A stretch of DNA of 62,759 bases, counting the filler, from Globobulimina sp. (Eukaryota): assembly GCA_003354225.1 (NCBI GenBank). It is 50 parts of 50 records of this genome, joined end to end, with 100 filler letters (N's around TTAATTAATTAA, not from the genome) between each part and the next. Parts side by side here need not be neighbours in the genome. Positions count along the whole stretch, not along the records: positions 59,092 to 60,247 come from PIVH01022122.1; positions 60,348 to 61,503 come from PIVH01022123.1; 48 more parts are not named here. One strand, written 5' to 3'. This document shows positions 1 through 62,759 of the stretch, in pieces. A program made the translations under genes and the position numbers. The notes beneath the pieces are model-generated. The model did no database searches and was not told the origin of the DNA. It saw only the letters and a list, made by a program, of their open reading frames with translations. Positions within the stretch are counted from its first letter, which is position 1; every line of letters starts with the position of its first letter.

Positions 1-445
1 CCAGCAGTATCCAGTAACACTGCACTCGGCGAGTATACCATTCGGTATATTTCAAATTGACCTTTTGAATTTTGATAAAATTAAAAACTTGTGATTATTA
101 AATATTGTACCTTGGCTCTGTGGTGTTGTTTTCGGTCGCAATTAATTGCAGATTGGTATATTGTAAAAAAATATTGATATAAAAGTGCATTCTTTCTGAA
201 ATAATGACAACATTTCTGAAATAACAAAGAACAAGAAAAAATAACCAAAAAGCCGCGACCAATTGTAGCCAGTTCTGGGCAAATCACTCTCCTGTAGTCG
301 ACCTTATAGTTTATATTAACCATCACAGTGTCAATGCTTCATTATATAGCGACCAACAAAATATACAAAATTTCTAAAGCAGTTGATCAAAACAACGAAA
401 ATACAAAAAGGGTGCTTTCAAACGTCACTTTTTTTTTCATCTTAA

Positions 446-1158
446 TTAAATTTTACAAATTATTATTCGTGTTTCACTAAATCCAGGATACATTTCAAGA
501 ATTTCTTTATCTGTATCAAAATAATCTGAATTAAATAATAATGGTTTCTTAATATATCTCTGTGTGTTGCCATCATGAACATGTAAACATTGATTATATC
601 CATTATCTCCCCATAAATAATATTTATTATCCGCTGTTTTAATGATATTATGATATGCTCCACATTTAATATCAATAATTGTTTCCTTTTTTAATGTTTC
701 ATTTGGTTGTGGTAAATATACATTTTTATCTGAACCATTACCACATTGATACACTGCATTGTATCCAAAACAATACACCTTATTATTTATTAAAATATGT
801 TTGTAAAAATAAATAGACACAACACAAAAAGATCAAAACTTTCTTATTTAATGATAGTAATACATTATGTGCATTGCCACAACATATTTTACCAATTTTA
901 ATATTGTTTTGAATAAAATATTGTATTCTTGTTGGTGAATATCTATTATTACCATCTCCATGACCTAAACTACCATAATAACCACGACCCCACGACCAAA
1001 CACCATAATTATCATCAATTGCTAAGGTATGAAAACAGCCACAATATATATCCTTGGATTTTATTTTTGTTTGAATTTCTTGAATATTTGGTGATGATAT
1101 AATATCTTTACCTAATCCTAAACCACCACAATGGATATAATCATAACCAGCAACATAT
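446..1158 (-). CDS. RCC1/BLIP-II repeat protein, 5'-truncated, intron 779-839
   Basis: Spliced translation gives repeated RCC1 motifs (CGCFHTLAIDDNYGVWSWGRGYYGSLGHG; CCGNAHNVLL..|VYCFGYN; KCGAYHNII..YLWGDN). The 61-bp GT-AG intron keeps frame. Confidence 0.9.
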
Positions 1159-1258
1159 NNNNNNNNNNNNNNNNNNNNNNNNNNNNNNNNNNNNNNNNNN
1201 NNTTAATTAATTAANNNNNNNNNNNNNNNNNNNNNNNNNNNNNNNNNNNNNNNNNNNN
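1159..1258. other. Artificial contig spacer (first of 49 identical N44-TTAATTAATTAA-N44 linkers)
   Basis: The same 100-bp block recurs every 1256-1258 bp, and the intervening contigs fall in length from 1158 to 1156 bp. Confidence 0.99.
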
Positions 1259-2416
1259 ATGTTTGTTTGTATTGGTCATCAATGTAACAGCTACCCCACG
1301 GACCACCAGATGGAGGCAATATTTCCTTAACACCAAACTCGCCAATAACTTCATGACAGACACAATCAACTGTTCCTCCGCCAGCATCCACCAAAACATA
1401 TTTGTCTCCTTTGTTAAATGATGCATTTATTGCATTCTCATTCTTCTTTTCATCATTTTTATCTTTTATTTCGTGTTGAATTTGTAATGCAGCACAATCC
1501 GGTTCAAACACAATTTTAATTTGATTTTTAATATTCCTATCAACCAATCCAGCTCTGATTGTCCATTCTTTCATTTTATTCTTGGCTCTGTCATTCCATA
1601 TGGAAGGAACTGTGATTATCCATTGGATTTCATGTTTTTTTACCCTGATTTTCCTTTTTCTGAGAAAGGTTTTTGACTCTTTTTGAATATGTTGTAAAAC
1701 TTTAATGAATACTAATTCTGCTGGATATTCTGTACCATTATCAGCCACTAATTTTTCTTTAATATCAATTTTCTTCTTTGGATCGCATTTTACGTCATCT
1801 TCATTTGCGTTGTTATGGAGTTTATTTTGTATGTGTCCATCTGTTTTATATTGTGTTAAAAATACGAAAATAATTAATGGGAAATAAGGATACCATATAA
1901 CATCATTTTGAATCTCTCAAATAACATATGATCTTTTTTTGAGCTCAATTTCATATATCTGATCAACAATGTTATAGTTTACAACACAAATATTAATATA
2001 TATATATTTCAATGTATACTAAACAATTCCTTTGCATCTAAACCAAATTTATCAAAATTTCCATCTTTATCCAATAAAATGATTGTTTTAGGTTTTTTAA
2101 CCTCTTTATATTTATATGAATATGAATTCCATTTATTGTGAATATATACTTTATCACCAACAGCATATGCCAGACCTATATCACATTAACAATTTTTTAT
2201 AGTTGTCAAGGTTGCTTTTGGTTTTTTGTTGGAAATGTCTTTAATCTCAGATTCTAAAACAATCACATAACAGATTTGAAAAACTCTGTCGGAAAAATAA
2301 CAGAACCTAATTTTAGACCACATGTCATAAAGAATTCGCCGCATCAGACATACCTAATCCGTCTGTCCCAAAATCAATTGCTATATGCATTTCGAATCCC
2401 ACATCATTTTGTGGTG
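1259..2416 (-). CDS. HSPA12-like atypical Hsp70-family protein, multi-exon fragment
   Basis: IAIDFGTDG near 2360-2390, then WIITVPSIW, VFEPDCAA, VDAGGGTVD and SGGPWGS motifs. Confidence 0.85.
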
Positions 2417-2516
2417 NNNNNNNNNNNNNNNNNNNNNNNNNNNNNNNNNNNNNNNNNNNNTTAATTAATTAANNNNNNNNNNNNNNNNNNNNNNNNNNNN
2501 NNNNNNNNNNNNNNNN

Positions 2517-2596
2517 AATACTAGGATTCGAAACCTAGGTCAACTTCGAATACTAGGTTGAAAACCACTCTAGCTAACCCAAAAACCTTGCCAATC
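2517..2596. repeat. Dispersed repeat rich in CCTAGG/TTCGAA palindromes; reverse-complement copy at ~25167-25250
   Basis: The reverse complement matches the start of contig 21 (gggttagctagagtggtttt..ctagtattcgaagttgacctagg). Confidence 0.85.
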
Positions 2597-2844
2597 ACAA
2601 AAGAAGTGTTTAGAAGTTTAAGCCTAAAAAGTCAACTGGTATTGTTATGAAGGGATGGAAGAGGGTGAATTGGCTCAAGCAAGACAAGATTTAGGCTTTT
2701 TGGAGAAAGATTATCTCGATGTATTAGCAGATGGTCTTACGGATTAATGTGTTTTTGTGTATTTTTATCAACACCTTTTTGCCAGCTGCATCGCCAACAA
2801 ATATCAAATATAATACCATCTGAAAAAACTTCAAGTCTTAAATC

Positions 2845-3674
2845 ATGTCTTACTTACAAAGAGGACATGTGGAGAAATCATTTTATGAACGCACCAATAA
2901 ATCCTATTTAGATAAGGATCATACATCGTTTCTTGATTCAGACAATAAATTATTTTTAATCCCACCAACTGACACATACCTAACCTCGTCATCCGATTCT
3001 TTTCTAACCAGCCATCTAACCGACAAATCATATTTAGATCGATCAAACTCATCATTTTTAGAAAATGGGATCGATTCATTCATTCAATCCACAACTGAAT
3101 CATTTATAGAAAATTCATCCACCTCTTATTTATCCTCAGTATCGCCTCAAACGAACGCATTCCTACTAACAGACCGACAAAATCATGTCATTGAGGATGT
3201 CGCACATCATTTGGATGAAGACAAACAAAATCATTTAGAAGAGTCAGGCGGTATGTTCCTCGCATGCAATATCCAATAATTCATCCTTACACACAACACA
3301 TACCATACATTTATAGGCGAAACCTCCGACGAAGACAACGAAGATTTCTCACATACCATTGACTGGTCATTGGTCGTGCCGCCATTGGTAACGCCCACAT
3401 TCATCAACGGTCAAACAAAGTATTTGTGCGCATTGACCAACAAAACCACCGCGTCGCTCCCGGCCATCCCGCAACGTTTCGACCTGTTCGATTATGACAA
3501 ACAACAATTAATTGTAACCATATCCCGCTACCACACCAAAAAAGGCGCAGACGGCCTCACTGCAACACAGAAATATCGCCAACTCCAACGGCAAAAACAA
3601 AACTTACACAAAACCGAGCTACAATCCGTAGCCTTGGAAAATCTCCGCGTGTGGAAACACAAAAAGGACCAAGA
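2845..3674 (+). CDS. Hypothetical protein with an N-terminal ~8-aa S-[FY]-[LI] repeat; intron ~3251-3316
   Basis: ORFs 2845-3279 and 3370- join through a GTATGT...TTATAG intron. Confidence 0.65.
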
Positions 3675-3774
3675 NNNNNNNNNNNNNNNNNNNNNNNNNN
3701 NNNNNNNNNNNNNNNNNNTTAATTAATTAANNNNNNNNNNNNNNNNNNNNNNNNNNNNNNNNNNNNNNNNNNNN

Positions 3775-4080
3775 TATAAATCCATGCCATGAGACTGGAT
3801 TACAATATATGGATTTAATTGCGATTCCTTGTAATGATTTGATATTGCATGCTTTCATCATTTTATCTTCTTTCTTTTCTTGAATACATGAGCCATATTC
3901 GTTATATCCAGCAGAATAAAATATATTGTTTGAATCTTGATAAATACTGAATTCATATCCATTATAAATCTGTGAAATTCGTAGGTTTTGGCTCCAATTT
4001 GGTGCACTTAATTGTTTTATCTCTTTTGTATGACCACCACCAAATTCACCATAGTCATTAGATCCAATGAAATAAAGCAT
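3775..4080 (-). CDS. RCC1-like repeat protein, N-terminal fragment
   Basis: GSNDYGEFGGG and YSAGYNEYGSC motifs. Confidence 0.75.
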
Positions 4081-4207
4081 GTTGTTGTGAGAGGCAGGGT
4101 ATTGTTTATGAAACTTGTCGGATCTTTACTTAAAAAACTTCTTCCACTGAGGAACTTCCACTCCCTAACTAACTAAAAACCACAGACAATACTACAATCA
4201 ATCATCA

Positions 4208-4932
4208 ATGACAAAATACTCAATTTACAAGCCTGTTTATTTGGTGCTTTTTGTATTAGCATTTATTTATCACTTTGTTCCCAATCGTTCATCAATGTCA
4301 TTTTCCAGTTACGGAAGCAGTGGTTATGGCAGTCCATCATATAAATCAAAGTCATCATACAGCAGTCCTGTTTTACGAGATAATGACGTAGAAAATGTTA
4401 AAAGGGATTCAATTCATAGGCATTTAATGTTTGTAGTGAGTAGAATTGCTTCGTTATACATCTTTCCAGTAACCAATGTTATTTGGACAAATATATTTTC
4501 TCCGATTTCCGACCTGATGTGGAAATGTTGTAGTTATTTGAATGATTTTATGTGGAATAATGTTTATGATACATCATATTGGTTATACGTTAACACATTA
4601 TATCCCGTATTGGCAAGCATTGGAGCAAATATCCAGTACATATCCAATTCATTGATAAAACCAATAATAAAGTGGTGTGTCGCAGTTGTTAGTGATTATA
4701 TTTATTCTCCAGCCACCCGCATTATGCAAATGATTTGGGATCATATGGTTCGTATTCTTTCCTCTGGTTTTGATTTTTGCTGCTCATATTTCTGGTATTT
4801 TTATGATGGAATATGCAAGATTTGTGCTCAAATATCAAATGTTATCGTTCACAGTGTTAGTATGGCGATTGAATGGTTGAGCCACGGCATAGTTTGTGGT
4901 ATTAAAAGCGGTGCTGATTGTATTTATCATTA
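4208..4932 (+). CDS. Hypothetical protein with an N-terminal hydrophobic anchor and a Trp-periodic amphipathic helical region
   Basis: Long ORF with hydrophobic VYLVLFVLAFIYHF and roughly 11-residue spaced W/Y/P. Divergent from the RCC1 gene with a 127-bp gap. Confidence 0.7.
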
Positions 4933-5192
4933 NNNNNNNNNNNNNNNNNNNNNNNNNNNNNNNNNNNNNNNNNNNNTTAATTAATTAANNNNNNNNNNNN
5001 NNNNNNNNNNNNNNNNNNNNNNNNNNNNNNNNTCGACTTTATCACCGATTTTTACAATCAAAACTTTGGTTCTGTCTTCGACCGAATTAATTCCATATTT
5101 TTACTATTTTATGTTTTATTTGTATACACTAACTCTGAATTTATACACAGGACTGATCTAGGGATCAGACGCCCCAAGAACTTGCGCAAATT

Positions 5193-5753
5193 TTGGCGCT
5201 CTTTCTCAGAAACGCAAGGGTTTCAGAAATTCATCGAAGATTTGGCAAAGAGTACAAATACGAAGTGAAGAGTTCATTCCCCACTCTGAATGACACTTTA
5301 TTGATCAAACCGCGCATCTGTGACTTAGTGAGTCTGATCAGCGATGAATACAAAGACGGCCACAGTGATGGCCACGATAGCAATGCCTCCTCGCCTCAGT
5401 TCAGTGCCTTGGACAGTGGGAGAGACCGTGCGAATGGCAGCAAATACAACCGGCATAGCCATGTCCCAAAGCTGAAGAGCATATCTCGCAGTGTGGCCAA
5501 GCACCAAACCCCTTTGAACCGAGCCAAGTTTCAGCTGTTACAAATCTATGGCACGTGGTTTGCTGCCCATGTCGCCGCACTGGACTTCAAAGACATCCCC
5601 GGCGACGAAGTGAGCGAAGTCGTTTCGGGCACTTTGGATATTTTGTACCGAATGAGTGACATAAATACCATGGGCGGAGTGAGTCTCATCCCTGACGAAC
5701 TAATACCGAGAACGCCACCACTTTGGAGGTACGTAACAATTGCTCCAAGTTGA
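5193..5753 (+). CDS. Hypothetical protein exon
   Basis: GC-richer 186-codon ORF after an AT-rich intron-like stretch; no family recognised. Confidence 0.4.
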   Translation: MALFLRNARVSEIHRRFGKEYKYEVKSSFPTLNDTLLIKPRICDLVSLISDEYKDGHSDGHDSNASSPQFSALDSGRDRANGSKYNRHSHVPKLKSISRSVAKHQTPLNRAKFQLLQIYGTWFAAHVAALDFKDIPGDEVSEVVSGTLDILYRMSDINTMGGVSLIPDELIPRTPPLWRYVTIAPS

Positions 5754-6290
5754 TACACTTTTGGTCACAATTGCTAACATTTGTACACTTTCATATGGAG
5801 AAACTGTTGTATCATTATCATCGAGATTCATTTTTTGAACAAGAGCCATCGCACAATAAAGTAGCAGAATGGATCCAAAATGATTCCCTGAACACTCTAC
5901 CATTCTTCCATGAACTCCATAAATTACGTCAAAAATGGATACCCAATTGGGATGCCAAAACTGATAACATAAGCGATCTTGAGACACATTCCGACATAGA
6001 ATCTCTGAAACAAACAAACAAAAGGCAGAATGATTCAATAAAACAAACACAGAAACGTGTTACATATCTGTCCAATATCTTGAAGCAAAGACGCCACCGA
6101 AATATATTCGCGGATGGCCTGCTCTTTGCGCCCCAGGCGTTCGTGCACCAAAGCCAAACGGGGCATTGATAGGCGTTCGCCAGCGTCTGTNNNNNNNNNN
6201 NNNNNNNNNNNNNNNNNNNNNNNNNNNNNNNNNNTTAATTAATTAANNNNNNNNNNNNNNNNNNNNNNNNNNNNNNNNNNNNNNNNNNNN

Positions 6291-6338
6291 GTTTGCTTTC
6301 CATTCAAACCAATGCTCTGCCAATTGAGCTAGGTGCTT
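6291..6338 (-). ncRNA. tRNA-like element, 5' half only (cut by the contig end), enlarged anticodon loop
   Basis: Reverse complement AAGCACC TA GCTC AATTGGCA GAGC A TTGGT TTGAATGGAAAGCAAAC has a canonical D arm/A-box. Confidence 0.6.
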
Positions 6339-6732
6339 ATCAGCATTATCTAATTCATCTGTGGAGGACTATTTTTCAAATGAATTATAAATTTTATAAT
6401 CTAGTCAGGAGAGGAGTTGAATGAGTACTTTTAATTAATCCACGCTCCCAGCAGGCAATTGACTAAGTGCTTTTTGAGTATTTAAGTATTAGTACTTAGA
6501 AAAAAGTTAGTTAGCAGGAGTCAATTGTAAGATCATGCATTTTTTTTTATACATATTTTCATAATCATTAGGGCTCTCCGATAAGTACTGATTTTTTTGC
6601 TGTTTGAAAAGGTTTTTTTGTTTTTTACTGATCTTATCAAACACCTTACCAATCGTCCCTATGCCGGTGTCTCATCGTAATATATTTAAAAAAATAACTC
6701 GGTTCATAGGCCAAAGCGAATTAAATTCCAAT

Positions 6733-6809
6733 GTATCGCTTAGCTCAAGAAGAGCACTGGAATGAATGGGTATATTCAGTAGATTCAGGTTCAAATCCTG
6801 AGGCGAAGC
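6733..6809 (+). ncRNA. tRNA-like element or pseudogene with a 13-nt anticodon loop
   Basis: D arm GCTC-AAGAA-GAGC, anticodon stem CTGGA/TTCAG, T arm TCAGG-TTCAAAT-CCTGA, imperfect acceptor stem. Confidence 0.65.
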
Positions 6810-7353
6810 GAAAAGATAAATAGAAAAATGTATTTGGTGGTAATAAGTATGTAATTATCCCCTTGAGGAGATATACGTAGTATATACTCAAGGGTTTATA
6901 GAGAAGATCAATCATTTTTAATTAATTAATTAAAAATTTCACTTTTACCTTTAGGTATCCGAAAAATTATCTAAGTAGAGTTCAGACATTTAGTCTCGAT
7001 AGATTTTCATGTTTGTAAGACTGTTGAAAAATACTATACCGGCACAACATTATAGCACACATCAACAGTCTGTGGAGATAAATTTGAATCTCTTCTTCTC
7101 CGTTTTGATCTTCCGCTGCATTTGAATAAAACATCAGCATAATGTAAATTTGTATCGTGCTTTGTTTTGAATAAGTAACGCACTTTAGACGGTAATTCTA
7201 CCTTGGATTGGTACAGCAATCCGGATATGGTAGTGCCACATTCAGCTCGCAACGCTGGATTGTTTTTACCATTTAATTGTTTCAATTCATATTGGACAAT
7301 ATCTTGAGTTCCAATTGTAGACAAATCAAATACATTTTTCTATTTATCTTTAC

Positions 7354-7430
7354 GTTTCGCCTCAGGATTTGAACTTGAATCTACTGGATATATCCATTCA
7401 TTCCAGTGCTCTTCTTGAGCTAAGCGATAC
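7354..7430 (-). ncRNA. Second, inverted copy of the 6733 tRNA-like element
   Basis: Reverse complement is nearly identical to 6733-6809; anticodon stem CTGGA/TCCAG. Confidence 0.65.
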
Positions 7431-7548
7431 ATTGAAATTTCGCTTTGGNNNNNNNNNNNNNNNNNNNNNNNNNNNNNNNNNNNNNNNNNNNNTTAATTAA
7501 TTAANNNNNNNNNNNNNNNNNNNNNNNNNNNNNNNNNNNNNNNNNNNN

Positions 7549-8706
7549 ACACCGACTTTGTGGCGCCACTTTTTTTACATTTGTTGCATATCACTCTTTT
7601 TTCTTGTTGATGTTTTTGCAAAGTCAAACATGCGTTTTGTGTTAGGCACTGACCACCAACCTAAAGTCTAAAATAGTCATTTAACATATTGGCTATTGTT
7701 TCCTATTAAACCTGTGTTCTCGTTTCGGTCATAATTTTCAGTTTGACTTTGTTTGATGTTGTGACTGGACTGGTCATTGCATCCGTTTGATAGAGGTCTT
7801 GTTGTTGCATCCATTCGATGCATTAACTAGTTGACTCATCTGAATACCCCCCAATGTCTTAAAATACTAACTATAAACTGTAAATGTATGATATTTAAGT
7901 ACTGTAGTATGTGCATAGATTTATAGCTCGTTCAATGTTTCGCTGGTTTGTTTGAAATGGTGCCATGTCCCATGTCTTAGTATAGTATAAATACTAACTA
8001 ACTATATACTGTACATGTATGATAAGGTTTAAGAAATTGTGTATCTGCCCTCGATTAGGTATTTTCAACTGGTCTGTTTGATGATTTGAGGCTGTAAGTC
8101 CTTCACACGATATAAGTCAAGTGGAAATAGTTCAAGGTAACAGGCTGACTGACGCAGGCTAATGGCTGTTTTTTATGTTATTTATTCGTTTCGTCCACTA
8201 GTCCTCTTTCTTTGTCCATTCTCTGTTCTATTTATTTATTCCCTTTGCCCATATTGTAGTTTTAGTAGACCAATGTTTTCGACTCAGTCATCATTTCCTT
8301 TGCTTTCCATTTTGACTTTATTTCACACAGTGCCTTAACAGATTGTTGCATCCGTTTGATAAAAGGCTGTTAATTGCATCCGTTTGAGTAGATGGCCTGT
8401 AGAGTTGCATGCATTTTGTGAAATAACTGATTGAGCCCAACTGCGCAGTGTAGTGATTCATTTTGTGCACATGCTAAACACTTGAAATTAGCTAGAAACT
8501 CTGCCCAGTCAGTTCAGCCTTATCATCGGACAGAGACACCGACTTTGTGGCGCCACTTTTTTTACATTTGTTGCATATCCCTCTTTTTTCTTCTTGATGT
8601 TTTTGCAAAGTCAAACATGCGTTTTGTGTTAGGCACTGACCACCAACCTACAGTCTAAAATAGCCATTTAACATACTGACTATTGTTTCCTATCATACCT
8701 GTGTTC
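7549..8706. repeat. Non-coding repeat with 987-bp period (171-bp direct repeats at 7549-7719 and 8536-8706)
   Basis: 8 mismatches in 171 bp by manual comparison; internal sub-repeat TTGCATCCGTTTGA occurs 4 times, one copy degenerate. Confidence 0.9.
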
Positions 8707-8806
8707 NNNNNNNNNNNNNNNNNNNNNNNNNNNNNNNNNNNNNNNNNNNNTTAATTAATTAANNNNNNNNNNNNNNNNNNNNNNNNNNNNNNNNNNNNNN
8801 NNNNNN

Positions 8807-9964
8807 TGATGGACACAATATCATTATTTTGTTGTATAATAATCATTAAATCACGATCGGATATTAAATATTTCAAAGCGTTCCATAATCTGAACCTAAT
8901 TTGCGTTCTTGATTTTGAACAACGTGCGCAATATAACCATCCTCTTGATACTAAACATGAATTTAAAAATGAATCTTGATCTAAATAGGAAAATATTGTT
9001 TGTCCGATAACATTCAGTGGCTTACTTGGACTCGTACGCGTGCTCGAATTTACACTGGAATTCGAATTTGAGGCAAATATATGTGTAAACTGCGGCAAAT
9101 CAGAGTCATTATAATATTCGTAAAGTGTTGTTAATGCGGGCAAATCAAAGCAATTTGGGTGAGGTTCCATATTATTTAATGTGTGACGAATAAATGAAAT
9201 AATTGCTGTGGATGGTAAATTAAAAGAATTTGACGATATATTATTGTTCATACCGTGTACATGTTTGCTATTTTGTAATTCGAATGGTTCTATTTTTCGA
9301 TGTAACCAATCTGTTACTAATTGTTTCATAATATCTTGAGCGGATATACAATTAATAACTTTTATTAATTCCGAGCAATTTGCTCTTGAGAGGTCACCCA
9401 TAGTTCGATAATATTCCCAAAATGGATCACCAATTGTGGGTGCAAATTCTACTGCGATTAATTGGCTTGATTCATAGGTACTGGCTCTTGATATTCTGTT
9501 ATGCGTTTGATACGGTAACAAATTCCTTAACGAAGAAGTCCGTGGGGTTATGCCGTACGATTGATACGAAGCTGACTGAATGAAGCTAGTAACACTAGGA
9601 GACACAATATCTTTCAATCTGTAGGATGTGTTTCTTTTCATCTTAAAACCATTTAATAACACTGAAGGTGTTGGTTTATGTGTATTTGCTGCTTTGATTA
9701 TATTTTGTTGATATCTATCAATTGTTTTATGGCTTTTATTATTATCAAATGATACGGTTAGAATATCACCGTTTTCATCGACAATCACACTATTTTTCCA
9801 TGAACGGTGATATGATGAATATATTTGTACTTTATCCCCAATGCTCCATTTTTCTCGATGTTGTTCGGATTTTATAACAAATTCTCGATATTTATTGTAT
9901 TCAAATTTAAAATTATTGTTCTGTAATTTTCTTAAATATTGATATTTTATTAATTTATCGATCA
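8807..9964 (-). CDS. Protein with a Tudor/Agenet-like N-terminal module and an F-box-like motif, fragment
   Basis: The ORF is open essentially to the contig end. WSIGDKVQIYSSYHRSWKNSVIV..LTVSFD and IFSYLDQDSFLNSCLVSRGW motifs. Confidence 0.6.
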
Positions 9965-10064
9965 NNNNNNNNNNNNNNNNNNNNNNNNNNNNNNNNNNNN
10001 NNNNNNNNTTAATTAATTAANNNNNNNNNNNNNNNNNNNNNNNNNNNNNNNNNNNNNNNNNNNN

Positions 10065-10156
10065 AACATACTGTGCAACATACTGTGCAACATACTGTGC
10101 AACATACTGTGCAACATACTGTGCAACATACTGTGCAACATACTGTGCAACATACT
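10065..10156. repeat. 12-bp minisatellite (AACATACTGTGC), about 7.5 copies
   Basis: Perfect tandem copies at the contig start. Confidence 0.97.
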
Positions 10157-10638
10157 TGTTGTTAAACATAGACATCGGACACAGTAAATTTATTATACGT
10201 GATGCTATATGTCATGCAACATTACCTTCACTTCAATCTAATGCACCAACAAAGCGTAGGTATATGCGTACCATACATGTCGATGGATGCAAGATTCGGT
10301 TAGAATTAATTACAGCAAATAATAATTGCAATCAAGAAAAATCAAAAGATCCGTTAATTAATATGATTATATTAAATGAATATGATTCGCTTCTTAGAGC
10401 AAATAATACGTGTAAAATGTTATGGAATCAAAGAAATTGTATGAAAAATTGTATGATAGTACAAATTAGAGATTCTCTGCAAAATAAACGACGACGTACT
10501 CATTGTAATACAATTTATAAATTGGCAAAATGTTATAATATTCCATGTATTTCAATTTGTTTTCAAAATGAAAATACAATCACGGATTTATTTAATTTTG
10601 CAATTAAATATTATTGGTTTTGTAATGTCGCACAATAA
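10156..10638 (+). CDS. Degenerate Ras-like small-GTPase-fold protein
   Basis: RYMRTIHVDGCKIRLELI and LAKCYNIPCISIC..ITDLF resemble Ras elements, but G1/G3/G4 motifs are absent. Confidence 0.45.
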   Translation: MLLNIDIGHSKFIIRDAICHATLPSLQSNAPTKRRYMRTIHVDGCKIRLELITANNNCNQEKSKDPLINMIILNEYDSLLRANNTCKMLWNQRNCMKNCMIVQIRDSLQNKRRRTHCNTIYKLAKCYNIPCISICFQNENTITDLFNFAIKYYWFCNVAQ

Positions 10639-11322
10639 TTATTCAACAATAAAATATATTGTGTGGTAGTTTTTTGTTTCCGATGCCTACCCATCGTCAA
10701 TATATATGACAGTAAATATGTTATATGATTAATATGAATATATTTTATATTTCATATATTTTTTTTTTCAGCATTCAGTCATCCGGATAATGAGTACTCT
10801 GTATTATATTTTGTTGTCTTGTCTTTTTAGTATGTCTGTTATTTGTCTGTCTGTTGTTTGCCAGTTAATTTTTAAGTATCTAACTACTTTTTTTTTCGAT
10901 GTGCCAAGCCTGTGATGGGCCAAAACTGCAAGATTTCAATTTAATTAAACACAATCAAAGATTCACGTTACTACAATCACACAAGGGATCTATTAAATGT
11001 GGTATACAAATACCGCATAATAACACATAGCTGTTGCGTAAATAACTAAATATTTAATGCAGTCCCAGCAAACAAAAGGGGAAAAGTATATATATGGATA
11101 AAAGAGAAATTATTTAAATAATTATCCACCAATTAAATTAATTTTAAACAGGAAAAAATAAGAAGATATTATATTATTGAATAAAAATTAAAAATTGTTG
11201 CTATATTAAGATGAAAAAAAAGNNNNNNNNNNNNNNNNNNNNNNNNNNNNNNNNNNNNNNNNNNNNTTAATTAATTAANNNNNNNNNNNNNNNNNNNNNN
11301 NNNNNNNNNNNNNNNNNNNNNN

Positions 11323-12260
11323 CGTGATTGGTTTCCTTGCAATTTTCTCTGCAAAAATTTCTCTTTTATTTAAGAATAATATGAACGATGTATTAATAAA
11401 CCAACGCGAATTACAAATCTCTTGGAATAAATTAAGTGTCTCATGCATGACAATAATGTTATCGTCTTCTAATAAATTCTCATCATAACAACTTAAAGAC
11501 GCTACAAAAATGACTGCCGTCACATTTTCAAAACAATGAATCCATTTTTTACGTTCATTTCGCTGTCCACCAACATCGAAGATATGAAATTTGGTGCCTT
11601 TGATCGTAAAATGTTCCTCAATGATGCCAGTGGTTCGTTTCCGCACTAATAATATGTCTCTATCCGATGGTAAATAGTCGCCCAAACTGATTTTCTTTAC
11701 ATTGTCAAAAAAATATTTACATGAATCGGGTATGGATAATTTACCGCGTAATTCAAAGGTGGCTCCAATGCCGGGGTCATTCCATAATAATGCTATGTGA
11801 TAAGCGACTTCTTCGTTGATTTCGTTGTCGCGACGCAATAACTCAATAAATGAGGCGCTATCTACAACTTCGTCCGATATCTTGTATAGGTTTGATTTAA
11901 TTCATTTGTTTTATTTTATATTTTCATGCTAAATATAACGCAAATTCGCATAACTTCTAAATGAGCATATGTTTCGGGGAAATCTTCAATTAATTCTCGG
12001 CCGCGAGATATCAATTTTTGCATTTGTTCTATGATTTGGTTATTGATTTGGGCTTCGTAGTCGCGGCGGTCTTTCGCTGTGAAGCCTTGTTGATGATGGA
12101 TTATTTTTAATTGTTTAAAAAAGGTCGTCTTTCCCGAGGAACCGGGTCCTAATAACAATAATTTCTTGATCTGTTTGTCGTGACCGCGATCTGAACGGAT
12201 GTCACTGTCAACCAAATGGTTGCGTTCTTCATCTGTATCGCTATGACAACAAGTACCCAT
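11323..12260 (-). CDS. Heterotrimeric G-protein alpha subunit, 3'-truncated, intron 11881-11954
   Basis: MGTCC lipidation N-terminus, KKLLLLGPGSSGKTT, RKRTTG, DVGGQRNERKKWIHCF, LFLNKRE. Confidence 0.97.
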
Positions 12261-12727
12261 TACGTTTTTACACTTTTCAGTCACTAAAGATTTTGATGTT
12301 TTTATACGGCTTATGTACTTTTCTGGAGCCTGAATCTTTATCATATGGTTCTGGTGCCTGTGATACCGTAGAATGGGTTTCAATTGTACATGTAATTTTC
12401 GACAAAATGTTTTGTTCGCTCATCCTCATTTCGTGAAAACCAATATTGGTATTTTACGAATGAGAACATATGCAAAAATTNNNNNNNNNNNNNNNNNNNN
12501 NNNNNNNNNNNNNNNNNNNNNNNNTTAATTAATTAANNNNNNNNNNNNNNNNNNNNNNNNNNNNNNNNNNNNNNNNNNNNTAAAATCCACGTCTTTCCAT
12601 TTATGTACAAAGTGTGGAATATATGCTTGATAATTGTTGATAAGTATTGCCAGTATGACAGTGACTTGCAACATGTTTCAACACGACCGGATAATTAAAG
12701 GTTTTTTGATTTTCTGCTAAGTTAAGC

Positions 12728-13375
12728 ATGGCAGTTAACTTGCAAAATGTTTCTAAAATTAATCAAAAGAGGAAAGACACAGTTTTTGGTTTTATTCGAA
12801 AGAATGTTGATATAAATATCCCCAAAGGAATCATCATGATTTGTGTTTTATTTTATGGCTCGGGATCTGATCGTTGGGATAATAATTGTATTAGCAAAAT
12901 AATGAAATTGAATGAAGATAATCAATATGTAACACAAATAAAATCAGGATATGGTAGTTCTTACTTACAACGTGTTGTGAATTCGGGATATCATAGCTGG
13001 AAATTTAAAATTGAGAAATGTGGAAATAATGTTGGTGGTTATATGATGATCGGTATTTGGAGTGTCCAACAAAATGAAGATCCGCCAACAGATTATTACT
13101 TCACTGATGGACATGAACAAGGATATGGATTTAGTTCATGCGATGCAACATTAAGTGTTCCAAAAGGAGGATATACAACATCTGAAAAACCATATGGCAT
13201 AAAATGTGTTACTGGAACTATTGTTGAAATGATACTAGACTTTGATTCATTATCATTGAGCTTCACAATAAATGATAAACATTATGGTAAATCACATGAT
13301 ATACAACAAGCAAATGCGTATAGAGCAGCTATTTATATGTATCACGAAGGTGATTGTATACGGATATTGCAATAG
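12728..13375 (+). CDS. SPRY/B30.2-like domain protein
   Basis: GYHSWKFKI..MMIGIW..GTIVEMILDFDSLSLSFTINDKHYG..YRAAI; complete ORF. Confidence 0.85.
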   Translation: MAVNLQNVSKINQKRKDTVFGFIRKNVDINIPKGIIMICVLFYGSGSDRWDNNCISKIMKLNEDNQYVTQIKSGYGSSYLQRVVNSGYHSWKFKIEKCGNNVGGYMMIGIWSVQQNEDPPTDYYFTDGHEQGYGFSSCDATLSVPKGGYTTSEKPYGIKCVTGTIVEMILDFDSLSLSFTINDKHYGKSHDIQQANAYRAAIYMYHEGDCIRILQ

Positions 13376-13543
13376 GTTTTACTGTTTCACTGTTTGGAGT
13401 TTGCACCACTGTTTTCTCTTTAAAAATAATAGTATTTCCAGGCTGACAGATTGCTGGGAGAACCCTGCGAGGGATAATAAAAATAGCTTGTTAAACTAAG
13501 TAGAAGTGAAAAACATTGTTTATTCTTCTCTCCTTACTTTCTG

Positions 13544-13738
13544 ATGGCAGACTCGAAAACTGATGTTCATTTCCTGTTGTATGGGCATAAAGGCTGGATT
13601 GGTGGTCACATTGCGAGGCATATCAAAGATTTACAAAGTGATGCCAAGTCCGCATACAATATCAAATTAACATTAAGTGAGATCCGCGTTGATGACCATC
13701 ACGAAGTTGAAAATGAGATAAAATCGGTAGGCCCAACA
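13544..13738 (+). CDS. NDP-4-keto-6-deoxyglucose 3,5-epimerase/4-reductase (NRS/ER-like, rhamnose synthesis), N-terminus
   Basis: FLLYGHKGWIGG and RVDDHHEVENEIKSVGPT resemble the NRS/ER N-terminus. Confidence 0.75.
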
Positions 13739-13902
13739 NNNNNNNNNNNNNNNNNNNNNNNNNNNNNNNNNNNNNNNNNNNNTTAATTAATTAANNNNNN
13801 NNNNNNNNNNNNNNNNNNNNNNNNNNNNNNNNNNNNNNGTTTGATGAGTGATTTAAGCTGTTTTTAAGCTTCCAAATCCAACTCACTTCACTCAGTCTCA
13901 CA

Positions 13903-14996
13903 ATGTCCAAAGAGGGAGTTGTTGAGACATACAATGCAACGGATGGCAGTGATAGTGACAGTGATGGTGATGATAACAAGCATACTGACTCATCACCAGA
14001 TTTACAACAAACTAACAACGTAATCCAATCCAACATTTGCAATGTTACCGATGACGGCAAAGACAGCGATACTGATAACACAGAACAAGAGGCAGCCAAT
14101 GAATCAGTAACAACTTCCGGAGGCACTACTCATCAAACAAACCCACAGCATGACAACAATTCAGATGACGTTAAAGACAATGACCAAAACAATGACCGTC
14201 CGCATGATGATATTATATACATTATCTGTTGCATTATAGTGATATTCATCGCAATTTACATTGGTAAACCTATTCAACCCCCACCACCTCCACCAATCCC
14301 AATTTGTTCCAAAATACCTGAAGCTTCCTTTAAACCTAAACTCCAATGTCCCAAATGTGATGCATACGATAGTAATGGCAAATGTATCATTTATGTCCCG
14401 TATTCAGCCCAGACATTTAGCATAAATGCCCAAAGTATGTATATATAGTCACGTTGTTATGTGCTCACTTATGTTCTATGATGTTGCATAACAAATGTCC
14501 ACGTACACAGAAGCTGCTGCATTGAACGATTATCCCTGCACTCATTTCGCGTGGGATGTCGACGTAAACAGCGACCATATATTCGCGGATGGCGAAAACA
14601 CGCCAACTTTACAAATGATGTTCTTATCTCCAGGCCGGGAAGACATTGAATTGACTGTTTCCATCAACAGAACAGATCATAAAACTGGGCATATTATATA
14701 TTATACGGAGAGAACTTGTGCTATACAGTTGGTCATTTATCAAGCTCCCTTTTTTGGAATCGACCTTGGAACAACTTATTCAGTTAACCCATATATTTAT
14801 TTGCTGCGGTAATTCTGTACACATTTACGTTTTGTGTGTTGAACTGCAGTGTATCGCGTATCAAAAACCGTATATTAACCCAACAACAAATAAACGAGAG
14901 ACAAATATTGTTGTTATGGATGAAACGAAAATGGAACATTGCATCCCTTCCAGTGTTTATTTTGGAGCGAATCACAGTATTTATATTGGCAATTGT
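13903..14996 (+). CDS. Membrane-anchored protein with an Hsp70 nucleotide-binding domain (exons 13903-14434, 14511-14782, 14850-)
   Basis: Two GT-AG introns splice in frame to give acidic N-terminus, TM helix, poly-Pro, beta-rich domain, then GIDLGTTYS|CIAY...CIPSSVYF. Confidence 0.8.
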
Positions 14997-15098
14997 NNNN
15001 NNNNNNNNNNNNNNNNNNNNNNNNNNNNNNNNNNNNNNNNTTAATTAATTAANNNNNNNNNNNNNNNNNNNNNNNNNNNNNNNNNNNNNNNNNNNNAA

Positions 15099-15171
15099 AG
15101 CCAACAGCGAGATTCGAACTCGCGACCCTCTGCTTACGAAGCAGATGCAATAACCACTATGCTATGTTGGC
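15099..15171 (-). tRNA. tRNA-Thr(CGT)
   Basis: Full cloverleaf: acceptor GCCAACA/TGTTGGC, anticodon arm TCTGC-TTCGTAA-GCAGA, T loop GTTCGAATC. Confidence 0.95.
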
Positions 15172-15776
15172 TTTGCACTGTTTACTTTATTTTACTGACT
15201 ATTTTGTTGGCACGAATGTCATATATAAACATATGCTTTATTGCCGCCATGCAATTATGGGAACAAACAAGTCATTTATTTGCAAGCATCGATATTTGTT
15301 CGAGTAAACACAACAAAGCCATATGATGTCACTGATGCAGATATCCGTGCACACTCCAATTTGACGTCATAATGAAAAAATTGATATCATATTATAGTAG
15401 CCAGTATTATCTTGGTATCGCGGCAAATTTTGGATTGCAAATTGTGATCACCTCACAGACTGTGGATAATTCGAATTATTTGTTTGCTGGATATGGTTTT
15501 TTCCATATTTTGTGGTAAAAGTGTTTTTTTGACAGCTGTTTTTTGTTTACAAATTGTAAACAACCCCCTATCCGGACAGTATACACCAATAATTATAGAA
15601 TATAAAAGTAGAAGCTTTTACTTTTCTATCTTCGTTATCGATAATACATCAAAAAAAAAATTTAAAAGCAATTAACAGATTTGCAATCAATAAAAAACAA
15701 CCCACAAAGAAAACCAAAAAGTTGCCGTCTCAAACAATAAACGCACTCATAATTATTAAATTGAATTGAATTGAAT

Positions 15777-16254
15777 TCAATCTTGCCGATAGTCCTTGCT
15801 CTCCAAAAAGAGGCCAATACTGCTCCGCATCAAAGCGAACATTTCCTCCATGCACTCATTGAACAGATGGTACAGCTCATTGACGGAAGCGCGCGTTTCC
15901 TGCAGCCACACGTCCAAATCATGCAACTTGAGTTGCATCAATTTCTTGCGAGTGCGGTGCGGAATATTTATCTCAAACTCGGCGCCGATATGACAATATT
16001 TCAGATACAATTTGTGCGCGATCACTCGGATCTTCTTCCTCGCCTCGGCCATATCCATTGGCAGATCGCCAAAGCCGACGCCAACACCGCAGCCAATGCC
16101 CACCGACATGCTCTTGCTTTTGCTCTTGCTCTTTTTGCTCTTGCTCTTGCTGCCAGACTTTGGACTGGGCGTCGCCTCCTTATTATTATTATTATTATTT
16201 AGAACATTCGTCTTTTGCAGGTCGTGCAGTTCCTTCTCGTCCATCGTCACCGAC
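15777..16254 (-). CDS. RGS-domain protein, C-terminal fragment
   Basis: AHKLYLKYCHIGAEFEINIPHRTR..LFNECMEEMFALMRSSIGLFLES matches RGS helices 6-9. Confidence 0.85.
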
Positions 16255-16458
16255 NNNNNNNNNNNNNNNNNNNNNNNNNNNNNNNNNNNNNNNNNNNNTT
16301 AATTAATTAANNNNNNNNNNNNNNNNNNNNNNNNNNNNNNNNNNNNNNNNNNNNGACTGTGACGTCGATGTCACATGACTTATGAATCATATTTTTATGT
16401 CTATATACACAGCACTTTTTAATATTCGATCCAGTCGAACGTTCGCTATTGTGAAAAA

Positions 16459-16995
16459 ATGTCCAACGTTAACACTGCTATTAGAAAATTGGAAGGTTTC
16501 TTGCCCGGTGGAAAGAGAAAACAAAAGGAATCCTCCTCGTCGGATGAACCACAGAACGGAGAATATGTAGAAAAAGAAGAACAATGGAAACCAGACTTCA
16601 CCCTGGGAGAAGTGACATTTATTGGCAACAGAGGAATCGGTATGAGGTATGTAATGAACATTTTTTTGTTTTGTTTTGATAGCAAGTCTGGATTTTTTAG
16701 ATGGTATGTCAAAGACGAAATAACCGCTTTGACTTTGGCATATTTCAGTATCAACAGAAACAATCGAATGGCCAAGGAAAATGACGGTCCTTCGGTAATT
16801 TTAGGGGAAGAGAAATACAGAAATTTCTCCTATTATTTTTATTTTCTAGGTATCTCTCAATTGTAGAGAACTAAAGGAGCTTTTGGAAGAGGTCGAAGGA
16901 AAGATAGAAGAATTGGAACATGTAAAGAAAAATGATAAAAAACGTCAGAATGGCAAATAGAAATAACTTTTATCTAGGGAATACTGTTAAGCTGA
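16459..16995 (+). CDS. Small 4-exon hypothetical protein, possibly PC4-like
   Basis: GT-AG introns at 16647-16700, 16795-16849 and ~16922-16977 give an open spliced product ending ..GPS|VSLNCRELKELLEEVEGKIEELEH|GILLS. Confidence 0.55.
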
Positions 16996-17283
16996 TAAAT
17001 ACAATATTGTCATAAATATTTTATCATTGAAATTTGCACTCGCCAACAGCAACAATCTGGCATAGCCATTAACATATCGCGTCCCTCCTCTTTATACCAT
17101 TTGACCCAAATATCGATCGCTTCCTCGAGCTTTTGGCATCCATCCAAATTGTCTGGCTCCAACCGAGGGGTTGTCACATGATGATGAAATCGGCATACCC
17201 GAATGAGTTGTAGCTTGTAAACTAGACGACATGTGGCATCTTGTCTAACCAAAGGTGGAGTATCGCCTGTAGTCGACATCATT

Positions 17284-17512
17284 ATGGATAAAACTGGTAT
17301 ACGTAGAGGCCTGAGCCCCGATGGAGCCGAACGTTTGCTATTATTCTATGGGGCCAAATGTAGTTTGGGGAATTTTTATTATGCTCCATTCTATATAGAC
17401 GATATCGGCTTTCAAAATACCGAACAATATTTTCATTATAGGAAGGCAGGTAAAATGTCCCAACATAGACATATATATGTACATATCGTATATTTTAAGA
17501 ATTTTTTAATGA
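17284..17512 (+). CDS. NADAR (YbiA-like) domain protein, N-terminal fragment
   Basis: LFYGAKCSLGNFYYAPFYIDDIGFQNTEQYFHYRKA followed by a GT-AG intron. Confidence 0.8.
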
Positions 17513-17612
17513 NNNNNNNNNNNNNNNNNNNNNNNNNNNNNNNNNNNNNNNNNNNNTTAATTAATTAANNNNNNNNNNNNNNNNNNNNNNNNNNNNNNNN
17601 NNNNNNNNNNNN

Positions 17613-18770
17613 TGACAATACTCGCCCGACGCCTGCATTTTGTCCGTGATTACCTCCTCGCAATGTTTGCAGTTATATTTGAGACTCTGCAGAATGATGG
17701 AATGGTGCCGCGATTTCAGGCCAAGCCGCAGTTCGTGCGACAATTTCTCCTTCTTTTTGCGCACATTTTTGCGAACCAAGTTGCTGACTAAGGTCATACG
17801 GCGCTGTCTGTCTTTGACGTCTTGCGTCGATTTCACAATGCCTCGAGACTTCAGATCCTTTTTCTTACCGCGTTTCTCCAGTTTGGCCTTTAATTTCGCT
17901 TTCTTTTCCAGCAGTTTCTGCTTCTTCTTCTCCGCCGCCAGCCGCTTTTTGATCGCTTGCCGGGCCTTACCCCACGAACACAAAAAGTTGATCCAAATCG
18001 CAAAGAAGTCCTCGACTGTCACATTCTTCTTCTCCCCGTAAGCTATGGCCATATCGATGATGTTTTTGATGGAGCCGCTGAATGACAGCAATAATTCGCC
18101 AGAGATTTCAGTCGCGTCCTTGACAAAATCGTCCATTACCTCCACAAATTGGTCTTTTACCTCTTTTTCTTTGCGTTCATCGCAGTCAGGCTTCGCGGAC
18201 TTGGACTTATATTTTTCCTTCAACGCCACCATATTTTTCACCATTTCAGTCACTTCGTCGCGGATTTTCTTGATCTCATCCTCCAATGCTTCAATGTCTT
18301 GCTTGGCGGCTTCGGGCAGCATCGTAAAGTCGTCGTGCAAGCTCTCGGATTCTGGGTATTTGTCGGCGATTAACTCATAAATATACATTAATAAACTGTA
18401 CGACCCGTCGCCTCCTTTGGTGCCGTCCAATTTGCTCAATACCTCCAGCTTTATGCCGTTCGCTTCGCCGTTTTTGTTGGACGCATTCAAGTAATTGCCG
18501 ACGGCCAACACCACCTTCAATATTTGCTTCAATTTGATCGACTCCGAGATCTGCGAATGTGCATCGATTAATATGTTCACTTTCTTTTGCTGATCGTCCA
18601 CCATTTCGTCGAAACCCATTTTGAATCCCCATAACATCAAACGGTTCTGCACCGAGGGGATATCGTGCAATGTGTACCAAAAAGACTCGGCAGACGCGAA
18701 CCGTTCGGCACCCTCCGCAGTCCATTTATTTTTCACCATTTCCCCAAACAGTTTGCCCACTTCCTCCGCG
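17613..18770 (-). CDS. Formin (FH2 domain), fragment
   Basis: LKQILKVVLAVGNYLN..ANGIKLEVLSKLDGTKG..SLLMYI..YGE..EDFFAIWINFL. Confidence 0.95.
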
Positions 18771-19511
18771 NNNNNNNNNNNNNNNNNNNNNNNNNNNNNN
18801 NNNNNNNNNNNNNNTTAATTAATTAANNNNNNNNNNNNNNNNNNNNNNNNNNNNNNNNNNNNNNNNNNNNTTTAATTTGTTTTTTAATTTGTTGTAATAA
18901 TTTTTTGTTGTTGTACAATTATATATTTTCTCGTTTTAAAATAATTAAAACAAAATAATATAAACTAAAAGTAACTGTTTGCATTACATTTAATTATCGA
19001 ATTTATTCAACAATTTGTTTTGACTGCTTTTTAATAGCATGTCACATTTAAGCTGTTTTTTTTTCATCTAATTTCTAAACTCTTTGCATGCGCGCGATAC
19101 AATGTTCAAATTAAAATCATCAAGAGATATCTATGCAGACTTTCATTGCAATGCAACATACAATACAGACAATAGTGTACACAACGTATACAAAAATATA
19201 ATTCCAGCAACAAATCCATTGAGCGAAGCACAAATGACACAATTAACCAACAATTTGTTGATAAATACGTATCCTAAATCAAAGGTTTGTTAATGTTTTT
19301 ATTTATGTATTACACATAAACATAATTTTTTGTTTAGAATGAAATAACTCGTAAGCGTGATATAGTTGGTGTTGTTGAAACAAATGGAGGAGATATTATC
19401 AATATTGATAAAAGCATAACGTATACGACCATTAATAAATATTACATCACACCGCCAGCTCATTCGTCAAATAATAATGCAAACAATGAATGTAATGAAC
19501 ATAAACAAGGC

Positions 19512-19913
19512 ATGGAACCACCGAGAAAAAAACAAAAATTATCAGCGAATGTGTCATCAAAAATCCATCATAATGGAAGCGTTAATAACAATGCAAAACA
19601 TAACGAAATTATACTGAAAAAAATGAAGTATACATTGGAAGAAAAAAGGGAATTAAAAGATGATTTGACTGGGAATAAAATTATGGTAACAGCTGAACGT
19701 GACAATGAACCAAACAAAACAAAGAAAAAAGCAACCAAAAAAAGTAAAAAAGCACGTTATTATTGTTCTGCGTTGGCGACTAAATGTAATAAAAGAGAAT
19801 GGATATGTTTGTGTGGAAAAGTATACAAAGAAAGAAAAGCAGTGTCAAAACTTAATCGATGTGTAAAATATCATTTACGTACGTTTTGTGGTCTTGTTAA
19901 ATATGCCTCATAA
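19512..19913 (+). CDS. Hypothetical basic nuclear protein with a possible BED/C2HC-like zinc finger (internal exon)
   Basis: PPRKKQK NLS-like motif; WICLCGKVY..KYHLRTFC. Confidence 0.4.
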   Translation: MEPPRKKQKLSANVSSKIHHNGSVNNNAKHNEIILKKMKYTLEEKRELKDDLTGNKIMVTAERDNEPNKTKKKATKKSKKARYYCSALATKCNKREWICLCGKVYKERKAVSKLNRCVKYHLRTFCGLVKYAS

Positions 19914-19950
19914 TTATTAAAATATTTCATTTTTTAAGATCGACTGTTTT

Positions 19951-20028
19951 CGCAAAATCCATGGCAAAATCCATGGCAAAATCCATGGCAAAATCCATGG
20001 CAAAATCCATGGCAATATCCATGGCAAT
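19951..20028. repeat. 12-bp minisatellite (AAAATCCATGGC), about 6 copies
   Basis: Tandem copies at the contig end; may encode QNPW repeats. Confidence 0.95.
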
Positions 20029-20128
20029 NNNNNNNNNNNNNNNNNNNNNNNNNNNNNNNNNNNNNNNNNNNNTTAATTAATTAANNNNNNNNNNNNNNNN
20101 NNNNNNNNNNNNNNNNNNNNNNNNNNNN

Positions 20129-20396
20129 AGCCAAATAACAGAGATGCGATTGGTAATACATATTTTGCCGGAATAAATTGTAACATTATACCGGATGGTA
20201 TTTGCGCCGCAAAATAAAATAAGTGAATAAATGATCCTAATGTGCCAACTCCTTTTGCAGTTGTCTTCAAATCATTTTCTAAAACATCAATAATTGGTGC
20301 TATGCTAACGCGAAAGAAAAAACCATTGAAGAAGGCCACAAAAGTTATAAAGAATATCGTTAATTTATAACAACTCGGCAAACCACAAAATGCCAT
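20129..20396 (-). CDS. MFS transporter, N-terminal fragment
   Basis: FFRVSIAPIIDVL..GVGTLGS..YFAAQIPSGIMLQFIPAKYV (TM1-TM3 with motif A). Confidence 0.85.
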
Positions 20397-20647
20397 GCCA
20401 AATAAGTCGGAGTACTTCCAGTGTCAAAGTAGTAATGTTTTCTAGAAACGATATACAGTGAAAGCACTTTTTAATGTTTTTTGCGGCTGGACGTCACTGA
20501 ATTTACCTCTGCTTAACTGCAAATATCGGGTCATACAATCTCTTTAAAAGTGTCCACGTTCCCTCATTATATGTTCCATTCATACTCTCAACCACTTTCC
20601 AAATTTGATTCATTAGCCTCGGCCATTTAAAATTTTGCCATTCAAAG

Positions 20648-21271
20648 TTATAATCCGGCCATCGGAAAAAATTCAATTTGGTCTTTTTTAGCATCATTAC
20701 CGACATTCTTTCTTGACAAAGCTCTATTACTCACATTCTTACACCCTAGAAAATTTGTAATTTTATACCATTGTTCGCTATATGGCTTTTTACGTGCTTC
20801 CGTCGCTAAATTAACAACCAACAAATCATTCAATCTCCGTCTTTGTGTAAAGTATTCAATAACATTCCTATTATGCAACTCATACTGCCTTGCATTGATC
20901 ATCCAAAATTGTTCCCAGCTAATCCTCACACTCAATAAACGAGGATTTATCAGTGTAAAGTTTGTATAATCATATTGTGTTACCGTTTTTTGATTTAATT
21001 TTCTTTTTCTAATATTCATATACTTCCTAACAAACATCTTCATATTAGAATTTATGACATCTCTGGTCGAGTCACGCACAGTCAATATAAATTTACTATG
21101 TTGTGCAGGTATCAATTGATCATAAATTGGGTATAAAAATGACCACGGCGCATCTGAAAATGCAGTCGCTTTGGAAACACTAGTTATAAAATCCGAATGC
21201 AATGCTTTTGAATGAAACACCCATGAAATATCATCAGTCGCTACATAACGGGGTAAGTACTCGTCTTCGTA
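20648..21271 (-). CDS. Sulfotransferase-family (P-loop-like) protein, last exon
   Basis: SDAPW..SKFILTVRD..YELHNRNVIEYF..LLVVNL..WYKITNFLG. Confidence 0.8.
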   Translation of the reverse strand, partial: YEDEYLPRYVATDDISWVFHSKALHSDFITSVSKATAFSDAPWSFLYPIYDQLIPAQHSKFILTVRDSTRDVINSNMKMFVRKYMNIRKRKLNQKTVTQYDYTNFTLINPRLLSVRISWEQFWMINARQYELHNRNVIEYFTQRRRLNDLLVVNLATEARKKPYSEQWYKITNFLGCKNVSNRALSRKNVGNDAKKDQIEFFPMAGL

Positions 21272-21564
21272 CTAATAATGCAATGGNNNNNNNNNNNNNN
21301 NNNNNNNNNNNNNNNNNNNNNNNNNNNNNNTTAATTAATTAANNNNNNNNNNNNNNNNNNNNNNNNNNNNNNNNNNNNNNNNNNNNACCACCACATTAAA
21401 CATCAACATCTCAATGACACCATGCTGGCACTTACTTGCGTATTTCCGGTAGTGTCAGTTTCAACACCATCGAATGTATTGAATGAATTATTGAATGGAT
21501 TATTGTATGGATTATTGAATGGACCATATGCGCATTGAATAACGTCTCATTGCAAACATTATAT

Positions 21565-21628
21565 GTCCACATAGCTCAAATAGAGCACTGTTTTAAACAT
21601 GATACAGGTTTAAATCCTGTTGTGGACA
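21565..21628 (+). ncRNA. tRNA-like element with a collapsed anticodon loop
   Basis: Acceptor GTCCACA/TGTGGAC, D arm GCTC-AAATA-GAGC, T arm ACAGG-TTTAAAT-CCTGT; only 64 nt long. Confidence 0.6.
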
Positions 21629-22147
21629 CTTTTGTGCTGCGGCACCATAGGTTTGTACATCTATTATGCACAACAAATAACAAACAAAATATTTATTACA
21701 TAAATTATATCATTTATCCTCGCACACAATTTTCTGTGCAAGGATACAATGTAATGTTTGATAATTTTAATTTGTGTTTGATTGTAATCAAATGAATGTA
21801 TTTGATTTTTTGTTTAATTTTTTGTTTGATTTTTTGTTTTTGTTTTTGTTTTTGTTTGATTTTTTTGTTTGATTAATAATCAAATAATTAAATGTGTTTA
21901 TAATCAAATCTGTTTGTTTTTGTATTTTTTGTTGTAATTTTTATTATTTTGCTTTCTTTTTGTTGTTCCATATTATTGTTATAGTGTTGTCACAGCACTG
22001 CTGTGTTATTGCAAGGTGTCGTTTCTACATAGCTGTTAGTTTTGCTTTTGTCAAAAATGAACTAGGAAATGCGTGCAAATAAAAAGATGTTCGCACTGAC
22101 ACTAGAGTAACTAACAAATGATGGTTATTCCAAAGCAATGGCTATTT

Positions 22148-22216
22148 GTTTGATGTAGCTTAAATAAAAGCGCCTCTTTTACAGAGGAGATCTGAGTTCA
22201 ACACTCAGCATCAAAC
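22148..22216 (+). ncRNA. tRNA-like element (Val-TAC-like) with a 5-nt anticodon loop
   Basis: Acceptor GTTTGATG/CATCAAAC, D arm GCTT-AAATAA-AAGC, CCTCT-TTTAC-AGAGG, T arm CTGAG-TTCAACA-CTCAG. Confidence 0.65.
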
Positions 22217-22402
22217 GCACATTTATTTGTTGATACTGCAATTTTGAGTGATTTGCACATTTTGTTATCGCTTCACATGTGCCTTGGCAATGTTGTGATG
22301 AATGTTAATTGAATTGCACCTCATGTGCTTTAAATCTCAAATTCAAAGTTGGGATGAGGACAATTTTTTGTATCTTCTCAAGTGCACACATTATTATTCT
22401 GT

Positions 22403-22438
22403 GTCTATCTATCTATCTATCTATCTATTTATCTATTT
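22403..22438. repeat. (TCTA)n microsatellite
   Basis: Direct reading. Confidence 0.9.
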
Positions 22439-22644
22439 AATTAATTACTTAATTATTTAATTATACAATAATAAGGAAGTGTATCGGTGTGAGCGAGCTG
22501 CCAGGAATCACCACCACGGAATTGGCCCAATCATAGCTGCAGGTNNNNNNNNNNNNNNNNNNNNNNNNNNNNNNNNNNNNNNNNNNNNTTAATTAATTAA
22601 NNNNNNNNNNNNNNNNNNNNNNNNNNNNNNNNNNNNNNNNNNNN

Positions 22645-23673
22645 TAACAACTCATCCATATCACGTGGTGAATAATTGCTTACGCCCAAATATTTAATTT
22701 TTCCCAAATTATATAACTCCTCCAATTCTTCCCAAGCTTCACGCAAACGGCGCTTATCCCCAATGGCGCCATGACTCATATAAACGTCCATATATTCAAT
22801 GCCTAATCGCTCCAACGAGGCATAGAAAGCTTTTGTAGTGACATGTTTGCCATAGTTTTTATTAAACGATAACTTTGAAGCAATCATAATTTCATTTCGG
22901 TCGATTCCGCTCTCAATAATTGCTTTACCGATAGTTTCTTCATTGTGATAGTTTTCCGATGTATCGATCAAACGATAACCATTTCTTAATGCTTTTACTA
23001 CGGAATCTTTACATTTATCGCCTGTTATTGGCCATGACCCAAAACCTATTAATGGGAAATCTGATGCATTTTCATTAAATTTAACAGTGGGAATAAACGG
23101 ATTATTACGGTCAAATTGGATGTTTGAGGGGATATTATTTCTATTTCCTGCAATTTCATATTTAATACCAATTCCATGGGCGGAATAAAGCGGCATTTTT
23201 ATGATATAATCGGGTTTTAAAAAATGAGGTAAATAAAATCTCAAATGATCATCAAAAACATTATAAACGACTTTAACAAAGTCTTTCCAGGCATACTCTG
23301 TGGATTTCTCACGCCATGCACGAAATTTATTAAATACATTCATTTCCAATGAATACAATTTAGACCATATTTGTTGATGATTTTCCCCACCGATTTGGAA
23401 ATTTGCTGGTTCCTCATAATATTGTATGGCTAAACGTGCATTCCGCACATAATATAATATAGACATTGAGATACCAAATTTGCCCCAGCCTGGATTATAA
23501 TTATCTGCATCGTTTAATATTTCTTTTATTGCGTCTAAATCATACGCTTGTGCTGCAACCCTGGCAAATGGTGGAGACACGAAAGTTATTGCACTTTCGG
23601 ATTTTGAATCACCGAATGAAAGTGCAACGCGTACAATAGCTGAGAAAAATACGACTGTTTGTAACCATACCAT
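22645..23673 (-). CDS. Aldo-keto reductase with a signal peptide and ~200-aa N-terminal extension, 3'-truncated
   Basis: PLIGFGSW, GYRLIDTSENYHNE, IASKL, LERLGIEYMDVYMSH, GKIKYLGVSNY. Confidence 0.92.
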
Positions 23674-23937
23674 CCTTGGATACAGATTTTGGCAAAAAGT
23701 ACAACAGGTTCTTTGGCCAATAGTTGAAACTTGAAAGTGAAGTAAATGTTTTTTTCATCAATTTTTTCATTCAAAACAATCCTTTCTACTCTGACTTTTC
23801 TNNNNNNNNNNNNNNNNNNNNNNNNNNNNNNNNNNNNNNNNNNNNTTAATTAATTAANNNNNNNNNNNNNNNNNNNNNNNNNNNNNNNNNNNNNNNNNNN
23901 NCTAGGAGGGGACAGGCCCCAAAAACCCAAGAGGAAT

Positions 23938-24100
23938 TTTTTGAAAAATGAGAAAATCTATGAAAAATGAGAAAAATCTATGAAAAATGAGAAAAATCCA
24001 TGAAAAATGAAAAAAATGAAAAAATCTATGAAAAATGAGAAAAATCCATGAAAATGAGAATAATCTATGAAAAATGAGAAAAATCCATGAAAATGAGAAA
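23938..24100. repeat. ~20-bp A-rich tandem repeat (AAAATGAGAAAATCTATGA variants)
   Basis: About 8 degenerate copies. Confidence 0.9.
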
Positions 24101-24488
24101 ACCCAACATGAACTTCTTGTTCCTCTTGGGGATAAATTCCAAAGGTCTAATAATCGTCGATTTACATTATCAATACAATTTGCAATCTCTTCTTTATCAT
24201 ATCCTAATTTAATTAATTCATTTATTAGCTCTGTTTTCAGCGTTGCCATTGCTGCGTGTTTTGAATTTGTGACCCGATATTCGACTGCTTTTGTGTTGGT
24301 CTGATGAGAAAACAAAAAGATAGCACTTCTGTCTTGAATTGAAACACAGAGAAAAAAAACAGTTTTTTTTGTTTGATATTTAATTTTGTTCATTCAATAG
24401 AGATTTATGGATAAGTAGCACTGCGGTGGACAGTGTATGTGGTTCTTGTCGCCAATATAATGCAGAAAAAACATCAGGAATCCATGAT

Positions 24489-24846
24489 AAAGCAGATCGA
24501 GTAATTATTACTGTCATATTTGTCCCATGCATCTGCATCCCACCATCAATGCCTTTTGTTTGAAAACAAACGTTTTCCGTTTTCATAAAGCATTTGCTAT
24601 TACACATCTCATCAAATACTTTGCCCGTACTTTGGTTTAGAGGGAGATGGTGATAACAATGCATAGGATCTAAAATTGCATACAAAGTACGGGGAAAGCA
24701 ATTGCATGATTCATGGGGGCGTTTTTCTTTTCGTCTTCAAATAATACAGCATTGCGAGAAGGGGGTAACTCTCCGGTGCTAAATATTTATCAGGATCCAC
24801 TGTCGTAAATATACTCATCATGTTCATGTATTACTCGATCTGCTTT
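24489..24846. repeat. 17-bp perfect inverted repeat enclosing 358 bp (possible MITE)
   Basis: AAAGCAGATCGAGTAAT (24489-24505) and ATTACTCGATCTGCTTT (24830-24846). Confidence 0.6.
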
Positions 24847-24948
24847 GCATTTGCGACGATAAACACACACACTGTCCATTCTTGTGTTACTTGACCTTTT
24901 TATCTAAATTAAAAAAACCTTGACTGAGCCACTCCTCCCAACCTAACA

Positions 24949-25058
24949 ATGAGTTTAGCAATCACAATAACCGGCGTCAGGGCGCGTCAGATTTACGACT
25001 CGCGTGGAAACCCGACCGTCGAAGTCGACATTACGACCCAACAGGGCCAATTCCGTGC
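24949..25058 (+). CDS. ENO: Enolase, N-terminal fragment (too short for the ORF track)
   Basis: [37 protein letters not shown]. Confidence 0.95.
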
Positions 25059-25261
25059 NNNNNNNNNNNNNNNNNNNNNNNNNNNNNNNNNNNNNNNNNN
25101 NNTTAATTAATTAANNNNNNNNNNNNNNNNNNNNNNNNNNNNNNNNNNNNNNNNNNNNATTTCAACGATTAGCAAAGTTTTTGGGTTAGCTAGAGTGGTT
25201 TTGAACTAGTATTCGAAGTTGACCTAGGTCATCGAATACTAGGTCAACTTAAAAAGTTAAA

Positions 25262-25438
25262 GGGAATGTTCTAATATTACGTACTTGGAATTGATACCTA
25301 GGACCTAGGTGTCGTTAATTGTAATAAATTGTAATAACTTCTTTTTGCAAGCTGGTCACTCCGATCTCAATTGTAATAAATTGTAATTGATGACACCTAC
25401 TAGGATCAATTCTAATTACGTAATACTAGAACATTCCC
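25262..25438. mobile_element. MITE-like element with ~55-bp imperfect TIRs
   Basis: GGGAATGTTCTAATATTACGTA.. and ..TACGTAATACTAGAACATTCCC; internal duplicated AATTGTAATAAATTGTAAT; no ORF. Confidence 0.75.
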
Positions 25439-25663
25439 CAACACCCTGAAACACTTCCATATTAAGGGGATAAATCTATGATATATCAGCTTGATCGATA
25501 ATATTCTAAATGGCGAGAAGTGGTTATATGATAATTATGGCCGTTTGATGGGTACATTTCGCCGTGTTAATAATAATTCCGATGACTCTGTTTGTTGAGT
25601 TGTTAGGACGGCATTGTTTCAACTAAAAAGATGTGAAAAAGTTGCTACAATAATGTTAAAGTA

Positions 25664-26315
25664 ATGGAAGAACCCGGACAAATAGAAGGTGAATTACCTC
25701 CTGCTTATGCGACAACTGAATTGCCTCCTTCCTATATTGAAGCTCCTCCAGCTTATGATACTGTCGAATATGCTCCCTCAGCACCACTGCAATTGCAAGA
25801 AGAAAAGAAGGATAAACCATTAATATCGTTTAAAGCTGATATTGGATGTACAATCCACGACATTGCCACCGTTTTTCAACAACAATCTGACAGCGCAAAA
25901 GGTATACATATCTCATCTATGCAATTTTAATATATAATTATACCAAAACATAAGAGGTTTTGTGGCAAAAATTGGCAAAAGATAAGTCACAGTTAACCAC
26001 ATTTGTAGAACTCTACACAATAACAATGGGTCTTATTGCCCTAACCTTGCAAACACAAAATAATTTGAATAAACCACCTCAAAATGCAATCAAATTATTA
26101 ACACGCCAATTAATCACAAAATTACCTCAAAATATAAATGGTGAAGCAATGTTATCAAAACAGGAATTTTTAAACAATATTGAGAATATACTGTATAATA
26201 TACATCATGAAATGACGAATGATGCTCCAAGAATGCAACAACAAGAAATGAAACAAGATGCTGCTGTAATAAATATGCACCATGAGACCATTGACTATGT
26301 TGAATACGATGGTAC
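25664..26315 (+). CDS. Hypothetical protein with three PPxY motifs and a PSAP motif; short intron near 25901-25955
   Basis: LPPAYATTELPPSYIEAPPAYDTVEYAPSAP. Confidence 0.7.
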
Positions 26316-27672
26316 NNNNNNNNNNNNNNNNNNNNNNNNNNNNNNNNNNNNNNNNNNNNTTAATTAATTAANNNNNNNNNNNNNNNNNNNNNNNNNNNNN
26401 NNNNNNNNNNNNNNNGAATCAAGTTCGGTTTCAATTAATTAATTCCAATGTTCGGTTAAGTTCCCACACCCAAGATCACTTCATAAGGTGGATTTCAAAT
26501 CAGGAGATTGGTTTAGGGCAGAGAAACCTATTATTGCTTATAGGGATTTTTGTAGAAAATTAACAAGACTTTCAAAAACAAGTATAAATAGAGCTATAAC
26601 AGAACAGCAAGCGTCATAGGCAAGCCAAACGCCGAAAAGTGGTATTATCAGGGCAGCCTCTCTAACTACATGTTAAGGCGTGGTCCCGACTCCATGATGA
26701 CCAATCAGCTTCAATCGGCACCTTCAAAAGAGGCCAAAGCAGCATACTAATGAACAAACAGACAACACCCACACAACATAAAAACATTTTCCTGCCAAGC
26801 TGGATAAACCCTGAGAATAAAAGCCCTACAAACGTAGACACTGACTCATCCAAGATACGTTAACTAGAGGGAATAATAATACTGCATTTGTGACACGAGA
26901 AACTTGTAATTATTTCCTCTATGCGCTTCGCTTATACGTAAATAACTCAAGTTTCTCTTTTTACAAACATAAAAGCAAACAACAGTAGGTAGGATATATT
27001 TTATTGGCATATGAAAAGAAAACAAATGTATGGACGCTGTTTACTTTAAAAAACGGCATATGATTAGATAGGGAGAAATTGATGATGGATGAGATACCTA
27101 TTAATGGAGGAGAAATTGATTAGATAATTAATTAGCACACAATACACACGAGTAGCAGTACCAATAAGTAACTTCAGTAAATCGTGCGATGAATGGACGA
27201 AGGTACACTATACATATACATACTTCCTAAATTTAATGAAAACATAGATGGCGCAATAAATAGCCCAGAATTAAAAGGATATATGCACAATTCAGCACAC
27301 AAGGTGTACTATAGTTACTGTACCAAAAAAACTTCCTGAAAGCAACTCATGAATTGTCTTAAGAAACGTCACCCATTACACCATCATAACTTCAGTCCTT
27401 CCTTAGGTCCAGTGCTGCGATTAAGGTGACACTGCATACTAAGGTGAAGATCCGACAGGTGCGCATTCCGTGTTTCTTTTTCTTGATTCGTCTCATGTCT
27501 TGTGTTTCTTTTTGTGCAGGGATTTCTTCTCATTTTTGCTACGATGCTTGTAGGCGTCGCAGGATGGTCCCCNNNNNNNNNNNNNNNNNNNNNNNNNNNN
27601 NNNNNNNNNNNNNNNNTTAATTAATTAANNNNNNNNNNNNNNNNNNNNNNNNNNNNNNNNNNNNNNNNNNNN

Positions 27673-28215
27673 TCACCTATTGAGAATGTATTAGAAACGC
27701 CTGTTAATGTTGATATTAATATTAATAATGTGATTCACGACGCAGCATCATCGACAAACAAAGAAAATGTGACATCTGAGAGAAACGATAGTACATTGTT
27801 ACCAGAATTAAGGTCGCCAGAACCTGTGCATATTAACGGATTGGAAACGCATGTTATTGTTAATATTAATAATGATACCTATAACTATTCAATTAAACAC
27901 GATAACGCATCGCATAAAACAAATACAACAACAAACAAACATCACGGCATTCCTATATTTATGAGACATTCAATTTGTGTGTTGTCTTTTGCAGTGTTTG
28001 TAATGTTAGTTGTATGTATTTTGATTGTTTATGCATTCCGAGATAATATTCGTGCGAAATTGTATTCGCAATCAAGTAAACAAAGAGTAGGAAGACATAT
28101 GGCAATGCAAGTAAACGATGCATTTGTGACTAATGTAGATAATGCTTTTATTCATACAAGTATTAGCTATGAAGATCGCCAAATTAAACAAGACTGGATA
28201 CGAGGAACTCTTTAA
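27673..28215 (+). CDS. Single-pass membrane protein, C-terminal fragment
   Basis: Hydrophobic ICVLSFAVFVMLVVCILIVYAF. Confidence 0.55.
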   Translation, partial: SPIENVLETPVNVDININNVIHDAASSTNKENVTSERNDSTLLPELRSPEPVHINGLETHVIVNINNDTYNYSIKHDNASHKTNTTTNKHHGIPIFMRHSICVLSFAVFVMLVVCILIVYAFRDNIRAKLYSQSSKQRVGRHMAMQVNDAFVTNVDNAFIHTSISYEDRQIKQDWIRGTL

Positions 28216-28507
28216 TAGTTTGTGGCGCATGATATATACAAAGAAGAATGACATTTTTTCTTTCTTTTTACTGTAGAAAATTTAAAATGCTTTTATTCAC
28301 TTCACTTGATCATGTCAGCCTTGTTTCACCGTCTGAACGTACTAAGAAGAAGAAACTTGAAACAATGCCTGGTATATTTTAATATATATAATCAGTAAAC
28401 ATATATTAACTGTCCAATACAAAAGATAGCATTCAATAATTTCAATCAATCAACAACACGCATCTTCTTCAAAAACCAATCATGAACTACCACAATGGAG
28501 CAAATTA

Positions 28508-28829
28508 ATGTACAATGCAGATGGATCGATAAAAGATTATTACAGTGTGTTTGGACTACAATCATGTACGACCTATGACGAAATAAAAAAAGCATATTAT
28601 GATTTAAACAAATTACTACATCCAGACTCACGAATATGTGATGTCAACATTAACATCGATGCTAAAACAGCATTGGCGAAGTTAGGTGAAGCGCAAGAAG
28701 CGTATTACGTATTGAGGAGCAGGAGACGTCGCGCGGAGTATGACTCTGAGTGTAAGCGAATAGCCATGTTACTCACACCCGATGTGGAGGAATTAGTGCA
28801 CGATATAACTGGATGGGTTTCTAAAACGG
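28508..28829 (+). CDS. J-domain (DnaJ) protein, fragment
   Basis: DYYSVFGL..EIKKAYY..LHPD..EAYYVL..RRAEYD. Confidence 0.9.
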
Positions 28830-28929
28830 NNNNNNNNNNNNNNNNNNNNNNNNNNNNNNNNNNNNNNNNNNNNTTAATTAATTAANNNNNNNNNNNNNNN
28901 NNNNNNNNNNNNNNNNNNNNNNNNNNNNN

Positions 28930-29187
28930 TAGTGCATTTAAGTGAAAAGAAAGTAAAGTCACTAATTCAGTGCCATTTCATTCGTTCAGCAACGATATCA
29001 AGGTTTTCAACTCAATTAAAAACTTAATGTGCTACAAAATATGTAAGTTATTGTTTATTATGTCCTTTTACATATAAATACGTTGATATAATTCAGTATT
29101 TATTCGTTTAGTCTGTTAAATATTGATTGTAGACGGATAAAATCAACTGGATTATAGATTTTACTTTCTTTTCACTTAAATGCACTA
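28930..29187. mobile_element. MITE-like element with a 28-bp perfect TIR
   Basis: TAGTGCATTTAAGTGAAAAGAAAGTAAA (28930-28957) is the exact reverse complement of 29160-29187. Confidence 0.8.
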
Positions 29188-29218
29188 ACTCTATTGTATA
29201 ATGAAAATATGAATATCT

Positions 29219-30062
29219 ATGTATTCAAGCGACGAATTAGCTGAGATAAAAGACGAAGAGATTGATGATATTGCGGAGGAACTGAGCTTGCGTACATTGC
29301 AGAAAGCAAAACTACGATATATTTTAAAGAAAGCAAAATGTGACGATGTTTTGGTATGTTTCTGTAATGATTTGTTGCTGATTAATTCATTGAATTGCAT
29401 TTAAGAATGTTATCACTGAGAAAGAACGAGCGGCAATAACTTCCATCACAAATAAAATCCATAGGATCGAGAAATCTCTACAACGCATTGATAAAGTAGA
29501 AAGCGGTAAATTCTATGTTGTGATAAACCTAACCTTTTACCTCCAAAATACTATATTTACAGTCATCGACGAGGCATTGATCAATGGAAAGAAACAAATC
29601 GAAGCAGCATTTACTGAGTTAATACAAGTTTTAACTAAACGCAAAGAGCAATTAATCAACAAATTGCATAAAGCGGCGACTGAACATAAGAATAAATTAA
29701 AAGACAGAAATAAAAGACTAAATGGACTCCATTCAAAATATACACAGAAACGGATTGAATGCAACAATTTGATTAAAAAACCTGTAGAAATCACAGAAAT
29801 GCATTTAAGAGAAGATAAAGTTGCAAACTTGTCCCAAGACAATGTCCCGTTGGTAATTCCAAATATAACATATGATGAATATAAAATTAATATATTTCTA
29901 GATAGCCACCAATTAATTAAAAACATCAACGATTATGGTGATATTTCGTCGGATGAGTTAATGCGACATAATCAGAGCGATAACAATGAAAATAATAATG
30001 ATAACAATGATGATGAGCTCAAGTCAGATATCATTGAGCATCGTAGTGTTGAAAGGTGGTGA
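29219..30062 (+). CDS. SAM-like plus B-box-type coiled-coil protein, multi-exon fragment
   Basis: LAEIKDEEIDDIAEELSLRTLQKAKL; IEAAFTELIQVLTKRKEQLINKL; short GT-AG introns. Confidence 0.6.
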
Positions 30063-30186
30063 AAACACCCATTTGACACGTGTATGNNNNNNNNNNNNNN
30101 NNNNNNNNNNNNNNNNNNNNNNNNNNNNNNTTAATTAATTAANNNNNNNNNNNNNNNNNNNNNNNNNNNNNNNNNNNNNNNNNNNN

Positions 30187-31004
30187 GAAGACAATAAGTT
30201 TGAATATATTTCGTGTAATGATATTTGCCGATTGCCTGAAAACGAAATTATTTCATTTTCTGCCACAAATTCGCTGCCCATTTCTGATAATAATTTATGA
30301 AAAGCTAATGATAAAAACTTAGCATTTGAATAATAACCGGATGGTAATACATTTACGGCAGATGGGCCAATCTCAATATTTCGCAGAATAATATTTGTAA
30401 ATCCATTAAATTGTATACCGCCAACTTCAAAGTTATATATTTTTAGGTTTGCAATGGTGACATCATTGGCTTCGTTTGAATGTATTCCGTGATGCGATGA
30501 TAAACCTAATGTACCGGAATGAATATAAATATTTGACACTGCGGATAATTTGCCAAAATCTGTTGGGCCGAAACCTTTTGGAAATGGTGATTTCCCAATT
30601 TCAATAATACTGAAAAAGCGTTGTTGAATATAAAAGTAAGGATGTTGCGATATTTCAAATGAATTTAAATCAATTTCGACATTATCAGTTTCAATGGTTA
30701 TGGCGGAAAAAAAGCCCAATGCAAATGCACCATTTTCAAATGCATCACATCCTTCGTATAATGATGGATCATTTGGAAACCAATTAAAATTTGAATTTGG
30801 TGAATAGATACCACCTGATAATGGATTTAATATTATATCTTGGGATAAACAATATTTCCCTGATTCTAATATGCGGTATGTCCCTAATTCAAAATCGGAT
30901 GATGTTAAACATTTGGTACATGACGCATCACATAGTGGTTTCGATTGTGTTAATAATGGTAACAAAACTGGTGTTAATAGCCATACCAACAAATTAAGAG
31001 ACAT
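30187..31004 (-). CDS. Secreted right-handed parallel beta-helix protein
   Basis: Signal peptide; GTYRILESGKYCL; ITIETDNVEIDLN; HHGIHSNEANDVTIANLKIYNFEVGGIQFNG. Confidence 0.75.
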
Positions 31005-31540
31005 TTGTTAGGGGGATGGTAAATGGAGGGAGGAAGGACGTATGGTAATGAAATACAAAAACTCAAAAAACTGGAACAAATAACATTTTGACAAAATGTG
31101 TAAACTTTAAAGATTTGCGATGTTTGTTGAAAACTTTCTTACAACACTAACAAACTCATCTTTTCTCGACACCACAAACTCATCCTAACCAAAACCATTC
31201 CAATTCCAATTTAGAAAGACTACAGAATGAGAAAGCAACATCAATTCACTTAAATTGTCCATTAATACTGGTATGTTTTAAAAACAAAACTCATTTTATA
31301 CACTATTCGCTGATGATACCCAATTTTTCATCCCCAAGTATTCNNNNNNNNNNNNNNNNNNNNNNNNNNNNNNNNNNNNNNNNNNNNTTAATTAATTAAN
31401 NNNNNNNNNNNNNNNNNNNNNNNNNNNNNNNNNNNNNNNNNNNCCAAATCTTCTTTAAATATATGCTTTCCTTAAGCTATCATCACAATGAACTGTTGTA
31501 TGCCTCAATGGGTTAGGTTTTATGCAAAGTGGTGCCGCAA

Positions 31541-32400
31541 TCACACGATATGGCGATAATTAATACGGACATTCTGAGCAAATCGATGTAGAAAGGGATG
31601 ATAATCGACAACCGCTTCAATCGCACCTTCTTTCATAATATATCGAATTCCATGTTTTTTAGAAATTTCTTGAATTTGCCGTGCAGCCAAAGCATAATAA
31701 ACGAGATAAATGGAGGGTGCGATATGGTGCTCAATCTGAGCATTAATGCCACCAAAATCCATCGTAAAGCAGTAGCCATCAAAAACCATCGTAAAAATAG
31801 CCATATATCCCATTGGCATTATATGTCACCGCAGATTCAATGGATTATTAATAATATCCTCATCGGCTCGCTCGGCTTGTTCATAATGGAAATGTGCTAA
31901 ATCTTTTTGGTTATGAGATATCTGAAATAAATACGCATAAAACATGTGCTCCTCTTTCAAACCAAACACAATTAAACCAATATAGCCACATAAACCACCA
32001 ATAAAATGACCAAACAATGTATTTCTTAGCGATGCCGGTGGTTGAGACGTCACTGACGATTTGCCGGATTGGCCCAACAATATACAACATTTCAAATAAA
32101 AGCGCCGTATAAAAAGATTGATATTTATGAAAAAAAGGCGATTCGCACATAAAGGGATAGGTCATCCAAATATCGTTATCTTCCTCGCTGTTCACATAAA
32201 TATGATGCGATTTTTGATGGAAATCGATCCAACGACGCGTTGGAAATAAAATATGTATGTTTTGAATGGCGGTATAAATGGGCGACAAAATCGTTTCTAG
32301 TAATTTAATGACATATAATTTGCCACAATGATGTCGAACGTGTACTATGTGACAATAGGAATAAACCAAAGGTAAATCGCGTAGACAATGAGGGATAAAA
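31541..32400 (-). pseudogene. Fatty-acid desaturase-like pseudogene
   Basis: His boxes HVRHH, HQKSHH and QIEHH lie across two frames, with one frameshift and an in-frame TGA at 31826-31828. Confidence 0.7.
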
Positions 32401-33464
32401 TAATTGATAGTAAAAGGTAATAAATTTAATTTAACTTTTAATCCATTCCAATGTCCTCCATATGATGTCCAATGACTATATATATGATTTTATTTTTGCC
32501 TTTTTTTTATTTTTTGTGGCAAAATCGCCTGTTGTTTTTGAGATCGCTTTTAAACTAAGATAGCATATGCTTATGTTGCATAGATGTTTCGTATGTAAAC
32601 NNNNNNNNNNNNNNNNNNNNNNNNNNNNNNNNNNNNNNNNNNNNTTAATTAATTAANNNNNNNNNNNNNNNNNNNNNNNNNNNNNNNNNNNNNNNNNNNN
32701 TAAAATGTTGTCCTCGTATTAAAAATATAAATAAGTAGCGCCACTCATAAATACTATTGTCAAACGTTTTGTATATACAACGACATAAACACAAACATTT
32801 CGCCGTAGATACACACAAAAAACAAAGCATACCAATCAATACATAAAACTCACACAAACAAAAACAAAACAAAACAAACATTGAATTCGTTGCTAAACTA
32901 AACATAACAAAACATATAAAACACAAACATCAAAAACGAAGTTGGTTATCATTTATTAATAACTTGATACACTTTTCTTTGTTGATAATCAAACCATAAA
33001 AGCAAATGTTTTATGAAATCCATCTGACACAAAATCTATTTACAAAATATCCCTTTGCTAAATTGCAAACAATCCAAATAAATTCTGGTTAATTGACATA
33101 ACACTTTTCCATGAAAGGCAGATTCAAAGCGTCTGGATGTTTGATCTACAAATTCTGATAAATAATTTTGCTGATTCTTGTTTCAATTGTTTATGGATTG
33201 CTGTTGGTTGTCCAACACATAACAAATTTGTATAATTTTTGTTGCATGTTACTGATGAAACAAACTGGAAACAATGGGTCATTGTCTTGATATTGGTGTA
33301 ATGCATACTTTCTTATTGAATTGATAAAATACATCATGTAATTGTGACAAAAGGACTCATCTGAGTCATTCGGAAGAAGCCAATGCAACATACATTAGCC
33401 AAAAAAACTTTCTAACACACCACTGTAACACACCACTAAACTGCATACTGAGTTTATTATTGCA

Positions 33465-33857
33465 ATGTTAGGTGACGATGCAAAAACAGACAAAGAAGCA
33501 TCGAGTGAGCCAATTGCCTTAAACCGCGCTCATAATAATGATGTTAAGCTTTCTTCGATGTGGATTCATTTAATTGAGTCTCCGAGTGTTGAAGATTTAG
33601 AATATGAAAGAAAGTCATTCGAATCCGATCCGGATAATCATATACCAATGACCACAAAACGAGAGATATTGGCTTGGTATACGTATATGATTGCAGGTGC
33701 GGCAATTGATAGTATCGGATATGCACTTGTATATCCCCTATATTTATCCATTGTATCTACGAGATACGCCTGTTTACACAACACCCCCTTTCAATGTGAT
33801 TACTATAATGATCCCATATTAGCAGACGCATCAACAGTGGTCGTATACATTGGTCAA
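33465..33857 (+). CDS. Atg22/UMF1-like MFS transporter, N-terminal fragment
   Basis: TTKREILAWYTY..LVYPLYL, followed by a Cys-containing loop. Confidence 0.65.
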
Positions 33858-33957
33858 NNNNNNNNNNNNNNNNNNNNNNNNNNNNNNNNNNNNNNNNNNN
33901 NTTAATTAATTAANNNNNNNNNNNNNNNNNNNNNNNNNNNNNNNNNNNNNNNNNNNN

Positions 33958-35114
33958 GTGTTAGAGTGTTGAAATATTTATATGCGTTGTGTATTATTCG
34001 CATCGAATCCGGAGAACCCACACTATGGAAATGGAACAAAGAAAAAACAATACGAAAGTACTATGCATGTGATAGCTATTGGGTCTCGCACCAAACCCTT
34101 AATTATTTAGACATGGAAACCCATAACGACAACACTGTATTTATATCAGATCATTTTCCTAACATCGCCTATATGAGGAAATTTGATTATCATGAACGAC
34201 AAAGGATTACGAGGATGGAATGGAAATTAAACAAAATGGGAAAAACTGAATGAGGCAATGACAGTGACTATGGACCGATAGAACAACAAATGGAAGGCAA
34301 AGGAGATGACCCGGCGACAATCCATTCAGCAACACACGTATTACTAGATGCAGTTGTCCAGAATTCGGAAGCAGTGGTAGGGAGAAAGGCAACGCATGTA
34401 GTAAAGCCGTGGATTGATGAGGAATGTAAAAAAATCATTGATGCATATCGAATTCAGAAAAAGAAATGTCAATCAATCCTAAATAGAGTGACAAAGTTGA
34501 GGAAAATATGGGAGTACCAAAACAAAGACATAACGAAGGAAGAAATAAAGGAATACTTAGGAAAGAAGCAATATGATCGGTCGAGAGAGAAAGAGAGGAC
34601 GTGTCAGCAGAAACAACATAAATGGCAAAACCACAGAATGACTAAATTAGCTACCAACTCAAAAAGTAAAAGTTATTATGATACATTAAGGAGGGTTGAA
34701 GAATGTTGCTATGCGACCCACACTAATGTTGACCGAATTATTAAGCCATCAACATCAGTATACCCACTGAGCCCGGGAGAAAAATCAAAATTAACAATCA
34801 ACGATTACACAAAAAATGATGCTGAAACGGCAAACGAAATAAATCGCCACTTCAATTCGATAGGCACGGAGAAGAATCAAAACAAAGCGTCAGTATTACA
34901 AACGGATAGGAAGAAAGCCAGAGAGCTAGATCAAGAATTTGACTTTGCAGTGATAAACAAGCACCACAATACAGACAAACATGAAAAAGCACTGAAAAAA
35001 TTGGTATCGAAAATTGAAAATTCAGAGCTCCGGTAGCATGAAATGAGGCCAAGAAACTCGGCAACAACGGATGGAGAAATACATACTATTATCATCAAAA
35101 AAATATAAAAATCA
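33958..35114 (+). mobile_element. Degenerate non-LTR (LINE) retrotransposon, endonuclease-to-RT linker
   Basis: ISDHFP (APE end motif), KPWIDEECKK, ANEINRHFNSIG; interrupted by stops. Confidence 0.75.
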
Positions 35115-35339
35115 NNNNNNNNNNNNNNNNNNNNNNNNNNNNNNNNNNNNNNNNNNNNTTAATTAATTAANNNNNNNNNNNNNNNNNNNNNNNNNNNNNN
35201 NNNNNNNNNNNNNNATTAATACACACACAAAAACCTTGCATCCAACATGGGGTTATCTAATGGAATATATCGTTTATTTCAACGGTTGGTTAGCTAGAGA
35301 GGAAGATAATTTATTAAATGTCAACTAAGAAATTTAAGA

Positions 35340-36371
35340 TTATATGACAAGACCCGCAATACCACCACCAATAAACATTGAAGCAACCACAATCATGGAA
35401 GCTATGGATAACATTCCCATTCCACTTAAGCCATGGCCAGATGTACAACCCCCTGCTATTCGCGCACCAAATATCAGCAAAAACCCACCAACAAAGGATT
35501 TTTCTCTCCCAACACCTTCAATACCATCAAATGATCGTGTTTGTAAATCCAAAATGTTCATTGTGCCACTTGCCTGAACAGCCATCATTGATCCAAATAT
35601 CGCAGAAAATACATACACAACTTGCCAGAATGAATTTATTTTTGCCTTAATATAAAAATAACACAAAGAGTATTTATATATCTATGCATCATTTCAACTA
35701 AATACGCTTTTTCGTTATTTTTATAAATATATATCTTATTTATTCGCCCCGTTCCTACCTTAATAGCTTTAAAAATATTCTGTCCAGAAACTGGCAACAA
35801 TCTCAACCATTGACCCGCGAGAACTAAGTACGAAGAGGCACAGCCAATGGGAGTGCCGAGCATTGCAACTGACGGAATTTGAATGAGTCCCACAATAATT
35901 CCAGCCAATATTGGCGACCATGCTTTACATTGCAACCAATTACAATCCGCCTGTACCGGCGTAGTTAATTCGGATTCCCACGGAAATAATATCTCTAAAA
36001 CATAGACAAAAGCAAACATCATCGCACTAAATAATACGGATAACACATATGAATTTCCGAGCACATCATCCATAAATGCATAAGGAATGGTTTTGCCACT
36101 CAACAATGACCGGAAGAGTGGCTCAGTTAACCCATAGACCAAAGCACCAACAACGCCTCCAACAAATGTCAGAACACTGTTTGATACGCCAGCGCCAATT
36201 TGGATGAGTACCATTCCCGGACAAGCTCCACTTACTGTCATCCCAGCGCCTAATATACAGCCACCAACCACAGATGCCATTAAATTTAATTTGGCCTTGG
36301 AAGCTCTGGCAATGCCGCACTGTTTCGATGCTATCATTTTCAAGAATCACATGGATAAAATTCGTGTTGCT
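35340..36371 (-). CDS. YeeE/YedE (TsuA-like) sulfur-compound transporter, intron 35646-35758
   Basis: GGCILGAGMTVSGACPG and GGFLLIFGARIAGGCTSGHGLSG signatures; the phase-0 GT-AG intron joins the two ORFs. Confidence 0.92.
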
Positions 36372-36472
36372 NNNNNNNNNNNNNNNNNNNNNNNNNNNNN
36401 NNNNNNNNNNNNNNNTTAATTAATTAANNNNNNNNNNNNNNNNNNNNNNNNNNNNNNNNNNNNNNNNNNNNA

Positions 36473-37628
36473 GAGAGTCAAGGCTTTTGTTGTTCGTGTT
36501 CTGCGTTTGGCAGTGACACCATTCGTGGTTTAAATGGAGCACAATGTTCAGTCTTTGGCAATGATATTGAAACTGCGCATTGTTTAAGTTTTGAAGAGTA
36601 TAATCTGTGGTATTCTGCGTATGAATTACAAGAATCGGAAATATATTTCGAAGTTTTGATTACTGTCTATCGGGAAAATGAAGCATTTGAAATGATTCAA
36701 GAAACCATAATATTATCCCCGTCCAATACCGGTGGAAGCTCTTCCGATGGAAAATTAGTGGCAAAATTAATTGGCGATTTAGCCTCTTACCGCAGTACTT
36801 TATCACTCAACGATTTGTATTTTTTTATTCCCTCCGCACCAAACAATCATGAAAGAGTCCAAAATTGGTTACAAAATTCAATGTTGATTGACAAGGATAT
36901 GGTTAGTTTGGATGGCAGGGATTGTGACAAAATTGGTGTCTCATATCATGCGTTTCGATACCAAACAGATAAATGCATCAAAGAAGTTGGTGACTGTTTA
37001 AATAATCAAATTGAAGACTTCCATGAAAATGGACAACATTTTACAACCGATGTAATATCAAATATTGTCATGTTACAAAGTCAAGAAACAAATGAAATAT
37101 ATTTGTCATTTATTCAGCAAATCATGCAAACCTCGTTAGTCACACTATCAATCTCAACGGACGACATTCAGTTTGTTGTCAATCGCGCAAACGGACATAT
37201 TGAATCTTGTGAGATTGCCAATTTCGAATCCTTTGCAACCAACGGATTATTAAACTGTCTCATAATAAATGATGGTTTCGTCGAAGCAATGTTTAGAGTG
37301 TCAATTGTAAACTGCAGCAATGGTATTGTCGCAGTACAAAATAAACAATATACAATCGAAGCGGATCAGCCATATAATTTTACATTTAATGTTTACTCTG
37401 AAAATGCGGCCTCTTCCACTCATCAATGCAATGTTTTATTATTTGATTCATTAGAAACACAAATTGACGAAACATTAATTATTTTTACATCAACACAACA
37501 AAATGAAGACAGAGGAGCCCAGGAAGGATATGGTGATAATACGGGATCATCAACAACCGGCACAGTTGCTAAATATTCATGTGAATCACACTGTGATTCG
37601 TTTTATGATATTTCAAGTTTTATAGTTT
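36473..37628 (+). CDS. HAP2: HAP2/GCS1 gamete fusogen, ectodomain fragment
   Basis: SQGFCCSC..R..TAHCLSF..WYSAY; CDKIGVSYHAFRYQ..C....GDCLNNQI; Ig-like domain III. Open across the whole contig. Confidence 0.95.
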
Positions 37629-37728
37629 NNNNNNNNNNNNNNNNNNNNNNNNNNNNNNNNNNNNNNNNNNNNTTAATTAATTAANNNNNNNNNNNNNNNN
37701 NNNNNNNNNNNNNNNNNNNNNNNNNNNN

Positions 37729-38150
37729 TGATATAATCCATTGCAATTTCCAATAGGATTTGTAAATTTTACACCATAATATATTTCATTGGCAATGGAT
37801 TTTTGTGGTCTTCCAATATATCTTACATTGCCGGTCACTTTTTTAGTGCCCTTCATTGTTAATTTAATTGATTCATTGATGCCAATTCGATATAATAGGC
37901 TGGCATTTCGTTTATGACATACACGCGTTATACGGGATCGTCGTACAAACAAACCACGGTTGATTTTACATTTAAAATAGCGTATATTTTGTATAGTACC
38001 ATTCGTTTTACCTTTCGCTTCTTTCAATTCAATGCCATAATACACGCCTTTGCGTTGCTGTATTTCCCCAACGAATTTAACCATCCCAAACAAATCTTTG
38101 GTGAGTTGTACATCGTCACCAACTGTCACTATTTCATCATTTTGTGACAT
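37729..38150 (-). CDS. CAP-Gly domain protein (two domains), fragment
   Basis: GMVKFVG..GVYYGIELKEAKGKTNGTIQNIRYFKC..GLFV. Confidence 0.93.
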
Positions 38151-38194
38151 GATCGATGGTCGAATGAGATCCGAATCTAGAAATCACAAAAAAA

Positions 38195-38620
38195 ATGTTA
38201 CTACGTTCCATGGTTGCGTACTCTTTACAATTTATTTACATAATAGCACTTATTGCAGTATGGAGTGATAGTGATAGTGATAGTGATAGTTACATATTTG
38301 TTGATGAATCTGCAACTTGGATGGAAGCAAATGTAATTTGTATGAAGAGATTCAATTCGACCCTAGGAACAATTTCCAATGCCCAACAAAATGAAGAAGC
38401 GATTTCTTTATGCAAATCTGAAACATGTTGGATTGGCCTATCAAATATATTTGGTTCTTATCAATATTTAGATCAAACTACGATGGAATATGAAAGCTTT
38501 TGTGAAGCATCGTCAACGTTAAATTGTATATCAATTAACAATGGAATAACAGAAAACTGTTGGAATCATAATAATTGCAAGGAAACACAAATACCATTTC
38601 TATGTAATACAAGAGGACAG
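38195..38620 (+). CDS. Secreted C-type lectin-domain protein (cut by a chimeric join)
   Basis: Signal peptide; [25 protein letters not shown]. Confidence 0.85.
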
Positions 38621-38730
38621 CTTGAATGCGTTCGCCAGTCCGGCGGGCCATATTTTTGTCAACAGTGGATTGATACAGGCTATGGAGAACGAGGAAGAAT
38701 TGGCGGGCGTAATTTCCCATGAAATTGCAC
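38620..38730 (+). CDS. Bacterial M48 (BepA-like) metallopeptidase fragment
   Basis: [31 protein letters not shown]. Confidence 0.8.
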
Positions 38731-38885
38731 ACCAGTGGTTTGGAAATCTTGTTACTATGAAATGGTGGAATGATTTGTGGCTCAATGAAAGTTTTGCAAC
38801 ATTCATGGCAACAAAATTTGTTGATAAATTTTATCCTGAATGGAATTTGTGGGATCAATTCATTGAAGATGCAATGAACAATGCA
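38710..38885 (+). CDS. M1 aminopeptidase fragment (prokaryotic; resembles the thaumarchaeal type)
   Basis: [29 protein letters not shown] (HExxH-x18-E). Confidence 0.85.
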
Positions 38886-39183
38886 NNNNNNNNNNNNNNN
38901 NNNNNNNNNNNNNNNNNNNNNNNNNNNNNTTAATTAATTAANNNNNNNNNNNNNNNNNNNNNNNNNNNNNNNNNNNNNNNNNNNNAAAAACAAATATATA
39001 GTTTGTTAACGTTCTTCACGTTTGCAGGTAATGTCGGTAGGATCCAAACCAAAGACTAAGATATATATTATCAAAAGTTTATAATTACCGGTTATTAATT
39101 CAACCGGTTATTAATAATAAAATATTTAAAAAAATAAAATATTAGAAAAAGAAGAAAAGAGAAATAAAAAAGCAATTTCGGAG

Positions 39184-39759
39184 TTGAAAAACGAATTAAA
39201 TTTCAGTCGATTTTTCAATAAAAACAACAACAAAAAACCATCAAACTCCCTGTTAAATATAAATCTATCGAGAATATCAGAAACAGACACCGTAAACGAT
39301 ACGATTTGGGAGGAATACAATGCTTTAAATCGTATTGTAAACAATGAATCAGATTTGGTATCAAATTCAGAAGAAGAATTACCATCACGTTCAGCATTAA
39401 TTACGATTCCGGACATTGAGATAAAAGATCTGAATTTATCTGAAATTTCAACATTATCCTTCGACCCAAATAACTCGGTGTTGGACATAAACATCAATGA
39501 TAAAATAGACAGAAATTTAATAATTGAGCATGAAAACGACATTAATTTGGACTTAAATATGGAGTTTAATATGGCCACAAATTTGGGAGACATCACAGTG
39601 TTATTAGAGGAAAACGAAGAAGTTTTAAGCGCGAAATTATCAGAGTTTAAACCCCCACGAAAGTCGTTCGAAAGCAGGTGGAGAGACTGGGAGAAAAAAG
39701 AATTATTACAATTAAAACGTGGCGAAAAATATAAACCGTTCGAATCTATGCTGGCGTAA
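39184..39759 (+). CDS. Hypothetical Asn/Glu-rich protein
   Basis: 191-codon ORF; no family recognised. Confidence 0.4.
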   Translation: MKNELNFSRFFNKNNNKKPSNSLLNINLSRISETDTVNDTIWEEYNALNRIVNNESDLVSNSEEELPSRSALITIPDIEIKDLNLSEISTLSFDPNNSVLDININDKIDRNLIIEHENDINLDLNMEFNMATNLGDITVLLEENEEVLSAKLSEFKPPRKSFESRWRDWEKKELLQLKRGEKYKPFESMLA

Positions 39760-40370
39760 AGATTAAAGATTAAAGATTTTATTTTAGATTTTATTTATCA
39801 TTGTCATCGTCGAAGTTTATATTTATTTTTATTTCTTAATTGGTTGATATTGTGTTTATTATTTGTCTTTATTTTTGTTAACAACCAATTGTATTTAATA
39901 CTTTGTGATTTGTTCACAAGTGTTTGCTTTTGTGTTTATTTTTTATTCTGTGTTGTTGTTTTGAGTGTTTGTAGTTTTTTTCAGATTGAACTTTTTTAAC
40001 TTTTCAATTAAACACTTTGACAATGGCTACTTTACGTTAGCCGAAAGCTTAGTGATTTTATATCATACAGTCTCAACTAATTCACACTATAAACTCATCT
40101 CAAGTTTTTAGATTCAATTAATTCAACTAAACTTAGGATAAANNNNNNNNNNNNNNNNNNNNNNNNNNNNNNNNNNNNNNNNNNNNTTAATTAATTAANN
40201 NNNNNNNNNNNNNNNNNNNNNNNNNNNNNNNNNNNNNNNNNNATTCACAAATAAAGAAAAGCCGTTATTCATTAAGAGTCCATCGGAGAGTTTGTCGGTA
40301 TCAATGTATGTTTTTTTTTTATTTTGTCTATTAATATTTTGATAAGAAATTTCTGTTTCAATTTATGCAG

Positions 40371-40696
40371 ATTTTTATTGCAGACACTGTTTACAAATAT
40401 TTGTCAATCAACAAACATTATTCTGCCATCAAAAAGCACTCAATCATTACCGTGACAAAACGCATAAATGTTCATTTTGTGAGAAAGGGTTTACTACAAA
40501 ATGGAAATTAAAAATGCATTCAACAATCGATAAGTCAGCCAAAAGAACACATATTAACCAATGCAGCGGAAATGCATTGAAACTATTTAAATGCAAAAAA
40601 TGTCTAAAACAATTCACAAAGAAAAATCGATTAAAAAAACATTTGGACACTCATTTAAAAAATATAAAAGTAATAAAACAACAACAAGATTGTTAA
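40371..40696 (+). CDS. C2H2 zinc-finger protein, last exon
   Basis: HKCSFCEKGFTTKWKLKMH and FKCKKCLKQFTKKNRLKKHLDTH. Confidence 0.85.
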
Positions 40697-40969
40697 TAAT
40701 TTAATTATTGCTTTTTTTTTGCATGTCAAAGTTCGACCAAGTCGTTAATTACAATATCATTTCATTTCTGTTTCATATGTTGTGATTATATGGTGTACGC
40801 CAAAAACCATTTTACCGAATGTAGTTAACTTTTTTTCTTAATTGTTGAATTATATTACAAACTTAAGTTCAAATACTTTAACGATATATTCAAGACAAAG
40901 CTATGGCAAACCGTTTCTGTAAAACTGAATGGGAGAAGTTAAAAAAAACTAAAAACAGAGTTACCGGCC

Positions 40970-41399
40970 ATGTCTCTTTCACCAGAACAACAACAAACAC
41001 TCTCAACATTTATTGCTATGACAAATGCCGACGTACCTGTCGCTAAAGCATTTCTAAAGGCAACTGCATGGGATATGAATACGGCAATGGATAGGTTTTT
41101 TGCATTTGGTGGTGATGCATCCAAGTTGGCCCCGCCTGCAAACAGTAACAGAGTTATGCCACAACCACAACCATCAAATCAAGCACAAGTACAACCATCA
41201 TTGCTCTCTACCACTGCGAATATAATGCAACAAGCGATTGGTGGTTTGTTTGGTAGTGGTCCAGTACCACTACAACCAAACAATAACAATAACAATAATA
41301 GCAATAATATTGGCAATGGCATACAAGCTCTGGATCATCTGAGCCAAACAGACCAAGATGCCTTACTCGCACAGCAATTAGCCCAACAGCAGCCGCAGC
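40970..41399 (+). CDS. UBA-like domain protein (UBX-family-type N-terminus)
   Basis: LSTFIAMTNADVPVAKAFLKATAWDMNTAMDRFF; later UIM-like DALLAQQLAQ. Confidence 0.8.
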
Positions 41400-41499
41400 N
41401 NNNNNNNNNNNNNNNNNNNNNNNNNNNNNNNNNNNNNNNNNNNTTAATTAATTAANNNNNNNNNNNNNNNNNNNNNNNNNNNNNNNNNNNNNNNNNNNN

Positions 41500-42369
41500 C
41501 GATAAATACCAAATTAGTAAAATAAAAAACAAACAAAACAGTTATTACAGTGTGACAGAACTTAAATCGTTTCATATTTTTTAATAAGCACTTCAATAAG
41601 AATATAATGATACTATTACCTCCTTCATCGCCTGTGGATATCACATAAGCCCAGAAGGCAAATATCCATATCACCACCCATACGAAATTAATGAACACCG
41701 TAATTAATGACAACCACACGGTGCCATGATAGGTTTGCGCTATTTGAGAGGCGATGGATAAACATGCACCGGCAAATGGGATACGACTCCATACACTTTT
41801 CAAATATAATGGATTATGGATACAATCATATATTGTATATTATATTATATTATATTATATTATTGATAATGTGCAAGGATAAGTATATATGGTACGGGTA
41901 CATACCACCAAGTGTATAAAGCTGTGACTAAAGCAAATATGGCACCAATTATAATTAATACGATCTGCCCCAATACTACGCCTAATATAATCACAATTAC
42001 CCAACATCCAATTTGTACAAATAATAATATTTTAATGATTGTTTCTGCGAATAATTTGATGCATTGTAACCATAACATTCCAAACAAGACACCAGCAAAT
42101 AATGCGCAAAGTAATGTTAGCCAAATGCCTGTTGTATCCATGTCATCTTCAGGCGAGTCAGTAGTCGTAGTCGTGGTGACATCTTCGAGTGCTTCCGGCA
42201 ATGCAACTGTCCAAAAATAAATGGCAATTGCAATGATTAAAATGACATGGACATAAAACAAAATAAAAGCCCATAAATCTTGATATTTTGGTGCCGAATA
42301 ATCCAACCGTTGGCCATAATCACTTTCTCCGAATTCCCCTTCGGTTCCTGTGTTCGTCTGATCTGTCAT
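41500..42369 (-). CDS. Choline transporter-like (CTL/SLC44, Pns1-type) protein, multi-exon fragment
   Basis: PKYQDLWAFILF, multiple TM helices, VWSRIPFAGACLSIA. Confidence 0.88.
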
Positions 42370-42756
42370 CACTTACAAATTTAGATTTCTGCTTAATTTA
42401 TTGAATCAGCCTTTGTGTCTCTGATTGTCTTAAGATTTTTGATTAAAACTTTTTTCAGTTTTGTTGATATTAGAGAATGTCCAACTAAGCATTTTGAAAA
42501 ACTGTTACTTTTAATGTCTACTTTAATATGTATACACTTGTGAAGTTTTGGAAATGTTCAGAACTTCGTTTTTTTTAAATTGTATCGAGATGTCATACAC
42601 AGATCTCAAACCAACGCTATAATCCAGTCCGCTTATCACCTGACAACAATGAAGCANNNNNNNNNNNNNNNNNNNNNNNNNNNNNNNNNNNNNNNNNNNN
42701 TTAATTAATTAANNNNNNNNNNNNNNNNNNNNNNNNNNNNNNNNNNNNNNNNNNNN

Positions 42757-43913
42757 GAGCATATTTAAATACACCAAATGAAATTAAAGAATCGTGTTTT
42801 CAAGAAATAATTGAATCAGTTTATAGCGGAGGTGCGGATATTTTATCACTTTTGATATCGAATGCTTCAACATCAGAATTACAAGAAATGCATCAAATAA
42901 TTAAACAAAAAAATGTTAAATATGAAGAGGCAATACAACAAAAAAAGAAGCTCAACAATAAAGCATTAGAAAAGGTACATGTCCAATCTAATAATAATAA
43001 CAATAACAATAATTCAGTTACAATTAAACCTAAAATACAATCATTATCCGAGATATCACGAGATTGTATTGCTAATATATGCGGTTATTTAACCCGTAGT
43101 GATATTACAGCATTCAAATTAACATCGTACACCAATGGTATTATTTGTTTATACGAAATGTCAAAATGTAATATTGGGCTTTTCAATGTGAACAAAGTCA
43201 TTGATGGTGAACATAAAGAATATTTTGATAGGTTAGGGCTATATTATTATGATAAAAATAAAAAATATTATAATTATCAGCGATATCCAGCAAACATAAC
43301 TGTATCATCATTACGTGAAATATTTGTACAAAAATATGCGATTCCGTTATCGCAACACTTAATATTACATTATAATTATCAAGATTCGGGAGCTGCAGTG
43401 GTTCAGTGGTTAAGTGACGCCAATCATAATAATACAGTCAAATCACTTGCAAGAAAGTTGATGATCATTTTATTTGATAAAAGAAATGTAATAACGTTTG
43501 ATGAACAAAATACAAAACCAAAATGTGTGCCTGTGACTAAGAATTGTTTTCGAACTATAATCTTCATTAAATGGTTTGATATATATTTCCAAGATATTAT
43601 TCCAATACAATTTATTATGGGGAGTCCAGAACAAATGACGCTTGCTCGAATAACAACATATATGGAGAGTGAATTTATTGCAACAACTTCGGCACAAAAA
43701 AATTGGCATTTAAAATTGATGTCATATTTTAAAAAAATGAATAATATTTCACCGCATTATCAGAAATTGATTGCGTATTCGGAATATTGTGTTGGTTCTG
43801 AATTAACAGAATTAAGTAATCCAATCCAGAGATTGGATATTTCGAAAGCATGCATTTTTCAGCTGAACCCCGAGCATCCAATGTTCGCTAAACATAAATT
43901 TACAACGATTTAT
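42757..43913 (+). CDS. Hypothetical protein with an F-box-like motif
   Basis: SLSEISRDCIANICGYLTRSDITAFKLTS in a long ORF. Confidence 0.55.
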
Positions 43914-44553
43914 NNNNNNNNNNNNNNNNNNNNNNNNNNNNNNNNNNNNNNNNNNNNTTAATTAATTAANNNNNNNNNNNNNNNNNNNNNNNNNNNNNNN
44001 NNNNNNNNNNNNNCTGGTATGGTCACAAGCATAATGTTTTCTTGCATAAATAAAATGAAGTTTATTATGGGCGCTCCAAGGAGCGTCCATCATAGGATGG
44101 TGAAACGAAAATCCTACAGCCAACTGTCATGTGTGTATGTTATTACGTCTTTACGTCTGTATGTCTTTATGTTATCGTTCTCGCTCGATCAAATTGGTTA
44201 TTGCCCAGTTTGTAAAGGTAGGCCTTTGGCCGCTCCAAGATCTGATAAGAGTTGTTGCTGCATTTTGTAAATAGAACGTTTTAATAAAATCTTTTGTTAT
44301 TGCATGCTTTCATTGTCTTACCGTTTTAACATTTTTAATAATTTGAAATACATTTGTACATTCATACATTTGTATTGTAGGTTGGGTTCTGTTTGTTTGT
44401 CTGTCCGACAATACAATGTTTGAGAAAACTGTCCATCAGATCGGGCTGATCTATGGCTCATTCAAAAGCTTATCGAAAATGATTGGGGTTAGGGCTATTC
44501 TCGTCGTTCCAAAGATTGTTAAATATTAAACAATAACTATAATTAATATTTTT

Positions 44554-44870
44554 AATTTTCGATATATTCGAAATGTGAACAAAATCGTTCAAACATGATC
44601 AATCGAAAGCTAGTAACATTCCGAGTCAAATGCGATCAAAAATTTGATTAAATTATTGTTCGATTATTGTTAAAAATTGATTAAAAATCGATAAATTTCG
44701 ATATTTTCGAAACCTTAACGATAAACGTTCAAACCTTTTCGGATCGAAACTAATAACGTTCCGAGTCAAACGCGGCAAAAATTTGATTAAACGATTTTGT
44801 GATTTTCTAAAAAATCGATCAAAAATCGATAATTTTCGGTATTTTCGAAACGTTAACAAAAATCATTTGA
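44554..44870. repeat. ~140-bp tandem repeat, about 2.3 degenerate copies
   Basis: TTCCGAGTCAAA at 44619 and 44759; ATTTTCGAAA-type motif in three copies. Confidence 0.8.
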
Positions 44871-44961
44871 ATTTGAAATGGGGGAGGTTCGTTATGGACA
44901 TCAAATGGAAAGAATTCGTTCCCGACAGAGTCAAATAAAATGGATACATAGTTTGGTTAGA

Positions 44962-45125
44962 GGGGATAAATTTAATTTCTGCACGATAAATCTGAAAATC
45001 TGCCCGATAATTTTCATAGTTTTATGCTAACAAGTCCAAACAAGCATACAGGCAGATTTTCAGCACAAATTCTCTCTTATCGGGCAGATTTTCAGTTTTA
45101 TCGGGCAGAAATTAAATGGATCCCT
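44962..45125. mobile_element. MITE-like element with ~49-bp imperfect TIRs
   Basis: GGGGATAAATTTAATTTCTGCACGATAAATCTGAAAATCTGCCCGATAA matches the reverse complement of 45077-45125 with 5 mismatches. Confidence 0.8.
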
Positions 45126-45270
45126 TTATTGGTTCTGGCATAGTCAGAACGGGTTGTCAAGTTCAATTAGNNNNNNNNNNNNNNNNNNNNNNNNNNNNNN
45201 NNNNNNNNNNNNNNTTAATTAATTAANNNNNNNNNNNNNNNNNNNNNNNNNNNNNNNNNNNNNNNNNNNN

Positions 45271-46427
45271 TGTGCAGCAGATGTATGTGAACTGTTACCA
45301 AGTTGTTGCACTGTGGAATGGGATCGTTATTGTATTGCAGCAGCAACCAGTATTGCAAAAGAACCTAAAGGATTTATTAAATGTGGTGATCGAATTGTTG
45401 GTTCAACAACAAAACCAAATGATATAAATTGGTACATTTTTGATTCATCTAAGATGGAACATGAACAAATAAAATTTGAATCACTTGTTCCTGAGCCATT
45501 GTTGCTGTTTTACGATTTGGAAAAATGGAGCATACCGGAGATGGATCCATTTTGGATTCATGATCAGTTAATTCTGGGACCTGTAACCGCAGATTATTAC
45601 GCGTTAACGATTGGATTTCGAAATGACGCTTATGGTGAATATGATATCACAGTGACATGCATTAACTCAAACATGATTTCCACAACAGAGGAAGTATGTG
45701 CTGACTGTTTAACAATTACTGATCGTCCAGGTTGCAGTGCAGATTTTCGATGTGAATTTGCAGTTTGTGGAATGGATAGTGAATGTTGTAGCTCTGGTTG
45801 GAATCCTTTGTGTGTTGCCGCAGCCACAGTGATTGCTAAACCAGAACAAGGAGACGTAACTTGTGGAGATCGTGTAACCGGTTCTTTAAACAATGCACAA
45901 GAAATGAATTACTATCATTTCGATTTAACGGATAGTTATGGATATGAAAATATTTCAGTTGAGTCAAGAAACTCAGACTTTGAAAGTTCGTTACTTGCGG
46001 TTGATCTTACTACCAACGGAATAATCGGATTGGATCTTGGTCCACAAGAAAAAATTATAGTAGATCAAGTAGCTGCAGGCAATTATTTAGTAGGTATTTC
46101 GAGTGGTAATGGTGGATATGGCGAGTATGTCATTGACATAACATGTGGTGACCCCATTTCTCCCATTTCTCCTATTTCTTCACCAGTATGTCAGAGTTGT
46201 TTAAGTGGAATGGATGCAGCATTCAATTGCAGCACAGATCCAGAGGTATTTACTTTATATTATATTTTGTAATTAATAATTAATATTCCGTATGTGTATA
46301 ATTTAAAAACAGTGCAACAAAGTGGTATGTATGCTTGACTCTGATTGTTGTGATGATGAGTGGACTCAGTATTGTGTAGCAGTTGCAACTGTCATTGGAA
46401 AGCCACCGCAACAGAACTTACAATGTG
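45271..46427 (+). CDS. Extracellular repeat protein alternating a Cys-rich module and a PPC-like beta-sandwich; intron ~46246-46312
   Basis: Three copies of C-x3-VC-x5-CC-x3-W-x3-C-x3-A, each followed by CG(DRxxGS)..YGEYxI. Confidence 0.75.
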
Positions 46428-46527
46428 NNNNNNNNNNNNNNNNNNNNNNNNNNNNNNNNNNNNNNNNNNNNTTAATTAATTAANNNNNNNNNNNNNNNNN
46501 NNNNNNNNNNNNNNNNNNNNNNNNNNN

Positions 46528-47376
46528 CATATCATTTGACGTAAAAAATGTATTTGTAGTGGACGGCGTGGTGTCAATCAATGATGTTTGCGGCGTATTC
46601 GTTGATTCAAAAAATAGTGTTGGGCTCACTGTTGGGTCTATAAAATACGATGCATTTTAACCGGATATATTATTCCGACGGATAATGCATTTTAAACGGA
46701 TATTATTTTTATAATTACTTAACTGGATGTGATCATCACTGTGGAATTGCAAAAATCGAAACATTCACAATTTCCTCCAACGCTGCAATCCATAGTTGCT
46801 TCCTGGTTGGATTTGAAATAATTTGCAACCAATAAAAAAATCTATTTTGATATATTTGTTACATACAATGCAAGCGTTTGGTATATTACATTCTAAATAA
46901 CATTCTGTTTCTAAATTGCAATGATATTCTAAATTTGTGCATGATTGTTGTCCTTGACACACAATATTTGATATTGAATCGTTTAAAAATAGCCTATTTT
47001 CTTCCTCTTCATTGATATTAATTTCCAATAAATTGCATGAATTTGTTGACTCGCAACTAATTGACGTGTCATCTGCGTTGTATATATCTACGATAAAATT
47101 GTCACATGAATTTGGCGCAATACAATTGATAATACATTGTGTGAAATTATCGCGTGATTGCGATTTATATGATGTGTGATTACATGTTACAAAAGTAGTA
47201 CCATCGCCTGTTTGTATTTCATTGAGATTAAAATCAAATATACATTCATCTGATTCACAATAACATGTTTCTTGAGTGGTTAAACGATTTAAACCGAAAT
47301 TACAATCTTCAATAATAATTGCATAATTTATACTCACTACGCTTGCTAACATCAGCCAGCGTGGTAAAGAGCACAT
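46528..47376 (-). CDS. Secreted Cys-rich surface protein, multi-exon fragment
   Basis: Signal peptide; repeated I.C....SC motifs; Thr/Pro-rich stalk. Confidence 0.7.
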
Positions 47377-47453
47377 CGCAGGAGAGAAAAATGAAAGATT
47401 TTGTTCCAGACAAAAAGAGTAAAGCAAAGTGAAATAAATATTACAAACAAAGT

Positions 47454-47684
47454 ATGCATGGTTTTCAAAGAATATCTATATTGACAACAAAGTATTGCCA
47501 ATTGAACTCATCAAAGGTGCAACAAAGACTGATGTCGTCATATCTCAATAGACGTTCGTCATTCTATGCTACCGGCGCTGTAATGGGAACAGTTACTGTG
47601 TTGGCGTACGGTGCTTCCATTTACTTCCAAGTACAGATGAAGCCAACCGAACAGAAACAGAATAAAGAAGTGGATGTCGATCAT
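47454..47684 (+). CDS. Protein N-terminus with a mitochondrial-presequence-like leader and TM helix
   Basis: Arg/Ser-rich leader without acidic residues, then AVMGTVTVLAYGASIYF. Confidence 0.45.
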
Positions 47685-47784
47685 NNNNNNNNNNNNNNNN
47701 NNNNNNNNNNNNNNNNNNNNNNNNNNNNTTAATTAATTAANNNNNNNNNNNNNNNNNNNNNNNNNNNNNNNNNNNNNNNNNNNN

Positions 47785-48150
47785 TGAACAGTGTGTTCCT
47801 CATCAAGAGTTATCAAAGCAGACAAGAATTTACGCCGGTCACCAATAATACAGATCTGATTGATATATTTTGAAGTGGCGATAATCCCTTCGATTCTTGA
47901 TGGAGCGATATTTTTTCCACCGGCTGTGATGATAAGGTCCTTTTTCCGTCCGGTAACTTTCAGGAATCCTTCTGAATCAATTTCACCGAGATCTCCGGTA
48001 AGAAGCCATCCGTCAACAATAGTTTCAGCGGTTTTTTCAGGCATTTTATAATATCCCTGCATGATGTTCGGTCCCCTGAAACATATTTCGCCATCTTCAG
48101 CAATTTTTTGCTCAACTCCTTTCACAGGGAGACCAACCCATCCAAATCGA
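47785..48150 (-). CDS. Bacterial long-chain acyl-CoA synthetase fragment (chimeric with tubulin)
   Basis: [45 protein letters not shown]. Confidence 0.9.
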
Positions 48151-48419
48151 AAGTTATCCGGCCGGAAAATTGCACCAAATGGCCCCGCCCGTACACCATC
48201 CAATGCCCCCGGCTCTAAGTCCATTAATACCGCGCGTGGTACGTAACGGCCGCCGCTTGCTTCGTTATAATACACATTGATTCGTTCGATTTGTAAATCT
48301 GAATCACCGACATATGAGCCGGTTGCATCAATTCCGTGTTCACCACAGATTACTTCCCAAAATTTGGCACCAATTTGATTGCCACATTGCCCTGCTTGGA
48401 TGTGAACAATTTCTCGCAT
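48150..48419 (-). CDS. TUBB: Beta-tubulin, N-terminal ~90 aa
   Basis: [43 protein letters not shown]. Confidence 0.97.
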
Positions 48420-51400
48420 TTTGTATTGGGTGTTTGATAGGTTGGTGATGACTATGGTGCTATGACTGAAAAGGGAATGAGTTGCTGAACGAAGCAATTG
48501 TTGTGAAGAACTAAAAAACTGTATAGTGTATTTTTATAAAGATGTTAATAGTGTATAGTGTATTGGGGCGATAGACCCTTATTCGATGTTAATATTGTTA
48601 ATTTCAATTTTGGTGCAAATAGTAGTAATAGGTGGGTAGGTACTTCTTTTAAAAAAAATAAAAAATAAAAAAAATATTTTTTTTCGAAATATTTTTTTAG
48701 ATTTTTTTTTATCGAAAATTTTCCTAAAGTGATTTACTTAAACGATATATCCCATTAGATAACCCCCCCTTTCAGGCCCTTTGTATACCGAAAATTCAAT
48801 TATAAATTTATTCTGACTTTGTTCTCGATTTGCAAACCCAAGACAAAGTTATAACAAACACAGAACAAACACAAGACAAACATATAGCAAACTGTTTCTG
48901 GATTTTCAAAGCGTTTCTCAGATAATTGAATTAAATGTATANNNNNNNNNNNNNNNNNNNNNNNNNNNNNNNNNNNNNNNNNNNNTTAATTAATTAANNN
49001 NNNNNNNNNNNNNNNNNNNNNNNNNNNNNNNNNNNNNNNNNTTCAAATATTTCTTTAGCGTCGAAATGAACATGTATGCAATTAAGTGCATGCGAAATTT
49101 GACTGCTACTGATTCATATTAAATCGCCAATTATAATTTATAAATTTCATAATTTTATATTGTTTTGCAATCAAAAAGATTTGGAACAATGGATTCCGTC
49201 GATCATAGGTCTTCATGTATTGCAGTTTTGTTTTTTGTGTTTTTATATTCACAGAAGATAATAAATAGTCATTCTGATTAACTGGCAAAGTGTATATGAG
49301 AGTGGCAAAGTGAATATGTGGGTAAGTTCAAATGAATCGATCATAGATTTAACTGAATTTGACTCGTCTTCCAATATTCGGTCACTTTCAATCGTCGGTA
49401 AAAATATTACATTTCAATTTGGTGATTGTCAGTTGCCACAGAGTTTGAAGTATTTGTATATAAAATCTATGTATGGAATATTGGACAAAATATAGATTTA
49501 TTACATATTATAATGGATGAAGCAATGGATATTGAGGATTTTGTCGGATTTCATAACATGGTTATGTTTATTGTTTATGTTTATTGTATATTGTTTATGT
49601 TTAACTGTTTAAAGAGATTTTTATAAACTAATGGTTAATGTGACTTATTTCGAATGTAAGTTGTCAACCGATGCTAGGATTGCATTAAGTTTTATGGGAG
49701 ATTATAAAAATATGTTAAGACAGTTAGGTTGTGCGAATAGAACAAAGTCTAGGTTGAGAATAAATAATGTGAATGCAGTACACACAGCAAGACATATAAT
49801 CATAGATTTCAATCACTCAGATACAGTTATTAACGTGGGAGAGGTCACTGAAGATGATGATTATGTTCAAGTTTGGCCTATTCAAATTAGGATAACAGTG
49901 TTGTGTATTATAGGGCTTATGTTGACAGCAATTGTAAAAGTAATGATAGATTCACAAACATCCTGAATTGCGGGTATCTTTTGTGTGTTGGTTAAGTACT
50001 AGTGTTAAAATACTCGGAATCTGATATATCGGAATCGTCAAACTTTTTTGTGTCGTAAAAATGTCTGTTTTGCAAGGAAGGAAAAATAATAGGCATCGCA
50101 AAAATTCACACATAAAGTTGTTGTCTTTTCATTTCAAAAACTGAACCAGAATTTCTTCCAATTCTTTCATATGTTGCTTGGCAGAGTTGTGCCCCATANN
50201 NNNNNNNNNNNNNNNNNNNNNNNNNNNNNNNNNNNNNNNNNNTTAATTAATTAANNNNNNNNNNNNNNNNNNNNNNNNNNNNNNNNNNNNNNNNNNNNGT
50301 TGTTTGAAGACAGGGTAGTCTGGATGTGGCGGTCCAAATGTATTGATTGGTTGATTGTGCCCAAACAACCAATCAATATGAAACAAGATATCGATATCTT
50401 AAGTGACAAAAAAGCCATCTTTGACCGCCAAGAATATGAATAACTGAACAAAGTGATTTTTTAGATTTAATTTTGAATTTAAAGTGATTTTAAGATTATG
50501 TAATTGAGATTAAAAAATCGCAGAAGTGAAGGCGATGAATCAAGTTATAATTATCATAATTGAAAGTAGAGAAAGAATGATAAATATAACAAAAAATCAG
50601 TGAAAAATATTCAGTAAACATTAATATATATTAATGTGATATTATGCTCAACAAACATTAATTAAATGCTGAAACAATTATAGTTGTAAAAATTAAATGA
50701 GTATATTTCATAAATTATAGGTGTATTGGTTAAATATTTTGCAGCTTTAATAGCTATTAAATAAATATAGTTATCATCATATAAACCACATTTCCATATA
50801 TAAATTAATTCCGTTTTAAATTGCAAATAAATATAATATTTTCCTATAAATTATAATTAAATATCAATATTCATCATTTAATTAAATATAAATAATCATT
50901 TAATGTATCATTTTTTATTAACGTTTTGATAATGCAATGGCAAAACATTGGTAATCTTTTTCTATATTTAGCTTAGAACGGCATGCATTAAAATGTCTAA
51001 GTTTTTAAGTCGAAACTGAAAACAACTTTTGAAAGCTGTAATGATGGTACCTCATGTTTATAAGTACAAGTTATTATTAATTGTTGATAGTAATATTGTG
51101 TTGGTATAATAAGCATTTTTGTGTTGCTTTTTGAATATTGATCGAATGAATTAAATTAAATGAAATGATTCAAATTGGAATGGATCAAATTGAAATTAAT
51201 AATATTGAAGCAAAAAAATAAAATCAAATAAAATTGAATGATTTGAATCAATTAGAAATAAATCAAATGAATTATACTTTGAATAATTAAAATATTAATA
51301 TATATGTATCGGAAAGAATTAAATGAAAGAATTGAATCAAATTGAAATGATTCAGATAATATTGAATGAAATTGTTGATACTATGAAGAAAATAATTGAT

Positions 51401-51555
51401 TAATTGATAATGCATATCATTTTTGTGTTGCTTTGAGTAATTTATTGATTGTATANNNNNNNNNNNNNNNNNNNNNNNNNNNNNNNNNNNNNNNNNNNNT
51501 TAATTAATTAANNNNNNNNNNNNNNNNNNNNNNNNNNNNNNNNNNNNNNNNNNNN

Positions 51556-52512
51556 ACCTAAACAGCATTGGCACAGCCTTGGCCATTTCCTTAACCTCAT
51601 TGGTTAGTGGCAACGATCATCTGGCTGAGAAAACCTTTGCCACAATGCGGGTGGTATCCCCGTGTTACCACACATCTGCATTGCAGATGGTTCAACGTTT
51701 TCTGATGTTTTCTGACCCAAAAAACATCGCATACTCAAACTTTGACCAGCGAGAGGAACTGTTGAAGGATTCTCAACGGCAATACCAACGAGCCACAGAC
51801 AACTGCCTCCGTGCGTGTGAGGGCGATTTAGGTATGTACAGTTGCATGCATTACTTTTATTGCCATAATGATACCATTATGGTAATTGGACAGAAGAGTA
51901 TTGCTGAAACATGTGCATGACAACTAACAGTTATTATAGGAGAGAAAGTTTTGTGGTATGTAGGTACCAGGGTAGGTACCTTAACAAGTACATAGTTTCA
52001 GTAATATTCGTTCAAATTCTTTCATCGAATTCGTGCTGAAAAAAAAAAACAGTATTAATTTTTGTGTTTCAGACATGCACCCATCTTTTTGTACAAACGT
52101 AGAAGTGAGAAAATGGACCAGAAATGGTTACTACACTGTCCCCAACAACACCAAGGAGGACAGTTTCAAAAATGATTGTCAACTTGGACAGGAGAAGAAC
52201 TTTGCGAACCACTGCTTGACTGCTCTGGCAGATCTGGCTGAGGTGTTCCGGAAGATTCTTCCAGCCTTGTCCAAAAGTCAGCAATTCAAACAGCTGGCAA
52301 CAACCTTCTGCATTGCACAGCGACGTTTGAACAAGTGCAATGTGGGCCGAATCCCAGCCGACAGTTGTGTCCGGGCCAAACACCGGACACTTAACTTCAT
52401 GAAAGTGGCTAAGCGACTTGGTCGGCTGCTGGACCATGAAGGATTCTGGCGGTTTGGCGGTTCCTACGCCTGTAATTTTGATGGTGTTATGGGACTGGAT
52501 GTTCCATTTTAG
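51556..52512 (+). CDS. Hypothetical protein, two exons (intron ~51832-52072)
   Basis: GC-richer ORFs separated by GTATGT...TTTCAG; no family recognised. Confidence 0.55.
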
Positions 52513-53541
52513 CCTTCATTATGCACATATATATATGTATATTTCTCCTCTTTATTTGTCTGTTCTGTATTGGTGTTGTCTGTATATATTTCAATGTTAT
52601 TTTTTTGTGATTTAATCATTTATTTTCCATCCTTATACATTGTAAAACATATTATTCAACTATTATTTAATCAAATTATAATAAAATAAAATGAAAATAA
52701 AAGAATAAAAANNNNNNNNNNNNNNNNNNNNNNNNNNNNNNNNNNNNNNNNNNNNTTAATTAATTAANNNNNNNNNNNNNNNNNNNNNNNNNNNNNNNNN
52801 NNNNNNNNNNNTTTTGTACATATTTCAAATTCGCATTGGATTTAATTTGCAATCTGTTTTTTTTTTGTTATTGCAAAAAAAAACTATCTTTAACAGGGTG
52901 ATAACTAAATATATTGATAAAACAAACATTGCAGTCATTGATAGTATTGCAAAAAAAACTGTCAATTTACATTGCTATAAAGCATAAATTTTAATATTGT
53001 AATATTGTAAAGCTAGCTGATGATGATAATATTTATGGTTTCTGCTTTCTTGATTGGTTTCATGGGACAAAAAATAACAAAACAAAGCAAAGCAAACCAA
53101 AACACATATATATAAACAAAAGCAAAAATGCACCAATATGCAATGTTTATCCACTGGGGGAAGCTTGACGAAATGGCTTAATTATATCATTAATACAGAT
53201 TTGGATGACATAAAATAAGAATATAGACAAAAAAAATCTAGCTCTGTAGAGTGTAACATTAGCTATTTTGTTAGGTAGCACTAATATTTATTTTGTATGT
53301 AACATTAGCTATAAAAATAGTTTGCAAGTTCATATTTATTCAAATATATATAACGAATATAATATTTTTGAACTTGGTATACGTAGTGTATGACAAAAAA
53401 ACAAAAAAAATTCAGAAACAAACAAACAAAAAACATAATTTTGTATACTACGCACATTAATTCTGGATAACAATTGAGTTTGCGAACTAATCGCGTTATA
53501 CAAATCAAATATAAACAAAAGTTATCTTCACAACAAAATAT

Positions 53542-53967
53542 TCACTTAAACGATATCTTTAAACTATTATTCTTGAATGCAATTAAATATATTGGTATTG
53601 CCTGGTTATCACTAAATGTTACAAATACGCTCGGTTTGTCAACATCGTTACATGTGGTTTCATATAAAATATTATTTGTATTTGGCTTAATATCCGGTAC
53701 CTTCATCCTTGCATTGCCTCTACAATACTCACCGCAGACCACTTTGCAAACAAATATAAACTGTACACCCTCTGAATTTGGCGTAGAATATCTTGGATGC
53801 GTCGAATACGTCGCATTCACAGCAAAATAACATCCGGCTCCAAAAGCATGCCTCGTTGTAAATTGCCTTAAAAAACCTTGTGTGATTATTTTAGGGATTA
53901 CGTCCAGATTTGTCCCATGATATAAACGTCGCTCATTTAATTTATTCAAATCATTATCCAATCCACG
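53542..53967 (-). CDS. PARP catalytic domain (mono-ADP-ribosyltransferase type), C-terminal fragment
   Basis: ERRLYHGT..FGAGCYFA..YS..IFVCKVVCG..PSVFVTF..QAIPIYLI; the catalytic Glu position appears to be hydrophobic. Confidence 0.92.
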   Translation of the reverse strand, partial: RGLDNDLNKLNERRLYHGTNLDVIPKIITQGFLRQFTTRHAFGAGCYFAVNATYSTHPRYSTPNSEGVQFIFVCKVVCGEYCRGNARMKVPDIKPNTNNILYETTCNDVDKPSVFVTFSDNQAIPIYLIAFKNNSLKISFK

Positions 53968-54067
53968 NNNNNNNNNNNNNNNNNNNNNNNNNNNNNNNNN
54001 NNNNNNNNNNNTTAATTAATTAANNNNNNNNNNNNNNNNNNNNNNNNNNNNNNNNNNNNNNNNNNNN

Positions 54068-54707
54068 TGGTCCATTTAACAATGGCAAAGGTCGTTGGCC
54101 AATACAGATTTCATTTGGTGATAGATCCCGTGCTCTTTTACAACCTAAAAATTTAATGATTCATGAAAAAGTTTCAAAATCGGATATAAATGTTGTTGAG
54201 ATACAATCAAACCGAGGAGGCGGTTATGGTCCGTTACAAAATGCATTAAAAAATTCAAAATTTAGCAAAAAGCAGTTATTGGAAACTATTAAAAAAAAGG
54301 GTTTAAAAGAATATAAATCACCATTTGCTAAATTATTGGGTTATAATCTATCCATTTGTGCGGATCCAAATACATTGGATAGGCAAAATAATGCGGCGGC
54401 TGTATTCCTAACATGCGCTTTGGAGAATGGAATGTCACGTTATCCACAATTAAGAGGTAATTGTTTGGTGTTTAATAGTGATGGAAATAAAATAATAACT
54501 ACTGATCGTTTATGGGGAATACTTAATTTTATATTTGAATGTATGGACTATTTTGATGGAAATATGACAGCAAATCAAACACAGAAACAAATATTATTGG
54601 ATGCAAAAAAATATAAACAACAAAAATGGGCTCCTCAAGCTGGTACTGGCGGTATTGATGTTTACAATGATAATGTTAGTCAGTGCCAAATGCATCGCAG
54701 TTTTTAA
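54068..54707 (+). CDS. Hypothetical protein, C-terminal fragment
   Basis: Long ORF; no family recognised. Confidence 0.55.
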
Positions 54708-54750
54708 AATATTTTTTCATCACGACACCTCGCGACCAAAAACGTGTCCC

Positions 54751-55223
54751 ATGCACACAGAATACGCAGATGACGCAGACATACCACAAGATAATATACC
54801 AATTAATGTGCCACAAGACAATATGTACGCAGATGATAACCACATCATAAACAAATGGCAAGCAGTGAATCAAGATGATGTTGACGATGTCGCTGAAAAC
54901 AAAATTGACAAATCATCAGACTCTGGTTTTTTTGATACAGTCGTAAATATTTGTATATTAGTTATGATTTGCAGCGGCGTTATAATATGTTTACTTGGTA
55001 TTGGAGCTGCCATTGGTTATGGTGGGTATGAGGCAGTTCAATCAGGAATGGACGAAGAAGCATATGCAGCAACGTTTAATATCCCCGGAAAATGTGAATG
55101 CTTATCATCCCGAACAACGTCACATCGGTCATGTTCTGGTTCCGGATCAAAAAGACGTTGCACCACACAATATACCACACATTACACATGGGAAGTAATT
55201 GATAATTATAACAATACAATGCC
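54751..55223 (+). CDS. Hypothetical membrane protein with a Cys-rich extracellular loop
   Basis: TM segment, then CECLSS..SCSGSGSKRRCTTQY. Confidence 0.55.
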
Positions 55224-55354
55224 NNNNNNNNNNNNNNNNNNNNNNNNNNNNNNNNNNNNNNNNNNNNTTAATTAATTAANNNNNNNNNNNNNNNNNNNNN
55301 NNNNNNNNNNNNNNNNNNNNNNNAATATATCTAGCTAGGGACTGAATAAAAATA

Positions 55355-56479
55355 ATGGATTGCGTATACGACTATACGTTCATTAGAGACAGGAATTATT
55401 TCGAAGCTCCACAACCATTGAATAATAAACATGGTTACTTAAAGTTTATTGAATCAGTGCATGATTATTCCAAAAGATGCTATACATTTGAAAAAATAAC
55501 AGAAAATGATATTCCTTTGGCAATAATGTTCATATTAAATTTATTTAAAGCATTAAATCAAATTCTGAATTTTCAGACTGATCAACATCAATCATTAAAA
55601 TTGCAACAATTTATTTACCAATATATCGAACGGAATTTCGTGGAGAATTACAAATCAACTGAAATACCAATATTATATGCGATGATATTAAATAAAAAAG
55701 CAGAAATCATTCAACATTTTGGTTTTATTGGTAATCAGACAAACGTTGAGTCATTGTCTTTAAAATCAATAAAATGTCAACAATTAGCATTAAAATATAT
55801 TGTTATCCATCAAACGGAGATGAAAAATAATAATTCCAGCCATTTATCTAAAATTGTTTTGAAGAGAACAACAAATTCGATGTTGTATGGTGTCATATTA
55901 TTGAATTTAACTACAATGTATAATAATCAATCACAATGTACTGAAAATGCAATGCGTTTAATGCATCAATCTTTTATTTATTTTGTCGAAAATCAAAACA
56001 AATATTCCGTTTACAGCTGCAAATATGGTTATATTGCATTACATTTTGTGGTGAATGTGATTCAACGTTTATGTGTTTGGGATTATTATCAAAATAAACC
56101 ATATCAAAAAAGATATAAACGTTTATTAAAAATTGCCTGTAAATCATGGAAAATGCTTTGTTTTTCTGAACAACAAACATTCTTCAACGAGAGATATGGA
56201 TTAAACCTTGTGATGTTAGGTCGATATTATGCATTATTTAGCCAACGGAAAGATAAATTTAGCAAAGCTCTGACATTGCTATACAAAGGAATTAATATCA
56301 TGCGACGGTACGATAAATATAATGCAGCATTAGCAGATATTTATTATTTTTTATTGACAATTGAACAAAGTCTGTCTAATTATGATAAATGTAGAGAAAT
56401 ATTGAAAATGACCATGGATTTTAATAAATATCATAATTTGGTGAAACAATTCGAAATAAATAAACATGTATTAAAAAAA
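55355..56479 (+). CDS. Hypothetical alpha-helical (TPR-like) protein
   Basis: 375-codon ORF; LGRYY..FSKALTLLYKGINI resembles a TPR. Confidence 0.55.
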
Positions 56480-56738
56480 NNNNNNNNNNNNNNNNNNNNN
56501 NNNNNNNNNNNNNNNNNNNNNNNTTAATTAATTAANNNNNNNNNNNNNNNNNNNNNNNNNNNNNNNNNNNNNNNNNNNNCGTAGGTTTACTTTTTTCGGA
56601 CTTGTTTTGTTTACATTTTTCTGGTCGCAGGCCACAGGCTTAATCCGATCCCCAAAATAATTGTATAAATTACTAAAGTACTGAAAAACGTTTCGAACTG
56701 CAAAAATTTCCAACACATATCTACGTATCGAAAGCCTA

Positions 56739-57659
56739 ATGCAAGGCATGGCTGAACAAAATAACCTGGCGTTTAATCCATTATACAATCCACAATTTAA
56801 GCGTCAACCTTGTAAGCAACAAAAAAATACACCAAATCAATTACCATTACAACATAATCCATCACAATATGAATATAGAAATTATGAAACAAATCATAAT
56901 TTAACATCATTTAATCCAGAACAAAAGCAGAATCATAATGCACTGCAGAATAATTATCAGAAACAATATAACCAAAAATATGCGAGTACACCAAAAGCAA
57001 AAGGCATTAAACGCGTGAAATTCGCACCAAAAACTAAAGCATCCACACCCAAATTCTTCAAAGCTTATAACCAACAGCCATATAACCAATATAATGAGCA
57101 GTACAATGAAGCAAATATCACACCGCATGGAATTACACCAAAGAGTAACATGTCGAGTCCAAGATTTAGTTTCCATACTTCGCAATATGGCCAGCAATGG
57201 ACGCCCAATGGTATAAGTCAAGCGAGACCTTATTCGGAACCTATTTTAAGGCATTCCCAGTCATACAATTCACCAAAACAAGTACAGTATGATCAGCATC
57301 ATACGTTTAATAATTATATGCCAAAATCTCAAGAAGAAATTCAACATTCGACCATCGCACATATGTATACAATGAGCGCGCATTTCGAAAATAACATTTT
57401 GTTGATTGAAGTGTATGATTCAATTCAAGGAAATAAATATCGAAATGAATTTGCTCAAACTGATTTCCCTCTGTATGCTATCTATGATGTTGCTAAAATA
57501 TTGGTGGATGCAATCAACTCATCAAAAGCTGGTAGACATTCGCATGCAATCTCGGTCAATGGATTTAAACCTATTTCTATTTCAGAATATGGGCAATGGT
57601 GTTATTTGACTGTCAATGGAACACAAATACCATCATTTGCATTGCGACCCACATATTAA
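56739..57659 (+). CDS. Hypothetical Q/N/Y-rich protein
   Basis: Complete 306-aa ORF with a low-complexity N-terminus and a globular C-terminus. Confidence 0.65.
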   Translation: MQGMAEQNNLAFNPLYNPQFKRQPCKQQKNTPNQLPLQHNPSQYEYRNYETNHNLTSFNPEQKQNHNALQNNYQKQYNQKYASTPKAKGIKRVKFAPKTKASTPKFFKAYNQQPYNQYNEQYNEANITPHGITPKSNMSSPRFSFHTSQYGQQWTPNGISQARPYSEPILRHSQSYNSPKQVQYDQHHTFNNYMPKSQEEIQHSTIAHMYTMSAHFENNILLIEVYDSIQGNKYRNEFAQTDFPLYAIYDVAKILVDAINSSKAGRHSHAISVNGFKPISISEYGQWCYLTVNGTQIPSFALRPTY

Positions 57660-58440
57660 ATATCAGATATACTTTAATTTATTAGTGGATAAATTGTACG
57701 TTTTATACTTTTTTGTATACACAAAAATAATATATNNNNNNNNNNNNNNNNNNNNNNNNNNNNNNNNNNNNNNNNNNNNTTAATTAATTAANNNNNNNNN
57801 NNNNNNNNNNNNNNNNNNNNNNNNNNNNNNNNNNNACACAAATGTCTTATCTATGTTTGGACATGAGTTGACCTTTCGGACGGGATTTCATGATAAGAGA
57901 CTGTTTATGTACAAAGTTTTATTTGGTAACAAGTTTTATATGTAAGGAAATATATGGACAATAACATACAATCATTTCTATCTAAATACATAACAGATTT
58001 GGTAATCTAGTATAAATGAGCCTTTTAAGAACATGATTGTCAATTACATCTGTAGTTGTACAAAGTTTTATTCGGCAAAGAAGTTTTATATGGAAAATAT
58101 ATGTACAATAACATGGAATAAATAGCATAAATAATAATGAATAAAAATAATTCTGTTCAGTAACAGTTTGCACACAAAGGGTTAAATAGAATTGCATATA
58201 ATGCCTATGTACATTTCAACATTGGAATTTATATAATCTCTACAGCACATAACAACTTGCAAACATTTTTCTAATATATATTTATACAGTAACATGTTTT
58301 CACGATACATATGTACACAATATTGTTTTTATTTAGCCTATTATTAGGTTCCATAAACTTATCGGGCTAACACAAACAGACTTTCTAGTTTACAACTGTA
58401 CAAAAATATCTACTGCTACATTTCAACAATTTCTAACAAA

Positions 58441-58991
58441 TTAAGCATTTATGACACCTCCTTCTCCAGCAACAGTGAAGTAGCAATCAAATTGTGTAAA
58501 CAGCAACCCAAACAAGCTTTTCTGAGTTTCTTCATCAAATCCTACCTTGATTGATATATCACCACAATCAGGCATCCTGTCGATAGCGAACAGTCCATAC
58601 TGACCATTAAACTCATAGGAGGTCAAACCCGGAATGCGCCCAGTATTGAACGCGTCAGTGGCTGACTGTACAAATCCAATGTAAGATCTGTTGGCATTTC
58701 CATTGGCGAAGTCTGGTTCGTATGGTTTTTGCAAAATTGGATCATCATATTCAGAGTAAAACTGAACATAGTTGACCTTATACTTGGAAGCAGGATAGAT
58801 CATTGGGTTATTTTCCCATTTATTGCCATAAATGCTTTCTGCCTCACAAATTGCAAAGAAAGCTCGTTTTGGCATTCGTTGTGTGCTTTGAGTGAAGCCG
58901 ATAGATCGCATAAATGTCGATCCTTTTGGGATGGGAAATCTGGTCATGGCAGCCCTGTTTTATCGCCATTCTCGGTCGTTCTGAGTGTATA
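58441..58991 (-). mobile_element. Polinton/Maverick (adintovirus-type) double jelly-roll major capsid protein, C-terminal part
   Basis: Ordered motifs FPIPKG, PKRAFF, GNKWENNP, KPYEPDF..N..RSY, YGLFAIDRMPD, GDISIKVGF, LLFTQFD follow the Polinton MCP C-terminal pattern. In-frame TAA at 58960-58962. Confidence 0.8.
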
Positions 58992-59091
58992 NNNNNNNNN
59001 NNNNNNNNNNNNNNNNNNNNNNNNNNNNNNNNNNNTTAATTAATTAANNNNNNNNNNNNNNNNNNNNNNNNNNNNNNNNNNNNNNNNNNNN

Positions 59092-60197
59092 CCTACATTG
59101 ATATTCTTGCGGTTCCGCGCCGCATAATTGATCCCTTTGAAGCTGTTCTGGCCACTCAAGCGAGGGAAGGTAGTCACGCCTTGGCTGTGTTTACCTAATC
59201 CTTCGCCGGATTTATATCCGTATTTATTCAACATCCGATAGCCGTAATTGCTCACAATGCTAAAGCGATATTCTTTGTTCGTGATAGGAAACATTGGACG
59301 GAAGTTACTGTCGTATTTTTTGATGTGCGGGTCTGGTAATTTTATATCGGAGTCGTATTTGTCATACTCACTGCCATCAGATTTGAGCACAGATTTGCAT
59401 TCAAACTGCGTGAATGCAGACTGCTTTTCTAAGGGCTGCGGCACTTCGCCATTGCCAGTGTTGGTGGTGGCGGTCAGCAAATCTTTTACTTTTTTGATTT
59501 CCAACGCATTGGAAATGGTTTTGGTGGGTGTTTTGATTGGACTTTTTTTGTTTTTCTCTTTGATTTCGCCGTCTTCCGCGGTGTACTCACTGTCGTTGGT
59601 GTCGTTGTTATCGTTGCTGTTTTTGAGGAATTCGGGTATAAATCCGAGTTTTTTTGCGATTTGCAACGATTTTTGCTGTGCGGCAGAGATGATATCATGT
59701 GTATATTTTTTCTCATTTTGTTTGATTTTCAGCTGTAAATCTTGCTTTTGTTTGGTGAAAATCACCGTGGAGATGGATTTGGAGAGTAAGTGTGCGCGCA
59801 ATTTGGTGATTGACATGGCGTCGTTTGGGTTGATGCCGCATTCGGTGTACAAGTACTTTTTGTTCAAGCCGTTGGAAGTTGGATATATGTCTTGTACGCC
59901 TTGCTTGTTTAAGCGATTTGTGATGGAGTTGGTCTCCAATTGGATCACAGCACTGATGTCCCGATGGAATTCGTCGCAATAACGCAGTTTTGGTAAACAG
60001 TCCAATTTCTCAATGATTGCGCGGGCCGCTAAGGGCTGAAAACCTAAACTGGTCAACGAGTATCTATCATTTTGTGGAGTGTTTTTGTATTGGTATTGGT
60101 CGGAGTTATCCGGATTTGTCATTAATTTACGTTTCTTGGTCGGTGGTTGTAAGTTGCTGTCATTGTCGATGGAGAATTGGCCCGTTATTGGATCCAA
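59092..60197 (-). CDS. G-patch domain protein, fragment
   Basis: SNYGYRMLNKYGYKSGEGLGKHSQGVTTFP. Confidence 0.85.
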
Positions 60198-60453
60198 TTA
60201 GTAGAACTAGAGAATTTTGTAGATTTTATGAGACGACATAGATTCCGNNNNNNNNNNNNNNNNNNNNNNNNNNNNNNNNNNNNNNNNNNNNTTAATTAAT
60301 TAANNNNNNNNNNNNNNNNNNNNNNNNNNNNNNNNNNNNNNNNNNNNCAAGCAATAATACAACAGAAGTTTATACCAAAACAATTGCAAGTCCGCTTGAT
60401 AGTTTAATAAAAAACATTAACTTGTAGCCATATACGATATAACTTCAATGTGG

Positions 60454-60473
60454 TTATACAATTGTTAGGCATA
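60454..60473 (+). other. attC-like L'/R' end with integron core site GTTAGGC (60464-60470)
   Basis: GTTRRRY lies 18 bp before the first ATG and is complementary to the site after the stop codon. Confidence 0.7.
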
Positions 60474-60487
60474 ATTGGGTGTGCTGC

Positions 60488-61360
60488 ATGAAAAGTAAAA
60501 TTATGAAAGGGAAAGAAATATTTTTAGAAATTTATAATGAGCAAGTTGAGATATTTTATAATTCTTTTGTCAATTCCTCAAGAAGTCTATTTTATAAACC
60601 AGAAAATAAGAATAATCTACATCACGCAGGTGAATTTGGAATTTATAGAGAACGGATTGTTTCAAAATTCCTAAGATTATTTGCACCTCAAAGATTGCAA
60701 TTTGATAGCGGATTTATAATTACACCATTTGATACACCTTCGAAGCAAACTGATATTATAATATATGATAAAAATGAGAGTCCATTAATAAAAAGCGAGG
60801 AAGGTCAGAAATTTTTCCCAATTGAGACTATAGCATCAGTTGGAGAGATCAAATCAGTTTTATCAAAAGAACAATTGAAGGTTGCTCTATTAAATTTAGT
60901 GGCAATCAAAAAACTTAGAGAAAATATTGGCGATAGGTTTAAGTTATACTCAATTGCCCCAAAGGGTATTGATTTAGAAAAGATGCAAACCAAGGAATTT
61001 CCGTTTAATCCAATAAAATATCCTAATGACCACATATGCACATTTTTGATTTGTGAAAACATTAATTTTAACCTAAATGAAGATAATGTTAAAACTGAAA
61101 TTGAAAATTTATATGATAAAGATACGCCAGAAAGACATAAAGTTGATTTTATTCTTGGATTGGAAAACGGATTTATAGGATATTTTAAAAAAGGTTATGG
61201 ATTTTCACCTTTCCCAACAATCGAAGATGGCTTTAAATTAGATATGGTAATGAAAAATGATACAAATAGAGACCACATCAAGCAATTTGTTAATGAAATA
61301 TATAATCGGTTAACAATGACTACTATTTTGAAGCCTGAGATTTCAGATTATTTCAAATGA
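60488..61360 (+). CDS. Bacterial DUF6602-like PD-(D/E)xK nuclease
   Basis: HAGEFGIYRERIVSKFL..GFII..SKQTDIIIYD..P..FFPIETIASVGEIKSVL; intronless. Confidence 0.85.
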   Translation: MKSKIMKGKEIFLEIYNEQVEIFYNSFVNSSRSLFYKPENKNNLHHAGEFGIYRERIVSKFLRLFAPQRLQFDSGFIITPFDTPSKQTDIIIYDKNESPLIKSEEGQKFFPIETIASVGEIKSVLSKEQLKVALLNLVAIKKLRENIGDRFKLYSIAPKGIDLEKMQTKEFPFNPIKYPNDHICTFLICENINFNLNEDNVKTEIENLYDKDTPERHKVDFILGLENGFIGYFKKGYGFSPFPTIEDGFKLDMVMKNDTNRDHIKQFVNEIYNRLTMTTILKPEISDYFK

Positions 61361-61369
61361 CAAATCAAC

Positions 61370-61503
61370 TATGCCTAACAATTTATAAACAAAATGCTGC
61401 AAATTAGCTAATTGAAAGGGTGTACAAGTAATGAACCCCGCAAATTTTATTTCGTCACAGAAATTAAATTTGTTTTAATGGTGTTCAAAAATTAAATTCG
61501 CTA
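61370..61503 (+). other. attC-like site, R''/L'' start (GCCTAAC at 61373-61379), truncated by the contig end
   Basis: TATGCCTAACAATTTATAA matches the reverse complement of the upstream TTATACAATTGTTAGGCATA except for one extra base. Confidence 0.7.
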
Positions 61504-61603
61504 NNNNNNNNNNNNNNNNNNNNNNNNNNNNNNNNNNNNNNNNNNNNTTAATTAATTAANNNNNNNNNNNNNNNNNNNNNNNNNNNNNNNNNNNNNNNNN
61601 NNN

Positions 61604-62199
61604 AAATACCAAATTATTTATTGCAATTATTTGTCGAAATGCTCAATAATTTAATCAATAAAATGAAGGAAGGTAACAATATATATCTCATACGATCACA
61701 ATATAACAAATTAAATCAAGATTTACGACATAAATTAATTGTTTTTAATGAGAATTATAATAAAATAATTTCAAATCCATTGAATTTCCCGATTTCACAA
61801 ATCAAATTTATCACTGAATATAAATGGATTATTTATAAACAACAATTTCTTAAATTTAAACAATTGAAAACAGACGAAGAGTTATATGGTCCTCAATTTA
61901 AATATGCATTGGATGATGGTGTTGGCGATGTGGTATTTGAGTGTGTTATTTGTAGATCAGTTGCAGAAAAAACTGATAAATCTGTATATGGAATTAAAAT
62001 TAAAAAATTACCATCAACAGTATCATCCATTAACATTTCATGGAGTTTTGTATTTGAAGAAGCAAACTTTGAAACAGGAGAACAGTCTGTTGTATTAAAA
62101 GAAGGTGGTTATAGTGGATATGGTGCATGTTCAAATGATATATTTAATAAATTAAATTGTTTATGTATTATGACTTTTGTCCGTATAACAAAAAATTAA
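61604..62199 (+). CDS. Hypothetical protein with a MATH/TRAF-like beta-rich C-terminus
   Basis: YKWII..FLKFK..LYGPQF..IKIKKLP..ISWSFVFEE. Confidence 0.45.
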
Positions 62200-62759
62200 T
62201 TTTGGTGTCTTTTCTATGATGTTTTTTTGTGTTTGATTTTATTTTTTCGCATAATAAATACAGGATTTGTTCGGTAATTCTTTGTCTGTATTTTTGCGTG
62301 TTTTTGAATTGCTAAAAAAAACAAAATAAACAAATTAATTCATGGTTTCTACTTAAAACAAATAAACAAATAAACGCACACTAAAAACATGCCGGAAAAT
62401 GTTGGTTTCAAATGTGATTTATCTGTGCTTAAAATGTTGATTCAAATGCGACAGAAAACAGATTGTGATGATTTGTGTGCCGTGCGTATATTTGATAAAA
62501 TCGATGATGTTATGATTGGTTTAGTGCAGGAATTGTTTGCGCACTTATTCAAGTTAACTGCAGTAAATATCGTAGCATCAATACCGTCACTATCAACACC
62601 ACAAACCACTAATTCCATGAACTGATTCCCGTCAGCTTCAGCACAGATATTCGCCAATTTAATCTTTACAAAGCGGTGCAACATCCATTGAGGAATATTA
62701 ATATCCAAAAAATGGCGATGAATCCTGTGCGAATGGAACAGTTGCATGCCATTAAACTA

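Follow-up and report, generated by a model that had tools for sequence, protein, structure and literature searches.

The window, that is the whole 62,759-nucleotide stretch of DNA analysed here, consists of 50 separate contigs of 1156–1158 bp each, joined by N/TTAATTAATTAA spacers. These contigs are unrelated, so the neighbours of the one under study carry no linkage information. The finding occupies one entire stand-alone contig (57836–58991, 1156 bp), whose GC content of 34% overall is typical among the contigs of the window. Its minus strand carries a reading frame (58444–58947), delimited by ORF listing, homology, profile and model mapping, which ends at a TAA stop codon (58441–58443). Taken with its stop (58441–58947), the frame comprises 168 codons from the Met and 172 stop to stop, and it reaches 183 codons at the contig end if an upstream in-frame TAA is read through as X; the frame of about 180 codons described in the first-pass annotation is therefore present where it had been placed. 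In first-order Markov simulations of the contig, a stop-to-stop frame of at least 172 codons arose in 3 of 2000 runs.

Downstream of the gene lies an AT-rich 3′ flank (57836–58440) with no long ORF of note; its GC content is 27% versus 41% in the coding part. Searches of the contig with Rfam (E ≤ 1), a tRNA finder and Tandem Repeats Finder all gave negative results, and blastn of the flank showed no similarity to the other 49 contigs or to the flanks of the three loci most closely related to the fragment (L001–L003). The flank contains the direct repeat of about 60 bp that had been noticed earlier. By repeat search and pairwise alignment its plus-strand copies span 57901–57972 and 58050–58119, giving a repeat of about 72 nt with starts about 149 nt apart. 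The copies align as three collinear blocks of 83–89% identity with two small indels, and the mean column identity in an alignment of slightly wider stretches is 84%. The 20-nt core of the repeat matches twice in the whole window, against 0.10 matches expected, and two matches were reached in none of 100 shuffles; neither the other 49 contigs nor L001–L003 contain a match to the repeat. A single inverted repeat (30 nt, 73% complementary) was detected in the contig, situated partly inside the coding region and partly next to it.

The frame encodes the C-terminal 40% of a family of proteins of about 440 aa. In a search covering 5.8 billion sequences it is 52–60% identical, over 96–100% of its length, to five full-length relatives of 354–363 aa (E = 6e–63 to 1e–47). 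A search among proteins of near-equal length returned one that is 49% identical and no near-identical copy. A profile of the nearest relatives retrieves 3613 representative clusters (50% identity) at E ≤ 1e–3 and 1420 at E ≤ 1e–10, with a median length of 436 aa among the family proteins listed. The fragment covers columns ∼242–411 of the alignment of nearest relatives (A1). In a single-sequence search it also matches positions 262–431 of 435 of a distant-member profile with 86.2 bits (E = 1e–28), this profile being built from 94 rows of the 102-sequence family alignment (A2) after removal of the 8 closest rows. All four nearly invariant family positions within the covered span are kept, and the Met at 58945–58947 falls at an interior position of the family proteins and is no start codon.

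The curated resources searched here do not recognise this family. No match to the fragment was obtained in Pfam and PHROGs at E ≤ 10 or, with HMMER, among PDB sequences; the relatives P0002–P0006 and P0007 gave none in Pfam at E ≤ 10, and none of 32 family members had a Pfam match at E ≤ 0.01. When profiles A1 and A2 were compared with PDB sequences, the best relevant row was an adenovirus hexon, which was not significant (E = 0.61). The gathering threshold of PF21738 (DJR-like_dom) was not reached, there being no match in the Pfam copy searched, and the link to this domain runs only through neighbouring clusters in the ESM Atlas, in which it is present in 65% and 30% of members. In the same resource P0007 adjoins clusters that bear the label ‘Double jelly roll-like domain’ and include members from Preplasmiviricota, Arthropoda and Nematoda, which we treat as a lead only. 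The annotation of 15 family representatives is absent or reads ‘hypothetical protein’. Since no curated family matches, the assignment of the fragment to a capsid protein rests on predicted structure and gene context.

An AlphaFold2 model of the full-length relative P0012, built from 102 aligned sequences, has a pLDDT of 89.1 and a pTM of 0.88. Foldseek places it closest in the PDB to an iridovirus major capsid protein (MCP; E = 1e–14) and to the Sputnik MCP (2.5e–14, TMq 0.64), followed by PBCV-1 Vp54 and the mavirus MCP, with E ≤ 1e–3 for 257 of the best 500 matches. In VIA-align the PBCV-1 capsid chain scores highest (Z = 26.8). As modelled, P0012 has the fold of a double jelly-roll (DJR) MCP, with two consecutive eight-stranded jelly rolls, and superposes on solved DJR capsid proteins with Z of 22–27 over 320–370 residues. 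The fragment maps to residues 270–434 of the model, where the strands of the second jelly roll lie, and would by this alignment fold as a jelly roll. The best BFVD matches include a Cotesia bracovirus protein, adomavirus LO7, a MELD virus protein and an Adintovirus sp. protein. The virophage scores (Sputnik and mavirus, Z = 23–24) are tied with those of giant-virus proteins.

Gene context comes from the family's other main branch, a clade of 51 rows, in which it was obtained for two loci only, L004 and L005; the loci obtained for the fragment's own 30-row clade are all at most 3.1 kb long. On the IMG/VR contig L004 a family member lies at 9204–10619, and its kinship is evident from sequence: it matches the profile of the fragment's subfamily with an hhalign probability of 98.8% (E = 1e–16, 362 columns) and L003 in tblastn (E = 8e–30). 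By Pfam, its neighbours are an Adeno_IVa2/Pox_A32-type ATPase, an rve + Chromo integrase and a Peptidase_C5 (adenain-like) protease. A 1146-aa ORF nearby carries the patterns KxxxNSxYG and DTDS, which we take to be motifs B and C of a family-B polymerase. The large ORFs of L004 and L005 have no significant PHROGs or Pfam match, and that of L004 has no PDB sequence match. Around the capsid member of L004 there is thus the classic Polinton gene set, as named in the available text of Krupovic, Bamford & Koonin 2014 (PMC4028283). With relatives at 52–60% identity, a DJR fold predicted for the family and a member inside such a set, the suggestion of a Polinton-like MCP gains support.

Companion genes were sought in the window, which samples 58 kb of the assembly. 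Of the 77 ORFs that reach 90 aa in its 50 contigs, none matches a Polinton hallmark family, and tblastn with 22 L004/L005 proteins revealed no companion gene (0 of 21 non-capsid proteins with a credible match). The 1.16-kb contig itself is too short to show TIRs, a target-site duplication or a host junction. A scan of metagenomes for relatives yielded three short loci only, L001–L003, with no long ORF in the 0.6–1.4 kb downstream of their capsid genes. IMG/VR scans with profiles of the fragment's clade confirmed 0 of 181 pattern matches (A1) and 0 of 367 (A8), and the scan with the other-branch profile A4 confirmed 0 of 52. A 91-aa ORF upstream of the gene in L002 was considered as a penton candidate and rejected (BLASTP against a 255-aa ORF of L004, E = 0.23; low ESM Atlas recognition, 1968). 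Separately, one ESM Atlas neighbour row of this ORF (3 of 30 hits) leads to a cluster with PF21507 in 19% of members, again a lead only.

In the tree the fragment belongs to a 15-row clade (SH-aLRT 100) nested in the 30-row clade, apart from the 51-row clade with the Polinton-context members. It is ∼15–26% identical to most of the more distant aligned family members, and the description of a divergent lineage is fair in view of this identity, of the separate, well-supported clade and of the absence of a Pfam model match. The capsid genes of L001–L003 are complete and open, and in each of the three a canonical GT..AG intron interrupts the gene near the N-terminus, at one shared position. The gene had been called intronless; this holds for the 168 codons present here and fails for the nearest relatives.

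At the 3′ end of the frame the TAA falls 0–1 residue from the C-termini of all seven aligned relatives. Four whole-contig frames of 385 codons elsewhere in the window are open under the standard code. These two facts indicate that TAA is a true stop here and rule out an alternative genetic code. The upstream in-frame TAA (58960–58962), the fifth codon before the Met, is also present as noted previously. It is part of a run of 14 in-frame codons to the contig end (58948–58989), examined by read-through translation against A1, and stands where relatives have sense codons. Beyond it, YTQ (58981–58989) matches the conserved PYTQT of relatives, its codons being identical at 8 of 9 nt to L001 and at 7 of 9 nt to L002. 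After YTQ there appear to be nine extra codons (58954–58980) that have no counterpart in relatives; MAFFT put the gap elsewhere, so an indel of nine codons is what we infer from the alignment. The TAA is only 30–32 nt from the contig end, and it and the extra codons all lie within 40 nt of it. Among public sequencing runs, one of DNA/unknown type holds half of the contig's words, and no RNA run is listed. The contigs of that run cover only 57836–57881 and 58070–58689, leaving 58690–58991, with the TAA, outside. A mini-intron around the stop is unlikely, as no GT..AG boundaries fit the extra stretch and L001–L003 are intronless at that place.

It is likely, in our judgement, that the contig represents the 3′ end of an MCP gene of Polinton/Maverick type (adintovirus-like, Preplasmiviricota) followed by AT-rich non-coding DNA. 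The surviving 168 codons would encode the second of two jelly rolls, after which come about 600 bp of AT-rich non-coding DNA; the first jelly roll is missing because the contig ends. DJR capsid proteins form trimeric, pseudo-hexameric capsomers that build icosahedral shells. In an intact element the ∼440-aa protein would be expected to do the same, a role that we read from the predicted fold and from what is established for such proteins. Because the upstream stop replaces sense codons of the relatives, this copy is probably broken and integrated, both integration and decay being conclusions at one remove from the data; an assembly error at the contig end would be the alternative explanation of the stop.

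That the contig comes from a co-sampled animal or other eukaryote with Mavericks (prey, symbiont or contaminant) and not from the main organism of the assembly is a possibility we take seriously while leaning against it. In published surveys, as far as the available part of the source goes, Maverick-Polinton-type MCPs are confined almost entirely to animals (PMC10120064), and the neighbouring clusters in the ESM Atlas are those of arthropods and nematodes. The other ORFs of the window are eukaryotic, and their GC3 spans 0.12–0.64, a spread that points to more than a single genome or to one of very uneven composition. In codon usage the fragment shows a higher correlation with its relatives (r = 0.69) than with the remaining ORFs of the window taken together (r = 0.27), so that long residence in the majority organism gains no support, the evidence being weak given a sample of 168 codons and a compositionally mixed assembly. 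Against a foreign source, the GC content of the contig is that of a typical member of the window, and both ‘metazoan-type’ and ‘rhizarian-type’ Polintons are reported, in the available portion of a preprint, from a rhizarian amoeba (10.1101/809541), which makes this type of family compatible with a protist host. We would raise only tentatively, as a rather doubtful proposal, that the fragment belongs to a distinct intron-bearing Maverick/Polinton-type virus clade in a non-animal host, for example a rhizarian or foraminiferan protist. If it did, the animal-dominated Maverick-Polinton capsid cluster would gain a new host group, or a transfer between animals and protists would be recorded, and splicing of the capsid gene would fall to the nuclear machinery of the host.

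The fragment could stem from an exogenous, actively replicating Polinton- or adintovirus-like virus, or its source could be an intact copy, whether episomal or integrated; the upstream stop would then reflect faulty assembly or sequencing at the contig end and not decay. Neither stops nor frameshifts interrupt the 168 codons, the nearly invariant residues are intact, the capsid genes of L001–L003 are open, and the stop is close to the contig end and outside the contigs of the public run. However, the roughly nine codons around the stop also differ from relatives, which exceeds one base error, the 600 bp or more of AT-rich non-coding DNA behind the gene, with its repeat, make a loose arrangement for a compact virus, and IMG/VR scans with profiles of the fragment's clade gave no match. 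We consider such an intact virus or copy unlikely and keep a broken, integrated copy as the more probable reading.

A domesticated, intron-bearing cellular gene of capsid origin, outside any mobile element, is far less probable. It would account for the intron shared by the three nearest loci and for the lack of long ORFs behind their capsid genes; however, in L002 only about 100 nt separate the first exon from the end of another ORF upstream, a spacing like that of viruses, metagenomes contain numerous diverged members of the clade (50–60% identity), as expected of a spreading element, and the window copy carries an in-frame stop. Finally, a chance ORF with fortuitous motif resemblance, for which only the AT-richness of the contig and the missing curated match could speak, has a negligible probability and is ruled out by the relatives at E = 6e–63, by the 86-bit match to the distant-member profile and by the scarcity of comparable frames in the simulations.

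Since Polinton/Maverick elements occur widely and have known capsid genes, a capsid fragment of this type is nothing unusual in a eukaryotic assembly, and one more changes little. A modest value lies in the family, which is very large (the 3613 clusters given above) and yet unseen by the Pfam, PHROG and PDB sequence searches made here; a curated profile of these ∼440-aa proteins would improve the annotation of endogenous viruses. The spliceosomal intron conserved in three of three loci marks the fragment's clade, and were this clade resident in protists it would bear on the movement of animal-type Mavericks between distant eukaryotes.

Among described systems, the family resembles the Polinton/Maverick MCP ‘PY’, which, as far as the available text of its description goes (PMC4028283), is likewise a predicted DJR protein recognisable only by structure or profile methods. 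The differences are that the fragment's clade forms, within the tree of the family, a separate, well-supported branch with a spliceosomal intron in its nearest members, and that the contig holds the second jelly roll only. Adintovirus and MELD-virus hexons are small DJR ‘hexons’ of the same size class, according to the accessible part of Starrett et al. 2021 (PMC8502044). In BFVD the MELD virus protein matches the family model with E = 1.7e–16 (TMq 0.59) and the Adintovirus sp. protein with E = 6e–14, at a sequence identity of only 10–11%. Virophage MCPs share the fold over nearly the whole chain (Sputnik V20, 3j26: Z = 24.1, rmsd 3.2, 368 residues; mavirus, 6g45: Z = 23.0, 361 residues, 14% identity), but their chains are 60–70 residues longer and HMMER against PDB sequences shows no sequence similarity. 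The DJR architecture is shared as well with MCPs of Nucleocytoviricota (PBCV-1 Vp54, iridovirus, faustovirus; Z = 22–27), adenovirus hexons (16–19) and PRD1 P3 (16), which are much larger (hexon ∼900 aa), bear tower insertions, are 8–12% identical and belong to other genome contexts. The best BFVD match of all is an uncharacterised protein of Cotesia sesamiae Mombasa bracovirus, R9XLG5 (E = 3e–20, 20% identity, 402 columns), with a TM-score of only 0.37/0.34 because its BFVD model superposes poorly. Going by its title, a 2011 study by Dupuy and colleagues (cited in PMC3665748) reports a Maverick transferred into a Cotesia bracovirus.

The minus-strand frame at 58441–58947 (168 codons counted from its Met) lies on a single whole contig, 57836–58991, and belongs to a large and poorly named protein family. 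It has no match in Pfam, PHROGs or PDB sequences. Of 2000 Markov simulations, 3 produced a stop-to-stop frame of 172 codons or more. Five relatives of 354–363 aa turned up among longer proteins (5 matches among 85 candidates); they share 52–60% identity with the fragment over 96–100% of its length (E 6e-63 to 1e-47) and have cluster mates of up to 399–400 aa. In the alignment of the fragment with its closest relatives (A1) the Met falls near column 242 of 411 and the C-terminal ends coincide, so the fragment covers roughly the last 40% of the protein, and its Met is a conserved internal residue. Against 1.84 billion representatives the A1 profile matches 3613 proteins at E ≤ 1e-3, 1420 at ≤ 1e-10 and 30 at ≤ 1e-30, with a median length of 436 aa among the matches listed. 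None of the 32 members scanned has a Pfam match at E ≤ 0.01, and 'hypothetical protein' was the sole source name found for the 15 representatives looked up. The fragment also matches more distant members: a profile of 94 rows of the wider family alignment, from which the 8 closest rows had been taken out, scores it at 86.2 bits (E 1e-28 in a one-sequence search; positions 262–431 of 435). Within its span the fragment retains all four of the nearly invariant family positions, and 17 of the 30 columns with conservation of 60% or more.

Predicted structure supports the identity of the encoded protein as a capsid protein. AlphaFold2 folded the relative P0012 (444 aa, 37% identical to the fragment) from 102 aligned sequences with pLDDT 89.1 and pTM 0.88, and the Foldseek matches listed from the PDB are capsid proteins throughout, led by the MCPs of Singapore grouper iridovirus (E 1e-14) and Sputnik virophage (E 2.5e-14, TMq 0.64) and followed by PBCV-1 Vp54, mavirus MCP, faustovirus MCP and ASFV p72. 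VIA-align scores the model at Z 26.8 against a PBCV-1 capsid chain, 25.6 against faustovirus, 24.1 against Sputnik (rmsd 3.2 over 368 residues), 23.0 against mavirus (14% identity), 22 against vaccinia D13, 16–19 against adenovirus hexons and 16 against PRD1 P3. In BFVD the best match is a Cotesia sesamiae bracovirus protein (E 3e-20, 20% identity), next come an unnamed protein, adomavirus LO7 and a MELD virus protein, and an Adintovirus sp. protein stands at rank 17. The fragment corresponds to model residues 270–434, beginning within the second jelly roll's first strand and extending through the last long strand of that roll; the first-pass annotation had thus correctly placed it in the C-terminal jelly roll.

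Gene context points to Polintons. Two IMG/VR contigs, L004 and L005, were found with a sub-alignment of 15 typical family members. L004 (1–12321, 12.3 kb) carries a near-complete Polinton-like gene set, all on one strand: an uninterrupted capsid gene (9204–10619), an ATPase of 204 aa (Adeno_IVa2/Pox_A32 match), a 343-aa integrase (rve plus chromodomain), a 145-aa protease (Peptidase_C5, adenain-like) and a pre-capsid ORF of 255 aa as penton candidate. Its large ORF of 1146 aa has no match in Pfam, PHROG or PDB and contains KLMNNSVYGK and FTDTDS, which we take to be family-B polymerase motifs B and C. L005 also encodes an rve+chromo integrase and an A32-like ATPase. The L004 set is the Polinton set as it appears in passages of Krupovic et al. 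2014 (PMC4028283) and of a nematode Polinton preprint (10.1101/2023.08.22.554363). The L004 capsid protein aligns with the profile of the window's subfamily over 362 columns (hhalign probability 98.8%, E 1e-16) and finds L003, L001 and L002, the metagenome loci of the nearest relatives, by tblastn at E 8e-30 to 7e-21. Together with the predicted DJR fold, this gene set supports the earlier reading of a Polinton-like capsid.

The same reading had called the lineage divergent, which is fair for a member of the Polinton-type capsid family. In a quick IQ-TREE analysis of 81 rows the fragment sits within clades of 6, 10 and 15 rows (SH-aLRT 97, 99 and 100), nearest to P0007 and P0002, and these nest in a 30-row clade (100) separate from a 51-row clade (100) with L004 and L005; the rows are the best-scoring A1 matches, so clade sizes are biased to the window's side. 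The contig's element is of a known kind, from a poorly annotated, divergent branch. As a lead only, P0007 adjoins ESM Atlas clusters named 'Double jelly roll-like domain-containing protein' (recognition 2232, just under the 2300 mark); PF21738 occurs in 65% of the 99 members of one neighbouring cluster and in 30% of the 233 of another, and the taxon labels in them name Preplasmiviricota, Nematoda and Arthropoda.

Were the element intact, its ~440-aa protein would be expected to build an icosahedral shell from trimeric, pseudo-hexagonal capsomers. As in other viruses with DJR capsids, the virion would be completed by a penton protein, a packaging ATPase and a maturation protease. Such a role is established for the DJR fold, and by analogy it would extend to the fragment's own family. 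Nothing suggests that the fragment works alone, since the first jelly roll is absent from the contig's piece.

Companion Polinton genes are found beside the family members in L004 and L005 and not within the window, where 0 of 77 ORFs match a Polinton hallmark Pfam family and 22 L004/L005 proteins have no credible tblastn match among the 50 contigs (the only row has E 0.03 over 35 residues). This absence says little because the window is a 58-kb sliver of the assembly. From the window's own clade three metagenome loci of 2.2–3.1 kb were obtained (L001–L003), and scans with A1 and with a profile alignment from that clade gave no relatives of it in IMG/VR. No long ORF follows the capsid gene in the 0.6–1.4 kb available downstream in the three loci. 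In L002 (1–276) an open-ended ORF of 91 aa ends ~100 nt upstream of the first capsid exon. It may be a penton-like gene. BLASTP against the L004 pre-capsid ORF gave E 0.23, and its ESM Atlas neighbours are viral hypothetical proteins, with one cluster 19% PF21507 (V18-19), a weak lead to the virophage V18/19 type. All three capsid genes contain a canonical GT..AG intron of ~50–70 nt (approximately L001:146–196, L002:506–574 and L003:327–379; GTAAGT/GTGAGT/GTATGT ... TGCAG/TGTAG) at a shared position, where it separates a short N-terminal exon from the body of the gene. A published survey (PMC10120064) took such endogenous viruses to be free of introns.

The open frame, an in-frame TAA before its Met and a direct repeat in the flank had all been noted earlier and are present, and the copy had been thought possibly decaying. 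An intron across 58954–58980 is unlikely, there being no fitting GT..AG boundaries. Upstream of the Met the frame reads YTQNDREWR-stop-NRAA-M to the contig end, with the TAA (58960–58962, minus strand) as the fifth codon. Where relatives have ...FPYTQTxMxRFQIP... in A1, the window has YTQ, nine codons including the TAA, and then AAMTRFPIP. As its YTQ codons are identical to those of L001 at 8 of 9 nt and of L002 at 7 of 9, we read 58954–58980 as putative extra codons containing the stop; MAFFT set the gap elsewhere in a short nucleotide alignment of this region. Under either alignment the stop faces sense codons of the relatives. That TAA does act as a stop here follows from the TAA at the end of the gene, which falls at the C-termini of the relatives. 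Against decay count the 168 intact codons downstream and the position of the stop, less than 40 nt from the contig end; short-read assemblies err at contig ends. The single public run with the contig covers only 57836–57881 and 58070–58689, short of the upstream TAA, and differs by two bases and one 1-nt insertion, in the flank. This 3' flank (57836–58440) has 27% GC versus 41% in the coding part. Its repeat (57901–57972 and 58050–58119) consists of three collinear blocks of 83–89% identity; slightly wider stretches aligned pairwise have a mean column identity of 84%, and a 20-nt core has 2 matches in the window versus 0.10 expected. Tandem Repeats Finder, Rfam and ARAGORN gave no tandem array or match on the contig.

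Two sources of the element are equally open, a protist host and a co-sampled animal. At 34% GC the contig resembles the rest of the window, and the fragment's codon usage correlates at r 0.27 with pooled window ORFs and 0.69 with relatives, a weak comparison at 168 codons. Maverick-Polinton-type capsid genes come almost only from metazoan sources according to passages in Bellas et al. 2023 (PMC10120064). A protist host is possible, and not wholly unprecedented, because rhizarian cases appear in parts of the literature: capsid genes from the wider Polinton-like supergroup are reported to number in the thousands in Paulinella micropora (PMC10120064), and a 2019 preprint (10.1101/809541) reports both 'metazoan-type' and 'rhizarian-type' Polintons for this species and names Reticulomyxa filosa in a figure legend on Polinton divergence times. 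Full-text literature searches gave a few papers with 'Polinton' and 'Foraminifera' or with 'Reticulomyxa' and 'Maverick', none of them with these words in title or abstract.

The 62,759 bases comprise 50 length-sorted contigs of 1156–1158 bp each with N/TTAATTAATTAA spacers between them, so adjacent segments are uninformative on linkage. From all 50 contigs, 77 ORFs of 90 aa or longer were taken; 26 of them have a Pfam match at E ≤ 0.001, nearly all to ordinary eukaryotic genes (RCC1 repeats, G-alpha, formin FH2, HAP2/GCS1, CAP-Gly, PARP, G-patch and DnaJ among them), and four whole-contig frames of 385 codons are open in the standard code. Ten ORFs with Pfam support span GC3 values of 0.12 to 0.64, a heterogeneous composition that suggests either a mixture of organisms or one genome of very uneven make-up. 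A 305-aa frame at 60443–61357 (+), on a contig of 29% GC, matches DUF6602 (E 4e-21), presumably a mostly prokaryotic family, and could stem from bacterial contamination or from gene transfer. The open frame filling the contig at 36473–37627 (+) matches the gamete fusion factor HAP2/GCS1 (E 1e-84), so the main organism has this conserved sexual fusogen. Finally, a single frame at 47787–48533 (-) combines a weak match to the Tubulin/FtsZ GTPase domain (E 4e-17) with AMP-binding_C_3 (E 4e-6), an odd pairing that might be explained by a divergent protein of tubulin type or by a frame spanning two genes.

Follow-up and report, generated by a model that had tools for sequence, protein, structure and literature searches.

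The window analysed, i.e. the whole stretch of 62,759 nt, consists of 50 mutually unrelated contigs of 1156–1158 nt each, separated by artificial 100-nt linkers made up of 44 N, a TTAATTAATTAA block and another 44 N. Because these are separate contigs joined by linkers, the finding reported here is one whole contig (60348–61503); it takes up the contig entirely, and the flanking sequence of the window is unrelated to it. The features are as follows, with their basis in brackets.

60348–61503, + strand: one complete assembly contig (1156 nt, GC 0.287), with an artificial N linker on either side
60348–60466, + strand: high-copy attI-like element, ‘type A’ copy, ending at the crossover GTT (contig depth, loose ends, sibling alignment)
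60359–60427, + strand: 22 codons and stop, left over from the 3′ end of a tyrosine recombinase gene (translation; sibling L123)
60464–60466, + strand: crossover triplet GTT, 36 nt past the stop codon of the remnant (sequence, junctions, sibling alignment)
60467–60477, + strand: cassette ‘head’ AGGCATAATTG, which would pair with the cassette’s own tail in a circular cassette (complementarity)
60503–61360, + strand: coding sequence, 285 aa, DUF6602/NucC-like PD-(D/E)xK nuclease (Pfam, PADLOC, homologues, structure model)
61366–61376, + strand: cassette ‘tail’ CAACTATGCCT, 10/11 complementary to the head (complementarity)
61377–61503, + strand: long hairpin-type attC-like site, first 127 nt (AAC...), ending with the contig (homology to the unit of sibling L117)

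The cassette holds a single ORF, bracketed by GTT plus the head on one side and the tail plus AAC on the other. A preliminary description of this DNA had the ORF tightly bounded by an inverted repeat, and so it is: the arms (60460–60477 and 61366–61383) are 18 nt long and 94% complementary, 14 nt of them exactly. Two details need correcting. The downstream sequence TATGCCTAAC is present as described, but the gap between it and the stop codon (TGA, 61358–61360) is 9 nt rather than 10; and the L-box-like sequences TTATA and TATAA are both there, but the upstream side has one extra C. The core sites GTTAGGC (60464–60470) and GCCTAAC (61373–61379) fit GTTRRRY and RYYYAAC, respectively. Beyond the triplets, head and tail are complementary at 10 of 11 positions, the one A/G mismatch falling at position 8, where A in the head and C in the tail would give A·C on the top strand and G·T on the bottom strand. 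The boundaries thus follow the rule for gene cassettes, with GTTRRRY at the 5′ end, RYYYAAC at the 3′ end, and a 5′ end that is complementary to the beginning of the same cassette’s attC.

An exact inverted repeat of at least 14 nt arises somewhere in 17 of 1000 dinucleotide shuffles of the contig, and this is what speaks for a chance match in AT-rich DNA. Against it stand the placement of the arms in two short flanks, their GTT/AAC context, the common position-8 mismatch, and the junctions seen in public contigs. In addition, when GTT plus 11 nt upstream was compared with 11 nt plus AAC downstream, the window scored 10/11, while 395 control pairs, made of mismatched upstream and downstream flanks of homologue loci, all stayed below 9/11. 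Chance is, in our judgement, the remotest of the explanations considered. No further copy of the 14-nt arm was found in the other 49 contigs (three matches with at most two mismatches, two of them the arms themselves; 1.48 expected), and when the two flanks were run by BLAST against the remaining window sequence and 88 loci, only chance matches of 12–17 nt came back.

Upstream junction, sibling contigs and downstream site

Summed contig depth (run X2) is 690–1717 over the upstream element and 2–6 over the ORF, and in public contigs loose ends with varied continuations begin at 60466–60471, right after the crossover GTT. The depth of the upstream core, ~300 times that of the cassette, fits many arrays and a mixed population alike. 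Sibling contigs with the same upstream core exist, and both boundaries of the cassette are real junctions in public contigs. A core of ~70 nt, ending in CAATTGTT, is common to eight aligned siblings, relative to which the ‘type A’ copy of the window has a 21-nt deletion. In 19 contigs of one assembly the same core is followed by different sequences; as these siblings come from a single assembly, which may share the window’s own sample, they are not independent of it.

The upstream element had been taken for the 3′ half of a preceding hairpin attC. It proved instead to be attI-like, carrying the last 22 codons of a recombinase gene, with the translation ...TTEVYTK...SPLDSLIKNINL before the stop. 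A longer fragment (65 aa, C-terminal) in sibling L123 ends in the same C-terminus, has its stop codon likewise 36 nt ahead of the GTT, and is 57% identical (31/54, E 3e-20) to an array-linked Flavobacterium recombinase. It is this continuity with the 3′ end of a recombinase gene in sibling contigs that makes the element attI-like. The core was seen in three upstream contexts: the recombinase 3′ end, the ‘type A’ remnant of the window, and the neighbourhood of a group II intron. The ‘type A’ upstream sequence was also considered as a hairpin unit or cassette in its own right and rejected, its ends being non-complementary with no cognate tail visible by eye. The sole 20-mer match outside the sibling assembly (L115) lies inside an apparent coding sequence and was taken as chance. 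A marine metagenome (run X1) held only a 37-nt piece of the window with three differences, and nothing was made of so short and imperfect a match.

Eighteen siblings have sequence beyond the core. A complete first cassette with cognate ends (at least 9/11) is present in five of them, each time followed by hairpin units of 122–186 nt. The bottom strand gave the longer stem and the lower energy in three of the four sibling units folded, the window’s own site being incomplete at the contig end. Behind the core, six of the 18 carry defence genes of the PADLOC type (AbiLi/AbiLii, ABC-3C, PDC-S31, cll and a weak pVip-like match). At least 19 different first cassettes follow the attI-like core, seven of which look like defence genes.

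Downstream, 105 of the 138 positions in 61366–61503 are identical in a unit of sibling L117. The L117 unit ends with a GTT at ~186 nt, in line with the long downstream site originally proposed. The window’s site appears unclosed because the contig stops at 61503; judged by homology, the site would be complete ~55–60 nt further on, at a total of ~186–190 nt, with a 3′ arm complementary to AATTTATAAAC... and ending in GTT. One public contig (run X2) extends 189 nt past 61503. A second copy of the element (run X2) matches 61378–61463 and has a different sequence in front. As it stands, the window contains neither the closing arm of this site nor, the remnant aside, a recombinase gene. In siblings L105 and L122, the cassette ORF is followed immediately, at the expected start of the site, by domains V–VI of a group II intron on the opposite strand. 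The nearest known parallel is the group IIC-attC introns of integrons (PMC3001079), the likeness being one of position; the window itself has no such intron.

Arrays of the same design in Bacteroidota

The same boundary rule governs a long array in a Flavobacterium genome (G001), where 117 kb examined contain 130 units of 123–129 nt. When the sequence after GTT was compared with the reverse complement of that before AAC, 97 of 129 adjacent unit pairs matched at 8 or more of 10 nt, whereas only 371 of 16771 non-adjacent ones did; 90 of the 97 have A versus G at position 8. Across 56 units, the two ends pair as a stem in which 9 of 10 base pairs show compensatory changes. GTT and the cognate head of the first cassette lie 91 nt past the recombinase stop codon, and the repeat core occurs 60 times on the recombinase strand, from 2.5 kb downstream onward. 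In a second genome (G002), 158 nt separate the end of the recombinase protein match from a GTT that carries the cognate signature, and 14 cognate matches follow over 20 kb (1–4 in shuffles), 11 of them with A/G at position 8. Among 79 loci holding homologues of the nuclease, three (L058, L063 and L076, all Bacteroidota) have a bracket of at least 9/11, each with A/G at position 8. The cassette layout first proposed therefore stands, since the bracket obeys the cassette-specific rule of the Flavobacterium array and of these three homologues. An attI-like site adjoins the recombinase gene in L123, G001 and G002 alike, with GTT and a cognate first cassette behind it.

Inverted repeats around an ORF are also typical of a simple transposable unit, and the arms might accordingly be read as the ends of a small transposon or MITE, or else as a regulatory palindrome. 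Such a unit is hard to reconcile with the lack of a transposase, with arms that adjoin GTT and AAC just as those of the 97 Flavobacterium cassettes do, and with the repeated nature of the outside sequences, which join other cassettes at these very triplets. We consider it very improbable, and proceed with the cassette reading.

Which recombinase would move such a cassette is a separate matter. Close upstream of the start of the arrays lies a Xer-like tyrosine recombinase without the insert that is specific to IntI; the array-linked enzymes carry the Pfam domains Phage_int_SAM_4 and Phage_integrase. Those of G001 and G002 match TIGR02249, the integron integrase model, only at model positions 2–179 and 240–314 (at most 99 + 98 bits), with ~19–22 residues where the model has ~60, and none of the five relatives’ genomes searched has a match above the cut-off of 265 bits. 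An intI-like recombinase had been expected, but that associated with the relatives is not an IntI. For the window organism itself, the recombinase is known only as the 65-aa C-terminal fragment of L123. An IntI-type insert could thus lie further upstream, and the core sites do fit the GTTRRRY/RYYYAAC consensus, so that the cassette might belong to a classical integron with a true IntI as its integrase, and the Bacteroidota comparison would be irrelevant. We find this improbable, given that the fragment is 57% identical to the array-linked Flavobacterium enzyme, itself without a full TIGR02249 match, that the five genomes searched yielded no integrase above the cut-off, and that the position-8 mismatch rule is common to the window and the non-IntI arrays.

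The closest relatives of the nuclease come from a Bacteroidales MAG (69% identity) and a Roseivirgaceae MAG (65%), which, together with the recombinase fragment, bears out the Bacteroidota origin suggested at the outset. Bracket or array is absent from 76 of the 79 homologue loci, including these two closest ones: behind one (L001) come tightly spaced genes of unknown function together with Imm11 and ankyrin genes, the other (L002) sits between an ABC-transporter operon and a PIN toxin pair, and neither has the bracket. The gene family overall is not cassette-bound. A protein-based scan of metagenome contigs with an alignment of close relatives found no relative. Relatives at 28–36% identity occur in nine viral contigs.

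The encoded nuclease

The reading frame likely starts at ATG 60503, since all 18 aligned homologues start there. The leader is A-rich and, as had been remarked, shows no evident Shine-Dalgarno sequence. The product matches Pfam DUF6602 (E 3.4e-21) and is the only gene of its cassette, so that the call of a stand-alone DUF6602 gene was correct; PADLOC profiles PD_DExK (1.3e-31) and NucC (8.3e-17) match as well, and NCBIfam has no family for the protein. It is an ordinary member of the known DUF6602 family. The PD-(D/E)xK pattern likened to NucC-type nucleases is confirmed by an intact D...ExK and a NucC-like whole fold. The catalytic D and ExK of NucC are matched in the alignment by SKQTDIIIYD and VGEIKS, and its IDx30ExK motif by D84, E115 and K117 (285-aa numbering). 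The AF2 model (pLDDT 89.6) retrieved, as top Foldseek matches, NucC structures only, over the whole length (E 9.9e-14, TM 0.63/0.75). Normalised to the target, the TM-scores of the NucC matches are 0.71–0.76 over ~280 aligned columns, and the predicted structure includes the non-core embellishments of the NucC fold.

A homotrimer was modelled with a score of 0.85 (best control 0.01), contact agreement between runs of at least 84% and partner pLDDT of at least 83. This mark was reached by 21 of 30 solved one-chain pairs and by none of 23 solved single chains. The job ran three copies, unlike the calibration, and NucC trimers have been solved, so that the pass may reflect mere likeness. The cargo is probably, on these models, a stand-alone NucC-like PD-(D/E)xK DNA endonuclease that forms trimers.

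NucC requires cyclic tri-AMP (cA3) from a partner enzyme. The present protein could be a spare NucC-type effector, activated by cA3 that a CBASS or type III CRISPR system at another locus of the genome would supply; the whole fold and the modelled trimer agree with this, and R64, the equivalent of Arg53, is kept. In the cA3 pocket of NucC, as given in the part of the source available (bioRxiv 10.1101/694703), Arg53 is joined by Tyr81, which stacks on the adenine, by Thr226 and by His136/Tyr141 of the gate loop. Of these, the Tyr81 equivalent is Glu here (Thr226, His136 and Tyr141 fall outside the alignment). The cassette, which was the only region searched for them, has no cyclase, CD-NTase or type III CRISPR gene, and the gene travels alone. 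Compared with NucC of CBASS and type III CRISPR systems (PDB 6p7p, 6uxf, 7zgv), with which it shares the whole-length fold, IDx30ExK and the modelled trimer, the protein is ~45 residues longer, 13–19% identical in structural alignments, without a cyclase partner in its cassette and altered at Tyr81. We regard the cA3-effector reading as rather unlikely, and prefer a nuclease that acts by itself.

For that reading there is a precedent in Damona, a single-gene DUF6602 integron cassette of Vibrio cholerae for which the accessible text reports phage protection (Darracq et al., bioRxiv 10.1101/2024.07.02.601686), so that the family is no longer ‘uncharacterised’, as it had been called. According to the same text, the screen that yielded Damona cloned cassettes one by one and challenged them in V. 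cholerae or E. coli MG1655, which may speak against dependence on a cA3 partner. It resembles the present cargo, as far as described there, in the DUF6602 domain, in being the single gene of its cassette, and in its matches to Cas PD_DExK and CBASS small-endonuclease profiles; it differs in host phylum and cassette system, and the two are likened by family, not by direct sequence comparison. The only Vibrio homologue retrieved (L040) is 36% identical over a partial match. The cargo most likely acts as a single-gene anti-phage nuclease that would stay inactive until infection.

Comparison with integrons and proposed mechanism

Sedentary chromosomal integrons (e.g. the Vibrio cholerae superintegron) and CALINs resemble the present system in many respects: one-gene cassettes in a single orientation, a crossover at G|TT within RYYYAAC/GTTRRRY cores, a cassette 5′ end that is complementary to where the cassette’s 3′ site begins, hairpin sites whose bottom strand tends to fold better (three of four sibling units here), an insertion site beside the recombinase gene, defence cargo, and antisense group II introns at sites. 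They are set apart by several features. First, the relatives’ recombinase has no IntI-specific insert and an N-terminal extension of ~100 aa. Second, it points to the cassettes, with attI 36–91 nt behind its 3′ end (~158 nt in G002, from the end of the protein match). Third, sites of the Bacteroidota type are 122–186 nt or longer. Fourth, the outer stem extends 11 nt past the triplet and its position-8 mismatch is fixed. The part of the IntegronFinder 2.0 survey available to us records almost no integrons in Bacteroidota (PMC9024848), and a search of the literature on integrons and cassettes in this phylum, covering few subscription journals, turned up no account of these arrays. The system is an integron variant that has been little described.

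We hold it probable, with good confidence, that the contig is the start of an integron-like array of an uncultured member of the Bacteroidota, whose first cassette carries a stand-alone NucC-like nuclease with a putative role in defence. The left 119 nt would be an attI-like site. Its normal place would be 36 nt past the stop codon of a Xer-like recombinase gene, and only the last 22 codons of that gene are left here. From the crossover GTT, the first cassette would run through its one gene to the 11-nt tail and the AAC that opens the attC-like hairpin. By analogy with integrons, the recombinase would cut the folded bottom strands of two sites at AAC/GTT and so release a cassette circle, in which head and tail would pair as an 11-bp extension of the site. 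Also by that analogy, the circle would re-insert at attI, and the cassette would be transcribed from the recombinase side.

A wider proposal, which the evidence leaves evenly poised, is that the contig and its 18 siblings represent a working non-IntI integron of uncultured Bacteroidota. Its components would be a Xer-like recombinase of its own lineage, an attI 36 nt behind the stop codon, at least 19 first cassettes (the seven defence-like ones included) and its own site grammar, with an 11-bp outer stem and a fixed position-8 mismatch that discriminates between strands. Bacteroidota, in which hardly any integrons have been recorded, would on this view possess a parallel system of gene capture, serving as a bank of phage-defence genes.

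Integrons are the textbook gene-capture device of bacteria, and recent work has shown that their cassettes store phage-defence genes. To this the contig adds cargo in the form of a Damona/NucC-like defence nuclease, an attI-like junction that is linked to a recombinase 3′ end, and many alternative first cassettes within one assembly. If what moves the arrays is a recombinase that has no IntI domain, cassette capture would have evolved or diversified beyond IntI, and a large pool of accessory and defence genes, in a major phylum of the environment and the gut, would have been overlooked by current tools.

Layout and junctions of the window cassette

The window is not a continuous stretch of genome but a length-sorted, artificial chain of 50 contigs of 1156–1158 nt, whose linkers are 100 nt each (44 N, a TTAATTAATTAA block and 44 N); features crossing a linker are not real. 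The GC content of the contigs ranges from 0.23 to 0.47, so the window probably mixes organisms. The stretch 60348–61503 is exactly one contig, and the adjoining ones are uninformative about its cassette. One of them carries, at 59092–60197 on the minus strand, a 368-aa ORF with a G-patch domain (E = 1.9e-09), which is typical of eukaryotes; several further ORFs in contigs near the cassette have no Pfam match.

As the preliminary description had it, a single ORF lies between two complementary arms:

60460–60477 and 61366–61383: inverted repeat arms of 18 nt, with one mismatch and 14 nt exact, flanking the ORF
60503–61360, plus strand: nuclease ORF, start most likely the ATG at 60503, stop TGA at 61358–61360

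The arms fit the integron core consensus, with GTTAGGC in the upstream and GCCTAAC in the downstream one. An exact inverted repeat of at least this length arose anywhere in the contig in 17 of 1000 dinucleotide shuffles; given the placement and context of the actual repeat, a chance origin is much less likely. The start codon was assigned by homology, since all 18 aligned homologues begin there.

The contig is present in two public runs of one sample, and the contigs of these runs were aligned to it. Their summed depth is 690–1717 over 60348–60464, as opposed to 2–6 over the ORF; loose ends starting at 60466–60471 run on into several different sequences, and one public contig exactly matches 61378–61463 and is preceded by other sequence. 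Thus, both edges of the unique part fall on the GTT and AAC triplets.

A 20-mer of the upstream element, searched against metagenome contigs, hit 20 loci, 19 of them in contigs of one assembly; the twentieth, inside apparent coding sequence, was judged a chance hit. All 19 siblings share a core of ~70 nt that ends in CAATTGTT and diverge immediately after it. In two of them (L119 and L123), the core runs on from the 3′ end of a tyrosine recombinase gene, and the window retains only the last 22 codons of that gene, with a 21-nt deletion. Because the core is continuous with the recombinase 3′ end in these two siblings, the window cassette has to its left an attI-like element and not the 3′ half of a preceding hairpin site. 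The L104–L123 alignment displays three upstream contexts, namely the recombinase 3′ end (L119, L123), a ‘type A’ with only about 22–30 of the final codons left (the window and, among others, L112, L113 and L117), and a ‘type B’ adjoining intron-like DNA (L104, L121, L122). Partial intron-like sequence stands upstream of the core in L109, L120 and L121.

Bracket rule, arrays and recombinase

The relatives scan, with one genome per species, returned 333 encoding stretches, of which the best 80 were retained and 79 could be scored. As a bracket score, we compared the 11 nt after the upstream GTT (head) with the reverse complement of the 11 nt before the downstream AAC (tail). The window scores 10/11. 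At least 9/11 was reached by three of the 79 loci, in Ilyomonas (L058), Flavisolibacter (L063) and Flavobacterium (L076), and by none of 395 mismatched flank pairs used as control. In all four brackets, the window's included, the mismatch is at position 8, where the head has A and the reverse-complemented tail has G. The closest proteins among the best 80 of 333 come from a Bacteroidales MAG (69% identity) and a Roseivirgaceae MAG (65%), and neither locus lies in an array. At the former (L001:1173–9498), closely spaced genes on the same strand come after the homologue, among them those for an Imm11 immunity protein and for a 625-aa protein with ankyrin repeats; hairpin sites would not fit into the gaps between them, and the neighbourhood is therefore a different kind of variable island.

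L076 and L058 both sit inside arrays of same-strand ORFs with repeats between them. The repeat core has 60 copies in the L076 genome (G001), on one strand across 109 kb, and the array reads as follows:

G001:C4:2596000–2713100 (L098–L103 and L076): cassette array with at least 130 units of 123–129 nt, AAC to GTT, in 117 kb

The median cassette is 561 nt, and the first unit found begins ~0.5 kb past the recombinase stop. When the sequence after one unit's GTT was compared with the reverse complement of that before the next AAC, 97 of 129 adjacent pairs matched at 8/10 nt or better, versus only 371 of 16,771 non-adjacent pairs; the two flanks of one single unit match each other no better than chance. 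Of the good pairs, 98% have a mismatch at position 8, which is A versus G in 90 of the 97. The two ends of a unit pair into a stem, in which nine of ten predicted pairs show compensatory changes across 56 units. This pattern is the integron rule, whereby crossover occurs at G|TT and circularisation lets the first bases of a cassette pair with the beginning of that cassette's own site. Added to it is a fixed mismatch, A·C on the top strand and G·T on the bottom strand.

A 392-aa Xer-like tyrosine recombinase with Phage_int_SAM_4 and Phage_integrase domains lies on the same strand as the Flavobacterium array and ends 91 nt before a GTT, which the cognate head of the first cassette follows. It matches the integron-integrase model TIGR02249 only at positions 2–178 and 240–314 and has 19 residues where the model has ~60, so the IntI-specific insert is absent. 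For its Ilyomonas homologue (G002; 37% identical), a GTT and a cognate cassette lie 158 nt past the match, and further cognate pairs come after them: within 20 kb, this second Ilyomonas locus gives 14 cognate hits, versus 1–4 in shuffles, and 11 of the 14 have the position-8 A/G. In the siblings L119 and L123, the recombinase stop codon is 36 nt before the GTT, and a 65-aa fragment of the protein is 57% identical to the Flavobacterium enzyme (31/54, E = 3e-20). In three independent settings, a recombinase gene stands shortly upstream of the insertion triplet. The preliminary description called for sibling contigs with the same flanks and for an intI-like recombinase; the siblings (19 loci) and the 3′ end of a recombinase gene (L119/L123) were found. 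In five relatives' genomes, TIGR02249 gave no match above its cut-off. In the same Ilyomonas genome as the second locus, no recombinase is adjacent to the L058 array, and ~12 tandem 21-nt repeats (L058:6488–6755) lie between housekeeping genes and its start.

Sibling cassettes and the downstream site

In five of the 18 siblings having post-core sequence, the first cassette is complete and its ends are cognate (L107, 10/11; L111, L112, L113 and L116, 9/11). Ordinary hairpin units follow the first cassette in L111 and L112 (122 nt each), L113 (127 nt) and L116 (124 nt); in three of the four sibling units folded, the bottom strand gives the longer continuous stem and the lower energy. In L117, the best tail reaches only 7/11 and is followed by a unit of ~186 nt. 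The window from 61366 to the contig end (138 nt) is identical to this unit at 105 of 138 positions, and the L117 unit runs 57 nt further, closing with ...AAAC GTT. By this homology, which supports the earlier view that the downstream site is long, the window site would measure ~186–190 nt and close ~55–60 nt past the contig end.

Group II intron domains V–VI (Rfam RF00029, 63–64 bits) occur at L105:1940–2017 and L122:1222–1299, both on the minus strand. They lie opposite to, and directly past, the ORF of the first cassette, at the expected start of the cassette site, a placement like that of the group IIC-attC introns of integrons. Some sibling cassettes hold two or three genes. PADLOC-type defence genes follow the core in six of the 18 sibling contigs:

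L105, L121: AbiLi with or without AbiLii/RloB
L108: ABC-3C parts
L110: cll
L114: PDC-S31
L118: weak pVip-like radical-SAM hit

Further sibling cargo comprises an antiporter, an M23 peptidase, a DUF4238 protein and an AraC regulator.

The nuclease and the proposed working of the system

The window ORF encodes a DUF6602 nuclease, as first described (Pfam E = 3.4e-21), and PADLOC assigns it a Cas-associated PD_DExK profile (1.3e-31) and NucC profiles (8.3e-17). Searched against solved structures, the family profile hit NucC five times out of five, and nothing else (best E = 6.3e-18). AlphaFold models the protein with confidence (pLDDT 89.6, pTM 0.88), and Foldseek matches this model best, along the full length, to NucC structures (E = 9.9e-14; TM 0.63 by query, 0.75 by target). 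The catalytic D and ExK align with the IDx30EAK motif given for NucC in bioRxiv 10.1101/694703. The NucC-like PD-(D/E)xK pattern proposed at the outset is thereby confirmed: the fold is NucC-like and the active site is intact. Modelled in three copies, the protein scored 0.85 versus 0.01 for the best control, with runs agreeing in at least 84% of contacts and a partner pLDDT of at least 83. The mark it passed was calibrated on two copies (21 of 30 proteins whose solved structures are same-chain pairs reached it, and none of 23 solved as single chains), and NucC trimers are already solved; the pass may therefore only reflect likeness to those. Of the residues contacting cyclic tri-AMP in NucC, the Arg53 equivalent is kept, whereas that of Tyr81 is Glu, and the window cassette contains no cyclase. 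In the literature searched, DUF6602 is mentioned by one paper only (bioRxiv 10.1101/2024.07.02.601686), which describes Damona, an anti-phage protein of a Vibrio cholerae integron cassette; the likeness of the window nuclease to Damona is one of description.

We propose that the Xer-like recombinase would cut folded bottom strands at the triplet, and that cassettes would circularise and then enter at the attI-like site, where transcription of the first cassette would come from the recombinase side. The nuclease is probably a self-contained DNA endonuclease, triggered by infection.

According to the IntegronFinder 2.0 report (PMC9024848), Bacteroidetes earlier had integrase-only elements only, along with a single complete integron, that of Salinibacter; in a review (PMC8618304), Bacteroidota count among the integron-bearing phyla. 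We found no description of these Bacteroidota arrays in the literature searched. The window nuclease gene adds a member to a family already known, and the cassette system, not in print as far as our literature search reaches, is an integron variant.
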